Source of the DNA: Candidatus Heimdallarchaeota archaeon
Lineage (GTDB): Archaea > Asgardarchaeota > Wukongarchaeia > Wukongarchaeales > JBHIFL01
Direction of reading: 5' to 3'
Assembly: GCA_046761065.1 (NCBI GenBank)
Contig: JBHIFL010000012.1
Span: 1 to 64,000 of the forward strand
Length of the DNA stretch: 64,000 bases
A program made the position numbers and the translations under genes. The notes beneath the pieces were generated by a model. That model was not told the origin of the DNA, did not search any database, and saw only the letters and a list, made by a program, of their open reading frames with translations. Numbering within the stretch: the first letter of the stretch is position 1; each line of letters starts with the position of its first letter. This document shows positions 1 through 64,000 of this stretch, piece by piece.

Positions 1-239
1 AACCACATTCTGCGCTGCAAAACAAAACTGCAATAGGAATAGAAACAAATGTTAAAAGGTGTTATGATAGACAGGAACACCACTTCACCTATAGTCCAAA
101 GACTGGGGAATTCTGCAACATTAGAAGTGTTTCCATGAACTAAATATGATCTTTAAGAAAATTAAATTTGGATCGCAGTAGGATTTGGGTGAGGACATAA
201 ACTTGAGCCAGATACACGCTGTTATCTGAAGTTCGACAT

Positions 240-894
240 TCATATTTCGACGAAATAAATCAATACACCTAAGATAATTAATACTACCCCAGTGACGAGC
301 TTTTCATGGCGCTCTAAGAAATGCCATTCTATTTTCTTTACTCCTTTTAGACCCAGAATGACCATTACGATCATACCGACAATAGTCACAAGCAGATAAA
401 TGGCTGAAACCACAACAATAGCAATCCATCCAGTCATCCCCGCTACGAAATAATAGGACCCGATTGCAACGCATGGAGAAAAGAACAGGGCAGTAGCTAA
501 AGAACATATGAATGGCATATTTCGTCTTTTTTGAAAGGGTATCAGTTTTTATACAACTCTGATGACTATGATCATGGTGACCTTTCAAGTCCAAAGAAAC
601 ATAGACAAACCCTAAGACAATCAGGATTAAAGGAACTGCGACTCTCATTATAACTTCACTAGTGGAAGAAATCTTGTAGCCTATGATCCCGATGATCGTT
701 CCAAGCAAAATAGTGCTGATAATATGCGGAATGGCAATGAGAGCGGTGATCCATGATGTCTCTGATTGTGACCATTTTGCAGTTCTACTAATCATAACCA
801 ACGGAATCCAATGATCTGGCATGACCGCATGAACTATGCTTAGAATCAACGCCCCAAAAGCAATATATATTGTATCCATATCGCAGCCTCTCAT
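240..894 (-). pseudogene. Ni/Co transporter-like (NicO/RcnA-type) membrane protein, frameshifted
   Basis: HAxxPDHW motif and His-rich loop in ORF 304-894. The hydrophobic C-terminal half (SPC...HEKLVTGVVLIILG) continues in another frame (240-518). Confidence 0.65.
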
Positions 895-1336
895 TTTTAC
901 AAAATTTCAGATGACACCTTATGAGCGCCTCAAATTCTTTCATGTCTGTCATCTTTATTGCGTTATTAACGGATTGATGGAGGTTATATCGAAGTTCGGG
1001 GTTGGTTAGGTGTATGAAGTCTTATATAATCAGGGAGATTGCCTTTTTTTCGTTAATATTTAGGGATATCTAGCCTCCAAGCATAAATGTTATATCACCC
1101 TCTTTCAAATCTTATTTTCCAAGTATGTTTTACATATGTCAATCAATCAGATCTTCGAGAAGTGGACCGATCCCTATTTTGTGAAAGCTTCTTTTAAGCA
1201 TATAATGGAACCATATCTCAAAGTTATTTAATTTCCTTTGATACTTCACGCTTTCTGCTTAGTCACTGATGTGCAGTGAGTTTAGTAATCACCAAATGAG
1301 CAATAGATAACAAGAATTATTTTTTCAGAGGAGTTA

Positions 1337-2691
1337 TCACAAAATCTTGAAAATAACATCAGTTAATCGTTCAAAAGGTTTGCCTATTAACTGATAGCCA
1401 CAAGTCCTCAAATATTTCCTTAAATTGAATTGCACCATCGCCTTTAGTATAGCAAATTTAAGCTTAGCTTCCGAAAAAGATGAGTTGAACAGCAATTTAT
1501 GTTTTATAAGGCGCGGATTTTTTGGTTCTTCCCAATTCTCGATTATTATTTTGTCTTTTACTCTTTCATAAAGAGGTGTTCCTGGAATGGGGTAGGGTAG
1601 GGTAAAAGATAGATAGTCCAAGGGAAGTGAAGACGCGAGCTTTACCGTGTCAAGTATGGTTTCGTCATTTTCACCGGGATACCCTACGATGAAAAATGCG
1701 CCGACTTGAATTCCAGCTTGCTTAGTTATAGACACTGTTTTTCTAGCTTATTTGATGGTTATTTGTTTATTCATAAGAGCTAAAATGGAGTTATTTCCAG
1801 ACTCGATGCCGTAAAATACGCGTACACATCCAGCTTTCTTCATTTTGTTAGCTAATTCTTTGTCTATTGTATCCACTCTAGAAAGGCACTCCCAATCGAT
1901 TTTTACGCCTCTTCGAATGATCTCGTTGCATATGCCTATGATTCTTTCCCGGTTAATAGTAAAGCAGTCATCGACAAACCATATTCTATCATATCTAAGC
2001 GCAAGTACCATTTCCATTTCATCAACGATGTTCGCCGCTGATCTAATTCTAAAATGGTTGCCAAAAACTGGGCGACTGCAGAAATCACAATTGAAAGGAC
2101 AGCCTCTAGACGTTAACATAGAGGTAATCGTATAACCAAATTTTTTTGCGTACTGATCCTTGTAAGCTAGGTTATCTAACAACCCTCTGGCCGGAAACGG
2201 TATGTTGTCCAAGTTCTGAATGAATTCTCTTGGGGGAGTACGTTTAATCTTACCCTTTTCCTTGTATATGATTCCCTTCACTCTTGATAAATTAGAGTTG
2301 TTCTCCACACTTTGGACTAGATCAAGCATGGTTTCCTCGCCTTCTCCGATGACTACAACATCAAAGTTTTGAAGGAAATCCTTCGGACTCGATGTAGGTA
2401 GTGGTCCACCAGTAACAAGCAATTCACAGTCTTCTCTAAGGATTTTAGCCAATTGTATGGTACTCTCTTTCATCGAGAACATGGAGTAGATGCCAATTAC
2501 TTTAGAATTTGAACGCCAAATTTTTTCTAATGCCTTTTTTTGCGTGAGAAATGTGCAGTCAACTAAGTCGACTGAAATATTGTGTTGTTTTAATACGCAG
2601 CTATGTAACCTAATCCGAGGGGGGGAAACCGGAAAATCGGTTTGTCACGCGGAGGGCGAAAATACGGATAAACCAAAGTGACGGTTGTCAT
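1337..2691 (-). pseudogene. B12-binding radical SAM protein, disrupted
   Basis: CPFNCDFC motif in 1748-2482. The N-terminus MTTVTLVYP...PPLGLGYIAAY starts at ATG 2691 and frameshifts near 2590. An in-frame TAA at 1748-1750 separates the C-terminal part (1337-1735). Confidence 0.8.
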
Positions 2692-3299
2692 CTCAGCGAA
2701 TTTACCCCCAAAATTTCAATTTCATATTCAAATACAGAGTGTTTCGGATTAACTTCGTAGTCTAATCCCACCCAGTCTAACCAGCCGTCTAAAGCCTCTC
2801 GACCTCTACGCAAAAGACTGTTCTTCATCCTCCTTAAACGGAAGCCGACTCTGCCGTTAAGATCTGTTATGCTCGCCCACTTGGCTTCAATCCGATCCCA
2901 CGCACCAATCTCTTTTTCAACCAATTCCGTGCCATTTGAATCCAAGTATCTTCGGAAGAACGTCGATCCCTGCTCATTTAAAACAAAAATCTTTTGGAGA
3001 TTTTCTCTCTTTAAACAGTTAAAATCGACTTTCACTAAGATGTGATCTCCCCTTATGCTATAAGTTACAATTACCTTCCCTATAGGTGTAGTTGTTATAA
3101 ATCTGGTGTGAACTCCCATTTTCATAGTTAGTTCTTTGATTATGAGAAATCGGAAGTGCCTATGCTTCTGATAGAGTTCCGCTATGTATCTAAATACGGT
3201 TCGAATTTTTCGGTTTTTTTGGGGCATAAAACAACATTTTGGGCATAAATTAGCATCACTATCGCTTGGAAAATATTGGAGATGATGATAAATCCACAA
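2688..3299 (-). CDS. hypothetical protein, probably a 5'-truncated remnant
   Basis: Protein-like ORF whose stop overlaps the ATG of the radical SAM pseudogene; the 5' part looks broken. Confidence 0.4.
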   Translation of the reverse strand: MWIYHHLQYFPSDSDANLCPKCCFMPQKNRKIRTVFRYIAELYQKHRHFRFLIIKELTMKMGVHTRFITTTPIGKVIVTYSIRGDHILVKVDFNCLKRENLQKIFVLNEQGSTFFRRYLDSNGTELVEKEIGAWDRIEAKWASITDLNGRVGFRLRRMKNSLLRRGREALDGWLDWVGLDYEVNPKHSVFEYEIEILGVNSLR

Positions 3300-3455
3300 A
3301 AGCCTTAGGTACTCCAGGATTTTGGGCAGTTAAGATCATTATTTCCATAGCTACGAAAATACTACTCCTCATCATTTCGGTGGGAATAAATCGGGGAGTC
3401 CATATAATCATTTTTCCGAAAATTTCTGCCCATTGTAATTGGTTCCTTTTCCATC

Positions 3456-3812
3456 TTAGAACGAAAGGACATGATGACTTTCCATGACCCACTTAGCAAG
3501 TTCCCTCATGGTTCCTATCTCTACGCTTTCCACAAGATCCTCCTAGCCCAACCCTCTCGCTTTTAGACATGCGCCGCAAGCCCGGACGTTTCCGTCTTTC
3601 CTAATGAGGTCAGTCAACATCTTTTCCAAGTTATAGTAGCCTTCAGGTGGTTCTTGTCCTTTTTTTGCAATAAACACCACGTCTCCAAGGAGGAAAACAT
3701 TGATTTTCGATTTAATTACCGCAGATGTTAAAGTTAAAGCTAATCTTAGAGCGTTCCAAGGCCGTTCTATCCCATACGGTGCGTCATTGATGATAATTGT
3801 AATGGTTTCCAA
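3456..3812 (-). pseudogene. DsrE/YchN-family sulfur relay protein with in-frame TAG
   Basis: APYG...FLLGDVV...CGACLKARG motif. The frame continues past TAG (3543-3545) as EDLVESVEIGTMRELAKWVMESHHVLSF to TAA at 3456. Confidence 0.75.
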
Positions 3813-4746
3813 TCATAACATCGTTCTTAATTTGTAGATATCGTCCTCGTCTTTTGTGAAAATAAAGATTACCTATCCTTATCTAGTTCATTGCATCACC
3901 TCATCTACAAGCTCTTTACTTTTGCTTTGTTTCCTAAGAAGCTGAATTCCCTCTGGAGTTAACTAATAATACTACAGTCTTTGCCTTCAAGGATCTTCCC
4001 ATCAGGATCTCCTAAAGAAAATAAAACGAGTACTAAAAGAGGAAGGTCCCTTCTACATTATCACCTACGAATGGGAAGATGGTTTAGTTTGGAGTGTCAT
4101 AATCTCTCTTTATTTGCTTATTCTTCGAACCGAGACATATGCCAGCGTTTCTGAATTACAAAAGGACCTAAATATAACAACAAGGTGGATTTCAATTCAC
4201 TGAGATAGATGGCACCTTTTACCAAACTGAGTTATGCAAGGAAATATCAACGATTAACTGAATTGATGATTAACATCAAGCCTACGGGCATTCTTTCACG
4301 AGAATTAGCGTGGATGGAGCCAGTACTTCGAGTTCCATTTCCTGGATAGTATTTGAGGGTCTCTTCATTCAGTTTCGTGCTCAACGGACCACGATGTGAT
4401 CAGTCTCTTGCTGCTTTGTGGGATGGATGAACCCGCTGAAGTCTTACCGGATACAAGTATCTCAATCCGGAAGGCAAATCCTTATCCCAATTTCCTGTAT
4501 ATTTCCCCGAAACTCTCTATAAAAGATTAAATGAACCCTGAAGTGGATGATAATCACGATTTCATCTCGAAACGGTGTAAGATGGGAGTTACTGCTCTTT
4601 TGGTTTAAAAGTCCACTATTCCCTTATTCCCTTATTGTCTGTTAGTTTTTGTGCTCAAACATTATTCTTTTATATTATAAGTAAATTATCACTATGTGTA
4701 TCATATCATAAGATCAAACACATCAAATAAAAATGGAGATTGCAAA

Positions 4747-5589
4747 ATGGTGTTAGCAAGTTTTGTGATTGCTCTTCGCGAAGGGATTGAAGCCGCCTTG
4801 ATTATAGGCATCATCTTAGCCTATCTCAAAAAGATTCAGCAAACCCGACATAATAAACATGTTTACCTCGGACTAGGTTTAGCGATTATCGCAAGTATCG
4901 TAGTGGCCCTTGGCTTTGAACTGCTGGCAGGTGGGTTTACGGGTACTAACGAAGAGGTATTTGAAGGCCTTGCCTCCCTTACCGCAGTGGTCGTCCTAAC
5001 GTACATGATTTTTTGGATGGATCGAAACAGTCGCCGTCTAAAGGGGGAGTTGCAGGAAAAAATCGATCTGGCTATCACCCAAAGACAATTGTACGGTCTA
5101 GTGAGTCTAGCGTTCTTTGCCGTCTTTCGGGAAGGCCTCGAGACTGTCCTCTTTCTGGCTGGAGTCCGCTTTGCAGCAGAATCCACACAAGAGACCATCA
5201 TTGGAGGAGCTGGAGGGTTGCTAGTAGCCGCCATCCTTGGCTACATTGTCATCCAGGGAAGTATTGAGCTAAACCTTCGAAAGTTTTTCCGGATCACAGG
5301 CGTTGTTTTGCTGATTTTTGCCGCAGGACTCTTCGCCTTTGGGGTCCACGAGCTGATCGAGGCAGGGTGGCTCCCTCCAGGACTGGGAGGAGAACGCGTA
5401 TACGATATCAGCCATCTACTCAGTGATAAAAGCACAGTAGGCAGTTTTCTCCGCGCATTGGTCGGGTATAACGATAATCCCTTTTTCTGGGAAGCGATCG
5501 CCTATGTCTTCTTTTGGATCGCCATCGGGATGGTGTTAATCTGGTTAAATCGGAGAGCACCCCCATCCAAAATGCCACTGACTGCTTAG
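4747..5589 (+). CDS. FTR1/EfeU-family iron permease
   Basis: Two RExxE motifs (LREGIEA, FREGLET) and about 7 TM segments; likely start MVLASF at 4747. Confidence 0.9.
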   Translation: MVLASFVIALREGIEAALIIGIILAYLKKIQQTRHNKHVYLGLGLAIIASIVVALGFELLAGGFTGTNEEVFEGLASLTAVVVLTYMIFWMDRNSRRLKGELQEKIDLAITQRQLYGLVSLAFFAVFREGLETVLFLAGVRFAAESTQETIIGGAGGLLVAAILGYIVIQGSIELNLRKFFRITGVVLLIFAAGLFAFGVHELIEAGWLPPGLGGERVYDISHLLSDKSTVGSFLRALVGYNDNPFFWEAIAYVFFWIAIGMVLIWLNRRAPPSKMPLTA

Positions 5590-5802
5590 GCTCAAAAGGA
5601 CAAGGATAATCCAATCCTAGTCCTGATTTTCTTTCCACTCATTTTCTCTTGTGAGTACTTGCACTATGAAGGTGCAATTTTTTCATTATTTGAATTTGGA
5701 TTGAGTTCTTAATTCATTTTATAAGTAGTATTTGTTTTATTATTTTATCTGGAATTATTCAGGATATCATCATTTACCTTCCCACCCCGGACATGGTTTC
5801 AT

Positions 5803-6480
5803 TCAGTGTTTCACCACCCGGAGCATAACCTGCCACTCCAGATTCTCCTTGTGGGGGTCAATTAGCACATACCGCCCCTTCGTGCCGTGCCGCGGGTCCC
5901 CCAGCGCGGAACTGGCCCCGCACACCTGGGCGTTTGGATCGCAGACTGGAATCCCGAAGTGGCCCGTGATCAGCCAGTCTTCCCACCGGAATCCACGCAG
6001 CAACGGATGGGGCTTCTTGACAAGTTGTCTTTTCAGAAGGACTAAAGCACGAGTATTTCGAATCCCCCCGTTCAATTCGATTGCCTTTTCCAACCCTAAC
6101 CCATTGCCATGAGCGAGATACACATCATTCGCACCACACCAAAGCCGCCCACTGTCTCGCACCGTGAACCCTGCCCTCCATAACCGCCGATCGATGCTGG
6201 CATCATGGTTCCCCCGGAGCAACACGGTCTTCTGCAGTAATCCCATTGCCTCTAACTCGTCTCGCACTTCAAAGAAGCACCGCCACGATTCTTCCTCTCC
6301 CTGTGAGGGGTACCGCAGCTCAATGGTGTCACCTAGCAGGAAGAGGGCCCCGAGCACCTCCCGGATCCGCCAGAGTTCCTCCACGTAGATCGGATAATGG
6401 GATCGGTCGTCTCCGATATGGAGATCAGCCATGGCCGCAATTTTCAACTCCTCCTCAAATCGTATCGGGTCACTGGTCAT
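5803..6480 (-). CDS. calcineurin-like metallophosphoesterase
   Basis: DLH, GD, GNHD, HG and GHFG motifs; ATG 6480 follows a GAGGAGG RBS just after the helicase stop. Confidence 0.85.
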   Translation of the reverse strand: MTSDPIRFEEELKIAAMADLHIGDDRSHYPIYVEELWRIREVLGALFLLGDTIELRYPSQGEEESWRCFFEVRDELEAMGLLQKTVLLRGNHDASIDRRLWRAGFTVRDSGRLWCGANDVYLAHGNGLGLEKAIELNGGIRNTRALVLLKRQLVKKPHPLLRGFRWEDWLITGHFGIPVCDPNAQVCGASSALGDPRHGTKGRYVLIDPHKENLEWQVMLRVVKH

Positions 6481-6484
6481 GTCT

Positions 6485-8773
6485 TCATCCTCCTCGTTGT
6501 CTAAAAAACGCTCGGAGCCGCTCATGGGCTCTTTTGGAATAACTGACGGGGAAGGTGTTCACGTCGACGCATCCTTCGCAATATCTCCGACAGGGACAGC
6601 CCCTCACCCGCTCCCGGACCACCGCTAAGATCTCTTCCGCATGGTCAAAAAGCTGCTTGGCACCCCCCATGGGCGCCCCACGATCTAACATCGCCAATTG
6701 CCACCTGTTCCCCTTGCCGCGTAGCAGCTCCACTTCCAGTCCGGACGGATCAAGACCCAACCGGTCTTGCGCCGCCTTCATGACCACCGCTCCCAGATGG
6801 GTGAACTCGTCTCTGCCAAACCACGCTCCCTTGAACCCCATGACAAGTCCTTCCGTCCAATATCGCAAGACGCCCTCCCCTGCCGGGATCCGCTGCTGCA
6901 CCACTACCCGACCACTCCCCAGTTCCCGGATCCGTCGCCAGGTCGGCTGCAAGGTGACCTCGACTTCGCCGAACCACGCGACCACCCGGTCCCCAACCCC
7001 TCGTGCGGTCCCACGCCCTGTCCTTACCTCTCTATCCACATAATTCTCACTGTACCATGCCTTCTCTGCAGGTTCCACTACAATCGTATCCTCTTGAATC
7101 TCTACCACCCGCCAAACCTCCCCTCTTAGGACCAAATAATCGCCTTTCCGCCCCTGCCGAGCCGCTTTCCACATATCGAGGTAACCTATCACCTGATTAG
7201 CCCGCGTGACCACCGCCAGCTCCACTTGAGCCGTACGAAACCGCTGAGCGAAGTACTCAGGGGCACTCCGATCTAGATGGATCTGGAACTGGTGCCGCCT
7301 TTTCCGGACCTTCCCCTCCACCAGCAGCTCCGTCAGAACCTCCTCCACCTTGGCTTCCAGATACTCCGCAGCGGTGTGCGGGAACACCCACCTCAGGTCT
7401 CGCTCGGTGAGCCCGAGGGCTCCACACAACAACAGGGCCATCTTCAAAATCTTCTCGCTGAAAAACTCATACCGAACTGGGTCGGGCTGGAGGGTCCGGA
7501 CCAGGGCTTGTAACTGGCGGGGATTGGCTAGGTAGTAGGTGTCTGGCTGCCGCCGCGGCGCTAAGAACCAGAAGACGTGCCCCTCCCGTTCGGGGTCCCG
7601 CGCCACTCGCATGACCACTTGGTGCACTCCCCGTTTCCCCCCACTTGGATACCCGATGATCACCACCAGATCCAGTTCCCCGAAGTTGACTCCCGCCTCC
7701 ACCGCCCGGGTCACCAACAGCCCCCGCAACTCTCCCCTCCGGAACTGTTTGACCGTTTCCCGGGTCTCCGCCCGTGTCAGCCCGCCATGCACGAGGCCAA
7801 AGTTCCGCCGCGTCAGCTCCTCTACGATCGCCACCCGCTCCAAGAGGAACTTGTTGTCCGCATAGATCACCACACGCGCCGTGGGGTAGATCTCCTCATC
7901 TAAGAGTTTGCGCAGAAACCGGTCAAATGTCGTCACCTCCCCTCCCTCCTTGGCCCTGAGTCCCGTCCCCTGACTGTAGACGAAGACTTGGATCCTTCCA
8001 TGCTTTGCTGGACCAGTAACTACCCGCGCCTCGACCAGTGCTTCCCGCGCGAGTTCCTCCGCGTTGGGGATCGTTGCACTGTTGAACACAAATCGTACCT
8101 CCCGCCCTCGCTCCCGGTTGTACCGCTTGAGGATCCGGTATACCGCCAAGAGATACGCTAGGCTGTATGCTGAGTAGTAGTCGAGCTCATCGCAGATCAC
8201 CATCCATGGCGAGACCATCGCCTCCCCCCAACCCGTCTCGCCTCGTAAAAGCGCCCAAAACAGCGTATCCTTGTACATGTCCACTGTCATGGGGATGATG
8301 TCCACGTTCCCCTTCGCCACCTGCTCCCGCACCCGCCGCCGCTCCTCCCGACTCATGTCACTGGTATACCGTGCTATCCCGATCTGACCCCCTGTCAATT
8401 CGATATTGTGCTCCCGTAATCGTTCCTCTTGATCGAACAACAGCGCATTATTCGGAAATAAGTAGATCACCGGCCGCCGCACCTCCCCCTCCTCCCCTTC
8501 TTCGCCCTGTTTTTGCCTTAGGACTCGTTCAAACGCCAAGAAAACGGTCGCCTCCGTTTTCCCAGCTCCGGTCCCCGCGACATGTAAGATATCATACCGC
8601 TTCACCTTTTCGACAAAGACTGCTTGATTCTCTAGCACCCTCCATCCATATTTCTCCAGAATCTTCGGCCCTAAGTATTGGAGCACTGCTCCCCACGCCA
8701 CCTCAGTCAACTCACCCACTGTTCGCTCATGAACTGCGTACGCCAGGGGCTTATCCAGCACCAGGCCTTTCAC
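6485..8773 (-). CDS. SF2 helicase with C-terminal DUF1998-like Cys4 domain (Hrq1/MrfA/SftH-like)
   Basis: Q motif, AGTGAGKT, DELD, SAT, TRAVEAGVN, degenerate motif VI QVVMRVAR and C-terminal CPCRRYCEGC. The GTG start overlaps the upstream TGA. Confidence 0.85.
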   Translation of the reverse strand: MKGLVLDKPLAYAVHERTVGELTEVAWGAVLQYLGPKILEKYGWRVLENQAVFVEKVKRYDILHVAGTGAGKTEATVFLAFERVLRQKQGEEGEEGEVRRPVIYLFPNNALLFDQEERLREHNIELTGGQIGIARYTSDMSREERRRVREQVAKGNVDIIPMTVDMYKDTLFWALLRGETGWGEAMVSPWMVICDELDYYSAYSLAYLLAVYRILKRYNRERGREVRFVFNSATIPNAEELAREALVEARVVTGPAKHGRIQVFVYSQGTGLRAKEGGEVTTFDRFLRKLLDEEIYPTARVVIYADNKFLLERVAIVEELTRRNFGLVHGGLTRAETRETVKQFRRGELRGLLVTRAVEAGVNFGELDLVVIIGYPSGGKRGVHQVVMRVARDPEREGHVFWFLAPRRQPDTYYLANPRQLQALVRTLQPDPVRYEFFSEKILKMALLLCGALGLTERDLRWVFPHTAAEYLEAKVEEVLTELLVEGKVRKRRHQFQIHLDRSAPEYFAQRFRTAQVELAVVTRANQVIGYLDMWKAARQGRKGDYLVLRGEVWRVVEIQEDTIVVEPAEKAWYSENYVDREVRTGRGTARGVGDRVVAWFGEVEVTLQPTWRRIRELGSGRVVVQQRIPAGEGVLRYWTEGLVMGFKGAWFGRDEFTHLGAVVMKAAQDRLGLDPSGLEVELLRGKGNRWQLAMLDRGAPMGGAKQLFDHAEEILAVVRERVRGCPCRRYCEGCVDVNTFPVSYSKRAHERLRAFFRQRGG

Positions 8774-11700
8774 TTACTCTCCCTCCTCAACATCGCCTCG
8801 ACGCCTCCTAACACACTTCCCAGCTCTCCTACTATCCCTTTCGGCACACCCGCCACCTCCTTCGCATACTCGACTAAGATTCGCCGCATCCGCTCTAAAA
8901 CCCCCGCCGCTTCGTGTGCTGATTCCTTCCTCAGGATTACAAAGGGGCTATACTGGTCCGGCTCCTGCTCCGCCATCGCCTCGATCAGTCCTTTAATGCT
9001 TTGCACGTGAGCCGCCTCCAACTCCCACAAACCCCGTCGCTTCTCCCCTTCCCAGACTACTTCCTGCTTCAAGAGATCCTCCACCAGTTGGTAGAGCTTC
9101 ACACTCCCCTGGGGGGTTGGAGCATACCTCGGGAACCCCCTTGTGGACTGATACCGCTCAAAGTCCTCTGGCAGCAACCACCCATCCAAGAACCCCACAC
9201 AAATCTCCTCCCAGAGGGTCGGCAATAGCGGCTCTCGCAAATCCAACGCCGCCGCCAACTCGGGGCGATCCTTGGGCCGGTGACTGAACAGCTCCACACT
9301 TTTATACCCTATCCCTACCTCTCCCCCATGGGCTCTTACCAGATTGGTCAGGACTTTCCCCGCCCGGTTCAACGCCGCGTCCAACATCGTCTTCGCCCCG
9401 GCCGCTCTTGTTGGGGTGGGGTAGATCCGATCCCCTCTTCGCCCAAACGTCCGCCCGATCCCTCCCACCACGATCCCTGTCCCTGGCCACCGCTCGCTCA
9501 ACGCCTCCCGAATCAGCCGATGCACCCCCTCACTCACCCGCCCCTCTAATGCCATGAACGCTAACCGATCAAACCGTCCCCGCTTGAGAAACCGGAGAAT
9601 TTTCACCACCTGCTCTTCGACTCGTTCGGTACGCTCCGCAGCTCTTCCGATTCGCCCGCATAAGACTGCGGTGGCCAACACCTGGTTAATTATCAGACCC
9701 CAGAAATACTTCCGCCGAAATTCTTCATACCACGGCTTCGCCTTTAACAGAGCTCGCCAAAACCCTACCGACGGCTGCTCATACTTCGGTGGCTTGATGT
9801 CCTTATAGGAATGGGGGATCCCTCGCGCCTCCAGCTCGTTTGCCAGTTCCTTCCTCCCATGCACTGTGACATACACATTCTCTATCTCATACGTAGCCGT
9901 GTGCTTCGGATACTTCACAAACAATTCGTTCCCCTCAATCCAGGCATCACATTCGTACGTAATCAACACAAACTCCCGCCCCGTTGTGGGCCACTCCGGC
10001 AGCTCCGGCTCATAGCCACAGTATATCTTGACCAGCCGCTTGATCTCCTCCTCAAAATCCACTTCCATCCGGGCAGTCCCATCGATCCTCCCCTTGAACT
10101 TCGCCCCGCATTCCTCGCACACCACCACGCGGCCCACCTCCGGTCGTTCTCGGAGTATCCCCTCGCAGACCTCCCGCAGACACCTCCACCCGTGCCTGAT
10201 GCCCTCCTCTCCCACCCACACGGCCTCCTGAAACGCCGTTAATGGAATCGTGGCCGCTTCCACCCGGGGGACGAACCACCCACACGCTTCCCGATTCTTC
10301 ACGTACCTCCCTTGCTCTGCTCGCCTTCTCATGAAGCGGTCCGTCGGGACTGCGCTCGGTCGCTCCTCTGCTATCTTATAAAAGGCTGCACAACCCCAGT
10401 CCTGGGCCGCGTAGAGCCCACACTCCCCACACCGCCTCCCCTCTCCCATTCCCCCTACCAGACACCCCGCCTCCGGCCACCCGCCGGGGTCAATCGCCAG
10501 CCCCAGTAACTCCACTTCCTCAACCTCGAGGACACACCCTTCTTCTCCCTCCAAACGGTAGTTACACCCCATACAACACTCGTCCTGACCCGCTCTCTCC
10601 TGTAACCCCCCGCTCTTCACTCGACACACAATCACCAACAGGGGCGCATATGGCCCGACTCGTACCTTCTGGCAGTGGATGGCCCGCAGCACCAGTAACG
10701 CTCCCCGTGGTAGCTCGCCAAATTGCTTGACCAGCGCTCGCACTCGCTTCGGGACAAAATATTTCATGAGGAGATAATGCACGCTCCGCTCAGGGATCCC
10801 CAGCTCCCTCGCTAAGTCCTGATACCACACCCGCCGCTGCGCTTCGACCTGCCCGGGATTCCCCCTCACGGGCGCGGTAATCCGCTTATTCAACCCTTTG
10901 ATAAGCTTATCCACCGCCTTCTGGAATTGAACCCGCCCAGGCAATAACACACCCCGTCTTTTTGGCGGCTCCGGCTCTTCTATTATCCCTCTTTTTGCTG
11001 ACGCTTCTCTACATGCCCGCGTCCCCTTTTTCGGCCGCCCCACCCCCTCCTTCAACACGGGCTTCCGCCTTGCCTTCTGCCCCGCTCGCACCATTTTGCC
11101 CGGGGACCCCACTTTTTTGGGCCGAACCCTGCCTTTTGCATCCCGCAACCGGGCTCCCGCCGCGCGTCCCCCGCTTCCAACAAACCTTCCCACCAGCTCC
11201 GCACGTTCCTTGTCTGTCAGCCGCTTCCCACCATGCTCTTCAAAGACCTGCAGACACGCTTTGGCGGAACTCGGCATCGCCGCTAACCGAGCCCCAAAGG
11301 GTGAACAGGAGAGCTTCCCCGCTTTATACACGCACCCCGTCTCCTTGGATCGGTACTTCTTTCGTCGAATACATCTCGCATCCCGGAGCTCCCGCAACGC
11401 CGCGTTCGCTCCTTTTACAAAATATTTCCAGGGCTCCGTATAGGGCGCCGCCCTGTACTCCCGGATCAATTCGGTGAGGATGGGATAGTTGCTCTCCACT
11501 TGTTCCTGGAGCTCTCGCTTCGTATTATATACCCGAGCCAGCTGCGGGATCAACTGTAGATAATACCCGGGAAACGTTTCCTTCAATCCACGCCGAAACT
11601 CCTTCTTCGTCCGTGCCCGCCGGTAGAACTCTAAGACATAATCGTGGAGCTCCTCAAAATACCACTTCGTGCATGTCGGCAGCCCTAACGCCCCTTGCTT

Positions 11701-12678
11701 CAACCAGTACTCCTTCTTCCGCCCACAGTTCACCAACAAGACGTGACCTCCTTCCCCCACCTCCTGCGCAATCCGTCCTAGCTCCAACGGGTCCCGAAAG
11801 TCTTTGCAGTCGACCACCACTACTTCTTCAACCTTTCCCACCGCCTCCCCAAACCTCCGCACCCGCCCCGCCTCATCCCTCCGAATCCATTTCGAATACA
11901 CGCAGAATCTCTTGCCCTCTCGCTCCAATCGCCTCCACACCCATGACAGCCTCATATCCATCCGCTTAATAGTTGCCATCCCCGTACCCCGCCGCCCTAC
12001 CATCTTGACCTCAAACCCCCGATCCTCCAACCACCACTGGAATAGTTCCGGATTCCCATGTCGGATCAAACATACCACTCGCGGACACCGCCGCCCAAGC
12101 TTGGCCAGCTCCATGATGCAATTGGCGTATAGCCGCCATTGTTGGCTCATTAGCCCTTCGAGAAACCCCACGAAAATCACCCGCTTCACTCCCAAGCCCC
12201 TTCTTCCTACCTTCACTAACCGGTTGTAAAACGCCTTTGCTCCAAATACTAACAGCTTCGTTCGTTCCTCCCCCTCTTTGTCTTTGTCCCCCGCCAGTTC
12301 TTCCTCCAAGACATCCTTCGGCCCCATCTCCTTAAGCTCAAATTCCGCTGGTTCTAGGTTCAGTTCAAGCACTTCTATAAGCCGCGCCTTGGCGTAGGCC
12401 GAACAGACGATCATATATGCCCTCCTTCTTCGCCGCCGCGTCCTTCCTCCTTCCCCTCGTGTTTTACCCCGCGGTCCCGGCCACCTTGCCCGCGCCCGCG
12501 CTCGTCGCTCCCTTATCTTGTCTTTTTCGGCATACATGGATAGGAGCCCTGTCAACGCCGCGTCTGACCTCTGCTGTTTTGGCGAACAGACCACCAAACA
12601 CCGGTGATCCTCCAACAGCTCCATCCCGAGCTCGTGCAGTTCCTGCCTTCCTAACCGCTCCAAACATTCAAGCAGCAT
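8770..12678 (-). CDS. cas1: giant Cas1 fusion protein: inactivated Ski2-like helicase / winged helix / HTH / Cys clusters / Cas1
   Basis: The C-terminal ~8900-9980 follows the Cas1 pattern: beta domain FVLITYECDAWIEGNELFVK...ARGIP, then MALEG, FGRR, LDAALN, FSH, LDLREP, EDF, YSPF. The N-terminus keeps a Hel308-like layout (GNPELFQWWL, ETF, CSPFG) without Walker motifs. Confidence 0.75.
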   Translation of the reverse strand: MLLECLERLGRQELHELGMELLEDHRCLVVCSPKQQRSDAALTGLLSMYAEKDKIRERRARARARWPGPRGKTRGEGGRTRRRRRRAYMIVCSAYAKARLIEVLELNLEPAEFELKEMGPKDVLEEELAGDKDKEGEERTKLLVFGAKAFYNRLVKVGRRGLGVKRVIFVGFLEGLMSQQWRLYANCIMELAKLGRRCPRVVCLIRHGNPELFQWWLEDRGFEVKMVGRRGTGMATIKRMDMRLSWVWRRLEREGKRFCVYSKWIRRDEAGRVRRFGEAVGKVEEVVVVDCKDFRDPLELGRIAQEVGEGGHVLLVNCGRKKEYWLKQGALGLPTCTKWYFEELHDYVLEFYRRARTKKEFRRGLKETFPGYYLQLIPQLARVYNTKRELQEQVESNYPILTELIREYRAAPYTEPWKYFVKGANAALRELRDARCIRRKKYRSKETGCVYKAGKLSCSPFGARLAAMPSSAKACLQVFEEHGGKRLTDKERAELVGRFVGSGGRAAGARLRDAKGRVRPKKVGSPGKMVRAGQKARRKPVLKEGVGRPKKGTRACREASAKRGIIEEPEPPKRRGVLLPGRVQFQKAVDKLIKGLNKRITAPVRGNPGQVEAQRRVWYQDLARELGIPERSVHYLLMKYFVPKRVRALVKQFGELPRGALLVLRAIHCQKVRVGPYAPLLVIVCRVKSGGLQERAGQDECCMGCNYRLEGEEGCVLEVEEVELLGLAIDPGGWPEAGCLVGGMGEGRRCGECGLYAAQDWGCAAFYKIAEERPSAVPTDRFMRRRAEQGRYVKNREACGWFVPRVEAATIPLTAFQEAVWVGEEGIRHGWRCLREVCEGILRERPEVGRVVVCEECGAKFKGRIDGTARMEVDFEEEIKRLVKIYCGYEPELPEWPTTGREFVLITYECDAWIEGNELFVKYPKHTATYEIENVYVTVHGRKELANELEARGIPHSYKDIKPPKYEQPSVGFWRALLKAKPWYEEFRRKYFWGLIINQVLATAVLCGRIGRAAERTERVEEQVVKILRFLKRGRFDRLAFMALEGRVSEGVHRLIREALSERWPGTGIVVGGIGRTFGRRGDRIYPTPTRAAGAKTMLDAALNRAGKVLTNLVRAHGGEVGIGYKSVELFSHRPKDRPELAAALDLREPLLPTLWEEICVGFLDGWLLPEDFERYQSTRGFPRYAPTPQGSVKLYQLVEDLLKQEVVWEGEKRRGLWELEAAHVQSIKGLIEAMAEQEPDQYSPFVILRKESAHEAAGVLERMRRILVEYAKEVAGVPKGIVGELGSVLGGVEAMLRRESK

Positions 12679-13003
12679 GTGATTACCTAATATATTTGGG
12701 AAATCGCTTTTTAAGGTTCAACAGTGTTTTAGAAAATCTTACCATATGTTTTTCACTGTAGAAATATTCCTTGTTAGTCTTTGAAAATACAAAATCCCCC
12801 ATGAGTATCCTCCTTCCATGGAAAAAAGTAAATTGTTGCTATCTACATTTGATATGGCCTGTATTATTCTGGCAATTCTCCAGACACCTACCCTGATTTG
12901 GTTCAATGGGGTTACAGAGTCAATGTTAACACTTTCACCCAGAATGGATCTCTTTTTACTCACCCTTGGGTGGTTTTTATATTACCAAGCCTACAACCCT
13001 CTG

Positions 13004-13444
13004 ATGACTCCCTCCTATCAAACTCCTCAAGAGGCCGCAGTTGCCCGACTCTTGGATTCTTTACCCCTCCGCTACCGCTACCGATGGGTTCTCCGTAATA
13101 GGCCGTACGCAAATTACGTGTTCGATTTCTTTATTCAGGGCGGCCTCATCCTCGAGTGCAGCGCCACTAAAAATGCCTCCTCAAAGGCAGTTAATTGGCT
13201 CTATCAGAAAGCCGGTCTTGTTAATCGCCGCTTCTGGGTGGTGAAACGCCGCTTTAACCCCCCTCCCATTACTGTTTTCCTTTTTGAAGCGCCCCGCGCC
13301 CACCCAAACCGTATTCACAACGCCATCCAAACCATGACCAATTTCGGCGAGCTGGCGTCAACAGACCGAATCTTTGTCCACTTCTCTGAATTAGAGACTT
13401 TCCTTACAAAATGGAGCTCACGGGAAGATATCAACCCCATTTGA
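13004..13444 (+). CDS. PD-(D/E)xK / DUF559-like nuclease, paralog 1
   Basis: TPQE...YVFDFFIQGGLILEC. ATG 13004 lies ~25 nt after a TTTTTATAT TATA-like box, so it is preferred over the ORF-track start at 12818. Confidence 0.6.
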   Translation: MTPSYQTPQEAAVARLLDSLPLRYRYRWVLRNRPYANYVFDFFIQGGLILECSATKNASSKAVNWLYQKAGLVNRRFWVVKRRFNPPPITVFLFEAPRAHPNRIHNAIQTMTNFGELASTDRIFVHFSELETFLTKWSSREDINPI

Positions 13445-13731
13445 AACTGTAGCATGAGATAAAGCTCGCTTGTAATCGCATCATCGTGTTTATCCCAAAT
13501 TTCTTCTCCTTTCTTCTTTTTTCCTTCAAATATACTTGATCCCTTCTCTTGTAGCTTTGTTGGCGTTTCCTTCTTCTAGTCCTTCACTTGGATAATAAGC
13601 CCAAAATGCCCTTCTAGATCAAAATAGAACTTGCTAGAAGGCTTCAAAGACTTATATATATCTATGGAACTAGTATGATGTGATACCATAGGAATCCATT
13701 GGAATCCTCCTTGAAAACAAAGGTGTGGTGC

Positions 13732-14376
13732 ATGCAAACTAAGAAATTATCCAATGACGACTCGGTAAAAGCGGAAAAGGGGATCTTACGTCACACAATT
13801 CTACACCAACCCTCCACCGCTCAAGAATGGACGATTGTCCAACTCTTGCAGGAGCTAGACCTGAAATTCATGCATCCTTGGTTTGTTTATATCCAAAATC
13901 GCCGCTATCTCTTCGATTTTCTCATCGTGCCAGATGTGGCTGATTTCTCGTCCACTGACATCACGGTGCGAGTCCGTGAATCTGACTTGGAAACGACCGG
14001 GCCTGGATGTGATCAGAAGCGGTTGACAAGATTCCGGGATGACCTCCACTCAGATACTACACCTTATAAGGTGGAAAATGCTTATGTTATCGAGTGCGGC
14101 GTTTCGCAAAGTTGTCCCTCCAAGGCACGGGCCTGGCTCCGTTCTAAGGCTGCCCTCATTGACCTACGATTTCGCGCTCTCAAACTCTTCTTTCACTCAT
14201 CTCCTTTCACCTTGATGCTGCTCGAAGGCCCATATTTCTCTCAAAACGACTTTAATTCGAACCTAGAACCTCTATACTTTACTGATAAGCTGGTAACTTC
14301 CATAGATCAGCTGCAAGATTTCCTAAGAGGATTGAAGGCACGGTTGAGAGGATCTTCTCAGACGGGAGGTGTCTGA
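13732..14376 (+). CDS. PD-(D/E)xK / DUF559-like nuclease, paralog 2, with ~49-aa in-frame insertion
   Basis: TAQE...YLFDFLI...YVIEC...SKARAWLRSKA aligns with paralog 1 (SKAVNWLYQKA). ATG 13732 follows AGGTG. Confidence 0.6.
   Translation: MQTKKLSNDDSVKAEKGILRHTILHQPSTAQEWTIVQLLQELDLKFMHPWFVYIQNRRYLFDFLIVPDVADFSSTDITVRVRESDLETTGPGCDQKRLTRFRDDLHSDTTPYKVENAYVIECGVSQSCPSKARAWLRSKAALIDLRFRALKLFFHSSPFTLMLLEGPYFSQNDFNSNLEPLYFTDKLVTSIDQLQDFLRGLKARLRGSSQTGGV
13941..14084 (+). repeat. structured ~140-nt repeat, copy A (inside nuclease gene)
   Basis: Core 13990-14028 matches 16147-16185 at 37/39 positions; the flanking hairpins are conserved in position. Confidence 0.85.
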
Positions 14377-14378
14377 AT

Positions 14379-15227
14379 TTGGGGAAGGAAGATGTTCAAT
14401 GCATAAAAAAAATAAAAAAAGTAGTTTCCGTGGTTGCTTGGACACCCATTGCTAAGCCTTTGAACGGAACGCTCCCACGCTCGAAGAACTCCACAATGCT
14501 ACGACTGGCTCCAGTGGAGTACACCTACAAGCATGGAAAAGAAGTCAAGTCCGGTCGGGTGGAGACCTATCTTATCAAAGGGCTGCGCGGCGCTCTGCGG
14601 CACTCAGCTATGAGCCTCTTACGGGAGGCTGGCCTGGAAGTATGCCATTCTAGTGATAAAGAGGCAACCCAAGAAGGTAAAGCCCTGATCCCCGAGGGGT
14701 TTCACCCATTGGGTGCATGCGAGAAGGACCCCTGCATCCTGAATCGTATTTTTGGATGGATGCGCCATCAATCCCGGATTGCTGTGTATGCTGATCCCAT
14801 CGGGTGTCCGAAACACAAGACCTTTGCTGCAGATGTCCCCCTCCAACCCGTCCAAATCGCCACCGAGAACCGGGTCGCTCTGACCTTTGACCACGAAGCA
14901 ATTCAGGATTTTGGTGAACGTTATTTCTCCGGAGAATTCCGGTTTCACATCGATGTCTCCGCTTTGGAGCCGGAGGAACTTGGGCTAGTCATTCAATCTG
15001 CTATGACCCTCCACCGCCTTGGTCGGGGCTTTAATGCTGGCTATGGCCATATTAAGATCCAACAACTTACCCTTGAACAAGTGACAACTGAGCGCCGACT
15101 CCAGTGGGATGGAAATGGAAGCTTTCGTGTCGAAGAAACGGAAAGTCGTGAACCACTCCACCAAGAAGTCTTAGACGCGTTGCAAGCTTTTCAACTGTAC
15201 CTTAACGCACAAACTGGGGAGTCTTAA
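14379..15227 (+). CDS. cas7: Cas7-family RAMP (Csm3/Csf2-like)
   Basis: KGLRGALRH, Cys-rich C...CEKDPCILNRIFG, thumb TENRVAL, ELGLVI and G-rich loop LGRGFNAGYGHIKI. TTG start after GGAGGTG. Confidence 0.85.
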   Translation: MGKEDVQCIKKIKKVVSVVAWTPIAKPLNGTLPRSKNSTMLRLAPVEYTYKHGKEVKSGRVETYLIKGLRGALRHSAMSLLREAGLEVCHSSDKEATQEGKALIPEGFHPLGACEKDPCILNRIFGWMRHQSRIAVYADPIGCPKHKTFAADVPLQPVQIATENRVALTFDHEAIQDFGERYFSGEFRFHIDVSALEPEELGLVIQSAMTLHRLGRGFNAGYGHIKIQQLTLEQVTTERRLQWDGNGSFRVEETESREPLHQEVLDALQAFQLYLNAQTGES

Positions 15228-16136
15228 ATGTATTGTGTGTTAATTGGACATACATCAACTCCTATTGTCAAACCCAAGGCGGAATTTTGTTGGAAGGGGA
15301 CCCTTGTCCGAATTAGTCACACCCTCATCTCCACCCCTGACCATCTCTCCACCATTTACACTCGACCTCCCTTGCGCCGCTATTATGGGAAACTCACCGT
15401 GGGGAAACCTTCCTTCCTGTACGTCTATAGGTGTTACTATGGATATGTCTACGTGATCTTTCCTGTCCGAACACCAAGAGCAGGCGCTCGGAAACTGAAA
15501 TACCTCCTCCAGCATGATCAAATGGGGCGTTTTGCTCAGGAAGGCATGGGCCGCGTCCGATGGCTCGGCGGCTTCTTTACTGCTACACTCCCCCCCAAAC
15601 CACCTCGACCCCCCAAACTTCGAATCAGAAAAGGCATGCCCCCAGATCTGCCTGAGTCCATCAAAAAACTCCTCACACTCGCGATTCTCCATGATCTCGT
15701 TCATTGTAACCGGCACCAAAGCAAACTGATGTCTGAAGTCCAGATCCAAGATGAAGAGCTCCGTCGGCTTGCCAAATCTCATCACGCCCTCACAATGAAT
15801 CCACTTTTACTTACCTTGCAAAAATATGATCGAATAGCGGCTAGAATTACCCGTAAGCATTGGTCTCCCATTAAAACCCGTTACTCGTGGCGGGCGAATA
15901 AAAAAGTCGATGTTCAGCATTTAGTACGACAAATTGAGGCGCATCAAGACAATATCTTAACTCTGTATAAAATCATAAAGGCTTCCAAGGAGTTGGATCT
16001 GCTGAATGAGAGTTTAGAGTATGGCCACAGTTCCCTCCGCCAACATCTTCTCATTATCGCTAATTTAATCGTGACAGATTGGTTGAAGGAGCGTTTAACT
16101 CTTTCATCAGCTGGAATTACGGTTGAAACGCCGTGA
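15228..16136 (+). CDS. Cas5-like RAMP fused to circularly permuted HD nuclease
   Basis: G-rich loop MGRFAQEGMGRVRW, a Pro-rich linker, then LHD...HH...YD and a C-terminal SLRQHLL. ATG directly follows the cas7 stop. Confidence 0.7.
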   Translation: MYCVLIGHTSTPIVKPKAEFCWKGTLVRISHTLISTPDHLSTIYTRPPLRRYYGKLTVGKPSFLYVYRCYYGYVYVIFPVRTPRAGARKLKYLLQHDQMGRFAQEGMGRVRWLGGFFTATLPPKPPRPPKLRIRKGMPPDLPESIKKLLTLAILHDLVHCNRHQSKLMSEVQIQDEELRRLAKSHHALTMNPLLLTLQKYDRIAARITRKHWSPIKTRYSWRANKKVDVQHLVRQIEAHQDNILTLYKIIKASKELDLLNESLEYGHSSLRQHLLIIANLIVTDWLKERLTLSSAGITVETP

Positions 16137-16240
16137 ATTCGACGGAGAAACGACCGGCCCTGGATGTGATCAGAAGTGGTTGACAGGGTTTCAGGAAGGA
16201 CATCCCCGCGAATACAGCCGTGTAAGCGGTTGAAAACTTA
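16098..16240 (+). repeat. structured ~140-nt repeat, copy B (3' end of cas5-HD and intergenic)
   Basis: Direct repeat of 13941-14084 at an offset of 2157 bp; three hairpins, two with GNRA-like loop sequences. Confidence 0.85.
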
Positions 16241-16639
16241 TTAAGAGTAATATAGGTCATGCATTCCCGAAACATGGCCAAACCATGTCTTTTTTTCCAG
16301 TTCTTCAGCGAGGACTGTCTCCCATCGGTCTTTATAGGTGTGTTTTAAGTGCGCAAGCCGCGAAATCTCATCGAGGATGATTTCGAGGAGGTTGGGCAGT
16401 AACATGTACTCCTCTTCGTCTAGCTCCTCACTCTTGAGGAACTCATCGATGGCGAGCCCAACGAGCACCTGCGGGTCGGAGTAGTCGGTCTGGCGAAGGA
16501 TTTCGTAGCTATAGAAGGCGATTTGGGACATGAGATGCCCATAAGGGTATAACTCTTCAAAAAACCCGACATAATTCCCAATAAGGTCTTCAATCCATTT
16601 ATTGCGGGGGTATCCCTTCGGAGGCATTTTGTCTTTCAA
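16241..16639 (-). CDS. acidic helical hypothetical protein
   Basis: 132-aa ORF with protein-like composition, convergent with cas5-HD; no motif recognised. Confidence 0.6.
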   Translation of the reverse strand: MKDKMPPKGYPRNKWIEDLIGNYVGFFEELYPYGHLMSQIAFYSYEILRQTDYSDPQVLVGLAIDEFLKSEELDEEEYMLLPNLLEIILDEISRLAHLKHTYKDRWETVLAEELEKKTWFGHVSGMHDLYYS

Positions 16640-17088
16640 TCCAGTTACCCCGGTCCGGTCTTAACTTGGGAATATAACCGAGGGAGTGTTCCTAATTGTT
16701 CAATACTTAATAACCAACAGATTCCCCTGTCGCTAGTAGCGCAGTATTCCTTTCTTAAATATGTTTTTGTTCATTACATCAGACTCCACGAAGATCTAAT
16801 TCCAGATAAGTTGATGAGAGTCTAGAGGGACCCTCCTCCAAGGAACGCCCGACGAAGAGGAGGTTTAAAGGTGTAATCCCAGAAAGTAAGGTGTCATCCA
16901 GCTCTCCTATAATGGATAGGAATGGGTTAGATTTAGATCAATCCATCTATATCAATATAGCAGCGATTGAAAAGTCCAGTGCCGTTTTCCAAGAGTTTAA
17001 GGATTGCAACTAAATGACATGGGAATGCAAGAGAAACCCGAGATTGTGGAGACAGGATGCAACTTAGTAAGACGTTAGAGGTACAGGA

Positions 17089-19668
17089 ATGATGCGAAAC
17101 CAAGGGACGTTGGTGCTCACCGAACATCGCAAACCAATGACTGTTCGCGTTTATTCGGTTCGCGTGGCGAATTTAAAGCGAGGGATAAGCCCCACGGAAG
17201 TGGGACGTGTCGAGTTTCACCTCCTTCGGGATAGATATCTTCGACCGACGACCTTCCACGTTGCAGCGCGGGGAAAGACCCAGCGGGTCTCGCCAGACAG
17301 GTTTGTCCGACTCCTGAAAGAAGCCACGAACATTCTCCTCAGCAACGGCATTCCAAGAGACTTAAGGGCACGAATCAGCGCGATGCTTAAGGAGTTCGCA
17401 GTTCCCGCGAAAATTGGAGTCATCCAATTATGTGAGTTCTGCTTGATCAAGGACAAACTAACGTGGATGACGGAACGGGGATATCAGGCATTGGGGCGGG
17501 AGGTGTGTGAGCGTTGTGCACTCAACGAGGTGGAACGCGAACTAAACCGCCTGCAGATCCCAATGGAAGCCGCAATACGCCGCATCGTGCGCCGTCTAAT
17601 GCGAAAAACACGAGATGTCGATATGATTATGCAGAACCTGCAACCCGGAGCAACACGCCCCATTCACCCGGAATTGACGTTATTCAACACTCGGAGTGCC
17701 TTGGACTTCAGAAAGCAACTTTCGTTAGAAAGCTTAACCCTTCCGCCTCCTGTTTTAGAGGCCATAAAACAAGAAAAGATCTCGAACTTGCTACCTATAC
17801 AGGTTCTCGCAATCCAGAATGGGTTGTTGGAAGGAAAAAACCTGCTTGTCCTTTCGGAGACGTCAAGTGGAAAGACGTTGGTAGCAGAACTGGCGGGGAT
17901 CCCCAAGGTTTGGCAGACCAGGAAAAAAATGGTCTATCTAAGTCCCCTTGTAGCGTTAGCGAACCAAAAGAGAGGGGATTTTGAGAAGCGGTATGGGCAG
18001 CTAGGAATCAAGGTAGCCCTTCGCGTAGGAATTTCGCGGATAGATATTGGCGAAGCACCACTTTTAATGGATGACACCGATATTTCGGGAGCGCAGCTTG
18101 TAATTGGGACATATGAGGGTATAGATTTCCTATTGCGAAAGGAGGGGCGGGCGGCATTAGAAGAGGTAGGAACCATTGTGGTGGATGAAGTCCAAATGCT
18201 TGCGGAGGAGGAGCGAGGCCCGGAACTCGATGGGCTCATCGCCCGAATGCGAACGCTATACCCCCAGGCTCAGATCGTCGCGCTATCGGCAACGGTCGGG
18301 AATCCAACACAATTAGCCCAGGAGCTTGGATTACAGCTCGTACACTTGGAAGGACGACCTGTGCCGCTAGAAGAACACCTCCTTGTGATCATGGATGACG
18401 AGGATAAACGCGTAAGAATTGTGGAACTCGTCAAGCGTGAATGGATGACCCGGAGTAGCTATGGCTTTCAAGGCCAAACGTTGATTTTTACGAACGCGCG
18501 AAGGAAAACTCACCAGATTGCGGCGAAGTTGCGAAAAGCGGGGCTAAAAGCCGCGGCATACCATGCGGGGTTCAGTTATGGACGACGAACACTTGTGGAA
18601 AATCGCTTTACGGCAGGGAAACTCCAAGCAGTAGTCGCCACGTACGCCCTTGGAGCAGGAATCGACTTCCCAGCGAGTTTAGTTATCTTTGAAAACCTCT
18701 GTATGGGAAACCGTTATCTAACCGTCTCCGAATTCACGCAGATGACCGGACGTGCGGGACGACTTGGGAAACACGATCGAGGGCGAGCCTTTCTTATAGC
18801 CTCCCCTGGACAAGGGTGTGCGGGATATCACGATTTAACCGAGACGACGGCGGCCTTAGAACTTCTGAATGGGAAAGTGGAATCCGTCTATCCGGAATAT
18901 GATGAAGAAGTCAGCGCAGAGCAATTTTTAGCGTGTTTAGCAGTTACAGGAACATTAACAGAAGCAGAACACGCGTATTCACAGCTTATAGGGAGGTCCA
19001 TAACAAGTAAGGAGGCGATTTCCAGATTAGAGAAGGAAGGGTTCATCACGTCGCAAAAGGGCGAATTCCGGATTACCCAATTCGGGAAGGCGTGTTCGGT
19101 GTCATTTTTCTCGCTCGCAACAGCCACCAAGGTCCGAAACGCGTTAGCACAGGGAATCGCCCCCCTAGATCTAGCCCTTGAGCTGCAGTCGCTCAAAAAT
19201 GTCTACATTGCCAATAACGTGCATTCTATACTCGAACGGACCTTTGGGACACGCTTTTCCACGCGTATCTTTACAGGTTCGATCTTGGATGTCATGGACG
19301 CCTCCCTCGGAGGGATGCACAAGCGATTACCCCCATGGGTGTTGAACCTGTTCAAAAAGTGGGCGCAGGCGTTCTTTGATTGTGATTGCGCCGAGAGGCC
19401 GTACTGTACCTGCGCACAGAAGAAACTGGGGAAGTATCTGGTAACTCTCCGGCTGCAAGGAACCACGCCTCGAAGAATGACCAATATCTTGCAGCGGGAC
19501 TACTCATTTTTTGTATATGAAGGCGACATTTTCGACTGGCTTGATGGCTTAGTTCATGTCCTTGATGGAATATCTCGAGTAGCGCAAGCGCTTGAACATC
19601 CCAAATGTGCAAAGGCCGCGGTAGAACAAGCCCGGTTTATTGAGAACCCGACTAACAAAGTGAATTGA
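17089..19668 (+). CDS. archaeal Ski2-like helicase (ASH-Ski2 type)
   Basis: TSSGKT, DEVQ, LSAT and QMTGRAGR; N-terminal CxxC pairs and C-terminal CDC...CTC. Confidence 0.9.
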   Translation: MMRNQGTLVLTEHRKPMTVRVYSVRVANLKRGISPTEVGRVEFHLLRDRYLRPTTFHVAARGKTQRVSPDRFVRLLKEATNILLSNGIPRDLRARISAMLKEFAVPAKIGVIQLCEFCLIKDKLTWMTERGYQALGREVCERCALNEVERELNRLQIPMEAAIRRIVRRLMRKTRDVDMIMQNLQPGATRPIHPELTLFNTRSALDFRKQLSLESLTLPPPVLEAIKQEKISNLLPIQVLAIQNGLLEGKNLLVLSETSSGKTLVAELAGIPKVWQTRKKMVYLSPLVALANQKRGDFEKRYGQLGIKVALRVGISRIDIGEAPLLMDDTDISGAQLVIGTYEGIDFLLRKEGRAALEEVGTIVVDEVQMLAEEERGPELDGLIARMRTLYPQAQIVALSATVGNPTQLAQELGLQLVHLEGRPVPLEEHLLVIMDDEDKRVRIVELVKREWMTRSSYGFQGQTLIFTNARRKTHQIAAKLRKAGLKAAAYHAGFSYGRRTLVENRFTAGKLQAVVATYALGAGIDFPASLVIFENLCMGNRYLTVSEFTQMTGRAGRLGKHDRGRAFLIASPGQGCAGYHDLTETTAALELLNGKVESVYPEYDEEVSAEQFLACLAVTGTLTEAEHAYSQLIGRSITSKEAISRLEKEGFITSQKGEFRITQFGKACSVSFFSLATATKVRNALAQGIAPLDLALELQSLKNVYIANNVHSILERTFGTRFSTRIFTGSILDVMDASLGGMHKRLPPWVLNLFKKWAQAFFDCDCAERPYCTCAQKKLGKYLVTLRLQGTTPRRMTNILQRDYSFFVYEGDIFDWLDGLVHVLDGISRVAQALEHPKCAKAAVEQARFIENPTNKVN

Positions 19669-19913
19669 ATCGATTGTAAGCGTAATCAGTTTTGATGCCA
19701 CTACAGATCTTCGACAAGATTTAGTTCATCAATTGAAAGTGTTGAACAACCCAGTCTCCCTGGTTTAGGTCTGGCGAGGAAGCCATTCAGGCGGTACTGT
19801 CGATTATAAGTAGAAGGCGATTACACGAGTCTTATGGGAAATAGTTAGATTTAAGCATCGATAGGTTAATCCAAGCAAATCTTCATTCAAGTGAAAAAAA
19901 TGATTTACCTAGG

Positions 19914-21167
19914 GTGAAAGAGATGCGAAAAGTCTCAGATTCCAAACTTCTAGCGTTATATGCCAGTTCCCACTACCTGATTCATTGTCCAACTCTGGTG
20001 TTTACAGCGCTAATCTTTCCGATTCTAAGACACTTTGAACTCGATTTTGTCCAATTTGGACTGGTTTTAACATTGAGAAACCTCGTTTCAGGACTCAGCT
20101 CCTTCCTCGGGGGGGCTCTCTCCGATCAGTTCAGTCAGAGAATCTTCCCGCCCCTTAGTATAATGATCATAGGAGGTGCGACGCTCATTATTGGGTTATT
20201 TGGAGGAACGAGCATATACCTGTTAGTAAGTTGCCTGATGGTTATGTCGTTCGCCACTGCGCTCTTCCATCCTTCCGGTATGACAACGATCTCTGATCGA
20301 TTTCAAAAAGGCCGGACTAAAGCTTTCAGTATTTTTTCATTAGGGGGGCAGGCCGGATTTGGAACAGGACCACTGACAGTTGCAGGATTACTATGGCTCG
20401 GGGGTGGGGTGTTACAGAATTGGCAACTGGCTTATCTCCTCTGGAGTGTACCAATCCTATGTATGAGTTTGATCATGGTAATTACTCATGCCAGAGATCC
20501 CACCATAGGAGTGAACACAAAGAGGGAAGCCGAAACAAGCCGGAAACCGAAAGTTTCAACTCGTCCTTCTGCGGCAACAACGAGTCTCTTCTTCCCAGCT
20601 TTTCTTATCCTGTTGGTTATCATGGCGATACGCGGGTTCGGGCGGAACCTATTTGAGCCGTATCTCGTACCTTTTCTCAAACAGGTGCGACATATCAGCG
20701 AAGCAACGGCGGTATTTTATTTATCCATGCTCACACTGATTGGACTGCCCGGAACAATTCTTGGTGGCCTCGGGGGAGACAAATACGGAGAAAAACGCGT
20801 TTTAAAATACGCGTATACATTGGCCGTGCTTGGTTTAATCCTGCTCCTCCTTCTTCGGAGCCCTATCCTCATCCCACTGATCATTTTCATTCTTGCGATA
20901 GGACAGAATGCCGCAATGCCCAATATCAACAGCTTGACGGCAAAAATTGTGCCACTGAGAGCAAGAGGAAAGGCTTATGGGCTTACATTTTTATTCCCGA
21001 TAATGCTGGGGAGTGTAGCTCCGACAGCGGCTGCGATTATCATTCGACAATTGGACTATATAGCGGTCTTTCTTCTCGCGATCGGTTTATATGTACTATC
21101 CATACTGCTGTTATTCGGTATTCATGAGCGTTCAGATACTAAAAAAGTATTAAAGCTAAATAAGTAA
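19914..21167 (+). CDS. MFS transporter
   Basis: About 12 TM segments; GALSDQF and GGDKYGEK loop motifs. Confidence 0.9.
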   Translation: MKEMRKVSDSKLLALYASSHYLIHCPTLVFTALIFPILRHFELDFVQFGLVLTLRNLVSGLSSFLGGALSDQFSQRIFPPLSIMIIGGATLIIGLFGGTSIYLLVSCLMVMSFATALFHPSGMTTISDRFQKGRTKAFSIFSLGGQAGFGTGPLTVAGLLWLGGGVLQNWQLAYLLWSVPILCMSLIMVITHARDPTIGVNTKREAETSRKPKVSTRPSAATTSLFFPAFLILLVIMAIRGFGRNLFEPYLVPFLKQVRHISEATAVFYLSMLTLIGLPGTILGGLGGDKYGEKRVLKYAYTLAVLGLILLLLLRSPILIPLIIFILAIGQNAAMPNINSLTAKIVPLRARGKAYGLTFLFPIMLGSVAPTAAAIIIRQLDYIAVFLLAIGLYVLSILLLFGIHERSDTKKVLKLNK

Positions 21168-21411
21168 GAGCTACAAGGAACCATAAAGAACTGTTCACAG
21201 GGCTTGCGTGATGAAATATAATACTCCTTTTCAAGAGAAGATTGCTTATTTTTCGCCTTAAAATTGAGATAGCCAACAGACGCGGGGATTGATTTAGGAA
21301 AATCAATGAGGTTATCACCTACTTATTTTCTCGACACAAGGACGAAAGATTTTAGAGAGTTCGTAAAAAATACCCCGTATCATGAGTTATTTTATCCAGA
21401 AGGGGTAAAAA

Positions 21412-22722
21412 ATGAGTCCTTTTAAAAGACCACAAATAGCCTTAGATCCGGACGAAATCCCTACAAAATGGTTCAATATCGCTCATTATATAGATATCCC
21501 CCCACCAAAAGAACCAGATCAGGCTCAACTGCCTGAACCAGACCCGCTAGAGGGTGAGAAACGGATCGATATGCTGCCCAAAATCTTAATTGGGGCATGT
21601 CTGGAAATGGAAGCGTCGACCCAGGAATGGATTCCAATTCCTGGGGAAGTCATCGACTTGTTCCTTCGCGTTGCACGACCACGACCTCTCATGCGCGCGA
21701 TAGGGCTGGAAAACGCTCTAAAGCTACCTGCCAACGTGAAACTGTTTTATAAGACTGAATTTTTCAGCCCCCCTGGCTCCCATAAACTCAATACCGCCCT
21801 TGCCCAAGTGTTTTTTGCGAAGAATGAAGGGTATTCCGGGGTTAGCACAGAGACCGGAGCGGGGCAATGGGGGTCGGCATTATCGTTTGCATGTTCCCTT
21901 TTGGAGATGGAATGCAAAGTCTTTTGGGTGCGTTCCGCGTATGAACGGTTTCCTGAACGGTTAAAACTTATGAACCTCTATGGGGCTAAAGTTAAGGCAT
22001 CCCCAAGTCACACAACGAAGATCGGCAGAGCCATGCTTGAAAAAGATCCTCATCATCCCGGATCCTTGGGGTTAGCGATTAGTGAGGGGTTGGAAGTTGC
22101 TAAAGAGCAGGGAGACGAAATAAGATACTTGTTAGGGAGTGTCCTTAACCATGTGTTGATCCAGCAGACAATCATTGGCTTGGAGGTCCAAAAACAGCTA
22201 GAACTTGGTGGGGAACAGCCCACCCATATGATAAGCTGCTTAGGAGGAGGGAGTAACTTTGGCGGCTTCACTCTGCCATTTGTTCCAACGGTGTTAAAGA
22301 AAAAAAGGGAGATTGAGTTTATTGCTGTCAATACAAAGGAGGTACCTAATCTTACAGGGACCTACCGTTATGATTTTGCGGATCATGCAAGTTTAACGCC
22401 AATGCTGAAGATGCTCACACTTGGGCATGAGTTTTCAATGCCGTCACTCCCCGCGGAAGGTCTCCTCTACCACGCTGCAGCACCGGCCATTTCAGTGTTG
22501 GTTCAACAAGGAGTTGTTACCCCAACGGCTTTAGAGTGGTCGATGGTGCAGGAAGGGGCACGATTATTCATTCGTAAGGAGGGATTCATTCCTGCTCCCG
22601 AATCGGCCTATGCAGTGGCCCAAGCCATCGAAACAGCCCAGGCAGCCAAGACCGCAAGGACCGAGGCAACAATTGTCTTTAACGTGTCAGGACATGGACT
22701 ACTTGGCCTCGATTCATTTTAA
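21412..22722 (+). CDS. trpB2: TrpB2-type tryptophan synthase beta-like PLP enzyme
   Basis: GSHKLN, TETGAGQWG, GSVLNHV, GGGSN, PAPES, SGHG. Confidence 0.92.
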   Translation: MSPFKRPQIALDPDEIPTKWFNIAHYIDIPPPKEPDQAQLPEPDPLEGEKRIDMLPKILIGACLEMEASTQEWIPIPGEVIDLFLRVARPRPLMRAIGLENALKLPANVKLFYKTEFFSPPGSHKLNTALAQVFFAKNEGYSGVSTETGAGQWGSALSFACSLLEMECKVFWVRSAYERFPERLKLMNLYGAKVKASPSHTTKIGRAMLEKDPHHPGSLGLAISEGLEVAKEQGDEIRYLLGSVLNHVLIQQTIIGLEVQKQLELGGEQPTHMISCLGGGSNFGGFTLPFVPTVLKKKREIEFIAVNTKEVPNLTGTYRYDFADHASLTPMLKMLTLGHEFSMPSLPAEGLLYHAAAPAISVLVQQGVVTPTALEWSMVQEGARLFIRKEGFIPAPESAYAVAQAIETAQAAKTARTEATIVFNVSGHGLLGLDSF

Positions 22723-23024
22723 CAAATAAGTCATTTACCACTAATTGTTAGGACGATCTGTTAGTTAAGCCATCACATTCTGAACAGCTATTTTTTTTCT
22801 TCCACTTGATTACTCCATCCTTCATATTAGTACTGATACAATTTTACTGTTGCATGATGTGAATGGGATCTTAGAGGCTGCGTTGTAAGAACTGTTGTGA
22901 TCTCCAAGGTGAGTGGGAGTGTGTTGGATCGCTAGGAAATCTCGGGGACGAACCATGAAGGTGGCAGCAATCAATCCGATGCTATGGATACTCTTAGAAC
23001 TTGCACATCATTACCTATTGCATG

Positions 23025-23693
23025 TCAGCTATCATTCATTTCTATTCGTTTAAAGATTTCAATCAGCCAAAACCCAGATTTTCGGTAAAAACATCGCTTA
23101 AAGTTATGAGCGTGCACCACAGCATGAACTCCCTCCTTAGGATGAACAAATAGCCGAAATTTCTTACGTTTCACCCATTGAAAGAAGTTATAAATAGCTG
23201 TATATCCCTTCGTCCACCAAACGTCTCGGGGGTATACCAATCCATATAAATTTCTAGCATGCGTGATACTGTTCTCAACCAGTGGTTCTAAGTAAGGATA
23301 ACAGCAGATGACGCGGTCAAGCGTAACCACATCAGCTATAGGAATGTTAGAGGCAAGATCAACATAATCCCCATGATGGAAACTTGTCCTATCCGTGAGC
23401 CCATGATGCTCTGCTTCTTCTTGTGCCGCTTCAAGATATGCAGAGGAGGTTTCAACATTGATAGCACTTGCCATTCCACTCTTTAACAACTCAAGTTGGA
23501 TAACACCCACTCCCCCACCAATGTCTAAAAGTGACAAGCCTTCGATACCTTCAGACTTGATATGATTAATTAACAAACGAGTTGTTTTAGTAGGACCATT
23601 CTTGCGATAATTACGTAATTCTTTCTGAACACTTTTCTGATCGATACCAGCCTCGATTGCTTCGCATTGAGGGCAAACCATGAAAAACACCAA
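23025..23693 (-). CDS. class I SAM-dependent methyltransferase
   Basis: LLDIGGGVG; DRVICCYP. Confidence 0.85.
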   Translation of the reverse strand: MVFFMVCPQCEAIEAGIDQKSVQKELRNYRKNGPTKTTRLLINHIKSEGIEGLSLLDIGGGVGVIQLELLKSGMASAINVETSSAYLEAAQEEAEHHGLTDRTSFHHGDYVDLASNIPIADVVTLDRVICCYPYLEPLVENSITHARNLYGLVYPRDVWWTKGYTAIYNFFQWVKRKKFRLFVHPKEGVHAVVHAHNFKRCFYRKSGFWLIEIFKRIEMNDS

Positions 23694-24052
23694 TTATTAA
23701 TCATTTCATTTCATTCTAAGAATATTTCCTTTAAAGATATGAATTGTTACAAATGAAGAAGAGAAAACGGCTCGCTGCAAGGGTAAGGACAAGAATTCGA
23801 GTTTGTTAAGTTAAAATTGAAAATCCTGAACAACCTCCTTTTCTTGAGAAAGAACTGTTTAGAGCTCCATCTGATGAAATACTTAATTATATTTACCGAT
23901 AGAACTGAAGCAGACGATCGTCTCACTCCTTTCCTACGACAGGTGATGGACTTGTCAACACTTCAGGTTTCAGACATCCTCGGTTCGCGACTTATCCTTC
24001 TGGTGTATTACTCTAGTTTTCTCTAGGAGAGAGGAGTTAGAATTGATTCGAC

Positions 24053-24683
24053 CTAGGAGTCTTCTCCTTCTGATCTACAATATTGCCGAGTATCCTCAGT
24101 TACACCCATCCATATGGCGTGACACTCTTGTAGGATCGCCAAGTGAACGCAGTGATGGCAGTGAGCAGTAGGATCGTCAGCCACAGTGGGAAGGGAGCCC
24201 AGACCTGCATCCCCAGTATGGCATCGGTCAGTTCCACGAACATGTAGATAGATGCCATGCGTTTGTGCGCAGGCGCAGCGTACCAATGCGCGGCGCAACA
24301 TCTGCTGGTACAGGGCTGCTGGCTTGAGCAAACAGAGCGTCTATCTGCGGTTGCAGATTAAAATGGACAAAGAGCAAGAGTACGGAAATGAGCAAGAGCA
24401 GCAAGAATTTCAATCCCAGCAGAGGGTACGTGACCAGTGCATCTAGCCCGAGTCCTCGCAGCAGCACCAGAGCCAGCCCAGTAGCTAGAACAGTAACCTG
24501 GAATACAACGCAGGGAATAGTATGATTCTTGATAATATTCTCCATGTAGGTGTCTACGCAGTCACCCAGGGGTTTGCCCAGCCGAACACGTTGGTTGACG
24601 GAAACGAGCGCGTAGGCAGGCCACGCCATAAGGATGGCGGTGATAACATGTATCACTCTTAGAATCGAGATTAAAACAGCCAT
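24053..24683 (-). pseudogene. membrane protein, probably frameshifted near its 3' end
   Basis: Hydrophobic ORF 24228-24683 loses protein-like character near 24260; hydrophobic coding appears to continue in another frame. The 3' boundary is approximate. Confidence 0.4.
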
Positions 24684-24929
24684 TTTAAGTTCTCCTTTAA
24701 AGCAGTATGATTTTGCAGAAAATTTCAGTGAATTAGGTACTAATTCCGAAATTTTTCTTGGGGATAATCAATACGGTAATTATTATAAATAAAGCAGTTA
24801 CCAAAAAGTAACCTTAATGCGCGAAAGTGGTTGTAAAAAGATTCTGGAGAGTAGATGAAGGTAACAATTGTCTTTAATATGTCAGAGCATAGAATACAAA
24901 AACCTGATTTACTTTGACTCGTCAGTTTC

Positions 24930-25370
24930 TTACGATTCTGATTCCGACTCCGCTGAAAGGAGCGAAACCGTAGCAAAACCCGCCTTAAAAGGCTTATCGC
25001 CGAAGCAATTTCGGAGATGAGTCAAAATTTTTTTGCTGATTTTACTTATAAAGGCTTCCTTCGTCATGGAAGCTCGATAGAGATAGTGGTACCCTCCTCG
25101 GATCGCCTCGAGGCGGCGTGTCACGAGCCCTTTTTTGAATAAGCGAGCCATCGTGATGTTGATTGTCGACACTTCAAGGATTTTCTTCCGTTTACGGTTT
25201 AAGATTTCAAGGAGTTCTCGATTCGTGAGTTCTTTGTTTCGAGTCCAGATGATCTCCATGAGCTCGGACTCAAGATCTCCTAAGACCGCACGGATTCCAA
25301 TTTTTTTTAGGTTGAACTCCTTGATTTCGAGGGGCAAGATGGGTCTCTCTAATACAAAATGCACTTGCAT
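24930..25370 (-). CDS. BlaI/MecI/CopY-family transcriptional repressor
   Basis: LGDLESELMEIIW...STINITMARLFKKGLVTR...YLYRA. Confidence 0.85.
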   Translation of the reverse strand: MQVHFVLERPILPLEIKEFNLKKIGIRAVLGDLESELMEIIWTRNKELTNRELLEILNRKRKKILEVSTINITMARLFKKGLVTRRLEAIRGGYHYLYRASMTKEAFISKISKKILTHLRNCFGDKPFKAGFATVSLLSAESESES

Positions 25371-25676
25371 AATTCAGGGTCTTCGAGAGATTAAACCCTT
25401 TCTTTTCAAAGGTGACAAAGAAACGTGAAGGAACTCTTGATAGACCCTTTGCTCCATTTTGCCTTGTTTTTTCCCTTTAAAAATCCCTATTAGGAATTTA
25501 TATCTTTCAATATTTGAGCTACTTAAAATATATGATGAAATAGAACTATCAGAAATCACCATTCCATTTCTTCGCATTGTTATAATTTGAATTCAAACTT
25601 TAAAGATCGAAACACCCACGAGTATTTGAGGGGTTATGTCAAACCCCCGCATCATAACGTAAGAAAGGAACTACAG

Positions 25677-26891
25677 CTAGAGCTCTTCGGCACTATAACT
25701 TTGGACTAACAATTCTGACCGGATTCGATCCTCAAGGATATCTTTCTCGGAGAGAAGCTGCCTTTCGAGCTTCTCTAAAGCCTGATAAAAGGCATCCTCA
25801 AGACCCCACCCATCACTACTACTAGTAAACAGAAATCCTTTGTGGGTTGAAAGGCGTGTTCGAACAGAATAGAGAAGTCTCTCGCGAAACTGTCGATTGT
25901 GCGTTTTAATATGGATGTGGAAGTCGCCCCCTCCAAGAAATTCCTGAAATTTCGCTAAGAAGTCTTGTGCTTCCTCTATAATACGCTCTCGATCCACTTC
26001 ATCAAACCCCCGCCCATTAACCGTTATGAAATATTCCGTCTCAACTGGTTTAACACTGAGGGGTTCGAGCAGATCCTTGATCGTGATGATCCCCTTAGCA
26101 CGATTTTGTTTATCCACGACAACAACACTTGATAACTGTCGTCCCATTTTCCGAATCACGTCCCGGAGGTTTGATTCTTCGGAAACGGTGACGACTGGAT
26201 GATTCATCTTTTCCTTGGCAGGCGCATGTAGAACTTCAAAGCTAAACGGACCAGTTTCTGCTGAAGTTTTCTCTTTCCTAACTGATATGAGCTCCCGCAC
26301 AAGATCATGCGCAGTTACGATCCCAACCACTTCGTCGGAGTCATTTACAACTGGAACTCGTGAAATATTCCACTCCCTGAACTTGTTGAAGATTTTAGCG
26401 ATGGATTCCTCTTCCGGCACTGTAACTACTTGCTTTGTCATCACCTCAGCGACAGGCACCTCCCCAAACTCTGTCGTACCTGCGAGCGCGAGTAAATCGA
26501 CATCCCGAATAATCCCAATAATTTCATCATCCTTGCTCACTGGAATTACTCGAAGGTTGTTCTCGAGTAGCAACCTCGCCACTTCTGTTAGCTCAGTCCC
26601 CGGATCAACAGTAGGGATGGATAGCATTACTTCATTGATTTTGATCTCTTCAGAGCGGAGTTGAAACTGTAAAAGATCTCTTTCACGGACAAGTCCCCGA
26701 AAAAGGTCTCGGTTAAAGACCAATAGCGCATGAGGATCTTTTTCAAGGTATTCTAAAGCTTTGGAAAGCTCATTCGCCTCATCAATTCTGAAATATTCTG
26801 ACGATATAGCATCAAACCCACTAAATTCCGCTAAATATGCCTTTTCCATAGCCAAAGTGCTGGTCTCCAAAAATAGTGAATACACAAACAA
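25677..26891 (-). CDS. four-CBS-domain protein with C-terminal HPF/RaiA-like domain
   Basis: Four CBS repeats (RVIPV, SRVPVV, SSVVVV...GIIT); C-terminal YSVRTRL...GWGLEDAFYQALEKLERQL. Confidence 0.75.
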   Translation of the reverse strand: MFVYSLFLETSTLAMEKAYLAEFSGFDAISSEYFRIDEANELSKALEYLEKDPHALLVFNRDLFRGLVRERDLLQFQLRSEEIKINEVMLSIPTVDPGTELTEVARLLLENNLRVIPVSKDDEIIGIIRDVDLLALAGTTEFGEVPVAEVMTKQVVTVPEEESIAKIFNKFREWNISRVPVVNDSDEVVGIVTAHDLVRELISVRKEKTSAETGPFSFEVLHAPAKEKMNHPVVTVSEESNLRDVIRKMGRQLSSVVVVDKQNRAKGIITIKDLLEPLSVKPVETEYFITVNGRGFDEVDRERIIEEAQDFLAKFQEFLGGGDFHIHIKTHNRQFRERLLYSVRTRLSTHKGFLFTSSSDGWGLEDAFYQALEKLERQLLSEKDILEDRIRSELLVQSYSAEEL

Positions 26892-27094
26892 ACGTAACTT
26901 AGGATTTCATGCTTTTGACAAATACGTTTGTGACGGATCTATATAAACAACCAATATTGGTATTCGGATAAGGAGCTTAAGACCCTTAAAATCCAAAGGT
27001 TTTGGAGGAAAAATGTTTTTTATTCTCAAATACCAAAATCATGAAAGAATGTAGAATCTGCATCGTTAAGAAAGTTGCAATTCACAGGAAAGAG

Positions 27095-27253
27095 TGGTCC
27101 CGGCCCCCGGATTTGAACCGGGATTTCAGCCTAGGAAACAAAATTCTCTAGGAACCTGACGGTTTCTTCGAGCGAGGGTTGACATCTCATCATTGCTCAG
27201 AGATGCGTTTCGCCACTACAGCCGCCCGCTCTGCCAGATTGAGCTAGGCCGGG
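27095..27253 (-). tRNA. tRNA-Tyr(GTA) with two introns and encoded CCA
   Basis: Acceptor CCCGGCC/GGCCGGG, C1-G72, A73; anticodon GTA at 27217-27219; T arm CCCGG-TTCAAAT-CCGGG. Introns at 27164-27215 (37/38) and 27124-27153 (47/48) leave a 77-nt mature tRNA. Confidence 0.93.
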
Positions 27254-27396
27254 TATCGTTTATTCCCTTATGGGACAAATATTAGTTTTGAACTTTTTCT
27301 TAAAAACTTCCCTTTCCTGACAACTAGGATGTTTATCGAGAAGAATTCTTTGAGAAATTTGCATTAAGGGTCCTGATAGCTTTCTTAAGATTTGGA

Positions 27397-29037
27397 TTAC
27401 GCTATTTCATCAGCCATTGCTTCATGAGAAGTGGAGAGAATCGACCGGATCACGCCAATCCCACGAGTTCTCCCTTCCCGAAAAACGAAGCGATCGCCCT
27501 CTAAAAGAAACTCTGGTTGGAATAAGAACCGAAAAATGACTCGTGCACGATCACCTGTTCTCAAGGCGGGGTGGTCGGCCTTGAGGATTCGAGTAATTTT
27601 TGCTTGCTGTCGGATGGTCCGACAATGCACCATCGCTTCATAGCCTTGGCGAATCGTTGTCGCATGATATAATACCATCGTATCTGCAACGAACTCCCTT
27701 GTTACCGTCATAGTATAGTTTGGATCAAGCAAAACCATCCCCTTCCGAACCTCATCCCGGTCTACCCCACGTAAAGCGAATGTCGCCTCTTGACCAGCTG
27801 TTACTGTATTAACAAACACCCGTTTATAATGCATCGATTTCACTTTAACATCATAAAAATCCCCGTTTACATCCGGACCCAATTTTAATGGGCTCCCAAG
27901 CGAGTAGACACCTTGATTGATTGTAGCGGCAACAACAGTGCCAATTCCTGGTACAAGAAAGAGCTCATCAATATAGGCCAAGAATGGATGATCCACCTGT
28001 GATTCCCAACGTTTGTATGCAGGAATCAAGTTTAGGAATTGCGTTAACAGATCAATACCTTTTCCAGTCACATTACTGACTTTGAATATCGGAACAATCC
28101 GAGTAGTTCGCCCGATATTTTTAGCACTGACTGCCACATCGTCTGTATCTTTCACAAAAAAAGGGATGCGGGCCACACCTGGCATTTTTATGACTCGAAC
28201 AACCTCGTGTTTTGTGGTTTGGAAAATCGAGTTAGGAGCAATATCAACTTTGGTCAGAACAACGAAGATAGGGAGTTTCAAGGCGAAAGCAATGCCTAAG
28301 TGTTCCCGCGTCATCGGTTGAACACCGGCATTTGCGGCGACAGCCAACATGGCGTAATCCGGTTCATGACCCGTGAGCCCAAAAACGGTGGTTTTTAAAT
28401 ATCGCTCATGCCCTGCCAAGTCAACGATTGAAATAATTTTCGCGCTTCGCTCCAAGATTTCAGCGTGAGATGGCGGAATCAAACTATGATTGACTAATGC
28501 CCCCATTTCATCAAAGCCTAGCGTCCTTACCGCAACAGAGCTCGTTCGTCCACTCAAGAGTTCATGCTTGTGCCGAAAAACCCTAGTTCGAGCAGATCCG
28601 TTTCCATTATCAAGTTCTCCCCCAAGTAAGACCCCAATGAGAGTGGACTTCCCACTATCTACATTCCCAATACTTACTATCGTGATGTCGATTGGAAAGC
28701 CCTCTTCCTTGAGGCGACGGAGGAGGACTTCCGCCAATTTTCCATGTTTCGCCTTTCCTGTTCGGATCAGGGACATTTTTGCCCCTACATGTTCTGCAAT
28801 CTGTTCCAATACATGTAAGGAGTTCGTTAGTTCCCAATCCGGTAGGCCAACCGGTTCCCCCTCATCTGAGACTCCTAACTCGTAGAAGGCTTCCCCATCT
28901 CCTTCATTCAGCCGATAATTTAACTGGGTTGCTAATTCGACCAATCGGTCGTCGTTTGGGTGGATAAGTTTCAACTTATACTCAACATTGCCACGTGGAT
29001 TCTCTGGTCCGACAATGTTCTCAAATGGAGGCATCAC
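27397..29037 (-). CDS. GTPBP1/GTPBP2-family translational GTPase
   Basis: GNVEYKLKL N-domain, GNVDSGKST, GRTSS, DLAGHERY, TKVD, FREGRTRGIG. Confidence 0.92.
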   Translation of the reverse strand: MMPPFENIVGPENPRGNVEYKLKLIHPNDDRLVELATQLNYRLNEGDGEAFYELGVSDEGEPVGLPDWELTNSLHVLEQIAEHVGAKMSLIRTGKAKHGKLAEVLLRRLKEEGFPIDITIVSIGNVDSGKSTLIGVLLGGELDNGNGSARTRVFRHKHELLSGRTSSVAVRTLGFDEMGALVNHSLIPPSHAEILERSAKIISIVDLAGHERYLKTTVFGLTGHEPDYAMLAVAANAGVQPMTREHLGIAFALKLPIFVVLTKVDIAPNSIFQTTKHEVVRVIKMPGVARIPFFVKDTDDVAVSAKNIGRTTRIVPIFKVSNVTGKGIDLLTQFLNLIPAYKRWESQVDHPFLAYIDELFLVPGIGTVVAATINQGVYSLGSPLKLGPDVNGDFYDVKVKSMHYKRVFVNTVTAGQEATFALRGVDRDEVRKGMVLLDPNYTMTVTREFVADTMVLYHATTIRQGYEAMVHCRTIRQQAKITRILKADHPALRTGDRARVIFRFLFQPEFLLEGDRFVFREGRTRGIGVIRSILSTSHEAMADEIA

Positions 29038-29193
29038 AGCTCAACTTCAGTAGCCGAAATTACCCAAGAGAGAGAAAAATCTATCGGTATCTGTGAGGCT
29101 CCAAACGGATCCCATTCAGCATCTGTTGCGAGAATCCAGCATTGAATTTCTTCAAAAATAAAGGCTAAATAACACCTTTGGAATCCGTTCAAT

Positions 29194-29847
29194 ATGGTTT
29201 CGCTTGATGAGCTTATGGTGATTAGTTTTATTGTAGGGTTTTCAGGAGCGGCGAGTCCTGGTCCCCTGCTAGTTGTCGTAATACGCGATACATTGTCTGG
29301 AACATGGCGAGATGGCACAGCTGCGATACTAGCACATGGATTGCTCGAAGGAATCATCATAACCAGTATCGTGGCGGGCCTTTCTGCCGTGACAATAACT
29401 TCTCCACTTGCAAACGGAATCGCGACGATTGGAGGAAGTATTCTAATAGGCTTTGGGCTACTAACCTTGAAAGGAATTCGGGGAACTCAATCAGCATCAG
29501 ATCCTGTAAAAATACACCCACAAAATATCCTTCACTCCTTTAAGGATGGAGTGGTGGCAACTGTAAGCAATGGGTATTGGTATGTCTGGTGGTTCTCCGC
29601 GGGGTTAACGATTGTGACGCGCGCCCTCCCTTTCGGCATCGCAGGAATGTCCCTAACCGGATTTGCTCACTGGTTGTCTGATCTGACTTACTACTCCCTC
29701 ATCATCATCTTGCTGTCCTTGGGACGGGGTTTCTTTAAGCCTCAGACCTATAGCTTGCTTCTCATCGGGTGTAGTGGCTTTATGGCCGTATTCGGAGCAT
29801 TTTTCATATATCTCGGACTCGCAGGCCAAATGCCGGTGACCTTATGA
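29194..29847 (+). CDS. LysE-family translocator
   Basis: SGAASPGPL, NGYWYVWW, HWLSD; hydrophobic. Confidence 0.85.
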   Translation: MVSLDELMVISFIVGFSGAASPGPLLVVVIRDTLSGTWRDGTAAILAHGLLEGIIITSIVAGLSAVTITSPLANGIATIGGSILIGFGLLTLKGIRGTQSASDPVKIHPQNILHSFKDGVVATVSNGYWYVWWFSAGLTIVTRALPFGIAGMSLTGFAHWLSDLTYYSLIIILLSLGRGFFKPQTYSLLLIGCSGFMAVFGAFFIYLGLAGQMPVTL

Positions 29848-29939
29848 GCTTAATTAGCATTGCGCTGTTCATATGATCATAAACAAAAGGAAAATTTTGG
29901 TCACGTTGCCAAATCATAAATGGATGAAGAAGTCGAAGT

Positions 29940-30374
29940 GTGCATATTATTGTAAAAAAATTGGAGGCCTCAAAATTAGATCCATTAAGTATAGGACTAC
30001 TCGCAACCCTTATTGGAATGGGATTCACCTTCTTGGTGCTTGCATTAATTTCATTTAGCATTGACCTCTTAAAACTCTTTTTTGGAAATGAAAAATCACC
30101 TCAAGAGGCAAAGAAAATGGCAGCGAAGGCAGACCGCAGTAAGGTTGCAATCATCTCAGCTGCTATTTCAGCTTATATGAGTTCAAAATCTGACAGGTTT
30201 ATAATTAAGAAAATTGTACCGGAGGCGGTCGGAGACCTGATACAAGACGAGAAAAGACAACTCTCCCTCCTGGCTCGCAAACCTTCACTACAAGGTGTTC
30301 AAGTACCAGTTTCGCCGTGGGTTTTAGCTGGACGTAGGGAGTTGATGAAAACAATAAGGCGACGAACACGCTAA
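29940..30374 (+). CDS. Na+-translocating decarboxylase membrane anchor subunit (OadG/MmdD-like)
   Basis: GMGFTFLVL TM, VAIISAAISAY, SPWVLAGR; lies upstream of the beta subunit. Confidence 0.75.
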   Translation: MHIIVKKLEASKLDPLSIGLLATLIGMGFTFLVLALISFSIDLLKLFFGNEKSPQEAKKMAAKADRSKVAIISAAISAYMSSKSDRFIIKKIVPEAVGDLIQDEKRQLSLLARKPSLQGVQVPVSPWVLAGRRELMKTIRRRTR

Positions 30375-30624
30375 AATGATTGATCTAACGGATAACTTTT
30401 ACGACTGTTCTAGAGGCTGGGTGTCAAAAATCTTCGAAACTGCATTGAAAAAGCTGGTAACCGTAGCATTGGAAAAAGCTATAGGACGCGGAGGGAAAGA
30501 TTGTCAATTTATTATTTATACTTAGAAAGATTGTTTATCACTCGCGTTCGCGCATAATTATTAATGTATAAAAGCCCCTTAGGATGTCCTATGCAAAAAA
30601 TTGAGTAGCCGTGGTGAAAATGTC

Positions 30625-31839
30625 ATGAGTTTTTTAGAATTCTTATTGAACTGGTTTAAATCAACAGGTATTGCAAATATGACACCAGGCCAAGTCATTA
30701 TGATATTTATAGGACTTGGTTTGATCTATCTTGCCATAACGAAGAAATATGAGCCCCTTTTGCTCCTTCCAATTGGGTTCGGATGTATATTAGTAAACCT
30801 TCCACTTACCGGTTTAATGGATCCTGGAGAAGGTATAATTTGGTTTATTTATCGATACGGTGTTCTGACAGAAGCTTTTCCGGTTCTTTTGTTCATAGGA
30901 ATTGGAGCGATGACAGATTTTGGACCGCTTCTCGAGCGTCCCCGTCTACTCCTTTTTGGTGCCGCAGGGCAATTTGGCATATTTTTCACCTTGATTGCCG
31001 CACTTCAATTCTGGGTACCCAGCATTATCCCTCTAGATCTGACATACGAAGAAGCTTTGTTACGTGAAGCGGGTTCAATTGCGATCATTGGCGCGGCTGA
31101 CGGTCCATCTGCCATCTATGTGACCACACAATTCGCCCCACATATGTTAGGGCCAATTACGGTGGCGGCTTACTCCTATATGGCACTCGTTCCGATTATT
31201 CAACCCCCCATTATCCGGGCACTGACGACAAAAAACCAGCGTCGAACGCGAATGCCATCCGAATCGGAAAAGATCTCCAAACCCATCCGAACCCTCTTTC
31301 CAATCGTGGTTGTGCTCATTACTTGTCTTATCGCGCCGTTAGCAGCCCCCTTAATGGGCTCATTGATGCTGGGAAACCTAATGCGGGAAAGTGGAGTTGT
31401 CAAACGTTTATCTAAATCCGCCCAGAATGAACTGAATAACATTATCACGCTCCTATTAGGCATTACAATTGGTGCCACTATGTCAGCTCAAGATATCTAT
31501 TCTCCGTCGAAAGAACTCCTTGTCCGCTCATTCCTCCATCCGGATACCTTAATGATCTTTGGTCTTGGATTGGTTGCCTTTATTATGGCAACAGCAGGTG
31601 GGATTTTGCTAGGACAATTGTGGTATGTCTTCTCGAAAAGTAAAATCAATCCCATGATTGGAGCATGCGGGATCAGTGCTTTCCCAATGAGCGCGCGTGT
31701 TGTTCACCATCTCGGGCGAAAAGAAGATCCTGATAACTTTCTAATATTTCAAGCTATGGCAGCCAATACTGGAGGACAAATCGGTTCAGTCACTGCGACA
31801 GGCATTCTCCTTCTGCTTGTTCCATTGTTTGGGGGATGA
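30625..31839 (+). CDS. oadB: Na+-translocating decarboxylase beta subunit (OadB/MmdB)
   Basis: YEPLLLLPIGFG, GAADGP, AAYSYMALVPIIQPP, GISAFPMSAR. Confidence 0.92.
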   Translation: MSFLEFLLNWFKSTGIANMTPGQVIMIFIGLGLIYLAITKKYEPLLLLPIGFGCILVNLPLTGLMDPGEGIIWFIYRYGVLTEAFPVLLFIGIGAMTDFGPLLERPRLLLFGAAGQFGIFFTLIAALQFWVPSIIPLDLTYEEALLREAGSIAIIGAADGPSAIYVTTQFAPHMLGPITVAAYSYMALVPIIQPPIIRALTTKNQRRTRMPSESEKISKPIRTLFPIVVVLITCLIAPLAAPLMGSLMLGNLMRESGVVKRLSKSAQNELNNIITLLLGITIGATMSAQDIYSPSKELLVRSFLHPDTLMIFGLGLVAFIMATAGGILLGQLWYVFSKSKINPMIGACGISAFPMSARVVHHLGRKEDPDNFLIFQAMAANTGGQIGSVTATGILLLLVPLFGG

Positions 31840-32457
31840 TCTAGAAATGGAATCACAAGATTCTTTATTTATCGTAGAAAGGTAGATCATGAAAATCAAG
31901 ATCGTTCTTTTTTGTTCACCATAAATCCCTCATAAGCAATCAGATGTTTTACTCCTAGCATGATTAATCGAATTGTCGTACTCATAACCGCATTAAAAGA
32001 TCTGTAATATAATGAAACGCTTTTAGTTTGGATTTTGAAGTGTTTAATATGGCAAACAAACAAAACCAATCCAATCTACCATTGAATCACTTACTGAACT
32101 ACCCCTGCCCAGTTCCTGGGCAGTACCTGCTTGGAACTAGGATTCAATACGTTCTTACTCACAAACATTACCCGCTATGTCTATGAGATCGTGATTCAAG
32201 TGAGCGGCGTTCCTAACATTGTCGTCACCTATGAGAACATCCAAATCTTACTAGCGATAGCAATCCTAGGTAATCTGATATCTATCTTCAGAAACACCTA
32301 CAGGGTGGCGAGTTGTCCCAAAGTGTTACCCGCCTGAACATCCACTCCTCTTTTTTATTCAAAATCCGCACTTTTGTAAAAAACTTAGATCTGCTTGTTT
32401 GGTGCACCATAATTTACGTAAAAAAAGAGGCCAAAATTTCATTTAAATTCGAAAGAC

Positions 32458-33717
32458 CTATTGGATGAGTTCTACACGTTTTAGGCGTCTTTTACAGACC
32501 GGACATTTCCCATTGATTTTGATCCATTCAGCAAAATGAGCATAATGGGCGGCCGCATAACAATAGGGGCAACGGACCACCTTATCCGTGCTTTTAAAAG
32601 TCCTTCGGCAAACGATGCATTGATGTACTTTTTCTTCTTCGATAGGAGAGGGTTTAATTACAGGTTTTTCCTTCAAGACACGTGCTTTCTCACGGAAGCG
32701 TGCGGCCAACTTTTGATTAGGAGTTTGTTTTGCAGCTTCAGCATATAAAGAAGATGCCTGTTCATGCGCTCCTGACTTCTCATGAGCTAAAGCGGCCTCT
32801 GCTAGAAGAGACTCGGGGAGTGTTGAAATTTTAGTGAGGGATTTTAGAGCCTGCGCATAAAGGTCAGCCGCCTCTTTATAGTTGCCATTTTTTAAGTGCT
32901 GACGAGCTTCAACGAGCTGTGAAGTGGCGGTCAGAGCTTTTTCAGCTTCTTTTTGTTCTTGGGCTAGTTGCAATTCCTTAGTGAGTTCATATGCTCGCTT
33001 GAAGTGATGTAATGCCTTTTCGAGTTGGTTATTATGTAACATCTGCTGTGCAACATTAATACTCAGAGTGATGGCTTTAGATTCCTTTCCAGCCCTTGCA
33101 TAAGCTTCGATAGCTCCTTCGATGTGTTCACTCTTCTCATATTCTTCAGCAGCAAATACGAGAACTGCATCAGCTTCTTCCCGGGCCCCTAGGAACTCCA
33201 AAATTTCAGCCGTTTCAAGATACTTCTCATTCTGAAAGGCAAACCTTGCCAAGTTTCTTAATTCTTCCTCGACCCCGAGATTAGGATGGGCCTGCGTAAA
33301 CCCGATGACAAGCCGCAGACCTTTTTTAACTAAGCCTGATCCAGCGAGAACAAAGTATCTAGCGGCTCGCAGCGGAGCTCCTGCCAGTTCGAAGGCAGCG
33401 GCTGCTTTCACGAAGTTTTTGGTGGTTGCATATTCATCTCCTAGTTTAGTGAAAAGGGACTTCTTCTTGGATGGCGAGAGAACTTTGGAAATATTCTGGA
33501 GGATGTCAGATCTCTCAATTTCCGGAAGCGCCAACGCGATTTGGGCCGCTTGGATATATTTTTTTGCTTTAATGAAAAGATCTGCTGCTTGGCGCATTCT
33601 TCCCTCATTTTGGGCGCGTTCAGCACGTCTGATTGTTTTAGAGGTTTTAGTCTGATAATTGAGCATAAGAAAGAAAAGGAAAAGAATGAAAAAGAAGAGC
33701 ATGAGGCCATCAGGCAA
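32458..33717 (-). CDS. membrane-anchored alpha-solenoid protein with C-terminal RING-like finger
   Basis: N-terminal TM, Ala-rich TPR/SNAP-like repeats, C-x2-C-x12-C-x2-C-x4-H-x2-H-x10-C-x2-C. Confidence 0.75.
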   Translation of the reverse strand: MPDGLMLFFFILFLFFLMLNYQTKTSKTIRRAERAQNEGRMRQAADLFIKAKKYIQAAQIALALPEIERSDILQNISKVLSPSKKKSLFTKLGDEYATTKNFVKAAAAFELAGAPLRAARYFVLAGSGLVKKGLRLVIGFTQAHPNLGVEEELRNLARFAFQNEKYLETAEILEFLGAREEADAVLVFAAEEYEKSEHIEGAIEAYARAGKESKAITLSINVAQQMLHNNQLEKALHHFKRAYELTKELQLAQEQKEAEKALTATSQLVEARQHLKNGNYKEAADLYAQALKSLTKISTLPESLLAEAALAHEKSGAHEQASSLYAEAAKQTPNQKLAARFREKARVLKEKPVIKPSPIEEEKVHQCIVCRRTFKSTDKVVRCPYCYAAAHYAHFAEWIKINGKCPVCKRRLKRVELIQ

Positions 33718-33846
33718 TGTATTCCACCTTTAACGATTCCAGAAGGCATGTAGCGATAATGTATTGTCAAGAAAGGAAAATCATTTTGAGACAATTAATT
33801 TTATTGAAGGACTACACAGATCATAACTGAATCCCAGTAAAAGTGA

Positions 33847-35577
33847 CTAATTCTTTTCAGTCATGTTAATAACAATCTCTTCCTTATCTATTTTGTCAAT
33901 TCGCCCAAATCCGATTCGTTCCAATTGGATTATATCCCCAATCTGGGCGTTTCGAAGGTTCAATTCTGCCAACCCCCTTTTGGCAATTAAGGAATTTGGA
34001 TTCGGGGTGTTATTTTCCAACAAAAGGACATCAGGATATTTCAGAATTGTAGGAATAGAATTTTCAGTCACCCATTGGATTTTCGGAATACCAGGGGTTC
34101 TTTGCCTACAATACTCAGCCCATACATTAGTATTATCTCTCTTGAGGATATTTATGTCATAAAGGTCTTTGAGACGGATCTTTGTTCCGGGGTTTAGTTT
34201 TATGGCATCCTCCCGTGAAATATAGAACTGACCTGTAGTTGTGATTTTTCTAATTCCTAGTTCTGGACGAGTCGGATGATATTGTAATGTTACGTTTAAA
34301 GGGGGGGCGGCGTTCACTTGAAGAGTGAAGGGATTTATGACCAGAAAGAAGCGTTTAGCAATTGGGTCAATGATCTTTCGATTGATTGCAAGAACAATGC
34401 TCCAGTCAAGTTCAGGTTGGCCTGTTGTTAACCCGATTTCACAAACCAACTGTTTGATAGTGTCAGGAACGATCCCCCGCCGTATCAGACCAGCCAAGGT
34501 ACTTAGTCGAATATCATCCCAACCGCTGACAAACCCAGTATTGATGAGATCTCGAATAACTCGACGTTGTACTGGAGTTCCTCTTATCTTAAACCGTGAA
34601 TAATGAATAAACTGAGGCGATGGTAATCCCAACTTTTCGCGGATGAAGTTCTGTAGAGGGATTTTGGGGACAAATTCTTCTGAGCGAAGCACATGGGTGA
34701 TTCCCTCAAGGGCATCTTCAATACTCACCGCATAATCATAAAGTGGCCACACCCGATACGCATCACCCTGGATCGGGTGGGGGTGGTCTACGATCCGCAT
34801 GATAGTTGGATCTCTTAATGCAGATTCTTCTGCAGTGAGATCCCCTCTTAAGCGGATTACAGCCTCACCTTCCTGATAGGAGTGTAACATTTTTTCCCAT
34901 TCTTCTAAATTTTGTTCAACTGATGCGTTATGATGAGGACAGGGTTGACCACTTCGTCTACATTGCTGAACAAACCTTTGAGTACACTTACAGACATACG
35001 CATTGCCCTGTTTGAGTAGCTGTTTAGTAAATTCATAGTATTGAGGAATACGATCGGATTCTAGTATTTCCTCGTCCCAATCAAGCTTTAAGAGGCGTAA
35101 CCCTTCTCGAATAACCTCATAGAATCGTTCCTCTACTTTCCGTGGATTTGAATCTTCAAAACGGAGGATAAAGCGACCTTCGTATTTTCGGGCATAGTAC
35201 CAATTAATGTACATGGAATACCCATGGCCAATATGAAGATAGCCACTCGGTTCTGGGGGAAACCGTGTGACGACTTGCCCCTCCTTTGCTCCTTTTAGTG
35301 GGGGGAGACACTCTTTTTTATGTCTTTCTACAAGTTTGATGGGTTCTTCGGAAGCGAGTTCAGCCCAAAGGGTCTCCTGTAACTTTTTAGACATTGAATT
35401 TACATGTTGAACTTGGAGCTTGACGTGTTCAAGAATGATTTTAGCTTTTGTTCTCCACTCCGGCTTTTCAGCCATGATATGCTTCATGACGGCGCCGATA
35501 TCGGCTCGACCATTATGCATCACGGCATTGGCAAGAGTCACTTTCTTGATAATCAGATCGAACTCGGACATCATCAT
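33847..35577 (-). CDS. gltX: glutamate--tRNA ligase (archaeal type)
   Basis: TRFPPEPSGYLHIGH, RFEDSNP, ITHVLR, GWDDIRL, QLERIGF. Confidence 0.95.
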   Translation of the reverse strand: MMMSEFDLIIKKVTLANAVMHNGRADIGAVMKHIMAEKPEWRTKAKIILEHVKLQVQHVNSMSKKLQETLWAELASEEPIKLVERHKKECLPPLKGAKEGQVVTRFPPEPSGYLHIGHGYSMYINWYYARKYEGRFILRFEDSNPRKVEERFYEVIREGLRLLKLDWDEEILESDRIPQYYEFTKQLLKQGNAYVCKCTQRFVQQCRRSGQPCPHHNASVEQNLEEWEKMLHSYQEGEAVIRLRGDLTAEESALRDPTIMRIVDHPHPIQGDAYRVWPLYDYAVSIEDALEGITHVLRSEEFVPKIPLQNFIREKLGLPSPQFIHYSRFKIRGTPVQRRVIRDLINTGFVSGWDDIRLSTLAGLIRRGIVPDTIKQLVCEIGLTTGQPELDWSIVLAINRKIIDPIAKRFFLVINPFTLQVNAAPPLNVTLQYHPTRPELGIRKITTTGQFYISREDAIKLNPGTKIRLKDLYDINILKRDNTNVWAEYCRQRTPGIPKIQWVTENSIPTILKYPDVLLLENNTPNPNSLIAKRGLAELNLRNAQIGDIIQLERIGFGRIDKIDKEEIVINMTEKN

Positions 35578-35761
35578 TCCAGTGGTCTTTCTTTATATGT
35601 ATAAGTTTGGTTGCTCTCAAGCAGAACTGGTTTAAAAACAAAGATGTTTGTTAATAAATTAAATATTACAAATGAATTTCATCAATTCTAACAAGGATTC
35701 CTAGTAATACAGTCTCATTTGTTCATAAAACGTAAATCGAAAATCTATTAAGATTAAAAGA

Positions 35762-36028
35762 TTAAAAAAAAAATTCGTCAAGGGTTGTCTCTCGAAAAGT
35801 TTGTTTCTTGTGTTGTTGATTGGTCATAAATGCATGATGTTTTGCAATCATGAGGATTGCACAAATTTTATCAGATTTACAACTTCCCTGTTCAATATAC
35901 GTTCGTTTTTCGTAGTCATAAAAAAGCACTCCCTGTTGCCTAGGGCAACAGCAGATCTCCATTTCTCCTCCCTGGAATCTCTTTGTTGATTCGAGTCTAG
36001 AAGCAATTAGTTCTGACCAGCTAACCAA
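35762..36028 (-). CDS. small Cys-containing hypothetical protein with PIP-box-like tail
   Basis: 88-aa ORF ending ETTLDEFFF. Confidence 0.45.
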   Translation of the reverse strand: MVSWSELIASRLESTKRFQGGEMEICCCPRQQGVLFYDYEKRTYIEQGSCKSDKICAILMIAKHHAFMTNQQHKKQTFRETTLDEFFF

Positions 36029-36244
36029 AATCAGCCCTCTTTAAATAATGTCGCCTTATTAATATATTATAGATTCCCTTTTTAAATATATAATGTGCAT
36101 CCAGTATCACGAGATCGTAGAAATTAAAGGCTTATCGAAATGCACAATTCCTCTTGATTTAAGTGTTGGTGCATTATAAAACTGATGGGACGATTGTAAG
36201 TCGCTTCAACTCAGTGGTAATTGCTTTGAAGTACTCATCTCAGC

Positions 36245-36907
36245 TTATTTTCCCCTCATGTTGTTCCATGACCATACTACCAGTTCCTTAAGGAAAGTAA
36301 TGGTTGGGATATTCCCTAACTCCTGAAATTCTTGCTTGGAAAAGAGCCCCACTTTCCCAATGAATGCCACATGATTATATTGTGCGCGTTTTGCGTCATT
36401 CAAGGAGTCTCCAACATAAACTAGATCGGAATATGTTAAACCATATTTCTTAACAACGTAATCAAAATGATCTTTCCCCTTTTCAAAGTCAAGTCGATAG
36501 CCCAAGATACAGTCAACGATGAGTTTATTCTCTTGGCAGTACTGTTCAACTAAGGGTTGGAGGGTACTACTCGAAACACACACAAGGAATTTTTGGCGTA
36601 GCTGCTCAATGGTTTCAACAGCATCAGCAAAAAGGGGTTGATCAAAAAACCGATTTTTTTTCTCTTCCTCAAATTTCGCAGCGATTTCATTATTTAACGG
36701 ATCGTTCGGGAACAATATCTCTAATTGCTGCCAAAACGGTAACCCAGTTGTTCGAATATACCCTTTTCGAGCTGACTCACGGTCTTTCCTGTAGTTTTTT
36801 GTTATTAATTTTACTGCAATTTCCTCTAATAAGGGCATCGTGTCAGCAACAGTACCATCAAAATCGAGGATGACTACTTTGGAGGGCTGTTTACCATGTC
36901 TACTCAT
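36245..36907 (-). CDS. HAD-superfamily hydrolase
   Basis: DFDGTVAD, K, YVGDSLND. Confidence 0.9.
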   Translation of the reverse strand: MSRHGKQPSKVVILDFDGTVADTMPLLEEIAVKLITKNYRKDRESARKGYIRTTGLPFWQQLEILFPNDPLNNEIAAKFEEEKKNRFFDQPLFADAVETIEQLRQKFLVCVSSSTLQPLVEQYCQENKLIVDCILGYRLDFEKGKDHFDYVVKKYGLTYSDLVYVGDSLNDAKRAQYNHVAFIGKVGLFSKQEFQELGNIPTITFLKELVVWSWNNMRGK

Positions 36908-36919
36908 CTCTAGTCCCTC

Positions 36920-37513
36920 CTAGTGGTCAGTGTGTTGATAGGTATAGCGTAATCTCAATAAAACCGCAAGTTGAGAAAGGATTGTGATGAAGAGAACTGC
37001 GATAGTTAAGGCATCAGTGTACCAATAGGTCAAGATGGCACCGAGGGCTAATATGACTAGTTTTTCTTTTCGTTCAATGCCGATTCCTGCACAAGATTCA
37101 AGGCCCCCAACACTTTCGGCTTTAGCTCTCACAAAGCTTGCCATAATCATGCTGAAAAATGCAATATAGATCAGAGGAAAAGGCACATAGCCACCAAGAC
37201 CGAATCCTAACAAGAAAAGGAACTCGACATAACGATCAAGGGTGTGATCTAGTACTGCCCCAAAATGAGTTAGTTGTCCTGTTGCACGTGCCACACTTCC
37301 ATCCAACATATCTATTATACTGGCTAAAATAAGAAAGACAATGCCATAGATGAGCTGGCTTCTCCAAAAGAAATAGGTAGAAACGCCTGCGGTTACAAGG
37401 CTTAGGACAGAGAGCGCATTGGCTGTTATACCTGTCTTAGCTAATAATCGACCAACAGGTAGTAACGCCTGCTCATATTTTGTTCGAACACGTGAGTTGC
37501 GGTTCTCGTCCAT
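36920..37513 (-). CDS. CDP-alcohol phosphatidyltransferase (archaetidylinositol-phosphate synthase-like)
   Basis: DMLDGSVAR...FGAVLDHTLDR; SFVRAKAE. Confidence 0.9.
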   Translation of the reverse strand: MDENRNSRVRTKYEQALLPVGRLLAKTGITANALSVLSLVTAGVSTYFFWRSQLIYGIVFLILASIIDMLDGSVARATGQLTHFGAVLDHTLDRYVEFLFLLGFGLGGYVPFPLIYIAFFSMIMASFVRAKAESVGGLESCAGIGIERKEKLVILALGAILTYWYTDALTIAVLFITILSQLAVLLRLRYTYQHTDH

Positions 37514-37612
37514 GATTCCACCCGCATCCCAATCAAGATCTTTTTCCCCCTTAAAACATTTTCTGCAACGAAAGAGAAAAGGAGGTTTTCTTTGATGTTC
37601 CGGGTTGCCTCG

Positions 37613-38110
37613 TTATTTTATTTCTTCCAATAACATTTTTTTCAATGACTCAAGGACATTGACTGTTGTTTTAATTTCCTTAGTAGGTTTTGTTTGGTTT
37701 AAAAACTCTAAAATCTTTTTAATAGCTTTATTTAGTTCCATGGTCTCCATTTGGGATGAGGTATGTCTTTGGAAGGCCTTAGTTCGCTTCTTTTGCTCCT
37801 CGATGCCTTGCGTCAACTTTAGAGAAAAAGTATGGGGGCCAATGATAACATTGGCTCGCATTGCGTTTTTTATGGCATAATATTTTCGGGGAGGACCTCC
37901 AAGGCTCGCTCGTTCATAGCTATGCACAAATCCTTGTTGTTCAAGTTTTTTAAGATGCCGCATTATCGCTTGAGCCTGAACATTTAGCATGTCAATCATT
38001 TGAGTAATGTATAATGGTTCTTTTGATAATGATTCCAGAATTCTACGACGTGTTTTGTTCCCTAGTAAATCCATTAATTCTTCAATCATATGCTCTGAAT
38101 CAGACATCAT
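37613..38110 (-). CDS. ArsR-like heat-shock regulator (Phr/HSR1-like)
   Basis: LGNKTRRRIL...HLKKLE...GPPRKYY; same orientation, downstream of hsp20-cdc48. Confidence 0.8.
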   Translation of the reverse strand: MMSDSEHMIEELMDLLGNKTRRRILESLSKEPLYITQMIDMLNVQAQAIMRHLKKLEQQGFVHSYERASLGGPPRKYYAIKNAMRANVIIGPHTFSLKLTQGIEEQKKRTKAFQRHTSSQMETMELNKAIKKILEFLNQTKPTKEIKTTVNVLESLKKMLLEEIK

Positions 38111-38143
38111 TCTTTCCTTCTAAGAATATAGTATATCTCTGAT

Positions 38144-40363
<2,220 letters not shown>

Positions 40364-40403
40364 TTATTTCTTAACCTCCACTAAAATGATAACCCTGTTA
40401 GAG

Positions 40404-40961
40404 TTATTTTATTGCGACGTTCACGCCTTCGTCTGCTGGGGGTTTTGCTTTCTTTAATACGACTTCAAGCACGCCAAAGTTGTATGTCGCTTGGGCACTT
40501 TCAGGGATGATCTCTGCCGGGAGATCAATCACCTTTGAATACCTTCTCTCCCCCTGCGCAGCACTGATCCGTATGCGCTTCGCCTCTGTTCGGATTTGGA
40601 TATTTTCTTTCGCCACTCCAGGAACTTCCGCAATCACTCTAAGCGAATCTCCTAGATCATACACATCAATCAGTGGCTCTCTCTCTTTGCTCTCGGTATA
40701 TTCTCTTCCTGATTCAGGAGATTTTGATCCAAACCGTTGAATCCTTGGTATCCCGTCGGGTCCAATTGACACACTCCATCCCATCACAAAGGGATTTGCA
40801 AGGAATTTTTTAAACGCCTCATCAATTCGTTCCGCGTCCGATCCACTGACTCCTTCAAACCAGCGATTCAAACTCTCGTTGATCACTTTCCATAGATCCC
40901 CAAATGGAAAGTCCTCTGGCCACGGTTTCGGTTTCTTCTTCTTCTTGTCATCATCTGTCAT
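40404..40961 (-). CDS. hsp20: small heat-shock protein Hsp20
   Basis: IGPDGIP, EREPLIDV, AEVPGV, ATYNFGVLEV. Confidence 0.92.
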   Translation of the reverse strand: MTDDDKKKKKPKPWPEDFPFGDLWKVINESLNRWFEGVSGSDAERIDEAFKKFLANPFVMGWSVSIGPDGIPRIQRFGSKSPESGREYTESKEREPLIDVYDLGDSLRVIAEVPGVAKENIQIRTEAKRIRISAAQGERRYSKVIDLPAEIIPESAQATYNFGVLEVVLKKAKPPADEGVNVAIK

Positions 40962-41020
40962 TTTTGAATTCCCCTTGAAGTATAAATGTGATTTTGCCTG
41001 CCTCATATAAGCGATTTTTC

Positions 41021-41047
41021 TAGTTATTCACTATATGTGAATAACTA
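41021..41047. promoter_or_regulatory. perfect 11-5-11 inverted repeat, candidate heat-shock operator
   Basis: TAGTTATTCAC-TATAT-GTGAATAACTA upstream of the hsp20-cdc48-regulator genes. Confidence 0.6.
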
Positions 41048-41229
41048 TCTAATAAATGTGTCGGTGCGTGAAGGATCTCAACCTCTCTTCATACTCCGCT
41101 TAGTTAATACGAAACTTTTCCCCACAATACAATAGTGGATAGAATTTGATTGAAAGGATTGTCCAAGAAGTGAGATCTCATGAAGTTGAAGTAACTATTA
41201 AATAAATATTTACTATAATTAAAAGGAAA

Positions 41230-42051
41230 TCAAATGACACTACCTGCCAAAGTTATCATCGCGCGTACACCTTTCCATGCAATTAAATAATCTGTGTGCG
41301 TCAACTTTACCCGTGTGGGACTCACTCGCTCGGCAGAGGGCATTAAACTTGCCATTTCAGCCATGCCGGTATAGATGAACTCGAGATTGAAGGTAACTGG
41401 AGAAGCCGCCTTGTAGGGGATGAACTGGTGCGCATTTTCGGTTGCCAACTTCATCTTCGTCTTAATAAGTTGTTGCGCCTTTTTTGGATGCAAGCACTTT
41501 GCAGAGGTTCTTGTTTGAGCAATTTTTACTTCAACCATCTCTATATTAGGAATGAGTTTTCGAGCTTCTCGCACCACAACATTATCTCCACTCAATAATC
41601 CCACAGGAACTCCAAAATAACCTGCAATTCCTGCATTGATGGCTGTTTCTCCCGCTGGGTTGTCATTTATGGTAATTCCCCGTACTACCGTTCCACTGAT
41701 CGTATGCTCGAGCGTTGCGGTCATGGAATCCCGCCGGGCATGGTAACCTATAAAGGCAGCAAGATCAAAAGATGAATCAATCCCCTGCATCATCGTCAAG
41801 GGTTTCGGGGAGCCTGTGACCAATATCGCGTCTGGGTGCAGGTCCTCAATTAACAGGTTCCTCATCGTTCCATGAGCATCGTTTACACAAACCTCCGTAG
41901 CACCCCCTGCAAATGCCCCCTCAATTGCCGCATTCGTCTCACCTACCATTAATCGCCGCGCTTGTTCATACCCACTACCTTCGACACGTGTTTGTTCGCT
42001 GGAAACTACTCCACTGATTCCTTCCAGATCCACAGAAATGAAGATTTTCAT
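41230..42051 (-). CDS. dppA: M55-family D-aminopeptidase (DppA)
   Basis: MKIFISVDLEG, VNDAHG, GYH, EHT, SGD. Confidence 0.92.
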   Translation of the reverse strand: MKIFISVDLEGISGVVSSEQTRVEGSGYEQARRLMVGETNAAIEGAFAGGATEVCVNDAHGTMRNLLIEDLHPDAILVTGSPKPLTMMQGIDSSFDLAAFIGYHARRDSMTATLEHTISGTVVRGITINDNPAGETAINAGIAGYFGVPVGLLSGDNVVVREARKLIPNIEMVEVKIAQTRTSAKCLHPKKAQQLIKTKMKLATENAHQFIPYKAASPVTFNLEFIYTGMAEMASLMPSAERVSPTRVKLTHTDYLIAWKGVRAMITLAGSVI

Positions 42052-42468
42052 CGAATTTATTCCTCCAGAATATTTATACGAGATAACATTCAATGAACTA
42101 CTGAAAAGTGATATCATAAAATATATTCATAAGTTTACTTTGTACTCGACGTTCGCGAGAATAAAATGCAAACAGAATTTTGCCTCAAGCTTCAGTCTAT
42201 TATTTATAATAATTATTGTTTTAATTTATTAGTTATTAAGTAATTTGAAATAATTATTAAAATATTTAAAAAAACTATAACATTAGAAAAACCCGTTCTA
42301 AACACAAAAGAATTAAAAAAAGGTAAAACGACAGCGAATAACATTTGAATACTTATTTATGTAGGATACGTGATGAAATAATATCCTATTAGGATTTTAA
42401 CCAATAAAACAACGAATGCTCATTAAAGGAATATAAGCCGTAACAGCCAACATGGGCGGGATTGGGAT

Positions 42469-43473
42469 ATGAACACTGATAAACCATTACCAATAGTGCC
42501 TAATACCCTTTGCCTTGAAGAGGAATTTTGCCCAGAATGTGGGGAGACACGCCTAATTCGCGAGTGGACACGTGGAGAGATCGTTTGCACCAATTGTGGA
42601 CTTGTTGTTGCCACAACTTTAGATACTAATCCTGAATGGCGCGCATTTTCACATGAGGAAATGGAACAGACATGCCGTGTCGGGGCTCCGCTTTCTGCGC
42701 TAAGACCAGATTATGGACTTCAGACGCAAATAGGAGGGGTAAACCGAGATTCACGTGGAGCACCCCTTGCTGCGACCAAACGAATGCAAATGAACCGTTT
42801 ACGGCAAATAGATAGTAGAACAAAGCGATCTGAGATGAGGAATCTCCGGATCGCACTTCGTGAATTAAAACGCCTTTGCAGTCAGTTAGGGATTTCTAGA
42901 AAGGTAGCGGAAAGTGCTGCAATCTATTACCGGAAAGCCCTCAAAAAAGGTCTAGTTCGAGGACGATCAATTGATGGAATAACTGCCGCGGCGGTGTATT
43001 TGGCTGCGCGTAATCAAGGAACAACTTTAACTATACGTGATATTGTACAAAAGACCCGAATCACTTCGAAAGAGCTTGGACGTTGCGTTCGGGTGATTAT
43101 TGGAGAATTAGGATTAAAATCAAATCAGACGGATCCAAGAGTCTTTGTCCAGCGCCTCGGAAATGAACTAAAGCTGACAATGGATACACAAAAAAAAGCT
43201 ATAGAGCTCATTGAACAAGCGATAGAGAGCAACATCACCATTGGTAAGAATCCTATTAGCATTGCGGCCGCTACCCTCTATATTGCCTGTGTAAAGACCG
43301 GAGAGCGACGAACACAGCATCAAATAGCTAAAGCGGCGAATACTACCCCAGTGACCATTCGAAACCGATTCAAAGAGCTTGAAAAAAAATTAAAAATTAA
43401 AAACTTACTAGTGAAACGGGGAGCAGCCGCTATTCCGGTCTATCGATCAAAAAGTTGGCCGAATGGCGATTAA
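42469..43473 (+). CDS. tfb: transcription initiation factor IIB
   Basis: Zn ribbon CPECG...CTNCG, PEWRAF, two cyclin repeats, TIRNRFKEL. Confidence 0.95.
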   Translation: MNTDKPLPIVPNTLCLEEEFCPECGETRLIREWTRGEIVCTNCGLVVATTLDTNPEWRAFSHEEMEQTCRVGAPLSALRPDYGLQTQIGGVNRDSRGAPLAATKRMQMNRLRQIDSRTKRSEMRNLRIALRELKRLCSQLGISRKVAESAAIYYRKALKKGLVRGRSIDGITAAAVYLAARNQGTTLTIRDIVQKTRITSKELGRCVRVIIGELGLKSNQTDPRVFVQRLGNELKLTMDTQKKAIELIEQAIESNITIGKNPISIAAATLYIACVKTGERRTQHQIAKAANTTPVTIRNRFKELEKKLKIKNLLVKRGAAAIPVYRSKSWPNGD

Positions 43474-44141
43474 ATGAAAATTTTCGCTAGGAGTTCTCTA
43501 GTGGAATTAATGCGAGTTAAAAATTATTTAACATGGTGTTAGTAATTATTAACGATGAAAACTGGTTTCCAAGCCTCATCTGGTTCAATAACCTGTTTTT
43601 ATAAAGGCGGACGGCGAACAGCAATCATTACTCGATTCTTTGTAACCTCAAACTCTCGAATAATTGTTTCTCTCAGTTTATGTCGGTTAGCATTTTGAAA
43701 CAATTCAACTTTTCTAGGGTTTTCTAACGATTGAGAATGTAAATACTGCTGATTTCTGACAATTTTGCTTAATATACCAGTTTTAATCTTTTGAACAAAG
43801 ATTATAACCGTACTTACAATTGAGGTCATCTCAGTTCCGACCAAGTGAAGCTTTGAAAAAAACATATATAAGATTATTTCTAAATATAGATCAAAATCTA
43901 TATATAAGTAATATGGGAGGGTTCCTATTACCGTTCGAAAAATGTGTAATTGCACCTGTAGGTGTAACTGATACCTATAGAAGAATACGTTAAATCTGAG
44001 TTAAGCGAAAAATACATAAAATCTATTATTAGGAGGTGGGAAATGTATGTCATGATTGTTTCTTTGTGTTTAATTGTGTTAACTTTAAAGAGAGAAACGC
44101 ATCAACGAACAAAAACATAACTTTGGAAGCTGATCATTTAT

Positions 44142-44909
44142 TTATACGTTCAAATGATCGCGCTTCATCTCCTTCAACAAAGGAATTTCATTGAGTTTTT
44201 CTTGTGAGAGATATTTCCACAGAATCTTAGGTCTTTTTTTCCGGTTGAGGATTCGCAAGATCCGAGTTGGAGTTATTACCATATCTACAAGAAGATCCCA
44301 TGGTTCAATGTCTGCGATCTGTTGGTCAATTATTTGCATATCATGACAGGTTGTGAGATAAGGAGTTTCTTGAGTTAATTTTCCGATTTCAAGTAGAATG
44401 GCGCTCTCTAGTTCGGAGTATCCCTCTCCTTTTCCAATGCGATGTCCTTCTCGTGTCACGGCTACACAACCCATGACCTTCAGGTCAATAACTGGGAGAT
44501 CTGAAGGTGGGATTCTCTGGCCTAACTTGAATGCACCACGGATTGTTGAAGCGTCTGAGTACCTGTGTTCTGGGATTTTTTCGGAATGAATTAAAAGGAA
44601 CCCTGAACGGATTCGTGGGGTGGGCATGACTAAAATCTTTCTATCTTGTAGAGTTGCAAGGCGAACAGGACGTTGGGGTGAATCCGGATTCACAAGGATT
44701 ACTTGAGCCTGTGTATATTCGGGAATTGATCGGAGATATTGAGCTGCTTTAGAAGCCCCAACAAAATTCGGAATTCGGCCTTGGATCGGGTACGGAAAAC
44801 GTGCAAGTTTTTGCGCCTCAAGAAGGCGCCAGATCATTCCTCGGATTTCTTTTTTTGTGAGTTCCATTTGAACTCCTCTTAGAGAGAGGATTTTGATATA
44901 GTTCATCAA
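44142..44909 (-). CDS. 5-formyltetrahydrofolate cyclo-ligase family (MTHFSD-like)
   Basis: GRIPNFVG, NPDSPQ, RIGKGEGYSELE, ITPTR. Confidence 0.85.
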   Translation of the reverse strand: MMNYIKILSLRGVQMELTKKEIRGMIWRLLEAQKLARFPYPIQGRIPNFVGASKAAQYLRSIPEYTQAQVILVNPDSPQRPVRLATLQDRKILVMPTPRIRSGFLLIHSEKIPEHRYSDASTIRGAFKLGQRIPPSDLPVIDLKVMGCVAVTREGHRIGKGEGYSELESAILLEIGKLTQETPYLTTCHDMQIIDQQIADIEPWDLLVDMVITPTRILRILNRKKRPKILWKYLSQEKLNEIPLLKEMKRDHLNV

Positions 44910-45032
44910 GCTTTCAGAATCTCGTGAAGGCCGTGTTTTTCAATTAGTTACATAGAATATGTTTTATTTGTCTTCTTCGAGGGGCTTGCTTAAATATTCA
45001 ATGTTAGGTAATTGTTTTAGATGGGATGAAAG

Positions 45033-45392
45033 ATGAAAAACCGATTAGAAGCTTTTCGGCAGTATCGGGCAAAAATGAATAAGAAGATCATGGCGGAGGG
45101 CAATCGTTTTACTAAACGCTTGTTTAATCTGGATACGCGTATCTACGAAGAGGGCGCTTTATCGACCAAAATGAAGGAGATGTTAGGGTTAGTTGCTTCC
45201 ACCGTCTTACGCTGTGATGACTGTATTGCGTATCATGTAGCAAGGTGTGTTGAACTAGGAGTTTCGGATGCGGAGTTTTATGAGCTTTTTAACGTTGCGC
45301 TTGTTGTAGGGGGTTCGATAATTATCCCTCACTTTCGACGTGCAATTGAATTCCTTGAGGAATGCCGGCGCGCTAAACCACCATTGCTTTGA
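45033..45392 (+). CDS. carboxymuconolactone decarboxylase/AhpD-family protein
   Basis: KEMLGL...RCDDCIAYH...VGGSI. Confidence 0.88.
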   Translation: MKNRLEAFRQYRAKMNKKIMAEGNRFTKRLFNLDTRIYEEGALSTKMKEMLGLVASTVLRCDDCIAYHVARCVELGVSDAEFYELFNVALVVGGSIIIPHFRRAIEFLEECRRAKPPLL

Positions 45393-45594
45393 AGGACTTT
45401 AATATTATATATTGATAATCAGAAACACTACCAAGAACGTATAGGGGTAATGCAATAGCAATGAAATACCTAGAATCAAATCGAACCCAATTGGAACTAG
45501 ATGTTGCATAAAATAACAGATAGAAACCTTAGAGTGACTCCTAAGAAATTAACAGTGTTTAAGAACTGATCAATCCTTATGAGCGTCCATCAAA

Positions 45595-46563
45595 ATGCAA
45601 GTCAACCCAATACAATGCGAAAGCCTTGGAACAAGGAGTTTAGTAACACGAGTTGATACGCCCGATATTAAAATCCTTCTTGATCCAGGAATCGCTTTAG
45701 GGATTCGATTTGGGCACCTACCACACCCGATCGAGTATGAAATAACACAAAAAATCACCAAAAAACTTTGCTTCGAAATTGCAAGTGAAATTGATGTGGT
45801 ATTCATATCCCATTACCATAAAGACCACTATATTTCCTCTTCCTCGAACTATACTTTTCATTACCATTCGTTAGAATTGGCAGAAGCTCTTTATACTGAC
45901 AAGATCATCTATGCGAAACATCCAAGAGTAGATATCAATTACTCGCAAAAGAAACGAGGGTTTTTTTTTGAAAAAATGGTGTCAAACATAGCAAAACAGT
46001 TGATTTGGTGTGATGGCTTACAATTTGCAATTAATGACACTATAATTGAATTTTCCCCAGCAGTCTGGCATGGGACTGAGAATACACCACTAGGATTTGT
46101 CATTCAGTGTTGTATTATACATGATGACAAGCGTTTTGTGTTTGGGTCAGATTACCAGTGTCTTAATCAATCAGCGATTCGATGGACGCTCGCCAAAAGG
46201 CCAGATCTCTTACTAGTCGGGGGACCTCCGATCTACTTAAAAGACTATAAAATTAGAGAAGATGCATTAGATCTCGCTAAAAAGAATTTGATAGAGCTTA
46301 CTCAACAAATTCCTAGGGTTTTAGTTGACCATCATCTGTTAAGGAGTATAGAATGGAAAGATTGGTTAAAAGAGATCTCTACTGTAATCGAACAGGATAG
46401 ACGACATGTATGTGAATGTGTTGCAGATTATAAAGGTGTCCCCCCAAAGTTGCTAGAAGCCCAAAGAAAGCAGCTATATGAACAAGATCCACCAGATCGT
46501 AACTTTCTCAAGTGGACGAGATTACCAAAGAAAATCCGAGCAAAAAGCCCGCCTCCAATCTAG
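45595..46563 (+). CDS. archaeal MBL-fold hydrolase (UPF0282-like)
   Basis: ESLGTRS, SHYHKDH, GGPPIYL, DHHLLR, LEAQRK. Confidence 0.85.
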   Translation: MQVNPIQCESLGTRSLVTRVDTPDIKILLDPGIALGIRFGHLPHPIEYEITQKITKKLCFEIASEIDVVFISHYHKDHYISSSSNYTFHYHSLELAEALYTDKIIYAKHPRVDINYSQKKRGFFFEKMVSNIAKQLIWCDGLQFAINDTIIEFSPAVWHGTENTPLGFVIQCCIIHDDKRFVFGSDYQCLNQSAIRWTLAKRPDLLLVGGPPIYLKDYKIREDALDLAKKNLIELTQQIPRVLVDHHLLRSIEWKDWLKEISTVIEQDRRHVCECVADYKGVPPKLLEAQRKQLYEQDPPDRNFLKWTRLPKKIRAKSPPPI

Positions 46564-46576
46564 GTGTTTGGCAAGA

Positions 46577-47407
46577 TCATAACGGTGTAGAAAATAGAAT
46601 CACCAGTTCAAGAAGGTTCAGGTGGCGGAGAATTAAAGCCAATTTATTAATAGGAATATCAATAAGTTTGCTTAGCTCTGTGAGGCTTGCTATCTTATCT
46701 TTTAGGGTGAACATAAGCATGTCAATTTGGTCTTTCTCCAAAGATTCACGATCGAGCAGAAGTTGGAACCCCTTTGAAGAGACGTGAATGGAGTCGAATT
46801 GCTCAATTAGTCCAGAAGTCGTTGAAAAATAGTAATTAGTTGCCTCTTCTGTTAAAACTTGCAAGGAAGGGGGCGGAGGGGGATGTTTCCGTAATAGAGC
46901 CGGTCTTAACTCATCTTTAACCCGTTCAACAATAGGAACATGACCGGTTAAATCACTGCTTCCGTCCTGTATTACATGTAGGTACTCTTCTTCGAGGAAA
47001 AGAAGAATCTTCCGAAGGCTGGTGTGAAGCATCGGTGTATAATGAGTAGCCGCAGCTATTACCGCTAGATTTTCGCTCCAAACTAAAATGAAGGGTAACT
47101 CTCCACGCTTAACAATTTGACAATCTGTTTCATATGGAGCAAGTTCAGTTGAAAGCGTTCGTAGGGCTTCTCTAAGACGTTGAGGAGGAATGATAATGGT
47201 CTTTGAGGTATCAAAGTGATGTTTGAACATCACTTGATCTGATCCCTTCCTATTGACGACTAAATAGAAGAGATTGGTTTGTTCTGGGGCAGTTAACTCT
47301 TCAACCGGATCAGTCTTCGAAGTGGCTATCTTTTGTTCCTCTACTCCTTGGGGGATCCAACTCAATAGGGAGAGCCTCCACAACTCCGTGTGTTTCTGGA
47401 ACTGCAC
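46577..47407 (-). CDS. hypothetical protein, longin-like domain plus C-terminal winged helix
   Basis: Apparent beta-beta-alpha-beta-beta-beta-alpha pattern in the N-terminal half; SLTELSKLIDIPINKLALILRHL HTH. Confidence 0.5.
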   Translation of the reverse strand: MQFQKHTELWRLSLLSWIPQGVEEQKIATSKTDPVEELTAPEQTNLFYLVVNRKGSDQVMFKHHFDTSKTIIIPPQRLREALRTLSTELAPYETDCQIVKRGELPFILVWSENLAVIAAATHYTPMLHTSLRKILLFLEEEYLHVIQDGSSDLTGHVPIVERVKDELRPALLRKHPPPPPSLQVLTEEATNYYFSTTSGLIEQFDSIHVSSKGFQLLLDRESLEKDQIDMLMFTLKDKIASLTELSKLIDIPINKLALILRHLNLLELVILFSTPL

Positions 47408-47607
47408 ACTCCGGAGGATCTTGGTGTAATACCTAAAAGTTTGTTTTCATCCCTGAAAATTCATCAAACTCAAATGAAAAAAAAGTTCTGAAACGATCAA
47501 TCCCTCATTACGATCATCTTAGGGGATTGACTGATTTATTAAATAACTTTAAATCTCATCTCCTATTAAGTTTCTATCTAAATGATTGTTTATGTTTTTA
47601 TTTTGAG

Positions 47608-49341
47608 CTAAGATATGAAATCCGTGGAGAGTACTTGCCCTTTTCGGCTCCCATCACGATAGACTGTGACACCTTTGCAATGTAACTTATAAGCCAACCA
47701 ATAAACTTCCTCTATAGCCGATTTTGGTGCATCATGGGGGAAATTTACCGTTTTGGAGACAGCATTATCGGTATAATTCTGGAAAATGGCTTGCATTTGG
47801 ATATGTTGATGGGGGGAAATATCGTGTGCTGTTACAAACAACTCTTTGATATGAGGAGGTACTTCGTCTAAACCTTTTATTGAACCCCTAGCCTCTATGA
47901 TCTTTTGAATGAGTTCCTCACTATAGAAGCCTTCACTTATCGCGAGTTTTTTGAAAACTCGATTTATATCGATCAATTTTTCATTATCCAAAATATTCCG
48001 AACAAATGCAACGGAATAAAGCGGTTCAATTCCGCTTGAGCACCCCGCGATAATGCTGAGGGTACCCGTTGGCGCAATAGTAGTTACTGTGGCATTTCTC
48101 ATGAGAGGATGACCCGGTTTATCGTAAATACTCCCACGAAAATTAGGGAATGGGCCGCGATCATGAGCGAGTTCTTGGGATTTTTTCCGAGCTTCTTGGG
48201 AGATGAAGCTCATGACTTCTTCGGCGACTTCTAGAGCTCTGGGGGAGTTATAGGGCACTTTGATCTTGATAAGCATATCTGCAAATCCCATTACACCCAG
48301 CCCGATTTTCCGGTTCCCTTTGGTGATTTTATCGATTTCAGGCAGGGGATACTTATTTGCATCAATTACATTATCAAGGAAATGTACACCTAGTCTTATA
48401 ACCTCCCGTAGTCTAAAATAATTAATAGCCGGTTCCCCATAGACATTAAGATATACCATCTTAGAGAGATTGATAGAACCTAGCGTACACGATTCATATG
48501 GGAGGAGAGGTTGCTCCCCGCATGGATTGGTTGCTTCAATTTTTCCTATATGGGGAGTGGGATTCCCTTCATTGATATGGTCTAAGAAAACGACCCCGGG
48601 TTCCCCATTTTTCCAAGCCATTTCCACAAGTAGGTCCCACACCTCTTTGGCTCGAATCCGTTTGACCGGTTTTTTGGTCCGTGGGTTGATCAGCTCATAG
48701 TCACGATCTTCTTTCAAAGCGCGCATAAATTCTCCAGTTAACCCCACTGAGATGTTGAAATTAGTGAAGGCAGTCTCTTCATCTTTACAGGTGATGAATT
48801 CAATAATGTCGGGATTATTTACCTGCAAAATAGCCATGTTCGCGCCTCGCCGTGTCCCACCCTGTTTAATTACTTCTGTACTGACATTAAAGACTTTCAT
48901 GAAAGAAACAGCCCCAGAAGCAATACCCCCGGGTGATTTAACTCGATCATGCTTCGGTCGAAGGCGTGAAAATGAAAACCCAGTGCCTCCGCCACTTTTA
49001 TGAACTAAAGCCGTATATTTGACTGCATCAAAAATACTCTCAGTCGAGTCTTCGATAGGGAGAACAAAACATGCCGAGAGTTGCTGGAGCTCGCGGCCTG
49101 CATTCATGAGGGTAGGACTATTGGGAAGGAATTCTAAATTTGTCAAAATTTGTAAGAATGCCTTTTCTGTTTGCATAATTTCTTCTGAGGTATGACCGTA
49201 GAGTGCATCTGCAGATGCTATATTCTTAGCAACCCGTTGAAACATCTCTTCTGGGGTCTCAATTATATTCCCTTCCTCATCTTTTGCCAAATATCTTGAT
49301 TCTAATACTTTCAGGGCATTTTCAGACAGTTCCAGCTTCAT
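47608..49341 (-). CDS. nrdJ: class II (B12-dependent) ribonucleotide reductase
   Basis: PNSPTLMNAG, SACFV, TNPCGEQPL, CTLGS, IAPTGT, YRDGSR. Confidence 0.95.
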   Translation of the reverse strand: MKLELSENALKVLESRYLAKDEEGNIIETPEEMFQRVAKNIASADALYGHTSEEIMQTEKAFLQILTNLEFLPNSPTLMNAGRELQQLSACFVLPIEDSTESIFDAVKYTALVHKSGGGTGFSFSRLRPKHDRVKSPGGIASGAVSFMKVFNVSTEVIKQGGTRRGANMAILQVNNPDIIEFITCKDEETAFTNFNISVGLTGEFMRALKEDRDYELINPRTKKPVKRIRAKEVWDLLVEMAWKNGEPGVVFLDHINEGNPTPHIGKIEATNPCGEQPLLPYESCTLGSINLSKMVYLNVYGEPAINYFRLREVIRLGVHFLDNVIDANKYPLPEIDKITKGNRKIGLGVMGFADMLIKIKVPYNSPRALEVAEEVMSFISQEARKKSQELAHDRGPFPNFRGSIYDKPGHPLMRNATVTTIAPTGTLSIIAGCSSGIEPLYSVAFVRNILDNEKLIDINRVFKKLAISEGFYSEELIQKIIEARGSIKGLDEVPPHIKELFVTAHDISPHQHIQMQAIFQNYTDNAVSKTVNFPHDAPKSAIEEVYWLAYKLHCKGVTVYRDGSRKGQVLSTDFIS

Positions 49342-50094
49342 TACCAGTTCACTCCTTATTTAATTTGATAAGCTCGAATCTCGTCCTAGAGAGTTTAAGT
49401 GTGTTGATTAATATTTATTTTACATCAAAGGATGTTTATTTCGAGTTATAAGTCTCTGCAACGATTTTGGGATTAATCTTAACTCGATGGGATATCCTAG
49501 ATTATCTTTGGCTTTAGTGGTCTCCTCCAAGGTGCGGCCTTTTTTGGTAAATTTTTATTAACCCTATTTGTGTATTTATTAATTGTGCATAGAGTTTTTG
49601 GAACAAGCGATCCGAAATTGTTATGGATGGAATATTCAATTCGACAAAAAATATTTCTTAAGGTATAAGGGCAGTTCATTACTTGATTCCCTCTAAATTT
49701 AAAAAAATAAAAGTTAGGGTTAAAGTTCATTATAATTTTCGATTTTATATTTTCCATAGGGAACTATATAAAACCTTGACAATCGAGATTCCCTTTTAAC
49801 TTTCATAAATTTTTTTCATATGAAACACTCTTTGAAGCTGGATCCACTCTCTTATGGGTGGCATTGTATTCAATAGTTTCAGATAAAAACTTAAGAAAAA
49901 GCATAAGAAATTTATTAATAAATTCTAAACCTTGATGTTAAATTATGGAAGAACTTAAGGAGAGCATAAAAGGCATTACACTAGTCTCAGAAGTCCTAAA
50001 TGTCATGAGACAAGCTATATCTACGTATTTGGCTATACCTTGCTGTTTTTAGTAGGGTAGATCGTAAAATGAAATATAGAGAAGGTGTAAGGCC

Positions 50095-51372
50095 ATGAAC
50101 ACCCTAATGAATATGAAGCTTCAAGAGATCCGAGAACAATTTAAACAAGACACCTTTGATGAAGTCCAAAAGGCAAAAGCGCAGGGAGAGAAGCTAATTA
50201 AAATTATAAAAAAACAAATACGAGATCTTCAACAAACTTGTAACGCCTTATTACAGGATACTGAATCCCAATTAGCAAAAGGCCAAGAAAAGTTATCAAA
50301 AACCCGTAAAGGGGGGGACTATTGGCGAACAGTAAAACTTGCTAATGAAATGGGGAAGATAACTCTAGAAGGGATTGAATCGTTAGAATTGCCCGAAAAA
50401 GTCTCATATGAAGCCCTTAGAAATCTGGCAAATAGTATTCCCCCAGTTTTGACTAAAGTCATTAAGACAAAGAGCGCATATGATCCCTATATCACTCCTT
50501 ATTTTATTCGAGCTAGGAGAAGCATAGGGGCTTCAATCGGGAAACTTCAAGACTTTGTGAAAGAAATTGGGGAGTTCACATCCTCCACGTATCGAAGGGT
50601 TCGACACATCGAAAAAACGTTAGAAGGGATAGATCGACTTGAGATCTTATTTGACAGCCTTCCGCCTATCGAAATCGTTCAAGCACAGGAAAAAGCGCAG
50701 GTTGAGGAATTGACACGAAAAATAAGGAAACAGGAAGAGGAGCTCACGAAGCTTCACAAAGAAGAATTAATTGAAGCCACATCTAATATAGACCAAGAGA
50801 TAAGATCCCTTGAACTTAAGGCATTTATGAAGCTCAGAGTATTTCGTGATCCACTAAAAAAACTGCTTTACCGCTCAAAAGGTGGCAGCGGACTCTCGCT
50901 AGAGGTAAAGGAGTTAGCAGAAGGTTATATGGAACACACTCTTGAGAGCTTTGAAGCAGAAGAATTGGGCCATTCGGGCCTATCTAAACTCTTGCAAGCC
51001 CTCAAAATTTCCTTGGAACAGGAGGCAGTATCGCTCAAAAAGCGTAAAGAAGAAAGGATAATGAAAATAATTGATGAAATCCTTAATAAGGATGTTCTTT
51101 GTAAAATCCAAGAGAATATCACCGAATTAAAAACCAGAAAGCAGAAAATGACAGAAACTGAGCAATATCGGGCCCTGAAAAGTCGAGAGAATGCGATCCA
51201 GGTGCAAATTCAGGAGTTGACAGATACGCGAGCAAAAAAGGAAATTAAGATTGAGAAAATAGAAAAAGAAAAGTGCAAAAAACTTCAACAAATTGATCGA
51301 TTAATCCAACGAATCACCGAGAATATTTACACGTTAACAGAAAAACGTGTGTCAATTGCTATGAATTTATAA
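50095..51372 (+). CDS. coiled-coil hypothetical protein
   Basis: 425-aa K/E/Q/L-rich ORF with heptad character. Confidence 0.75.
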   Translation: MNTLMNMKLQEIREQFKQDTFDEVQKAKAQGEKLIKIIKKQIRDLQQTCNALLQDTESQLAKGQEKLSKTRKGGDYWRTVKLANEMGKITLEGIESLELPEKVSYEALRNLANSIPPVLTKVIKTKSAYDPYITPYFIRARRSIGASIGKLQDFVKEIGEFTSSTYRRVRHIEKTLEGIDRLEILFDSLPPIEIVQAQEKAQVEELTRKIRKQEEELTKLHKEELIEATSNIDQEIRSLELKAFMKLRVFRDPLKKLLYRSKGGSGLSLEVKELAEGYMEHTLESFEAEELGHSGLSKLLQALKISLEQEAVSLKKRKEERIMKIIDEILNKDVLCKIQENITELKTRKQKMTETEQYRALKSRENAIQVQIQELTDTRAKKEIKIEKIEKEKCKKLQQIDRLIQRITENIYTLTEKRVSIAMNL

Positions 51373-51407
51373 GCCTCGTAAAAACCATTGATTTTCGATT
51401 CAATAAA

Positions 51408-51836
51408 CTAGCCGACTCCAAGTCGACCAAGGATCCGTTTTGTGATTTTTTCTCGACCAAGAGCGGCTTTTTCATCAACTTCTAAAGAAAGGCCAATTCC
51501 GTCCAGTTTCTGCTGGATAGCTCCCCGGCTACTACTATAAATCATCTTTTCTCGTATTGGACTCTCTAAAGGGCAGTAGAAAATTAGAATGATTTTTTCA
51601 CTTTCTAATCCTGCACGATTTGTGAAAGTGAAATCTGTAATGATGTAGCGGGGGACATCGTCTGGAAGTTCCTCAACTAGTGTCTCATACCCACCTGAAT
51701 AGGTCTTTTCAAGGGCTACTTCATCCTCTTGGAGCATCAAGACTAAAGATTTATATGTCCGGTTAAACCGGAGATCATTGTAGGCTTGTATAACATTCTC
51801 TGCAATCTCATAACCGGAAATTGCCAAATTATTCAC
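51408..51836 (-). CDS. ADF/cofilin-family actin-depolymerising protein
   Basis: SG...YNDLR...LPDDVPRYIITDF...KIILIFYCP...PIREKMIYSSSR..I..KLDG matches the cofilin consensus end to end. Confidence 0.85.
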   Translation of the reverse strand: MNNLAISGYEIAENVIQAYNDLRFNRTYKSLVLMLQEDEVALEKTYSGGYETLVEELPDDVPRYIITDFTFTNRAGLESEKIILIFYCPLESPIREKMIYSSSRGAIQQKLDGIGLSLEVDEKAALGREKITKRILGRLGVG

Positions 51837-52245
51837 CTCATCTTAATCCAGAAGGGTTCAACGGTTTATTTTATCAGGGGTTACCAAAAAACATTTCTGA
51901 ACCCTTGGAGGAGTGCGGCAAATATTTACTCATTAAGGGACAAAGTACACTTTTTAAATTGAATGATGTTTGTAAAACTCTTCCAACAACTACATCTCTG
52001 TTAAATGAATACACTTTGACCTACATGATTTGCTTTGTTTACAATCATCTAAGCTTATTTTTGTTACTTGTAAGTTAGAATTATTTTCATTCAAACTCGA
52101 CTTGAGACGAAGAAGCAGAAATCAGTTAAATTTCATTATTATTTAAAGGGAAAAGTTACTTTATACTATTTGAAAACAATAGGTTATTTTTAAAAGGTCA
52201 GGCGTCACAGAAAATTCCCACGAAAAAGAATTAACTGGTGATTGC

Positions 52246-52599
52246 ATGGCAGGTTACGAAAAGATTGGATATGTACTTGGGTTTTTTGGAGGAGTATTAA
52301 TGATCATTGTCCCCATATTAGATTTAATCGGAACAGGTAGTGTTCATATAGCGTCGTTAGAGCGGTTTGTAGGGGTAGGGCTTTCCGGGAACGAACTCCT
52401 TACTACAATAATTCAAATCATAATTGCTATTATAATCCTAGGCATGATAGGGACTGGCCCTCTCCAAGTGAGCAAAGAGCCAAATGAATTACTCGTAGGA
52501 ATTATATTGATTATTTTAGGATTCATTGGTGGCACAATTGGAGGAGTATTAGCTATAATTGGTGGGATTTTCTATATAATTGAAGTAGCGACCAAATGA
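52246..52599 (+). CDS. small Gly-rich membrane protein
   Basis: Three to four hydrophobic segments; GGTG RBS. Confidence 0.7.
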   Translation: MAGYEKIGYVLGFFGGVLMIIVPILDLIGTGSVHIASLERFVGVGLSGNELLTTIIQIIIAIIILGMIGTGPLQVSKEPNELLVGIILIILGFIGGTIGGVLAIIGGIFYIIEVATK

Positions 52600-52776
52600 G
52601 TTATATTTGTTAGGAATCGAATACCTTAGCTAAATTGAAGAAACATTTTAAAGAGTATTAGGTCTTATAAACAATTCAAAACAATAATAGGTGCTTTTTC
52701 TATTAATTAAAGTAAAAAAAGCCGAAATTTGTACTTATGAACGTTTTAAAGTGTATACTCTTTAGGAAAAAGAATT

Positions 52777-53065
52777 ACTCCGTTATAAGGGCCGGAGTTT
52801 TCCCTCTTATTCTACTTTAACGTCCAAGACCCCGCCGGCTTCCCGGTGGGGGGAATCCCAACCACTAACTAGGCAGCCAGATGGAGAGGCATATGCCCTC
52901 CTGGTAGATTCATGTGGTATTCTATCCCAGGCGGGAAGCTAGTTCTACCTATTCGACTCTACTCGAGAGACTTGCACACTCGGACTAGGTTTCCCGTCAT
53001 ACTGTTGGGAAACCTTCCTCTTTGAGAGAGAGGAACTGACCCGTTCTATAGTTAGAAGGGAAAAA
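52777..53065 (+). ncRNA. unassigned highly structured RNA candidate
   Basis: GC-rich non-coding patch in an AT-rich intergenic region. Terminal helix TTTTCCCT/AGGGAAAA, several hairpins whose G-U pairs favour the + strand, TTTTAAA upstream and oligo-T downstream. Confidence 0.55.
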
Positions 53066-53439
53066 GCATTTAAAGGGTTACCTTTTTTCCCGCTCAAAGG
53101 AGCAGGGAATTCTGCGAGATGTCATATTAATGACAATCAAGTGTAGACGACAAGTACTGAGCGAATCATGATCTCGTAAAAGATGCGGGGTAGTTTTGCT
53201 GATACCATACTTTCTATAGAGGGCTAATATGCTCTTTTAATTCAGTAAAAAAGGTTTACTTTGGGATAAAACACCCTCCAAGTTGTTTTCCCTATTTTGG
53301 ATATATACATTTAAGGGTTTACTATATATATAAAGACCAACAATATATGTAACTTTTATAACTCTTATATTAAAGAACTATAAAAAAGCCGATTGGAATT
53401 CCCCTTCAAGGAAATAATTATTATCTTTTAGAGAAGGAT

Positions 53440-54147
53440 TTGATATCAATGATTGTCGTTAAAAGGAAAAACATTGATGCTATTAAAAACATGGTAGGAA
53501 ACCATTCGAACGTCCTGATTCTTGGATGCGATGGGTGCGCCGGAATCATGCAAGAAGGGGGAAAACGCCAAGCAGACTTATTAGCGATGGGCCTAGAAAT
53601 GAAACGTCAACTTGAGACCGATGAGGAGCTAAAAGTCGAAACAAATACTGTTCTACGGCAATGTGACAAGACAGTTATTCTATCAACAGCTCGAGCGTTT
53701 CATGAAACAGTTAAAAAGAGCGACGTCATCATTTCCTTGGGGTGCGGAGCGGGAGTGCAAACACTGGCAGAAATGTTCCCTCAGAAAATAATTGTGCCTG
53801 GAACCGATACGTTGTTCATTGGAGCCCAAGAACGAGACTTTAGGACCCATATCGAGCTTTGTCGAGCTTGCGGGGATTGTATTTTATTCGATACGGGTGG
53901 TGTTTGTCCCATCACCAGATGTGCAAAGGGACTTATGAATGGTCCCTGTGGAGGAGTGATTGATGGAAAGTGCGAGGTCGGTAATTATACAAAAGATTGT
54001 GCTTGGTTTTTGATATGGAAACGGCTTAAAGAATTGGGACAATTGGAACGATTCACAAAGATTCGGCCTCCACGTAACTTTTCGCAATCCATGGGAGCAC
54101 CGCGCGAATTCAAATATTCTGGTTCAACAGAGGCAGCTATGAAATAA
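53440..54147 (+). CDS. metV: methylene-THF reductase Cys-rich subunit (MetV-like)
   Basis: GCDGCA, CGAGVQ, CRACGDC, CPITRCAKGLMNGPCGG, CAW. Confidence 0.85.
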   Translation: MISMIVVKRKNIDAIKNMVGNHSNVLILGCDGCAGIMQEGGKRQADLLAMGLEMKRQLETDEELKVETNTVLRQCDKTVILSTARAFHETVKKSDVIISLGCGAGVQTLAEMFPQKIIVPGTDTLFIGAQERDFRTHIELCRACGDCILFDTGGVCPITRCAKGLMNGPCGGVIDGKCEVGNYTKDCAWFLIWKRLKELGQLERFTKIRPPRNFSQSMGAPREFKYSGSTEAAMK

Positions 54148-54162
54148 AAGAGGTCACATGCG

Positions 54163-55089
54163 ATGAGAAAAGCATTTGGAAACTTGATGAAAGAACTACA
54201 AGCGGGGAAATTTGTTTTTACAGGAGAACTAGAGCCCGAAAAGAGTACAGATATCTCCGATGTGCTACAAGAGGCGAGAGAATTGAAAGAGCATGTGATC
54301 GCCTGCAATGTGACTGATAACCCGGCTTCTTTTGGGTACATGAGCAGTTTAGCAGCTTCCCACTTGATTCAAGAGCAAACGAGTGTTGAGGTTATCTATC
54401 AATTACGATGTTCAGATCGAAACCGATTAGCTCTGTTTAGTGATCTCTTGGGGGCGGCAGCCTTTGGGATTAAAAATGTCTTGGCGTTGACTGGTGACTA
54501 TGTCAGTTTGGGGGATTTCCCAAACGCAAAACCCGTTTTCGACTATGGATCTACAAACCTCACCTACATGATTCGAACAATGGTGGATAAAAGACAAGAT
54601 CCGAATGGGAATGAAATCCATGGCCCACCACCTGAATTTAATGTGGGAGTGGCAGCAAATCCTGGGGCAAATCCTATCGAACCGGAAATTTTGAAAATTG
54701 GACGGAAAGTGGAAGCCGGAGCAGATTTCGTTCAAACACAAGTGATCTATGATATTGATGTGGCAAAAGACTTTTTGAGAGCCCTACAACCATATAAAAT
54801 TCCTGTCCTCGTTGGAATTTTCCCCATGCGATCATATGGTGTTGCGAAGGGCTTTGATATGTTTGTCCCTGGAGTGAGTGTTCCCAAAGATTTGATGGCG
54901 AAGTTTAAGTATGTAAAAAAGAACATCACTGACAAGCAAGAGCAAAAGGAACATTATGACCGCCTAAATATTGAGTATTTTGGACCAATTATCAAAGAAT
55001 TGAAAGCCTCAAGCCTCTGCGCAGGGATGCACATTATGTCGGTTCATTATACACGGATCACGCCCAAATTACTGGAGATTCTTAGCTAA
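54163..55089 (+). CDS. metF: methylenetetrahydrofolate reductase
   Basis: NVTDNP, DRNRLAL, LALTGD, KVEAGADFVQTQ. Confidence 0.92.
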   Translation: MRKAFGNLMKELQAGKFVFTGELEPEKSTDISDVLQEARELKEHVIACNVTDNPASFGYMSSLAASHLIQEQTSVEVIYQLRCSDRNRLALFSDLLGAAAFGIKNVLALTGDYVSLGDFPNAKPVFDYGSTNLTYMIRTMVDKRQDPNGNEIHGPPPEFNVGVAANPGANPIEPEILKIGRKVEAGADFVQTQVIYDIDVAKDFLRALQPYKIPVLVGIFPMRSYGVAKGFDMFVPGVSVPKDLMAKFKYVKKNITDKQEQKEHYDRLNIEYFGPIIKELKASSLCAGMHIMSVHYTRITPKLLEILS

Positions 55090-55165
55090 TGAAAAACACG
55101 GTTGAAGAGATGAATGTTGTAATTTTTTCATGATTTAGTGATCATTATCTGATAATCGAAAAAGA

Positions 55166-58100
55166 ATGGAAGAATGGAAGATGACAAGCACAACCGAGAA
55201 CGGAAACCACAGTATCGTGGTGATCGGGGGTGGCATAGCTGGGATCTCCGCGTCTCTCGATCTAGCAGAACAAGGTCATCATGTTTATCTTGTAGAACGT
55301 TCGCCCTCGATCGGGGGACGAATGGCCCAATTGGATAAAACCTTTCCGACCCTCGATTGCAGTATTTGCATTCTTGCTCCAAAAATGGTGGAAACCTTAA
55401 GACATCCCAATATTACCCTCCTTACCTATTCCGAAGTAGAGGACGTTCAGCAGCGTGAAGATGGCACGTTCAAGGTGAAAGTTCGAAGAAAAGCCCGCTA
55501 TGTCAAAGAAGAGATTTGTACCGGGTGCGCCCTCTGTACCACGGTATGTCCAAGACGAGCACCAAATGAATTTGAGATGGGTCTTGCAAATCGTACTGCT
55601 ATTTACATTCCCTTCCCACAAGCCGTGCCTGCTGTCGCTACAATCGATCCAAAGATTTGTCGACGCCTTACAGGCAGAAAATGTAATGCCTGTACCCGTG
55701 TCTGTGAGCGGGGGGCTTTAGATTTTGATCAAAAAGATCGTTTCATTGACCTTGACGTGACTTCAATAATCATTGCTACGGGTTTTGAGTTACTCGATCC
55801 TGAAGCGATGTTAGCATATGGATATGGCAGATTAGAAGATGTTGTTACATCGTTAGAATACGAACGGATGATGTCAGCTTCAGGTCCTTCCAGCGGAGAG
55901 ATCCTTCGACCATCAGATAGCAAGCATCCAAAGACAATTGCCTTTATTCTCTGTGTAGGATCGCGTAACATCAAGAAGAAGAGCTATTGTAGTAAAATAT
56001 GCTGCATGTATGCTACAAAAGAGGCGATGATCACTCGTGAACATGCGCCAAACACGGAAGTAATTGTCTACTACAATGATAAGCGGGCTATTGGGAAGGG
56101 GCATGAAGAATTCTTCAACCGAGCCGCAACAGAATTTGGAATCACATACAAGATAGGCTTACCCAGCGAAGTTCTCAGGGAACCCGAGACAGACCGTCTC
56201 CTCATTGAGCATGCCAATCTAGAGAAAGGCAGCCTTGATAAAGATCTTGTAGACCTTGTAGTTCTTCTTCCTGCTATCGTTCCCAGTGCAGGAACTGATA
56301 AATTGGCTGAGATTCTTGGAGTAGAGGTAGACGAAGCCGGCTTTATTTGGACTGACCCCAACAATCCTGTCCAGACCTCAGTCCCGAACATTTTTGCGTG
56401 TGGCTGTATTACAGGTCCTGAAGACATTTCAACTTCGGTGATTCAAGGATCTGCAGCCGCTGCTGCAGCTGCGAATGTGCAGCCACCCAAAGAAATTGTT
56501 CCAGTCGAAATTTCAGGTGAAACCCGATCAATTGTTCCTTCCCAATATACAGAACCACGAATCGGCGTTTACGTCTGTGCATGTGGTATAAACATAGGAG
56601 GAACTATTGATGTTCCCTTAGTTGCTGATTATGCCAAAACCCTCAAAAATGTAGTATATGCCACAGATATGACCTATGTTTGTTCTCAAGACGCGCAAGA
56701 CGCAATTAAAAAGGCTATAAAAACATATCAACTCAATTGTCTCGTTGTTGCGTCATGTACACCCCGTACCCACCTCAAATTATTCCAAGAAACCGCCAAT
56801 GAGGCCGGACTAAATCCTTATTTGGTAGATATGGCAAGTCTTCGCGAGCTCGACTCATGGGTGCACATGACCGAACCGCAAAAAGCAACAGAAAAAGCAA
56901 AAGACCTTGTTCGAATGTCTGTCGCGCGGGCGCGCCTCCTAAGTCCCAAAACAACTACGATCACGCGAATTCTACCCGTGGCTTGTGTTATCGGTGCGGG
57001 AGTTGCTGGGATGACTGCTGCGCTCACAATCGCTGAAAAGGGGTATTCAACCTATTTAATAGAACGAGAAGCCGACATCGGTGGTTTTGTTAGAGAACTC
57101 CATTTTATTGACTTTCTGGAAACGCGAGGAGAAACAGTACTCAAGGCTCTAAGCGATAAAGTCTGGAATCATCCACACATCACCGTGCTCACATCAACAG
57201 AGGTGCAGACTGTAAATGGGGCTATTGGCAATTTTGAAATAGGTGTGACAGGTCACGACAAAATTCAAGCAGGTGTAATCATTATTGCCACTGGAGCGGA
57301 GCATTTCAAGCCTGAAGGTTACTACCATTATGGCGAGTCTCCAAAGATTCAGACCCAACTGGACTTTGCGCAAGCAATTCGAGATGGCACCGTCGGTGAA
57401 AACGAAATTATTACTATGATCTTGTGTACTGGCGCCCGCGAAACGAACGGACGGGAGTATTGCTCCCTCGTTTGCTGCTCAGAAGCCATTAAAGATGCCT
57501 TATTTGCGAAAAAGAAATTCCCCAACACCCAAGTAAACGTCTTATTTCGAGACATTCGAGTACACTATGAAGGAGAAGACTATTTCAGGAAAGCCCGAGG
57601 GCTAGGCGTCCGGTTCCTCAACTATACCCCTGAAGCTCCTCCACAGGTAGAAATCAGCCCGAATAATGGTATAACGGTTAGAGTTCATGAAACAGTCACG
57701 CGAACGGATCTTAAACTGCCTTCTGACCGTTTAGTTCTTGTCACCCCTATAGTTGCTAACAAGGATAACCACCGATTAAGTGAAATGTTGAAAGTTCCCC
57801 TCGAGACTAATGAATTCTTTCTTGAAGCACATGTGAAACTACGCCCCGTCGATTTCGCTACAGAGGGAATCTTTGTATGCGGGACCGCTAACGGTCCGAA
57901 GAATGTGCGTGATTCTTTGGCTCAAGCAGCCGCGGCCGCTTCCCGCGCTCTCACATTCCTAATGAAAGGCATTTCTGAAGCGGAACCACTCACCGCAGAA
58001 GTCAATCGGTTACTTTGTATTGGCTGTTCAAATTGTGTTTTCGCTTGTAGCTATAACGCCATTTACATGGAAGACGACAATATCGCAGCTGTAAATCCGG

Positions 58101-58786
58101 CACTCTGCAAAGGATGCGGAGTCTGTGCTGTAACCTGCCCCGCAGAAGCCATTACCATGCATCACTTCACCAATGAACAAATAATGGCTATGGTAGAAAC
58201 CGTTCTTGAGGATCCAGGTCTACCAGAGGAGCCAAAAATTGTTGGATTGCTCTGTAATTGGTGTTGCTATGCAGGTGCGGATAATGCAGGGGTTAGCAGA
58301 TTCCAGTACCCACCAGCGATTCGTCCCATTCGTGTGATGTGTTCTGGCCGCGTCGACCCCTTAATCATCTTACGAGCCTTTCAATTGGGCGCTGATGGTT
58401 TCTTTGTCGGTGGCTGTCATCCAGGCGATTGCCATTACATCGCTGGAAACTATCACGCACAAAAGGAACTAACTGATTTGAAGAATGTTTTAGCAGAAAT
58501 TGGTATCAACCCCGAAAGATTACGCCTTGAATGGGTTTCGGCATCTGAAGGCAAACGATTTGCAGACGTGATCACAGAATTTACCGAACAAATTCGAGCT
58601 ATGGAACCAATCGAATTTCGAAAGAAGCGCCTTACGATAACAGCACAACAAATCAGCGGAGAACAAGCGTTACTAACAACCGAAGAAAGCCCTAATCAAC
58701 TTGGAGGCCCCACAAAAGACCAACCAGAAACGAGCGAAGGTTCAAATGGTCCTGATGAAGATGAATTCCCAATTACGGAGGAATAA
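55166..58786 (+). CDS. hdrA: HdrA-like flavoprotein (duplicated FAD module) fused to MvhD
   Basis: GGGIAG, QLDKTFPTLDCSICI, ferredoxin motifs, second GAGVAG; C-terminal CNWCCYAGAD, MCSGRV, GCHPGDCHY. Confidence 0.92.
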   Translation: MEEWKMTSTTENGNHSIVVIGGGIAGISASLDLAEQGHHVYLVERSPSIGGRMAQLDKTFPTLDCSICILAPKMVETLRHPNITLLTYSEVEDVQQREDGTFKVKVRRKARYVKEEICTGCALCTTVCPRRAPNEFEMGLANRTAIYIPFPQAVPAVATIDPKICRRLTGRKCNACTRVCERGALDFDQKDRFIDLDVTSIIIATGFELLDPEAMLAYGYGRLEDVVTSLEYERMMSASGPSSGEILRPSDSKHPKTIAFILCVGSRNIKKKSYCSKICCMYATKEAMITREHAPNTEVIVYYNDKRAIGKGHEEFFNRAATEFGITYKIGLPSEVLREPETDRLLIEHANLEKGSLDKDLVDLVVLLPAIVPSAGTDKLAEILGVEVDEAGFIWTDPNNPVQTSVPNIFACGCITGPEDISTSVIQGSAAAAAAANVQPPKEIVPVEISGETRSIVPSQYTEPRIGVYVCACGINIGGTIDVPLVADYAKTLKNVVYATDMTYVCSQDAQDAIKKAIKTYQLNCLVVASCTPRTHLKLFQETANEAGLNPYLVDMASLRELDSWVHMTEPQKATEKAKDLVRMSVARARLLSPKTTTITRILPVACVIGAGVAGMTAALTIAEKGYSTYLIEREADIGGFVRELHFIDFLETRGETVLKALSDKVWNHPHITVLTSTEVQTVNGAIGNFEIGVTGHDKIQAGVIIIATGAEHFKPEGYYHYGESPKIQTQLDFAQAIRDGTVGENEIITMILCTGARETNGREYCSLVCCSEAIKDALFAKKKFPNTQVNVLFRDIRVHYEGEDYFRKARGLGVRFLNYTPEAPPQVEISPNNGITVRVHETVTRTDLKLPSDRLVLVTPIVANKDNHRLSEMLKVPLETNEFFLEAHVKLRPVDFATEGIFVCGTANGPKNVRDSLAQAAAAASRALTFLMKGISEAEPLTAEVNRLLCIGCSNCVFACSYNAIYMEDDNIAAVNPALCKGCGVCAVTCPAEAITMHHFTNEQIMAMVETVLEDPGLPEEPKIVGLLCNWCCYAGADNAGVSRFQYPPAIRPIRVMCSGRVDPLIILRAFQLGADGFFVGGCHPGDCHYIAGNYHAQKELTDLKNVLAEIGINPERLRLEWVSASEGKRFADVITEFTEQIRAMEPIEFRKKRLTITAQQISGEQALLTTEESPNQLGGPTKDQPETSEGSNGPDEDEFPITEE

Positions 58787-58788
58787 GA

Positions 58789-59259
58789 ATGACCAAAGCA
58801 ATCAAGTTGTATAAAGAAGACTTTTCATTCTGTTTTAGGTGTGGTATGTGTTCTAGTGGGTGTCTAGTCTTTGATGAATTCGACTACAAACCCCATGAGA
58901 TCCCATTAACGTTAGCTTTTGGGGATATCCAGAAACTGATTTCAAATAAAAAGATTTGGCTTTGTTTGACTTGTTTAACCTGTTCAGAACGATGTCCCCA
59001 AGGAGTGGAAGTTGCTGAACTCCTGATGGATATCAAAAATGATGCGATAAAGGCTGGATTCGTCCCCGACCCTGTCCGAGAAGAAGCCCTTCTATTCATT
59101 GATTCAGGAGTTGTAGTGCCTTATACAGCTGCTAGTAAACGGATGCGACAACAAATGAAATTAACTGAACCAACGACACCCAATATAGAGGAAATACAAA
59201 AGATTATGGAAGTAACAGGGTTTTACTATCGCTTTAAAAAGAAAGAATCAATGGAGTGA
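58789..59259 (+). CDS. hdrC: heterodisulfide reductase subunit C-like
   Basis: CFRCGMCSSGC; WLCLTCLTCSERCP. Confidence 0.9.
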   Translation: MTKAIKLYKEDFSFCFRCGMCSSGCLVFDEFDYKPHEIPLTLAFGDIQKLISNKKIWLCLTCLTCSERCPQGVEVAELLMDIKNDAIKAGFVPDPVREEALLFIDSGVVVPYTAASKRMRQQMKLTEPTTPNIEEIQKIMEVTGFYYRFKKKESME

Positions 59260-60122
59260 TCCAAATGCCCGAGTATGCATTATATCCAGGATGTCTTGTA
59301 AGCTATCGGTATCCTCATCTGGAACTAGCTGTACGAAAGATCACTGAGACTTTGAACGTTCGTCTTGAAGACATGGAAGGCACTTCATGCTGTCCCGAGC
59401 CTCAAGGGATTCAATCCACTGATAAAAGAACATGGATGGCCTTAGCGGCACGAAACATAGCAATAGCAGAAGAGATGGGAAAAGATATTCTGACACTTTG
59501 TAATGGCTGCTTTGAAACCCTCAAATCAGTGAACGTTCGGTTAAAGCGTCATCCCGAACTAAAAGAAGACGTGAATCAAATACTGGCTACGATTGACAAA
59601 GAATTCAAAGGTACCATTCGGGTTAAGAATATTATCCACCTCTTTGATGATATCGGCATCTCAACAATGCATCTCAAAATCGAAAAACCCATGACCCATA
59701 TCCGAACTGCAGTCCACTATGGTTGCCACATGCTCAGACCGTCCGATATCCTTGAAGTTGTTGCCGCTGATCGACCCACGATGCTAGACCATCTAGTCGA
59801 ACTAACTGGCGCAAAACCAGTGGAATATGAAGGGAAAGTTCACTGTTGTGGATACCCGGTCAGAAACTTTGATCCAGAGCTGTCGTTACGTCTTGCACAC
59901 GACAAACTATTCAACATACAGCGTTCAGCAGCTAATTGTATAACGTTACTTTGCCCCTGCTGTTTCTCCACATTCGATACCCGGCAAGCCCTAGTCAACC
60001 GGACGTTCGGGACGTCGTTTAATATTCCTTCTTTCCATTATGCTGAATTGCTAGCGCTCGCCCTAGGGTACACTCCAGAAGAACTTGCTTTAGATAGACA
60101 TCGAGTCAAACTCCCTTTATAA
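59256..60122 (+). CDS. hdrB: heterodisulfide reductase subunit B-like
   Basis: YPGC, CCP, CNGC, HYGCH, CCG, CPCC (two CCG domains). Confidence 0.9.
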   Translation: MIQMPEYALYPGCLVSYRYPHLELAVRKITETLNVRLEDMEGTSCCPEPQGIQSTDKRTWMALAARNIAIAEEMGKDILTLCNGCFETLKSVNVRLKRHPELKEDVNQILATIDKEFKGTIRVKNIIHLFDDIGISTMHLKIEKPMTHIRTAVHYGCHMLRPSDILEVVAADRPTMLDHLVELTGAKPVEYEGKVHCCGYPVRNFDPELSLRLAHDKLFNIQRSAANCITLLCPCCFSTFDTRQALVNRTFGTSFNIPSFHYAELLALALGYTPEELALDRHRVKLPL

Positions 60123-60338
60123 TTATAATTTCATCAACACTGCCCAAAGAATTCTAACCGCAAAATCTTCACTACTTAATGGAAGAACACTTCCTTTTTA
60201 TGTTCTTAAATAATATAAAAAAGGATTATACACTTTATTTGTCCAGATCCGAGTAAACTCTAATTGAATGTAAGATCTCATCGGATTTAGAAGTGCTTGC
60301 CTTGGCAGGACCCTCTAAGGAATCACTATAAAGTTGGG

Positions 60339-60578
60339 CTACATGCCTGTCTCAAAACAAACTAAGGTTGTGGTGCTTTTAATTCCTGGAATTAAATGGA
60401 TTTTTTGTTCAACAATACGCATAAGATCAGTAATGGAGTCCTGTTCGACCTCTATAATTATATCATATATTCCTAAGACTAAATGCCCTTCTACCACTCC
60501 AGGAATGCTTAAACATGCAGTTAGGACATTCCTCATTTTTCCTGGCTCTGTTGAAATTTGAATATAAGCTTTCACCAT
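60339..60578 (-). CDS. stand-alone Lrp/AsnC ligand-binding domain protein
   Basis: AYIQI...GIYDII...IPGIKSTTT. Confidence 0.85.
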   Translation of the reverse strand: MVKAYIQISTEPGKMRNVLTACLSIPGVVEGHLVLGIYDIIIEVEQDSITDLMRIVEQKIHLIPGIKSTTTLVCFETGM

Positions 60579-60786
60579 TTTTTTAATCGCCTCCTTTTTC
60601 TCTTTCAGACGCTTGTTCCCACTTGTATAGAATATATTCTCTCAATTGCATTATACGTCCTGTCGGGAGAAATATTTTTGTAACGACATATAATGTGTAT
60701 ATAATGTTTTCGCTGGTTTTGAGATTTAAGCAAATTAACTTCAAGAAGACACAAAAACTTACCATGCGTTTGAGAGGACATCAAGA

Positions 60787-61785
60787 ATGGTACGATTCGG
60801 AATTGAGTTTATTCCACGCACTGAAGTGATTGATATCGCATACTATGCGCGGATTGCTGAGGAACGCGGCTTCGATGCTATCTGGATTACAGACCACTAT
60901 TTTAACAGACCATGTTTTGTAGCTTTGACACATGTTGCGCTATACACGAATTCGATTAAGATTGGTTCGGGTGTTACAAACCCCTACCATATCAATCCGG
61001 CGGTTATTGCCTCATCTATAGCTACAATTGATGAAATCAGTGGGAAGCGGACAATATTAGGAATTGGAGCGGGAGATCGGCTCACACTCAACACATTAGG
61101 AATTACTCGTAAAAAGGCACTTGCGGCCATGCGAGAGAGCATCGATATCATCCGACAGCTCTGGGTTGGAAAAAGTGTTAAATTTAAGGGGGAAGTATTT
61201 AACATTCCAAATGCAAAATTAGGTTTCAAGGTAGGAAGAATTTTACCCATTTATCTTGCTGCCCAAGGACCAAAGATGACAGAGCTAGCCGCTGAGATTG
61301 CTGATGGGGTCTTGATAAATGGTTCGCATCCTCGAGATTATGTGATTGCCAAAACACATCTCGATCAAGGTTCACGAAAAGCACAGAAAACATTGGAAAA
61401 TTTTGATATTGCAGCATATACCGCATTTTCCATTGATAAAGATCCCAAGAAAGCTCTGACACTCGCGAAAGAAGTTGTTGCATACATTGTAGTGGGATCT
61501 CTCCCAGAAGTGCTGGAACGCCATAATATCCCCTATGAGGAAGTTTTACGCCTTGAACAACTTTTAACCCAAAGAAAACGCCACGAAGCCATCGAATCTG
61601 TCACTCCCGAGATGGTAGAAGCCTTTGCAGTAACTGGGACCACTGAAGAGTGCATTGATAAGATTGAAACCCTTCTAAAAATCGGAGCAACTCAAATCGT
61701 CTGTGGGGCTCCATTAGGGCGTGATGTGGCTCGTGCAATCAAAGATATTGGTAAAAACATCCTTCCCGCCTTTAGGGAATCCTAA
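60787..61785 (+). CDS. mer: Mer-like F420-dependent LLM oxidoreductase
   Basis: RFGIEF, WITDHYFNR, GVTNPY, IYLAAQGPKM, DGVLIN. Confidence 0.85.
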   Translation: MVRFGIEFIPRTEVIDIAYYARIAEERGFDAIWITDHYFNRPCFVALTHVALYTNSIKIGSGVTNPYHINPAVIASSIATIDEISGKRTILGIGAGDRLTLNTLGITRKKALAAMRESIDIIRQLWVGKSVKFKGEVFNIPNAKLGFKVGRILPIYLAAQGPKMTELAAEIADGVLINGSHPRDYVIAKTHLDQGSRKAQKTLENFDIAAYTAFSIDKDPKKALTLAKEVVAYIVVGSLPEVLERHNIPYEEVLRLEQLLTQRKRHEAIESVTPEMVEAFAVTGTTEECIDKIETLLKIGATQIVCGAPLGRDVARAIKDIGKNILPAFRES

Positions 61786-61837
61786 AGATCTCAAGAAAAC
61801 AGATATAAATCTGAAAGGGGGCCAGATTCCTATGCCC

Positions 61838-62837
61838 ATGAAATTTCGGTATTGAATTTGTTCCGTCTACCCCAACATTAGACATGGCTTATTATTCACG
61901 AATCGCCGAAAAATCTGGTTTCGAATATGTATGGATAACTGATCACTTTGTCAATCGAAATGTTTTTGTCGCCTTAACTCAAGTAGCCCTTTATACAAAT
62001 ACAATCAGGGTCGGAAGCGGAGTTACCAATCCTTATACTGCCAATCCAGCTGTAGTGGCCAGTAGTATTGCAACAATTGATGAAATAAGTGGAAATCGGA
62101 CAATCCTTGGAATCGGGGCAGGAGACAAGGTGACTCTACGTAATCTTGGGGTTAAACGCAAAAAGGCACTCCACGCGATGCGAGAAAGTGTGGAAATAAT
62201 CCGCAAGCTCTGGACACGAGAGATCGTCACTCTAAACGGAGAGGTGTTCAAAATACCAAAGGCGCAGCTAGGGTTTCGCGTTAAAAGACCTCTCCCGATC
62301 TACTTAGCAGCCCAAGGGCCAAAGATGCTTGCTTTAGCTGCAGAAATAGCTGATGGGGTTTTAATTAATGCTTCTCATCCAAAAGACTACATCTTAGCAA
62401 AAAAACAATTAGAAATTGGAGCAGAAAGAGGACAGCGGAGCCTACACGACTTTGACATTGCGGCCTATACTTCTTTTTCAATCGATAAGAATCGTGATAG
62501 GGCCGAAAAGGAAGCCAAACTAGTTGTTGCCTTTATTGTAGCAGGATCCCTATCATTAATTCTTGAACGGCACAACATCCCAATCGAGGAAGCCAAGAAA
62601 ATTGATACCCTACTTTTTGAAGGGAAATTCAAACACGCGGCGGCGGCTGTTACTCCAGAGATGCTGGATGTTTTTGCAATTTGTGGAACACCGGATGAAT
62701 GCATCCAGAAAATTGAAAAATTGGCAAAGGTGGGAGTCACCCAGCTCGTTTGCGGCTCACCCCTTGGGAAAAATATTCCGGAAGCCATCAAATTGATTGG
62801 AAGGACTATTCTGCCGGAGTTTCTGAGTAGGTGGTAA
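61838..62837 (+). CDS. mer: second Mer-like paralog with a +1 frameshift at codon 3
   Basis: ATG AAA TTT C GGT ATT GAA TTT: the MKFGIEF start is out of frame by one base with ORF 61884-62837. Confidence 0.75.
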
Positions 62838-62850
62838 GATTCTAAAAATA

Positions 62851-63789
62851 TCAAAAGACCTTAACTTTCAGAACTTTCAGCTCTCTTCCCGCCGTCCCAA
62901 CCACCACTTCATTTTTGTTATCACAATCAAGGTCACCAACCACACAACACAAAATAGCTTCGTCAAAGTGATACTTACATAGCTGGGTGCCTAAAGCATC
63001 AATAATCCTCAAACTTTTGTCATAACAGCCTACGAGAAGTTCTTTTTGGCCATCTCCGGTGAGATCTTCCACAAAACTACATCGGACGACACCAAAGATG
63101 TTCAGATCCCATAACAGGTCTGTTAGTTGAAATACGCTTAGACTACCAGAAACAACTTCTTTTTTCCCATCTCCGGTGAGATCTTCCACAAAGCAATGAC
63201 AGACGGGGCGCGGAAAGGACTTTTGCCAAAGAAGATCCCCATTCAGGTCGAGTACTCTTAGGCTTTTATCATAACTCCCAACAAGGAGTTCATTTTCCCC
63301 ATCATTATTGCAATCTCCAACATAACAACTGAGCACTGCTTGCTTTAAGTGGAGTTCCCATATCCCTTTTCCCGCCCCATCAAGAATTTTTAGAGTCCCA
63401 TCATCTAACCCAATAAGGAGCTCATTAGTTCCATCCCCAAAAATATCACCCATGTAACAACACCGTATGGAATCATCATGGATTTGTTCCCAGAGTTTTA
63501 AACCATTCAGGTTCAAAGCGGTGAGGGTTCCGTCTGCGCACCCAGCAATCACTACGCCTTTCGGATCCCATGCGCTAGTTCCGATTGAACAACACCAAAT
63601 ACTATCTTCAAACTCGTGTGACCAGGCTTGATTGCCATAACCATCAAACATGCTCAATGTTGCATCTTCACTCCCAACAATAAGATCATGCTGTCTAGGA
63701 TCCCGTACCCCGACAGCGCAACATGTTACACTATCACCAAAAGTTCTCTTCCAGAATTCATTCAATTCCCAAAGAGGTCGCTGGGGCAA
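62851..63789 (-). CDS. FG-GAP-like beta-propeller protein
   Basis: Repeats DxxGDGxxELLVGxxDxxLR; no signal peptide apparent. Confidence 0.8.
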   Translation of the reverse strand: MPQRPLWELNEFWKRTFGDSVTCCAVGVRDPRQHDLIVGSEDATLSMFDGYGNQAWSHEFEDSIWCCSIGTSAWDPKGVVIAGCADGTLTALNLNGLKLWEQIHDDSIRCCYMGDIFGDGTNELLIGLDDGTLKILDGAGKGIWELHLKQAVLSCYVGDCNNDGENELLVGSYDKSLRVLDLNGDLLWQKSFPRPVCHCFVEDLTGDGKKEVVSGSLSVFQLTDLLWDLNIFGVVRCSFVEDLTGDGQKELLVGCYDKSLRIIDALGTQLCKYHFDEAILCCVVGDLDCDNKNEVVVGTAGRELKVLKVKVF

Positions 63790-64000
63790 TTTCGAGCACC
63801 TAGATGTTGCCCATCGATCAATATATATTATATAGTATATTATGTATTTACTCTTTTCGCAGCCTAGTCCACGGACAGAGTCTCACCCCCAATTATTTCT
63901 GAAAGAACTAAGTGGAAATCACAATTTTTGCTGACCTTATATTAAAAGCAAAACCTGTTTTATTTTCTAAAAATAAACACTAACAAATTTAAAGCATACA

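Follow-up and report, generated by a model that had tools for sequence, protein, structure and literature searches.

Organization of the locus

The window, that is, the whole stretch of 64,000 nucleotides that was analysed, contains at positions 5799-16246 an ARAMP island of 10.4 kb; ARAMP is a CRISPR derivative without an array that occurs in Asgard archaea. Seven open reading frames in two gene blocks were recovered where the first-pass annotation had placed them, in the same order and with the overlapping or adjacent stop and start codons that it described. The genes of the minus-strand block overlap by 4 nt (1302- and 762-amino-acid proteins) and 41 nt (762- and 240-amino-acid proteins), and in the plus-strand block the spacing is 2 nt between nuclease 2 and the Cas7 gene and 0 nt between the Cas7 gene and cas5-HD. 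The features are:

5745..5757, no strand: left arm of a 13-bp inverted repeat, outside the island
5803..6525, minus strand: calcineurin-like metallophosphoesterase, 240 aa, last gene of the Cas1 operon (Pfam Metallophos, 27.4 bits)
6485..8773, minus strand: MrfA/YprA-like DEAD-box helicase, 762 aa, with a C-terminal MZB (DUF1998) zinc domain (Pfam, TIGR03817)
8770..12678, minus strand: 1302-aa fusion protein, N-terminal part of ~880 aa and predicted C-terminal Cas1 (AlphaFold and Foldseek)
12818..13444, plus strand: nuclease 1, possibly PD-(D/E)xK-like (structure neighbours in ESM Atlas)
13699..14376, plus strand: nuclease 2, carrying repeat copy A as an in-frame insertion (comparison with the L053 orthologue)
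13924..14092, plus strand: element copy A (class 1), comprising the final ~66 nt of a cas5-HD coding sequence and the RNA element that follows
14379..15227, plus strand: Cas7-like RAMP (Pfam RAMPs, PADLOC Csm3, TIGR03986)
15228..16136, plus strand: putative Cas5-like RAMP fused to an HD nuclease domain (family alignment motifs)
16068..16245, plus strand: element copy B (class 1), overlapping the cas5-HD 3' end
16797..16809, no strand: right arm of the 13-bp inverted repeat, in host DNA

The arms of the inverted repeat had been taken as the ends of the island (5745 and 16809). They match exactly, yet the left arm lies outside the block common to a relative's island and was absent from all 55 loci compared, and the right arm falls within 16247-19677, which aligns with a relative lacking the island. 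The repeat was attributed to chance, and the limits given by comparison are 5799 and 16245/16247.

Proteins of the two gene blocks

The Cas1 domain corresponds to the C-terminal 403 residues (residues 900-1302, encoded at approximately 8773-9981) of the 1302-aa protein. It was recognized by none of the sequence libraries searched, and Pfam Cas_Cas1 was matched by one of 23 relatives, at E 0.018. The AlphaFold model of residues 900-1302, built from 23 sequences, had a pLDDT of 89.9, and its best 50 Foldseek matches were Cas1 or casposase chains only (E 6e-9, ~375 columns). The catalytic residues E146, H234, D247 and E250 (domain numbering) are invariant. The modelled fold and these residues bear out the giant Cas1 fusion proposed earlier and indicate a distinct, far-diverged Cas1, for which only 26 relatives were found among 1.84 billion representatives.

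The DUF1998 helicase and the phosphoesterase next to it were likewise supported by Pfam domains, the helicase having DEAD, Helicase_C and MZB/DUF1998 domains and matching TIGR03817 at 1.2e-28. Matches to Cas3 were confined to the generic helicase core, and an HD domain is absent. The phosphoesterase has a paralogue on contig C36 (45%) and an orthologue in the relative L053.

In the plus-strand block, the 282-aa Cas7-like protein passes the Pfam cut-off for RAMPs (23.1 bits, cut-off 22.1), in agreement with the earlier assignment, and matches Csm3-type models (PADLOC Csm3, 1.6e-7; TIGR03986, 2e-7). For the putative Cas5-HD, a G-rich loop and the H-D, HH and D motifs are conserved in the family alignment; the library matches, scattered single hits to Cas10, type IV Cas5 and III-D Cas5 in PADLOC, are weak, and Pfam HD was below threshold in 8 of 16 relatives. 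Taken together, the motifs weakly suggest that the product of 15228..16136 is a Cas5-like RAMP with an HD nuclease domain. The gene cas5-HD is present in 39 of 400 genomes of the phylum.

Both members of the claimed nuclease pair are present and they are paralogous. Nuclease 1 had no Pfam match; its structure neighbours in ESM Atlas (DpnII, PDDEXK_11, Mrr and NERD, TM 0.44-0.50) offer, at a TM of about 0.5, a lead towards a PD-(D/E)xK-like fold. The description of nuclease 2 had to be corrected, as repeat copy A splits it between its Asp and Glu motifs with the reading frame kept. The orthologue in L053 (158 aa) has no copy A; 174 nt of the window correspond to 27 nt there, a net insertion of 147 nt. 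An RRXRR-HNH gene lies between the two nucleases in the relative's island, and a paralogous locus carries an XPD/DinG-like helicase.

Missing components and assignment to ARAMP

In accordance with the first-pass annotation, cas2, cas6, the cas3 HD, a large subunit and PolB were found by none of the libraries (Pfam, NCBIfam, PADLOC) in the island, and no CRISPR array was found in the window (TRF, repeat finder). Nor did an array or cas6 that might supply crRNA from elsewhere appear in the 4.4-Mb assembly, which is 91% complete: a k-mer scan for arrays surfaced only two protein-coding repeats, and PF01867 (Cas1) and PF01881 (Cas6) were absent from the whole assembly. The Cas1 and RAMP folds are both present among the ORFs.

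Several known classes could be compared on this basis. A canonical class 1 system (type III/IV) lacks its array and Cas6 here, and no island ORF matched Cas10 or Csf1. No family B polymerase domain, a casposon hallmark, was found in any island ORF with Pfam, NCBIfam or PADLOC, and the sole inverted repeat, of 13 bp, was rejected as a casposon-type terminus because it falls outside the comparative limits. The Tn7-type genes TnsB, TnsC and TniQ, and TnpB/IscB nuclease or TnpA transposase domains, were also not found among the island ORFs.

The host is an Asgard archaeon: a protein listed by NCBI under a Heimdallarchaeota MAG shares 92% identity with its GuaA, and the flanking helicase has relatives from named Asgard lineages. 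With this host, a diverged Cas7, no array, a distinct Cas1 and associated HNH/PD-(D/E)xK nucleases, the island is an ARAMP (Makarova, Wolf, Shmakov, Liu, Li and Koonin 2020, CRISPR J 3:156; as described in PMC8730458 and PMC12669027), and the report named in the first-pass annotation was the right one. As the gene set is already catalogued, the island is not a new system. In the published classification ARAMP is derived from type III, and it has been read as a defence system with nucleases; the literature searched yielded no experimental test of it.

A structured element linked to cas5-HD

What had been annotated as a 140-nt repeat overlaps the cas5-HD stop codon and belongs to a folded element of ~150-180 nt that starts inside the cas5-HD 3' end and is tied to this gene across Asgard lineages. 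Copy B shares the last 22 codons and the stop with cas5-HD, and its 3' part consists of a hairpin, then GAAAAC, then TTATTAAG. Copies A and B are 83% identical across a 66-nt core. Their tails did not match the island ends when compared with them.

In this genome an element follows every cas5-HD gene or fragment. In addition to the class 1 copies there are ~44 copies of a sister class, class 2, many of which keep cas5-HD 3' fragments and many of which are degenerate. They have a common 3' end and a variable 5' extent (~90 nt to 2.1 kb), and ~10 of them end at offset 0 from the start codons of host housekeeping genes, where their AAGGAG serves as the Shine-Dalgarno sequence of the gene downstream; this arrangement would suit a leader no less than a guide. 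Six copies lie in the same orientation within 9 kb on contig C115, with small genes including PIN toxins between them, and in both full loci cas7-cas5-HD is flanked on either side by a copy in the same orientation. Conservation in a relative is 93-99% for the element upstream of guaA, compared with 89% for guaA itself.

For class 2 the share of paired cells is 86%, and it falls to 36-47% if the partners are slid; both sides have changed at 22 pairs, and the observed score was reached by none of 500 shuffles. G-U pairs are abundant, on this strand only, and the 3' GGAGC has two possible partners, the 5' end and an internal GCUUUC. Minimum free energies were no better than those of shuffled sequences (z -1.2 for copy A, 0.1 for copy B and -0.15 for a class 2 copy). 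Covariation of this kind is equally compatible with RNA or with folded single-stranded DNA.

Other Asgard families have a covarying element after cas5-HD, here called alpha (17 of 25 pairs compensatory, 8 sequences), and a further type, beta, was also observed in this position. Most alpha matches adjoin a cas5-HD gene or 3' fragment, and in family f21 the alpha model matches 15 of 22 genomes, each of these 15 having cas5-HD, and none of the 5 genomes that lack cas5-HD. The alpha model, unlike that of class 2, matches the window element, at 16158-16188 in copy B (16.5 bits, E 0.028) and weakly at 14004-14028 in copy A (E 1); the link between class 1 and alpha consists solely of this 31-nt core, and the class 1 fold is drawn from four copies. 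The Cas5-HD protein of the window is 42-43% identical to alpha-type proteins and 29-32% to the class 2 paralogues of its own genome, and in these comparisons protein and element diverge together.

Boundaries and mobility of the island

In the island-less close relative L056 homology resumes at 16247, and copy B ends at 16245; the window aligns with it at 83.5% over 16247-19677. On contig C30 another class 1 remnant stops 10 nt short of the point where homology picks up again, and in L053 the end of a class 2 element coincides exactly with the ATG of the host gene that follows. The locus is thus not fixed in place, since one relative is without it at this site and another has it elsewhere: an 83%-identical Cas1 block is found in a close relative at a different genomic site, with the other class of Cas7, Cas5-HD and RNA. 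The GC content of the island is 0.59 (genome 0.42), and its composition is foreign in two genomes.

For the left limit, 5799, the only basis is the comparison with another island, and the junction recurs in a mangrove relative. The site is a synteny break, beyond which the relative maps to another contig with ordinary genes, so a rearrangement rather than a clean insertion is possible. Neither a target-site duplication nor a circular or excised form was seen.

Interpretation

The reading preferred here, to which we give an even chance, is that of a mobile ARAMP island whose RAMP pair uses the element as its RNA, perhaps with a tail from the host flank as guide. The Cas1 module consists of helicase-sized domains fused to Cas1, with the MrfA-like helicase and the phosphoesterase, and the effector module of two PD-(D/E)xK-like nucleases, Cas7, Cas5-HD and the folded element as the right terminus of the island. 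The element would be transcribed together with cas5-HD, and Cas5-HD and Cas7 would assemble on it as on a crRNA. Since the element ends at the host junction, read-through transcripts could carry a tail spelling the host flank, and with such a tail the complex could therefore recognise the flanking site or its unoccupied form. The Cas1 fusion, helicase and phosphoesterase might then integrate or retain the element. In its stronger form, which we regard as rather doubtful, ARAMP would be self-mobilising, its Cas1-family integrase directed by Cas7/Cas5-HD and a long non-CRISPR scaffold RNA with a 3' tail copied from the adjoining DNA. It would then be the Cas1-based equivalent of TnpB/omegaRNA homing and CRISPR-associated transposons, and a living example of how guide RNA, effector and Cas1 might have come together ahead of the first arrays.

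An unlikely but substantial alternative is that ARAMP is a fixed defence system and that the element is a cis-acting leader or intercistronic RNA with a ribosome-binding site, spread as a small non-autonomous repeat, and not a RAMP guide. The class 2 copies that end at housekeeping start codons with a Shine-Dalgarno AAGGAG favour it, as do the conserved copy upstream of guaA, the reading of ARAMP in the literature as a defence system and the two pairings open to GGAGC, between which the element could possibly switch. Overlap with the cas5-HD stop in every lineage, divergence in step with Cas5-HD, travel with cas5-HD 3' fragments and ends that coincide with insertion boundaries beside the 3' ends of convergent genes are features not anticipated of an element that is a leader and nothing else.

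Two further explanations are both considered improbable. The element could be a folded single-stranded DNA recombination site of the attC kind, at which the Cas1 fusion inserts or exchanges cassettes, the effector module being one; the copies on either side of cas7-cas5-HD, the Cas1 block found with either class of effector module, the one-orientation series on C115, the junctions exactly at start codons and a conservation stronger in structure than in sequence would all agree with this. In DNA, however, the many G-U pairs would become weak G-T pairs; the tagged genes are mostly single housekeeping genes with unremarkable surroundings, no circular or excised form was seen, and Cas1 enzymes (Cas1-Cas2 and casposases) are known to integrate duplex ends and not folded hairpins. 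The island could also be ordinary chromosomal DNA at a rearrangement breakpoint, with the repeats as decayed local duplications without present function, a view suggested by the ordinary genes on the far side of the relative's junction, the degenerate copies and the disruption of a nuclease gene by copy A. It sits poorly with seven intact genes whose catalytic motifs are conserved over 20-40% identity, with compensatory changes in the elements, with the foreign composition in two genomes and with a boundary that is twice independently an element end.

Comparison with known systems

The island resembles casposons in having a Cas1-family integrase on moving DNA; it differs in having neither PolB nor terminal inverted repeats, and its Cas1, with 26 relatives, is far from casposases. 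The analogy to CRISPR-associated transposons (Tn7-like, I-F3, I-B, V-K) drawn in the first-pass annotation holds for the common logic of a nuclease-poor CRISPR effector on an integrase-bearing mobile element. The island lacks TnsA/B/C, TniQ, an array and Tn7 ends, its candidate integrase being Cas1, so the likeness is one of logic only. Like the omegaRNA of IS200/IS605 TnpB/IscB elements, the element shares sequence with the 3' end of the effector gene and runs up to a mobile-element boundary, a position from which the flank can serve as guide in omegaRNA; the proteins are unrelated (RAMP and Cas1 compared with RuvC nucleases and TnpA), and the likeness is confined to RNA placement. Integron attC sites are also repeated structured sites of ~100-180 nt, in one orientation between genes, with structure kept more than sequence and junctions adjoining start codons, but there is no tyrosine recombinase here and the pairing of the element is G-U-rich.

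With the type III/IV backbones (Csm3/Cmr4 Cas7, Csm4/Cmr3 or Csf3 Cas5, Cas10 HD) the island shares a Csm3/Csf2-type RAMP signal and a putative HD nuclease, and type IV-A has an XPD/DinG-like helicase, as does the paralogous locus. Unlike these systems it has no Cas10 palm, small subunit, Cas6 or array, and the putative HD domain sits on the Cas5-like protein. HRAMP (Makarova et al. 2019, FEMS Microbiol Lett 366:fnz079), compared here through its description in PMC8730458, likewise combines Cas5 and Cas7 homologues with additional nucleases and no array, but is haloarchaeal and without Cas1.

The closest system is the published ARAMP, which in its summaries (PMC8730458, PMC12669027) has an Asgard host, no array, diverged Cas7 and Cas5 closest to type III, nucleases of the PD-(D/E)xK and HNH kinds and a highly diverged Cas1. 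These summaries mention no RNA component, ends or mobility, whereas the island has a structured element that is joined to the 3' end of cas5-HD, delimits the insertion and recurs at dispersed sites in the genome, and Cas1 stands behind ~880 residues and is coupled to an MrfA-like helicase and a phosphoesterase. Relative to these accounts, the cas5-HD-linked element, its coincidence with the boundary, the insertion of copy A, the ~44 dispersed copies and the module swap are new. ARAMP and HRAMP are the main CRISPR derivatives without a known RNA or mechanism, and have been called enigmatic in that a Cas1 integrase stands beside an effector without guide. The covarying element is a candidate for the missing RNA of ARAMP, and its place at the island edge makes a Cas1-bearing, RNA-guided mobile element directly testable. 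Should the flank not act as guide, the locus is one more intact member of the family catalogued in 2020; should it do so, ARAMP would add a third independent route, one based on Cas1, by which DNA moves under RNA guidance, with a bearing on the origin of CRISPR adaptation and on programmable insertion.

Gene content of the island and its host

The gene set of the island is that of the Asgard RAMP system (ARAMP), which is already known. Two later reviews (PMC8730458, PMC12669027) attribute its computational description to Makarova et al. (2020) and treat ARAMP as a derivative of type III that lacks an array, is accompanied by nucleases and mostly has a Cas1 of a distinct form. No experimental study of ARAMP or HRAMP was found in a full-text literature search. 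ORF calls placed two divergent gene blocks at 5.8-16.2 kb, in agreement with the first-pass annotation. The island and the two copies of its repeated element (class 1) are located as follows.

5799 to 16245/16247: ARAMP island, Cas1 block on the minus strand and effector block on the plus strand
13924-14092, in the plus-strand block: class 1 element, copy A, inside nuclease 2
16068-16245, in the plus-strand block: class 1 element, copy B, at the end of cas5-HD

The island encodes a protein of 762 amino acids with a DEAD-box helicase and an MrfA zinc domain (DUF1998), and a calcineurin-like phosphoesterase of 240 amino acids, both recognised with Pfam. The 282-amino-acid protein exceeds the Pfam RAMP threshold and resembles Csm3-type Cas7, and PD-(D/E)xK restriction-enzyme folds are among the ESM Atlas structural neighbours of nuclease 1 (TM about 0.5). 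The description of the locus as array-less held: no CRISPR array was found in the window, and no array, ordinary Cas1 or Cas6 in the whole assembly (91 % complete).

The assembly of the source genome, which occurs in hydrothermal-vent samples, comprises 4.42 Mb in 234 contigs, and the window covers the initial 64 kb of contig C12. The assembly has a GC content of 0.42, compared to 0.57-0.59 across the minus-strand block of the island. The host is a Heimdall-type Asgard archaeon, its GMP synthase being 92 % identical to the protein of an NCBI-labelled Heimdallarchaeota MAG; the relatives of the helicase flanking the island also bear Asgard names.

The Cas1 fusion and Cas5-HD proteins

A Cas1-like pattern was seen by eye at the C-terminus of the 1302-amino-acid protein, which had no match in any sequence library searched. 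The Cas1 region had no match in Pfam, NCBIfam, PADLOC or PDB, either as a single sequence or as a profile of three sequences, and of the 1.84 billion representatives covered by an exhaustive profile search only 26 proved to be relatives. Residues Glu146, His234, Asp247 and Glu250 (domain numbering) are invariant in 23 aligned relatives, only one of which reached Pfam Cas_Cas1 (E 0.018). A first AlphaFold model, made from three sequences, was too poor for use (pLDDT 57). With the alignment of 23 relatives a confident model was obtained (pLDDT 89.9, pTM 0.83), and the best 50 Foldseek matches in PDB were all Cas1 or casposase, over approximately 375 columns and with E down to 6e-9. The proposed Cas1 identity of the giant fusion is thus confirmed at the fold level. 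Residues 1-880 of this protein (window 8770-11300) have no match in Pfam, NCBIfam or PADLOC and contain several Cys clusters and an Arg/Lys-rich linker; the length of the N-terminal part is conserved in about a dozen relatives that exceed 1000 amino acids.

The identity of the putative Cas5-HD, judged from sequence, is less secure than that of Cas1. Its family retains a glycine-rich loop and H-D, HH and D motifs. Half of the members match Pfam HD below threshold, and single members give weak matches to type IV Cas5, III-D Cas5 or Cas10 models. A Cas5-HD profile found nothing significant in PDB, the sole hint being a type IV Cas6 chain (E 0.33), and an Atlas feature search returned unnamed clusters only. 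A contig scan with Cas5-HD found no locus and was replaced by a whole-genome profile search, in which 39 of 400 genomes from the phylum had cas5-HD, mostly within five families and together with many 3' fragments of the gene.

Elements associated with cas5-HD

The 140-nt repeat noticed in the first-pass annotation is real. Copies A and B are 83 % identical over a 66-nt core and can be aligned over about 150-170 nt. Copy B begins 68 nt before the cas5-HD stop codon and extends 110 nt past it, its 3' end consisting of a hairpin followed by GAAAAC and TTATTAAG. Two more class 1 copies, on contigs C15 and C30, each lie behind a remnant of the cas5-HD 3' end, and the predicted fold of the window's own class 1 rests on four copies. 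No match to the 40-60 nt after copies A and B was found at either end of the island or in the rest of the window. One source run breaks into several contigs of 41-50 nt, of unequal depth, at the start of copy B (16077-16137), where position 16107 also differs (T/G); a graph bubble caused by the repeat, or a variant in the population, may account for the break.

The same genome has a complete paralogous ARAMP locus on C36 (30-49 % protein identity) and partial loci on C25, C4, C15, C21 and C32. Behind each cas5-HD of these loci is a 181-nt element (class 2), which differs from class 1 and is equally placed; 44 copies were found in the genome with nhmmer and 40 with a covariance model. Comparison gives good support to the predicted class 2 fold: pairing was seen in 86 % of cells, compared to 36-47 % with the partners slid, both sides had changed in 22 pairs, and the observed score was reached by none of 500 shuffles. 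Class 2 has many G-U pairs, in the sense strand only. No Rfam family matched in the window or in six paralogous loci, and the folding energies of both classes were no better than those of shuffled sequences. The class 2 covariance model did not find the window's class 1 copies, and the two classes are therefore linked only by position and by a shared core pattern recognised by eye.

In other Asgard families, conserved elements of two further types, alpha and beta, are found downstream of cas5-HD. The alpha type has compensatory changes in 17 of 25 predicted pairs (eight sequences), and most alpha matches adjoin cas5-HD, either as a gene or as a fragment. Of the 22 genomes in family f21, the alpha model matches 15, all with cas5-HD, and none of the 5 genomes without cas5-HD; given the kinship among these genomes, the counts do not amount to a statistical test. 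When applied to the window, the model matched copy B with 16.5 bits (E 0.028) and copy A with E 1, in the homologous core, and copies B and A ranked first and third in a 12-kb search. The window's Cas5-HD shares 42-43 % identity with alpha-type proteins but only 29-32 % with the class 2 paralogues encoded in the same genome, so that protein and element diverge together.

The shared core consists of a stem, (A/G)AUG(A/U)RA, an inner hairpin, U(U/G)GA and a closing stem, a sequence pattern that recalls the box C/D or K-turn motif. Such motifs are bound by L7Ae. In three genomes of one genus (G103, G096 and G098; loci L036, L037 and L047), cas5-HD and alpha lie directly upstream of the gene for ribosomal protein L7Ae, which has its own conserved leader.

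Probable mobility and boundaries of the island

The island is intact as a member of ARAMP, and it behaves like DNA that was inserted and can be exchanged. The locus might have been fixed and syntenic; instead, it is absent beside the orthologue of the flanking helicase in a close relative (L056), and in another (L053, from an ENA assembly) an island has different flanking genes. The Cas1 fusion of L053 is 85 % identical to that of the window, and the block from phosphoesterase to nuclease 1 is colinear with window 5799-13730 (83 %). Nuclease 2 of L053 lacks copy A, with 27 nt in place of the window's 174 nt, and in this island Cas7, Cas5-HD and element are all of the class 2 type, with the element finishing precisely at the start codon (ATG) of the host gene that follows. 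One gene of the L053 island is absent from the window:

L053:7105-8628: extra RRXRR-HNH nuclease gene, between two PD-(D/E)xK-like genes

Accessory nucleases are therefore gained or lost within islands that are 83 % identical.

Homology between L056 and the window starts at 16247, 2 nt past the end of copy B. On C30, the class 1 remnant stops 10 nt short of the point where homology with L056 resumes; this remnant lies inside an intergenic region enlarged from 278 nt to 1.47 kb. The left end of the island was set by comparison with another island only; a mangrove relative has the same left junction. The island site is a synteny break with ordinary genes beyond, and the source-run contigs, which span the island in one piece, contained no joined form without the island or without copy A. 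The 13-bp inverted repeat proposed as the element ends is exact, but its right arm lies in DNA common to L056 and its left arm outside the shared island block. A chance origin is the best reading of this repeat. The idea of one large mobile element comprising C30 and the window's first 5.8 kb was rejected, as ordinary transporters and enzymes and host-like GC were found there.

The dispersed class 2 copies have a common 3' end, with similarity to the cas7-cas5-HD-element unit reaching from approximately 90 nt to 2.1 kb upstream. In another family, one genome (L028, genome G010) has a lone class 2 element (158 bits) that follows a fragment of a broken cas5-HD, which suggests transfer of the module between families. 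On C115 (L027, 1-10459), six class 2 copies occur in one orientation within 9 kb, separated by small genes including two PIN-type toxins, a JAB-like protein and a HEAT-repeat protein.

Possible role of the element

The element joined to cas5-HD is the most interesting part of the island. Most likely, the Cas7/Cas5-HD pair would assemble on the transcript of the element; since this transcript would end at the element-host junction, it could bring along flank sequence that serves as a guide, and Cas1 is the candidate integrase.

Alternatively, the element could be a translational leader. About ten class 2 copies stop precisely where the start codon of an ordinary gene begins and provide the ribosome-binding site of that gene, the tagged genes including those for an aminotransferase, the fumarase beta subunit, a PhoU-like protein, a YchF-type GTPase, MptE, methenyl-H4MPT cyclohydrolase and GMP synthase. 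In front of guaA, the copy is kept in a relative and is 93-99 % conserved, compared to 89 % for the gene. The GMP synthase encoded by this guaA (L031:3129-4661, C25) has, after one close relative, its best matches in Bathyarchaeia-named proteins, with about 80 % identity. The element might also act as a single-stranded recombination site, or the dispersed copies might reflect plain decay. Assembly of the RAMP pair on the element transcript, with the flank as guide, is preferred to these three readings.

Known systems offer several parallels. In the C36 locus, which also has nuclease, SAP domain and Cas7 fused as one 555-amino-acid protein, an XPD/DinG-like helicase (DEAD_2, Helicase_C_2; L001:15463-17559) follows the class 2 element and echoes the DinG of type IV-A CRISPR. 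The layout of the six copies on C115 recalls the cassette array of a chromosomal integron. The proposed transcript with its flank as guide would parallel the logic of omegaRNA, here with Cas1 as the candidate integrase.

Follow-up and report, generated by a model that had tools for sequence, protein, structure and literature searches.

What might a giant Cas1-type protein, fused to the remains of a helicase, do in an archaeal locus in which no CRISPR array has been found? The window analyzed here, a 64,000-nt stretch of a Candidatus Heimdallarchaeota contig, carries such a gene. Its reading frame on the minus strand has no internal stop across 1302 residues, an identical copy occurs in a second assembly, and the copy in a sister genome is intact (88% amino acid identity). 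The domains follow one another from the N-terminus as a dead Hel308 shell, a linker, a winged helix, two Cys clusters and Cas1:

8770..12678, minus strand: giant aCas1-type gene, 1302 aa (profiles and predicted folds)
11209..12678, minus strand: decayed Ski2/Hel308 helicase, residues 1-490, with RecA1, reduced RecA2 and winged helix (fold, motifs, dN/dS)
10939..11208, minus strand: basic linker, residues 491-580 (27 K/R, 8 D/E; little conservation in the family)
10612..10938, minus strand: winged helix-turn-helix, residues 581-689, basic (fold; dN/dS about 0.15)
10444..10608, minus strand: lineage-specific insert with CMGC, residues 691-745 (alignment; low model confidence)
10282..10431, minus strand: conserved Cys cluster 1, C750, C753, C763 and C799 (alignment; candidate metal Zn or Fe-S)
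10108..10182, minus strand: conserved, zinc-ribbon-like Cys cluster 2, C833, C838, C854 and C857 (alignment; weak zinc-ribbon matches only)
8929..9978, minus strand: complete Cas1 domain, residues 901-1250, beta-sandwich and helical catalytic domain (profile and fold)

Searched as a single sequence, the protein matched no family in Pfam or NCBIfam and gave nothing usable against PADLOC and Atlas features; the Cas1 assignment is therefore made through profiles and fold. Against the PDB, the family profile matched the casposase 6opm (E = 6e-7) and A. fulgidus Cas1 4n06 (E = 9e-7, full domain covered). The E, H and D-x-x-E of 4n06 align with the aCas1 residues, and the motifs of 6opm align likewise. 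The residues concerned, E1045, H1133, D1146 and E1149, have their first codon bases at 9546, 9282, 9243 and 9234, where the earlier note had placed the Cas1 pattern; the first three are invariant across 32 homologs, and position 1149 is E or D. An AF2 model of residues 575-1302 (pLDDT 81, and 91-98 near the four acidic/His residues) contains both the N-terminal beta-sandwich and the C-terminal helical domain of the Cas1 superfamily. Its best 50 Foldseek rows are all Cas1-family, with an E of 5e-9 for the Cas1 fold. By VIA, model residues 327-676 (protein 901-1250) superpose on 4n06 residues 0-345 with Z 20.9, and the casposase superposes with Z 20.6 at 2.7 Å rmsd over 253 residues; the casposase is thereby the best profile match and a near-best structural one. 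The earlier note's reading of the C-terminal part as Cas1 is borne out. From the alignment and the casposase superposition, the four catalytic residues probably cluster in space. Purifying selection acts on every domain of the protein, with dN/dS of 0.13-0.15 in Cas1. Like the Cas1 of CRISPR adaptation (A. fulgidus 4n06) and the Cas4-Cas1 and RT-Cas1 fusions, aCas1 has the whole two-domain fold and the catalytic residues; unlike adaptation Cas1, it comes with no Cas2 or array that we could find, shares about 15% identity and is three to four times longer. The 1302-aa protein is thus a Cas1-type DNA integrase to which a decayed Hel308 helicase, a winged helix and a pair of Cys clusters are fused, and it probably has integrase activity.

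The fused helicase shares the RecA1-RecA2-winged-helix layout of Hel308/Hjm, the Ski2-like helicases. Its model (pLDDT 71) has Hel308 as best Foldseek match (1.5e-5) and compares with Brr2, Slh1, Hjm and Hel308 at Z 19.5-18.8 (Hel308 18.8). Unlike Hel308/Hjm, it has lost the ATPase motifs (substitutions have removed Walker A, DExH and motif III), its RecA2 is shortened and poorly modelled, and it is joined to Cas1. The earlier note had rightly traced a Ski2-like layout without Walker A or DExH over the N-terminal ~480 residues. These motifs are gone here and in most relatives and are kept in one clade; Walker A and DExH are intact in three distant homologs (L052-L054). As the alignment behind the N-terminal model included the three ATPase-intact members, a profile of dead members only provided an independent test. 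By hhalign it matched the N-termini of L052-L054 (P = 87.7, E = 3e-6; control MrfA E = 0.52) and reached only P = 22.6, E = 9e-4 against the Ski2-like helicases of the host. Strong PDB helicase matches of the N-terminal profile (3e-15) were set aside because they depend on the three intact members, without which host Hel308 scores E = 2.7; the Hel308 origin therefore rests on fold and hhalign. On the predicted fold, residues 1-490 are Hel308-derived, and the direction of decay can be argued from motif parsimony on a midpoint-rooted aCas1 tree. With dN/dS at 0.22-0.37, purifying selection acts on the dead domain. The shell is dispensable in the family, since roughly one in four full-length homologs (those of about 980-1000 aa, and the 850-aa C17 paralog) lacks most of it.

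The HTH that the earlier note saw in the middle is a winged helix with modest similarity to many wHTH domains (Z 5.5-6.7). Its CxxC groups stand in the form of the two conserved four-Cys clusters, but CMGC (residues 702-705) lies inside the insert, which is present only in the closest relatives. Profile and structure comparison found no fold relative of cluster 1. Judging from selection and basic charge, a part for the accessory domains in DNA binding or docking is plausible. The earlier note had gone further, letting the helicase shell and the Zn/HTH domains replace Cas2. Taken strictly, aCas1 would then be a spacer-acquiring integrase with these domains as its Cas2 ruler or scaffold. That they are basic and under selection agrees with this, as does the 91%-complete genome, in which Cas2 (PF09827) had no match (control matches in 6 of 14). 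The genome yielded no canonical Cas1 either. However, an array was found neither in the window nor in that genome (simple 20-mer spacing scan). Moreover, Cas2 is not needed for integration by casposases or type V-C Cas1, and Cas2-free Cas1 integrases lacking such domains exist (PMC8464041), so nothing needs replacing. Given this and the homologs lacking most of the shell, the replacement of Cas2 is unsupported, and spacer acquisition of this kind seems very unlikely.

The gene belongs to an island with a GC content of about 58%, against 42% in the host, which includes:

5803..6525, minus strand: calcineurin-like metallophosphoesterase (family search)
6485..8773, minus strand: MrfA/Hrq1-like helicase of the DEAD type, Zn-binding domain at the C-terminus (motifs intact)
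12818..13444, plus strand: small putative PD-(D/E)xK/Vsr-like nuclease 1 (motif only)
13699..14376, plus strand: putative nuclease 2, paralog of nuclease 1, with an in-frame RNA unit inside
14379..15227, plus strand: diverged Cas7, a Csm3-like RAMP (Pfam RAMPs 1e-4; Csm3 1.6e-7)
15228..16136, plus strand: fusion of a putative Cas5-like RAMP with an HD domain (Gly loop and HD motif conserved)

The linkage of aCas1 to Cas7, the putative Cas5-HD, the small nucleases and an RNA-like unit is fixed across loci, and nuclease 1 is head-to-head with aCas1 in most of them. Both nucleases have an invariant D...E motif and weak library matches only; the putative Cas5-HD had no significant match in the PDB or PADLOC. 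The earlier note did not recognize that Cas7, the putative Cas5-HD, the nucleases and the RNA unit form a cassette of the ARAMP type. The aCas1 architecture recurs among Asgard genomes beyond the window, in homologs labeled Promethearchaeota and Heimdallarchaeota, and the protein that clusters at 90% with the island helicase carries the label Ca. Heimdallarchaeota and comes from the syntenic sister genome, which agrees with an Asgard host.

On the other side of aCas1, the helicase gene overlaps its stop by 4 nt, and the two form a tight operon with the phosphoesterase in many loci. MrfAB is a repair system, and E. coli Cas1 cleaves branched DNA. By analogy, the Cas1 site might cut branched DNA alongside the MrfA-like helicase and phosphoesterase, with no role in mobility, and the operon and the Hel308 ancestry would both suit such a repair or recombination nuclease. 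Against it stand the patchy distribution of the family (20 of 301 genomes of the phylum), the several copies per genome (one holds three aCas1 paralogs and several RAMP remnants), the atypical GC of the island and the loci that keep the RAMP module yet lack the helicase. We consider a repair role improbable.

Loci of the ARAMP/aCas1 kind were reportedly described by Makarova et al. in 2020 (CRISPR J 3:156); they have been called enigmatic since, and the searchable literature holds no experimental tests. In the accessible text of later summaries, ARAMP (Asgard RAMP) are array-less CRISPR derivatives with aCas1 (PMC8730458, PMC12669027). By the features given there, the present locus shares the Asgard host, diverged Cas7, distinct Cas1 and lack of any array that we could find, and it has a putative Cas5 and putative extra nucleases. 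Compared through these summaries, it fits this already catalogued kind; their accessible text makes no mention of a Hel308 fusion, decay series or RNA units, and the Asgard mobile-element papers found in our literature search do not mention Cas1. A giant Cas1 homologous to the present one occurs in the TnpB-linked loci Cas1H-Asgard-1/-2, where aCas1 was proposed to be a transposase (PMC10691335). A sister clade in the tree (C17 paralog, L055-L057) has the same helicase and phosphoesterase partners. Unlike the aCas1-TnpB loci, the present island has no recognized TnpB, is partnered by a Cas7/Cas5-HD module and has no flanking repeats that we found. With casposases (6opm of M. mazei for family 2; PMC8464041 for family 1), aCas1 shares a probably Cas2-independent Cas1 and, with family 2, which carries its own HTH, an HTH fusion. 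Its HTH, however, is N-terminal to Cas1, and the helicase and Cys domains are extra; unlike casposons, the island lacks PolB among its ORFs and has no TIR or TSD.

Two RNA-like units lie within the island, and a rearranged segment adjoins the second:

13927..14085, plus strand: RNA-like unit of ~160 nt inside nuclease 2, in frame (net +49 codons; sister comparison)
16070..16241, plus strand: RNA-like unit across the cas5-HD stop (position conserved in related loci)
16212..16766, no strand assigned: 555-bp segment with a 132-aa ORF, in the opposite orientation to the sister genome; the RNA tail contains one of its breakpoints

Structural support for the units is covariation across five related loci only, with compensatory changes in the 16070..16241 unit in one subfamily; single-strand folding z-scores were not significant. 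A related unit has 44 matches in the host genome, and 10 of 37 copies precede start codons, a raw count without a null model. The variable parts resemble hairpins, and their matches to the genome do not exceed chance. A guide role for the RNA tails was rejected, their matches to genome, flanks and promoter being no better than shuffled controls.

A defence system would make different use of the same parts: Cas7/Cas5-HD/RNA, the nucleases and the helicase would attack invaders, aCas1 would only add, duplicate or diversify RNA units, and the island would spread by ordinary horizontal transfer. Consistent with that are the HD motif kept in the Cas5 fusion, the Csm3-like Cas7, the tandem RNA units of the sister genome, the stable island site and the reading of HRAMP/ARAMP as nuclease-bearing, defence-like derivatives (PMC8730458, PMC12669027). 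As the variable RNA parts are hairpin-like and match the genome no better than chance, no foreign target has come to light and the island occupies two sites in the close contigs L001/L067, defence is possible but doubtful.

These contigs, 92-94% identical, hold the island at two different sites within one neighborhood, with an 83%-identical aCas1 arm in other flanks. At either site, the junction links the RNA end to a host gene a few codons inside it, and the RNA end provides the ATG of that gene. Host DNA is replaced there (83 bp; about 800 bp) rather than duplicated, in which the junctions differ from Cas1/casposase integration. The window and the sister genome differ as well: the RNA unit inside nuclease 2, whose ortholog in the sister genome is the second unit of a tandem, is absent from that tandem place in the window. 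At each end it shows microhomology of 5-6 bp, a feature that illegitimate recombination by the host could exploit as well. The present island copy has not recently moved, since a genome that has diverged by 12% carries it at the same place. The island shows neither terminal inverted repeats nor a target duplication above chance level, and the contigs examined contained no empty site or circle joint; a 10-bp inverted match at 5790/16280 was dismissed as a terminal repeat, being at chance level and without duplication. The nearby rearrangements suggest that aCas1 mobilizes the island it belongs to, together with small RNA genes, instead of acquiring CRISPR spacers.

We therefore favor, at a probability of roughly 0.55, aCas1 as the integrase of an ARAMP-like array-less island, casposase-like and acting on island ends and RNA units. 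As a Cas2-independent Cas1 oligomer, it would use transesterification to link DNA ends with a target, and its substrates would be the island ends and ~160-bp RNA-gene units instead of CRISPR prespacers. The wHTH and Cys domains may hold the DNA ends or target, the dead helicase may be an ATP-independent nucleic-acid clamp or docking surface, and the neighboring MrfA-like helicase may provide the motor; more speculatively, the Cas7/Cas5-HD/RNA complex might choose the target. A bolder proposal, which we think unlikely, makes the island an RNA-associated mobile element, with aCas1 excising and re-integrating both it and single ~160-bp RNA genes. Integration would proceed without target duplication, into or beside coding sequence, and would either preserve the frame or bring in a new ribosome site and ATG. 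The Cas7/Cas5-HD/RNA complex would dock on the dead Hel308 shell and select the site, as in a Cas1-based counterpart of CRISPR-associated transposons.

The family offers a natural series in which the helicase is ATPase-intact, dead or missing. It also offers natural junctions, in the two island positions of L001/L067 and in the filled and empty RNA-unit sites of the window and sister genome. If aCas1 does move RNA genes or is targeted by a RAMP-RNA complex, it would open a new path linking casposons with CRISPR adaptation and become a candidate tool for integration.

The 1302-aa protein, an Asgard-type Cas1 (aCas1), is encoded by an uninterrupted open frame at 8770-12678 (-), of which another assembly holds an identical copy. 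In the sister genome the gene is intact, with 88% amino acid identity and neither stops nor indels. As a single sequence aCas1 had no match in family libraries. A search with its C-terminal part found 18 relatives and a profile search gave matches in 20 of 301 genomes of the phylum, for a total of about 35 homologs, mostly of 980-1470 aa. The protein is real and belongs to a kind already known. In reviews, ARAMP loci are described as type III derivatives that lack arrays and occur in Asgard archaea, carrying Cas5, Cas7, nucleases and, for the most part, a distinct Cas1 (PMC8730458, PMC12669027); for loci linked to TnpB, aCas1 is taken to be the likely transposase (PMC10691335). Very probably, the locus is an ARAMP-type cassette with a catalytically intact aCas1 fused to a decayed Hel308.

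The Cas1 motifs that an earlier note had read in the C-terminal part, within ALEG (~9545), FSH (~9281) and DLRE (~9240), lie where it placed them. E1045, H1133 and D1146 do not vary among 32 aligned Cas1 domains, and position 1149 holds E or D. Profile matches to the casposase 6opm (6e-7) and, over the whole length, to Archaeoglobus fulgidus Cas1 4n06 (9e-7) place the aCas1 residues on the E, H and D-x-x-E motifs of both. In the A. fulgidus enzyme these motif residues are E168, H239 and E254, which makes E1149 the likelier third metal-site ligand. For the AF2 model the top 50 Foldseek rows were all Cas1-family proteins, and VIA gave Z scores of 20.9 and 20.6 (2.7 A over 253 residues to the casposase), with both Cas1 subdomains present. 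Since profile matches, Foldseek and VIA all give Cas1, the proposed fold of the C-terminus holds.

The closest folds to the model of residues 1-490 are those of Hel308, Hjm, Brr2 and Pol theta. Walker A and DExH are kept in three homologs, all from one other family, while the window protein and the remaining rows carry substitutions at both of these and at motif III, bearing out the Ski2-like layout without Walker A or DExH described before. Because the intact rows drive the N-terminal sequence matches and were in the folding alignment, the dead members were tested alone; they matched the intact N-termini (P=87.7, E=3e-6) and, weakly, host Ski2-like helicases (E=9e-4), with no match to the MrfA control. 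In the Cas1 tree the ATPase-intact members branch as a separate clade, next to the group of the paralog on contig C17 and away from a 26-row clade with a dead or missing helicase; several homologs lack most of the 1-490 region. Purifying selection still acts on the dead domain (dN/dS 0.22-0.37; the wHTH, Cys region and Cas1 have 0.10-0.15), consistent with a structural role. The intact Ski2-like DUF5814 helicase gene that adjoins the island (17089-19668) belongs to the host and lies in synteny with the sister genome.

Residues 581-689 align to many winged-helix domains (Z 5.5-6.7). Of the CxxC groups noticed earlier in the middle of the protein, what stands is eight conserved cysteines in two sets of four, 750/753/763/799, for which no relative was identified, and 833/838/854/857, which weakly resembles zinc ribbons; CMGC lies in an insert present only in the closest relatives.

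The aCas1 gene sits in a GC-rich island with these linked genes:

MrfA-like helicase, downstream of aCas1, 4-nt overlap
Phosphoesterase, downstream of aCas1, with the MrfA-like helicase
Two small putative nucleases, upstream of aCas1, divergent
Csm3-like Cas7, upstream of aCas1, divergent
Putative Cas5-HD, upstream of aCas1, divergent

In 13 of the tabulated loci, aCas1 homologs are accompanied by Cas7 and the putative Cas5-HD; some homolog loci have the helicase-phosphoesterase pair. In one family a single long ORF near or facing the aCas1 gene matches both profiles of the pair (L039:1008-3437, L041:1-2568, L044:16146-19127); a 1104-aa ORF at L047:11382-14696 includes the small nuclease domain.

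The genome also encodes two further aCas1 paralogs, on contigs C36 and C17, and several RAMP remnants. C36 carries a second full island (L007:7841-18451) with a 1473-aa aCas1, helicase, phosphoesterase, nuclease-Cas7 fusion and Cas5-HD, flanked by two copies of another RNA-unit subfamily, one on each side. The C17 paralog (L066:6514-14958), of about 850 aa, lacks most of the helicase shell and clusters with the L055-L057 clade. After it come a split MrfA-like helicase and phosphoesterase; before it lie an HTH gene and a 540-aa gene that is common to L055 and L057. Cas7, Cas5-HD, phosphoesterase and RNA-unit remnants are scattered over C4, C5, C15, C21, C25, C30 and C87 without aCas1 matches. 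Degenerate repeats of about 132-nt period at 63019-63689 probably encode a repeat protein. Cas2 and canonical Cas1 had no match in the genome (91% complete), and a simple scan of it found no CRISPR array. Casposases and V-C Cas1 do not need Cas2 (PMC8464041), and strict replacement of Cas2 by the accessory domains, as first proposed, is improbable.

The aCas1 arm (5799-14338) shares 83% DNA identity with islands in L001, L067 and L069, whose flanks differ and whose Cas7/Cas5/RNA part belongs to another subfamily. The Cas7/Cas5-HD/RNA module (14379-16241; L001:4439-6543) appears swapped between islands, and DNA homology to L001 ends at the end of nuclease 2. L001 and L067 are 92-94% identical, yet the island occupies a different site in each, two positions within one neighbourhood; at both, its RNA end is joined to a host gene, a few codons in, and provides the ATG, host DNA being replaced, not duplicated. 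An element encoding an RRXRR+HNH protein (IscB-like, 507 aa) has inserted at L001:7022-8945, separating the two small nuclease genes of that island, and L067 has the empty site. Matches to two mangrove contigs (about 94% identical) begin at 5696 and run inward, with none before that position, so a related strain differs in its flank next to the phosphoesterase.

In the sister genome, which has the island at the same site, cas5-HD is followed by two tandem ~160-nt RNA-like units and nuclease 2 is uninterrupted, whereas the window has a single unit there (16070..16241). The orthologue of the second sister unit (alignment score 126 vs 79) interrupts nuclease 2 in frame, occupying 13927-14085 in place of 12 nt; each end shows microhomology of 5-6 bp. 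After the unit that follows cas5-HD, a segment of 555 bp (16212..16766) has the opposite orientation to the sister, with a breakpoint in the RNA tail. We infer that aCas1 may have made these rearrangements. Matches in the genome number 44 for the C36-type unit and three to four for the window type. Three results count against movement: neither TIR nor TSD was found at the window island, its site is stable over 12% divergence, and the RNA tails gave no guide-like match. A defence system adapting at the level of RNA units is possible but less likely than the reading given below, and a role for aCas1 as a repair nuclease is unlikely.

We favour, at a probability of roughly 0.55, an integrase that would work like a casposase, without Cas2, on island ends and RNA-gene units; its wHTH and Cys domains would bind DNA, its dead helicase would serve as a clamp or docking surface, and the motor would be the MrfA-like helicase.

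In the sister genome the record calls the intact aCas1 frame (L074:6096-10004) as fragments, giving only the last 398 aa, and such fragmented calling may conceal aCas1-type genes in annotations.

Follow-up and report, generated by a model that had tools for sequence, protein, structure and literature searches.

Genomic context of the Cas7/Cas5-HD module

The window, that is, the whole stretch of 64 kb of Heimdallarchaeota DNA analyzed here, carries on its forward strand two adjoining genes for RAMP proteins. The first (14379–15227, + strand) encodes a Csm3-like Cas7 that matches the Pfam RAMPs family with 23.1 bits (cut-off 22.1) and the PADLOC Csm3 model at 1.6e-7; it also matches TIGR03986 with an E-value of 2e-7, but its 30.8 bits lie far under the curated cut-off of 161. 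The second, cas5-HD (15228–16136, + strand), was interpreted from an AF2 model with a pLDDT of 93. Its residues 1–123, which include the G-rich loop GMGRVRW, form a Cas5-like RAMP domain that resembles Csf, Csm4, type VII Cas5 and Cmr3 chains with Z of 7–8.4, a range that possibly reflects a mere common fold, and its residues 141–302 superpose on the Csm1/Cas10 HD domain with Z up to 10.4 (VIA-align). What is present of Cas10 is the HD domain only, like Csm1 residues 1–237 (Z 10.4), fused to the Cas5-like RAMP; no Cas10 large subunit with a Palm/cyclase domain was found, the 1302-aa neighbor being judged by family match only. An earlier note, made from the sequence alone, had named the two genes cas7 and cas5; both names are supported, the second in the form of a Cas5-like RAMP with an HD fusion.

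Two small paralogous genes precede the pair on the same strand, one of 208 aa (12818–13444) and one of 214 aa from the ATG at 13732 (13732–14376). Further upstream, on the opposite strand, lie a gene for a 1302-aa protein without family match (8770–12678, − strand) and one for a DEAH/Cas3-like helicase with an MrfA Zn-binding domain (6485–8773, − strand). The helicase, the 1302-aa protein and small genes are common to the window, the paralogous locus C36 and the orthologous locus L123, and partly to L125, where the helicase is conserved and the large gene is fragmented. The cas5-HD family is rare: among 1.84 billion representatives it accounts for 105 clusters, many of which are C-terminal fragments, and it is present in 38 of the 400 Asgard genomes searched.

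The array-less character proposed in the earlier note agrees with our searches: a k-mer scan found no CRISPR array in the assembly (91% complete; MAGs can miss arrays), there is no tandem array in the window, and Cas1 and Cas6 (PF01867, PF01881) had no match in this 91%-complete genome, while control genomes did match. Because Cas1 was not found, the suggestion that the repeat described below is a Cas1-mobilized element is unsupported. Nor does that repeat resemble a CRISPR array, for which we required at least three direct repeats of 24–48 nt with unique spacers of similar length; the window has two copies of it only.

Two copies of a structured element beside the cas genes

A repeat search of the window aligned positions 13974–14039 with 16131–16196 at 83% identity over 66 nt, the two copies being spaced 2157 nt apart, and the 64 kb contain exactly two occurrences of a 30-nt core with one S position (expected 0, from 100 shuffles). 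The copies, hereafter A and B, are real, far beyond chance, and lie in the cas7/cas5 sense. The earlier claim of a twice-repeated element flanking cas7-cas5 is thereby confirmed, but its extent had to be corrected, the starts at 13926 and 16070 being about 15 nt ahead of those given. Copy A spans 13926–14085 and copy B 16070–16245, both on the + strand, for an element length of about 160 nt. The start of copy B coincides with the last codons of cas5-HD (NLIVTD), whose stop codon (16134–16136) falls within the element; a TATAAAA at 15966 may mark a promoter. Logan runs SRR29324585/87 and SRR34261176/77 contain this locus as DNA.

Copy A lies within an open reading frame, a point missed in the earlier note: it is a 49-codon in-frame insertion in the second small gene, between FDFLIV and YVIEC. 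The paralog at 12818–13444 lacks the insertion and reads FDFFI-QGG-LILEC at this site, as do, with FDFLI.GNLVLEC, the orthologs P0112–P0115. Judged from these protein comparisons, copy A is a lineage-specific insertion. A short ATCG(T/A)G repeat occurs on both sides of it, too short to judge as a target duplication, and the repeat search found no inverted repeat pairing the two ends of A or of B.

The earlier note had proposed searching the core against the genome itself; across the whole assembly (4.4 Mb in 234 contigs, 91% complete) there are two further copies only, for a total of four, few rather than many. They lie at C15:11063–11189 (C15c, called decayed) and C30:22757–22860 (decayed), and in both cases what is left of a cas5-HD 3' end lies just ahead of the element. 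The remark that the element was not recognizable as a known family also stood up to comparison with the covariance models of Rfam 15: the window has no match at the gathering score, no Rfam ribozyme matched, and the loci with B, C15c and ten copies of the 180-nt element described below have no match at E ≤ 1. A DNA search of 60 relatives with copy B and an exact-core scan of metagenome contigs returned nothing, and seven bacterial matches from a loose-core scan of genome contigs were taken as chance.

Related loci and element types

The nearest relative of the window locus is spread over two contigs, L122 and L110, which we treat as one locus because they overlap by 30 identical bases. Its order is small gene, element, about 25 nt, ribosome-binding site and TTG of cas7, cas5-HD, and again element. 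A third locus, L125, comes from a Heimdallarchaeota MAG whose cas5-HD is 80% identical to that of the window; it carries two tandem units downstream of cas5-HD, each running from ATCGTGACAGA to near GCTTAT. Each of the three loci holds two units, at different places: in the small gene and downstream (window), before cas7 and downstream (L122/L110), or in tandem downstream (L125).

By sequence these units fall into three types. The alpha type comprises copy B and the first L125 unit (77% identity), the beta type the downstream L110 copy and the second L125 unit (91% identity), and the gamma type, which is looser (67% identity), copy A and the upstream L122 copy, with an ATCTG helix arm in common that is also found in C15c. 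By pairwise identity the three types persist across species, and A and B are best explained as old paralogous copies of one RNA gene.

Conserved fold and covariation

The fold was derived from an alignment (A10) of seven window-type copies, namely A, B and five from the same genome and two related Heimdall-type assemblies. Since RNAalifold on MAFFT alignments recovered the fold only in part, helices were placed manually before their pairs were counted. Six helices with 28 pairs leave 93.3% of cells paired, against 25–52% with slid partners, and contain 16 double compensatory cells, against 0–5, counts that derive from three related organisms only and do not represent independent events. None of 500 shuffles of the seven copies reached the observed paired share, number of double-change cells or covariation score. 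Among the 193 cells, 28 are G-U pairs, so that the fold favors the + strand, and pairing on the opposite strand falls to 79%, bearing out the earlier remark that such pairs point to the cas sense. Single-sequence folding energy is ordinary for the two copies (z = −0.16 and −0.99), and the structural support therefore rests on comparison, not on thermodynamics. Taken over the seven copies, the paired share, double changes and shuffles support the earlier proposal that selection acts on RNA structure, and they do so for the + strand.

The 5' domain consists of two nested helices that close a variable hairpin. They are formed in copy A by CGTG (13926–29) with CACG (13962–65) and CAG (13931–33) with CTG (13955–57), and in copy B by CGTG (16070–73) with TACG (16118–21) and CAG (16075–77) with CTG (16111–13), within which TTGG (16079–82) pairs with TCAG (16107–10); all helices given here are on the + strand. 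A long-range helix, overlooked in the earlier note, closes the central domain: ATCTG (13980–84) with CAGAT (14051–55) in A and ATTCG (16137–41) with CGAAT (16209–13) in B, with ACCCG/CGGGT as a further variant among the copies; in A, TGG (13988–90) also pairs with CCA (14046–48). It encloses the invariant core, which runs GATGTGA, stem, AGAAG loop, stem, TTGAC. The core is flanked by CCTG (14002–05) with CAAG (14027–30) in A and CCTG (16159–62) with CAGG (16184–87) in B, and the stem of the AGAAG loop is TGATC/GGTTG in both (14010–14 with 14021–25; 16167–71 with 16178–82), with TGGTT/AGCTA, TGGCT/GGCTA and TGGCT/AGCCG as variants.

After the central domain, a hairpin of free sequence forms the 3' part (CACCT 14060–64 with AGGTG 14069–73 in A; 16215–21 with 16226–32 in B). 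It differs in almost every copy, with arms such as CAGCCGT/GCGGTTG, CTCTGT/ACAGAG, CACCT/AGGTG and TATCATCT/AGATGATA. Of the three helices drawn from A and B in the earlier note, this last one is entirely confirmed, as hairpins unrelated in sequence occupy one and the same position in all six intact copies, the decayed C15c being atypical. The first, TCACGG/CCGTGA, pairs in 90.5% of cells over the seven copies, but it hardly varies and competes with CGTG/CACG; the second pairs in 79–88% depending on register, but the core-flanking CCTG/CAGG fits better. A P5-like pairing of TGAAAC with GTTTCA in copy B is not preserved in the other copies. The variable parts of the element are stems and hairpin loops, and hence no guide-like hypervariable single-stranded segment was found in it.

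RNA families downstream of cas5-HD in other Asgard archaea

Downstream sequence was extracted for 69 cas5-HD genes or gene fragments from other Asgard genomes and genera, and 64 of the 69 fall into three families of mutually similar sequence. In the sister family, which comes from another Asgard genus and is closest to the window type, 19 sequences support five helices, including a pseudoknot candidate; 82.7% of the cells are paired, against 38–50% with slid partners, and 76 are double-change cells, against 20–37. We built a covariance model (R1) from this family, without any window sequence, and searched it against the window together with L003 and L012 (70 kb). Only two matches were obtained, at 16159–16187 in copy B and 14004–14028 in copy A, both local and weak (E-values of 0.46 and 2) and both with the invariant core aligned. 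The E-values are weak, but the agreement in position with A and B is not. R1 gave no full-length match to window-type copies, and L110 had no match at E ≤ 1.

A genome carries 1–5 sister-family elements, mostly next to an intact or broken cas5-HD gene, and the R1 scores of copies at broken fragments (57–98 bits) overlap with those at intact genes (61–99 bits). The cas7/cas5-HD pair and the RNA are all that is common to the loci checked. The element is physically coupled to the cas7/cas5-HD module, and the RNA sequence families track cas5-HD clades. The genome of the window also contains a second element of about 180 nt, with 48 copies, which lies behind paralogous modules; homology to A and B was rejected, as nhmmer with all filters off returned nothing and the likeness is positional only.

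Coding sequence or structured RNA

That the repeat is instead duplicated protein-coding sequence, with a shared peptide ETTGPGCDQK.LT.F., was considered because one frame gives similar translations of A and B. This frame is open in A, in the upstream L122 copy and in the first L125 unit, where cas5-HD reads into the element (323 aa). We regard such an origin as highly improbable, however, and reject it on five observations. The L110 ortholog of copy B, on a Logan contig whose cas5-HD is 79% identical, is interrupted by a TAG in that frame; copy A and the upstream L122 copy differ at about 12 nucleotides, of which one change is synonymous, with no bias to third codon positions; the cas5-HD tails running into the element vary in length and sequence (302, 312 and 323 aa); sister-family elements sit after stop codons in any frame; and coding leaves the compensatory base changes unexplained. 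A BHB intron as the source of the 1-nt frame difference in B was rejected because this sequence is in frame in A, and in L125 the reading continues through it.

Proposed role of the RNA

To our knowledge, all characterized RAMP proteins work on RNA. Of the functions raised in the earlier note, a putative role as the RNA partner of the RAMP complex is the best reading. We propose, with a probability of roughly 0.55, that A and B represent a structured RNA gene, about 160 nt long, of array-less Cas7 plus Cas5-HD modules, which serves as the RNA subunit of the RAMP complex; the module itself is best explained as type III-derived, in Heimdall/Hod-type Asgard archaea. The RNA would be read in the sense of the cas genes from a start within the final codons of cas5-HD, and its invariant core would be the part bound by Cas7 and the Cas5-like domain. 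It could then take the place of the crRNA as a built-in subunit that provides a scaffold, confers specificity or regulates the HD nuclease. Solo copies next to the remains of a cas5-HD 3' end may function in trans.

Several findings count against an RNA subunit. The element has no guide-like single strand, its single-sequence folding energies are ordinary, and the R1 matches to it are local and weak. Its position shifts from one close relative to the next, and solo copies stand immediately ahead of unrelated genes, as would also be expected of a cis-acting or mobile element. A selfish or mobile structured element at the cas5-HD 3' end, moved by a DNA- or RNA-mediated route and with a fold that serves mobility rather than the RAMP complex, would explain why the upstream copy lies inside the small gene in the window and after it in L122, the coincidence of the copy A boundaries with those of the folded unit, the tandem duplication in L125, the solo copies with cas5-HD 3' remnants in many genomes and the 48 copies of the second family. 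We consider it rather unlikely, given that terminal inverted repeats or clear target duplications were not seen, nor was a transposase, Cas1 or reverse transcriptase beside the element. Moreover, the window type has only four genome copies, the sister family keeps mostly to cas5-HD at its 1–5 copies per genome, and the alpha, beta and gamma types are conserved across species and not homogenized.

About equally improbable, in our estimate, is a cis-acting mRNA leader or 3' UTR that controls the processing, stability or translation of cas7/cas5-HD and the downstream gene, possibly by helix switching. CACGG and CCGT are indeed shared by three mutually exclusive helices (CGTG/CACG, CACGG/CCGTG and CCGT/ACGG), and the alignment contains a conserved GATGACCTCC, which we take to resemble the anti-Shine-Dalgarno sequence. 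Likewise, 25 nt separate the upstream L122 copy from the ribosome-binding site of cas7, an ATG follows C15c after about 30 nt, and the 180-nt family ends in AAGGAG and the ATG of diverse genes. Copy B, however, faces a convergent gene and so has nothing downstream to regulate, copy A lies within a coding region, 290 nt from cas7, and elements persist beside dead cas5-HD fragments. Cis-regulation of unrelated downstream genes also leaves unexplained why RNA families track cas5-HD clades.

Beyond the single RNA subunit, we tentatively raise a broader and more doubtful model, in which array-less Asgard archaea would run a type III-derived, two-protein Cas7 plus Cas5-HD effector that is programmed or controlled by individually encoded structured RNAs, with several conserved types per locus and dozens of solo genes across the genome. 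If true, such a RAMP system would depend on RNA but not on CRISPR, and would follow neither the crRNA nor the VIPR logic; elements ahead of housekeeping genes might tag host mRNAs in cis for control by the complex.

In the loci described here, a type III-like Cas7/Cas5-HD pair recurs without a CRISPR array in the archaeal lineage nearest to eukaryotes, with its own co-evolving folded RNA. Should this RNA be the partner of the complex, it would represent a second route, besides VIPR, to the use of non-CRISPR RNA by RAMP complexes, and would bear on how CRISPR effectors arose or decayed. It would also offer a compact, predicted HD-nuclease ribonucleoprotein to test; proteins, RNA boundaries and invariant core have been delimited closely enough to allow co-expression and pull-down. 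A set of conserved Asgard RNAs that lack annotation could likewise be accounted for.

Comparison with known RNA-guided systems

We found no description of the module in Asgard defense surveys or in the 2025 CRISPR classification, which is not proof of its absence from the literature. Among described systems, VIPR is a precedent for RAMP proteins that use non-CRISPR RNA. It combines a RAMP protein without a CRISPR array with non-CRISPR vrRNAs of about 100 nt on both sides of its genes, which have a structured conserved part; the vrRNA consists of 9–16 tandem YNNGG repeats and a tail, and the system is mostly viral, with a minimal single RAMP (bioRxiv preprint 10.64898/2026.04.26.720920). The window locus is alike in its array-less RAMP genes, in the non-CRISPR RNA upstream and downstream of them and in the structured conserved part, but differs in that the pair is Cas7 with Cas5-HD, chromosomal and from Asgard archaea. 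As to the vrRNA repeat code, 13900–16300 contains no tandem repeat, and no 5-nt GGY periodicity was seen on reading.

The omega/reRNA of TnpB/IscB (IS200/IS605) offers a second comparison: there, too, the gene for the RNA extends over the 3' end of the effector ORF, clades of RNA and of protein vary together, and many degraded copies retain the ORF 3' end together with the RNA. The effector of the present module is, however, a RAMP/HD protein and not a RuvC nuclease, and transposon ends, TnpA or a guide adjoining the scaffold were not seen.

Type III systems are alike in the proteins, a Csm3-like Cas7 together with a domain that resembles the Cas5 of Csm4/Cmr3 and is joined to a Cas10-type HD, and in an RNA element that adjoins the cas genes in the same sense. 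They differ in having a repeat-spacer array, Cas6, Cas1, Cas2, a Cas10 Palm domain and a Cas11 subunit, all lacking here, and the RNA of the window is about 160 nt long and highly folded, with no evident spacer. In known complexes, the crRNA 5' handle is bound by Csm4, Cmr3 or Csf3, to which the Cas5-like domain bears a resemblance. The ATGTGA motif of the core (ATGAAAG in the sister family) has what we presume to be a resemblance to the archaeal 8-nt crRNA 5' tag AUUGAAAG, which we note as a lead only.

Conserved gene set around cas7 and cas5-HD

A conserved set of genes is common to window positions 6485-16136, to C36:15889-23330 (a contig of the same genome) and to the related locus L123, and is partially present in L125, a locus from a Heimdallarchaeota MAG; the comparison with C36 covered the large protein, the small proteins, cas7 and cas5-HD. 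On the opposite strand, the set comprises a DEAH helicase carrying an MrfA Zn domain and a protein of about 1300 aa belonging to no known family, whose gene is in fragments in L125. Next come one or two small proteins that are paralogs, and then cas7 and cas5-HD, the latter encoding a Cas5-like RAMP protein fused to a Cas10-type HD domain.

Another element, approximately 180 nt long, behind paralogous cas5-HD genes

A search with nhmmer identified a second element, approximately 180 nt in length, with 48 copies in the window's own genome and none in the window itself. Copies are positioned behind paralogous cas5-HD genes or 3' fragments of these, and on C36 the module has the element on either side; copies on this contig include 20663-20840 (L014) and 23372-23550 (L013:65-263). 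Other copies lie on further contigs of the genome, at C25:26083 and, on the minus strand, at C4:21036, and the element also occurs in another organism (L123:8400-8590). One small contig of the genome carries six copies, full or partial, within 8 kb (C115:1654-9037).

In many copies, the 3' end reads AAGGAG and is followed, after 6-8 nt, by the start codon of a housekeeping gene. These genes are diverse and, as called from their N-terminal sequences, include a GTPase and one similar to GMP synthase, among others. Compensatory changes are visible among the copies, and the ten that were searched gave no match in Rfam (E<=1).

Downstream element families in other Asgard genera

Two additional conserved element families are found 3' of cas5-HD in other Asgard genera, namely cluster 1 (L043-L091) and cluster 3 (L050-L096). 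A GAGAAGGCTCGGA-like core is shared by cluster 1 and the window element's sister family.

Features of the window element

Immediately 3' of cas5-HD in L125, two tandem RNA units (8186-8336 and 8383-8532) form a two-unit mini-array, and the cas5-HD ORF there extends 21 codons deeper into the first unit than the ORF of the window does. The stretch GATGACCTCC is conserved at window positions 14040-14049 (copy A) and in the same columns of the window-type copies L110B, L125_2 and C15c; its partner in the fold is an internal GG(A/G)G stretch, and its sequence is similar to the anti-Shine-Dalgarno region at the 3' end of 16S rRNA.

Within the cas5-HD coding sequence, a TATAAAA string at 15966-15972 (codons LYKII) may serve as an internal promoter for the RNA. 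It lies 27 nt upstream of position 15993, where the similarity of the solo copy C15c to the window starts, and TATATA-like AT-rich strings are found at the same cas5-HD codons in the sister family.

Follow-up and report, generated by a model that had tools for sequence, protein, structure and literature searches.

An in-frame copy of a putatively structured repeat within a nuclease gene of an ARAMP-like module in an Asgard archaeon

In a genome assigned to Candidatus Heimdallarchaeota, two nuclease genes of one family stand in tandem upstream of a gene for a Cas7-like RAMP protein. The second nuclease carries about 50 additional residues between its conserved Asp and Glu, and the DNA encoding these residues recurs downstream, at the end of an HD-domain gene. 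This arrangement raises the question of how a long repeat came to lie in the active-site hairpin of a nuclease, and what became of the gene that received it. We analyzed the locus within a stretch of 64,000 nucleotides (referred to as the window), to which all positions refer unless another contig is named.

Four closely packed genes occupy positions 12818-16136 of the plus strand, encoding two nucleases, a Cas7-like RAMP protein and a 302-aa protein with an HD motif. Nuclease paralog 1 (12818-13444, plus strand) has 208 aa and belongs to the same family as paralog 2, and it is free of the insert. Its first part (12818-12990) encodes a hydrophobic N-terminal extension of ~60 residues, which is absent from paralog 2 and most relatives. 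Paralog 2, the host of the insert (13732-14376, plus strand), has 214 aa when read from the ATG at 13732, where the database form (P0005) also starts; its longest open reading frame begins at the TTG at 13699. The Cas7-like RAMP protein (14379-15227, plus strand; 282 aa) is the only product of the four recognized by Pfam, NCBIfam and PADLOC, with matches to Pfam RAMPs (23.1 bits, cut-off 22.1), PADLOC Csm3 (E 1.6e-7) and TIGR03986 (E 2e-7). The last gene (15228-16136, plus strand; 302 aa), referred to here as the HD gene, appears to encode a fusion of a Cas5-like RAMP with a Cas10-type HD domain. Its Pfam HD match lies under the cut-off (E 0.051). In its predicted model, residues 142-302 resemble the HD domain of Csm1 (Z 6.9) and residues 1-125 resemble RAMP proteins (Z 5-6.7), all weak matches below Z 8, which split the model weakly but consistently into a RAMP-like N-terminal half and a Csm1-HD-like C-terminal half. 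The 1302-aa neighbor on the minus strand (8770-12678) has no match in Pfam, NCBIfam or PADLOC.

This island fits an ARAMP module, an array-less, type III-derived relative of CRISPR in Asgard archaea. In an article of 2020 in the CRISPR Journal (volume 3, page 156), Makarova et al. reportedly treat ARAMP and HRAMP as array-less, type III-derived CRISPR relatives. ARAMP systems are array-less and associated with PD-(D/E)xK nucleases (PMC12669027; PMC8730458). Most of their loci contain a divergent Cas1 homolog. The locus resembles ARAMP and HRAMP in its Cas7-like and putative Cas5-like/HD genes, its PD-(D/E)xK-type nucleases, the lack of a CRISPR array and its Asgard host, and the names of the homologs point to Heimdall- and Hodarchaeales-type bins. 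We found no short direct-repeat family within positions 1-30000, and the entire window holds only two long repeat families. Elsewhere in the window, three 52-nt direct repeats lie 117-132 nt apart at 63037-63337, inside the minus-strand ORF 62851-63789, and most likely reflect a repeat at the protein level.

Of 400 Asgard genomes, 39 contain the HD protein family, frequently in multiple copies, and in ~20 retrieved loci its gene stands directly 3' of a Cas7-like gene. A profile search of the 400 genomes of the phylum found the nuclease family in 12, including the present one. Since the nuclease gene lies just upstream of a RAMP gene in several Asgard genomes, we regard this family as a regular partner of such modules. 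Fragments that comprise just the final 40-100 residues of the HD protein, frequently interrupted by stops, occur on their own in many Asgard genomes, as if module ends persisted or spread independently.

The insert in paralog 2 (copy A) was detected at 13924-14079 of the plus strand (nhmmer E 1e-53), and its parent-type counterpart (copy B) at 16068-16245 of the same strand (E 7e-63). The alignment between the two extends to about 13924-14079 versus 16068-16237. In its central part, a stretch of 66 nt (13974-14039 and 16131-16196) shows 83% identity, and a 39-nt core of copy A (13990-14028) matches copy B at 37 of 39 positions, with 2 mismatches; divergence between the copies is 17-30%. The earlier note on this DNA had placed the insertion at 13936-14082, which is right within ~6-12 nt of the homology limits and is now revised to an element at ~13924-14079 with net extra codons at about 13930-14076. 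The note had also drawn attention to the distance between the conserved Asp and Glu, and both the ORF translations and the family alignment agree with its values of 9 residues in paralog 1 and 58 in paralog 2 (D62 to E121 in the 214-aa form). The 49 extra codons coincide with copy A and are free of stops, as it had said. Only the frame of the gene is open across them, each of the other five frames being interrupted by 1-6 stops. Differences between copies A and B fall on codon positions 1, 2 and 3 in 7, 6 and 11 cases, with no third-position bias. A predicted tryptic peptide of paralog 2 is ESDLETTGPGCDQK.

The overlap of copy B with the end of the HD gene, noticed earlier as well, was confirmed. 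Copy B takes in the last 23 codons of the gene and its TGA (16134-16136), and then continues for ~105 nt to the stop of a convergent ORF (16241-16639). Within copy B, the segment 16077-16137, which contains the last codons of the HD gene, shows T/G variation at 16107 and several short alternative contigs in one sequencing run (X1).

To place the insert in the nuclease family, we compared paralog 2 with its relatives, of which four were retrieved from 5.8 billion proteins; 13 family members came from 1.84 billion cluster representatives. In the alignment of 14 sequences, the protein of the window alone has residues between the two strands, and none of the 13 homologs carries the insert. The closest relative (P0006), which is 75-77% identical over the aligned columns, has a short hairpin. 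In the profile search, all family matches were contiguous, and no insert was found in those of the 11 other Asgard genomes. A third nuclease paralog in the present genome (contig C36) is likewise contiguous. Judged from these sequences, the insert is a lineage-specific insertion, since even an ortholog of 75-77% identity lacks it. The earlier note had claimed an insertion, as opposed to a segment carried by all orthologs, and this comparison upholds it. Searches for the core pattern of the element in metagenome and genome contig collections gave no matches, nor did searches for P0006 in metagenome contigs and for the nuclease alignment in genome contigs.

The source of the inserted DNA can be read from its copies. 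In this genome, nhmmer found four: copy B, on the intact HD gene; copy A; copy C, on contig C15; and copy D, on contig C30, which is decayed. Copies C and D, neither of which lies within a gene, include a longer piece of the HD gene's end and resemble relics of complete modules. The 39-nt core is well kept in copy C too. The insert opens with ~50 nt copied from the final codons of the HD gene (residues about 281-301) without a change of frame; what follows is a copy of the DNA downstream of that gene. Between copies A and B, a 12-nt gap preserves the frame, and a 1-nt difference throws the TGA of copy B out of frame in copy A. Because conservation of the HD family extends as far as this point, the copying ran from the end of the HD gene into the nuclease.

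Two orthologs, both known from Logan assemblies only, show comparable protein tails. The HD ortholog (P0021, 79% identical) has no stop at the position of that in copy B and reads into the element in the frame of the insert (E 6e-5). The nuclease ortholog P0006, free of the hairpin insert, ends in a 45-residue C-terminal tail, which begins with the same HD-derived motif and is 57% identical to the translated insert over 37 residues (E 9e-12). We infer that P0006 and P0021 come from one sister organism. To judge from these protein tails only, the upstream copy in that organism seems to have the same 5' limit and to stand at the end of the nuclease gene instead of inside it.

The junctions give some indication of how the copy arrived. 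Beyond copies A and B, the similarity of the flanks does not exceed the chance level (p 0.66 and 0.99), so that a discrete unit was inserted and not a gene-conversion patch between similar flanks; homology-driven conversion with extended flanks is ruled out on the same ground. Guided homing through a donor tail that matches DNA beside the insertion found no support either, the 45-nt stretches that follow the two copies being unrelated. The sole microhomology is a 6-nt ATCGTG common to the left junctions. We found no inverted-repeat pair of at least 40 nt in the window, and no duplicated target was seen at the junctions. Aloposons, a known mobile element of Asgard archaea, were rejected too, their defining features being giant genes and tRNA sites. 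The unit may have been inserted by an integrase, for which the putative Cas1-like protein of the island is a candidate, or by microhomology-templated repair at ATCGTG.

Several known elements resemble this one in part. The omegaRNA of TnpB and IscB is a guide RNA whose sequence overlaps the associated effector gene at its 3' end. Similarly, the present element starts in the last codons of an effector gene, passes the stop and also exists as solo copies. However, it has no transposon ends, no TnpA or TnpB and no identified guide segment, and the associated proteins are RAMP and HD proteins, not RuvC. Like a repeat-spacer-repeat unit of CRISPR, the two copies are direct repeats bracketing DNA in a locus of Cas-derived genes; the difference is that they are 150-190 nt long instead of 25-40 nt, are 17% diverged, enclose 2 kb of genes and number two at the locus. 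Rickettsia palindromic elements and MITEs are foldable repeats of ~150 nt inserted in frame into protein genes (PMC10969869). The likeness to the Rickettsia elements lies in a foldable ~150-nt repeat in frame within a conserved ORF, with the host fold predicted to be kept and the addition placed in a surface loop. In contrast to those elements and MITEs, neither terminal inverted repeats nor a target-site duplication was seen here and there are four copies only; and the element of the window is tied to one gene system and partly derives from the coding end of a neighboring gene.

We then consider what the insertion has done to the nuclease. In the AlphaFold2 model built with the family alignment (mean pLDDT 78), most of the core is above 90, and the insert, at 41-52, lies between the strands 63-66 and 118-124; low pLDDT alone is no proof of a harmless loop. 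The trimmed model resembles PspGI (Z 10.7, rmsd 2.8 over 122 residues), Can2 (Z 10.0) and further PD-(D/E)xK nucleases, among 11 chains at Z of at least 8 led by restriction enzymes and by the nuclease domains of Can2 and Bax1. Foldseek alone returned nothing better than E 0.001 with the nuclease model. On the test for the PD-(D/E)xK superfamily, the restriction-endonuclease-like alpha/beta core is present. Asp62 and Glu121 are invariant in all 14 sequences, and two positions beyond the Glu, Ser, Gly or Thr stands in place of Lys. Paralog 2 retains every family-invariant residue in an unbroken frame of 214 codons, and its identity to the ortholog (75-77%) compares with 79% for the HD gene and 66% for paralog 1. 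Since the gene has stayed as close to its ortholog as the HD gene has, with the invariant residues kept, we favor the interpretation that the insert forms a tolerated surface loop, as far as a predicted model allows. The earlier note had proposed that the insert is either tolerated as a loop or removed at the RNA level. The model of the core and the retained residues favor the former, and the search at the borders described below lends no support to the latter.

The strongest alternative is that the insertion killed paralog 2. The gene would then be a recent pseudogene or a catalytically inactive remnant with a frame still open by chance, and paralog 1 would do the work. An insert between catalytic residues could abolish activity, and the adjacent paralog without an insert could cover the function. 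The position between the conserved Asp and Glu and the existence of that tandem paralog would suit such a fate, as would the lack of codon-position bias in the insert and the two solo copies (C and D) outside genes. However, the whole frame of 214 codons is intact with all invariant residues, and orthologous identity is as high as that of the HD gene. Moreover, copies A and B are 17-30% apart. The insertion therefore need not be a recent one, though copy A could stem from a closer copy that has been lost. We consider the loss of the enzyme possible but rather unlikely.

A second alternative attributes the insert to selection for the peptide, for example as a docking loop for the RAMP and HD proteins, with the nucleotide repeat merely its source. 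The same frame is open in copy A and in the tails of P0006 and P0021, and the three share a motif of the G-C-D-Q-K type. That motif, however, falls on the nucleotide core, whose conservation is just as high in copies B and C, which are non-coding; no synonymous bias was seen, and the predicted confidence of the loop is low. A gain of function of this kind appears very unlikely to us.

Even less probable is the excision of the insert after transcription or translation, through endonuclease splicing, a ribozyme-like reaction or protein splicing, which would restore a normal hairpin. A length divisible by three and an apparently folded element are compatible with it. However, archaeal bulge-helix-bulge motifs (two 3-nt bulges with a 4-bp helix between them) were not found at the insert junctions: the borders yielded 0 strict candidates, whereas random window pairs averaged 2.3, and 94% of such pairs equaled the best relaxed score. 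The element matches no Rfam family. An intein is unlikely, as 49 residues are far too few and the insert starts with Pro and is followed by Val, with no intein nucleophiles. Size and junction residues thus argue against an intein, and the border scan against a bulge-helix-bulge intron.

Finally, that a chimeric assembly across the repeat created an insert present in no cell has a negligible chance of being right, even though the genome was binned from a metagenome, with 8.2% contamination, and repeats can interrupt assemblies or join them wrongly, because single contigs of 7-48 kb in three sequencing runs cover 13400-16500 whole, a contig of a fourth run spans the insert, no alternative joint was seen, and unique nuclease sequence lies on both sides of the insert in one frame. 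All four runs belong to one hydrothermal-vent study, in which the genome reaches a word depth of ~20-40x; contigs of each carry the insert, and no joint skips it; the runs may be the source samples of the bin, so they exclude misassembly but do not represent an independent population. Copy A is real DNA and not an assembly artifact.

The copies of the element also share a predicted fold. RNAalifold on the four copies gave 34 consensus pairs, a fold derived from and tested on the same four copies, in which 89.6% of the cells are paired, compared with 26-44% when the partners are slid. Nine pairs have changes in both partners, where shuffles give 4.5 +/- 1.7. The copies, 50-71% identical, still hold 27-33 of the 34 pairs, copy A holding 33. 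These changes are suggestive of a common fold kept through compensatory substitution. The G-U pairs indicate the plus strand, which is the sense strand of the nuclease and HD genes. On the other hand, single-sequence folding energies are ordinary (z -0.4 to -1.0 for copies A, B and C on either strand, versus shuffles). Across the entire window, no Rfam family reached its gathering threshold, and the tRNA scan was also blank. Because the insert is in frame, the nuclease mRNA contains a sense-strand copy of the element. The proposal in the earlier note that this mRNA carries a structured RNA is thus plausible, the 33 pairs of copy A on the sense strand being consistent with it.

Repeats in related modules provide a context for this pair. 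In the present genome, the module on contig C36 (20643-23561) has its nuclease, RAMP and HD genes bracketed by 189-nt direct repeats, which are 83% identical, GC-rich and strongly folding (1657-1845 and 4366-4554 of the retrieved locus L077). The downstream copy overlaps the end of the HD gene. In this module, the nuclease and the RAMP protein share one open frame of 555 codons. Just 5' of the upstream element, two 98-nt direct repeats (80% identical) lie 189 nt apart at L077:1306-1403 and 1495-1592. The 189-nt element, referred to as type 2, has at least 36 copies in the genome and a conserved fold, and it directly follows HD genes or HD fragments on contigs C4, C15, C21, C25 and C115. On C115, a contig of 10 kb, we observed six type-2 copies and an HD-gene fragment at 1639-9036, spaced by 0.7-2.5 kb, which gives an array-like look. 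Among the 36 type-2 copies examined, a long open frame runs through one or two at most and no copy is shown to lie within a conserved gene, which marks copy A as exceptional for its placement in frame.

A third element occurs in the genus g18, where 130-nt copies stand on each side of the HD gene (loci L079-L113) and number 23, 16 and 2 in genomes G040, G057 and G020. Its 5' hairpin is hypervariable yet always paired, and the remainder is nearly invariant. In this element, 96.4% of the cells are paired, compared with 42-52% when slid, and 36 cells have changes in both partners, where shuffles give 9.0 +/- 2.5 and none of 500 reaches 36. One match of this element falls in a different family (L046, genome G010). 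Its covariance model (R1) matched neither copy A nor copy B, even after the filters had been switched off, and the C36-type element likewise had no nhmmer match in the window. Since neither family matches the element of the window, the parallel with it is one of layout and not of demonstrated homology. In five genomes of the genus g41, the region 3' of the HD gene is not repeated, so the flanking layout is not universal. Flanking repeat pairs are nevertheless a recurring feature of these modules, a point that goes beyond the earlier note, as do the additional copies of the element and the HD-derived, in-frame start of the insert.

On the basis of these observations, we consider it fairly probable that the upstream copy of a structured, ARAMP-linked element landed in the nuclease ORF and is tolerated there as a loop. 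ARAMP modules of this kind would run from one or more PD-(D/E)xK-type nucleases through the Cas7-like RAMP to the Cas5-like/HD gene, and would end in a structured element of 130-190 nt that starts inside the last codons of the HD gene. A second, diverged copy would tend to stand upstream of the effector genes. At the present locus, that upstream copy would have been inserted as a discrete unit of ~150 nt into the beta-hairpin between Asp and Glu of paralog 2. The part from the HD tail kept its original frame and the remainder lacked, or has lost, its stops, and so the ORF stayed open. The predicted product is a nuclease with an otherwise intact core and a 49-residue loop that is probably disordered.

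In-frame insertion of a repeat is in itself a known event, as the Rickettsia elements demonstrate, and what is new at this locus is an in-frame copy with a defined origin and defined limits. Its value lies mostly in its bearing on ARAMP systems, which have been catalogued only and whose function is putative. Reviews describe ARAMP as array-less, and their summaries of ARAMP and HRAMP name neither an RNA partner nor a repeat (PMC8730458; PMC12669027), whereas the present module has two long, putatively structured repeats, one of them in the nuclease ORF. We tentatively raise the idea, which we hold to be unlikely at present, that the RNA partner missing from the 'array-less' ARAMP is to be found in the long repeats, and that the flanking pair is functionally required as a processing, guide or integration unit for the RAMP and HD proteins or a Cas1-like integrase. 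If so, the nuclease mRNA would be bifunctional. Release of the RNA would cut the message and couple the level of the nuclease to RNA loading, and the insertion would record integrase-type copying of an element with defined ends.

The locus can be regarded as a dated natural experiment, in which the element that ends the module was copied upstream of the effectors, apparently with the same 5' limit as in the sister organism, and the ORF survived. It argues that the element is a discrete unit, that the flanking pair is recurrent, and that the beta-hairpin of this nuclease family may accept ~50 residues.
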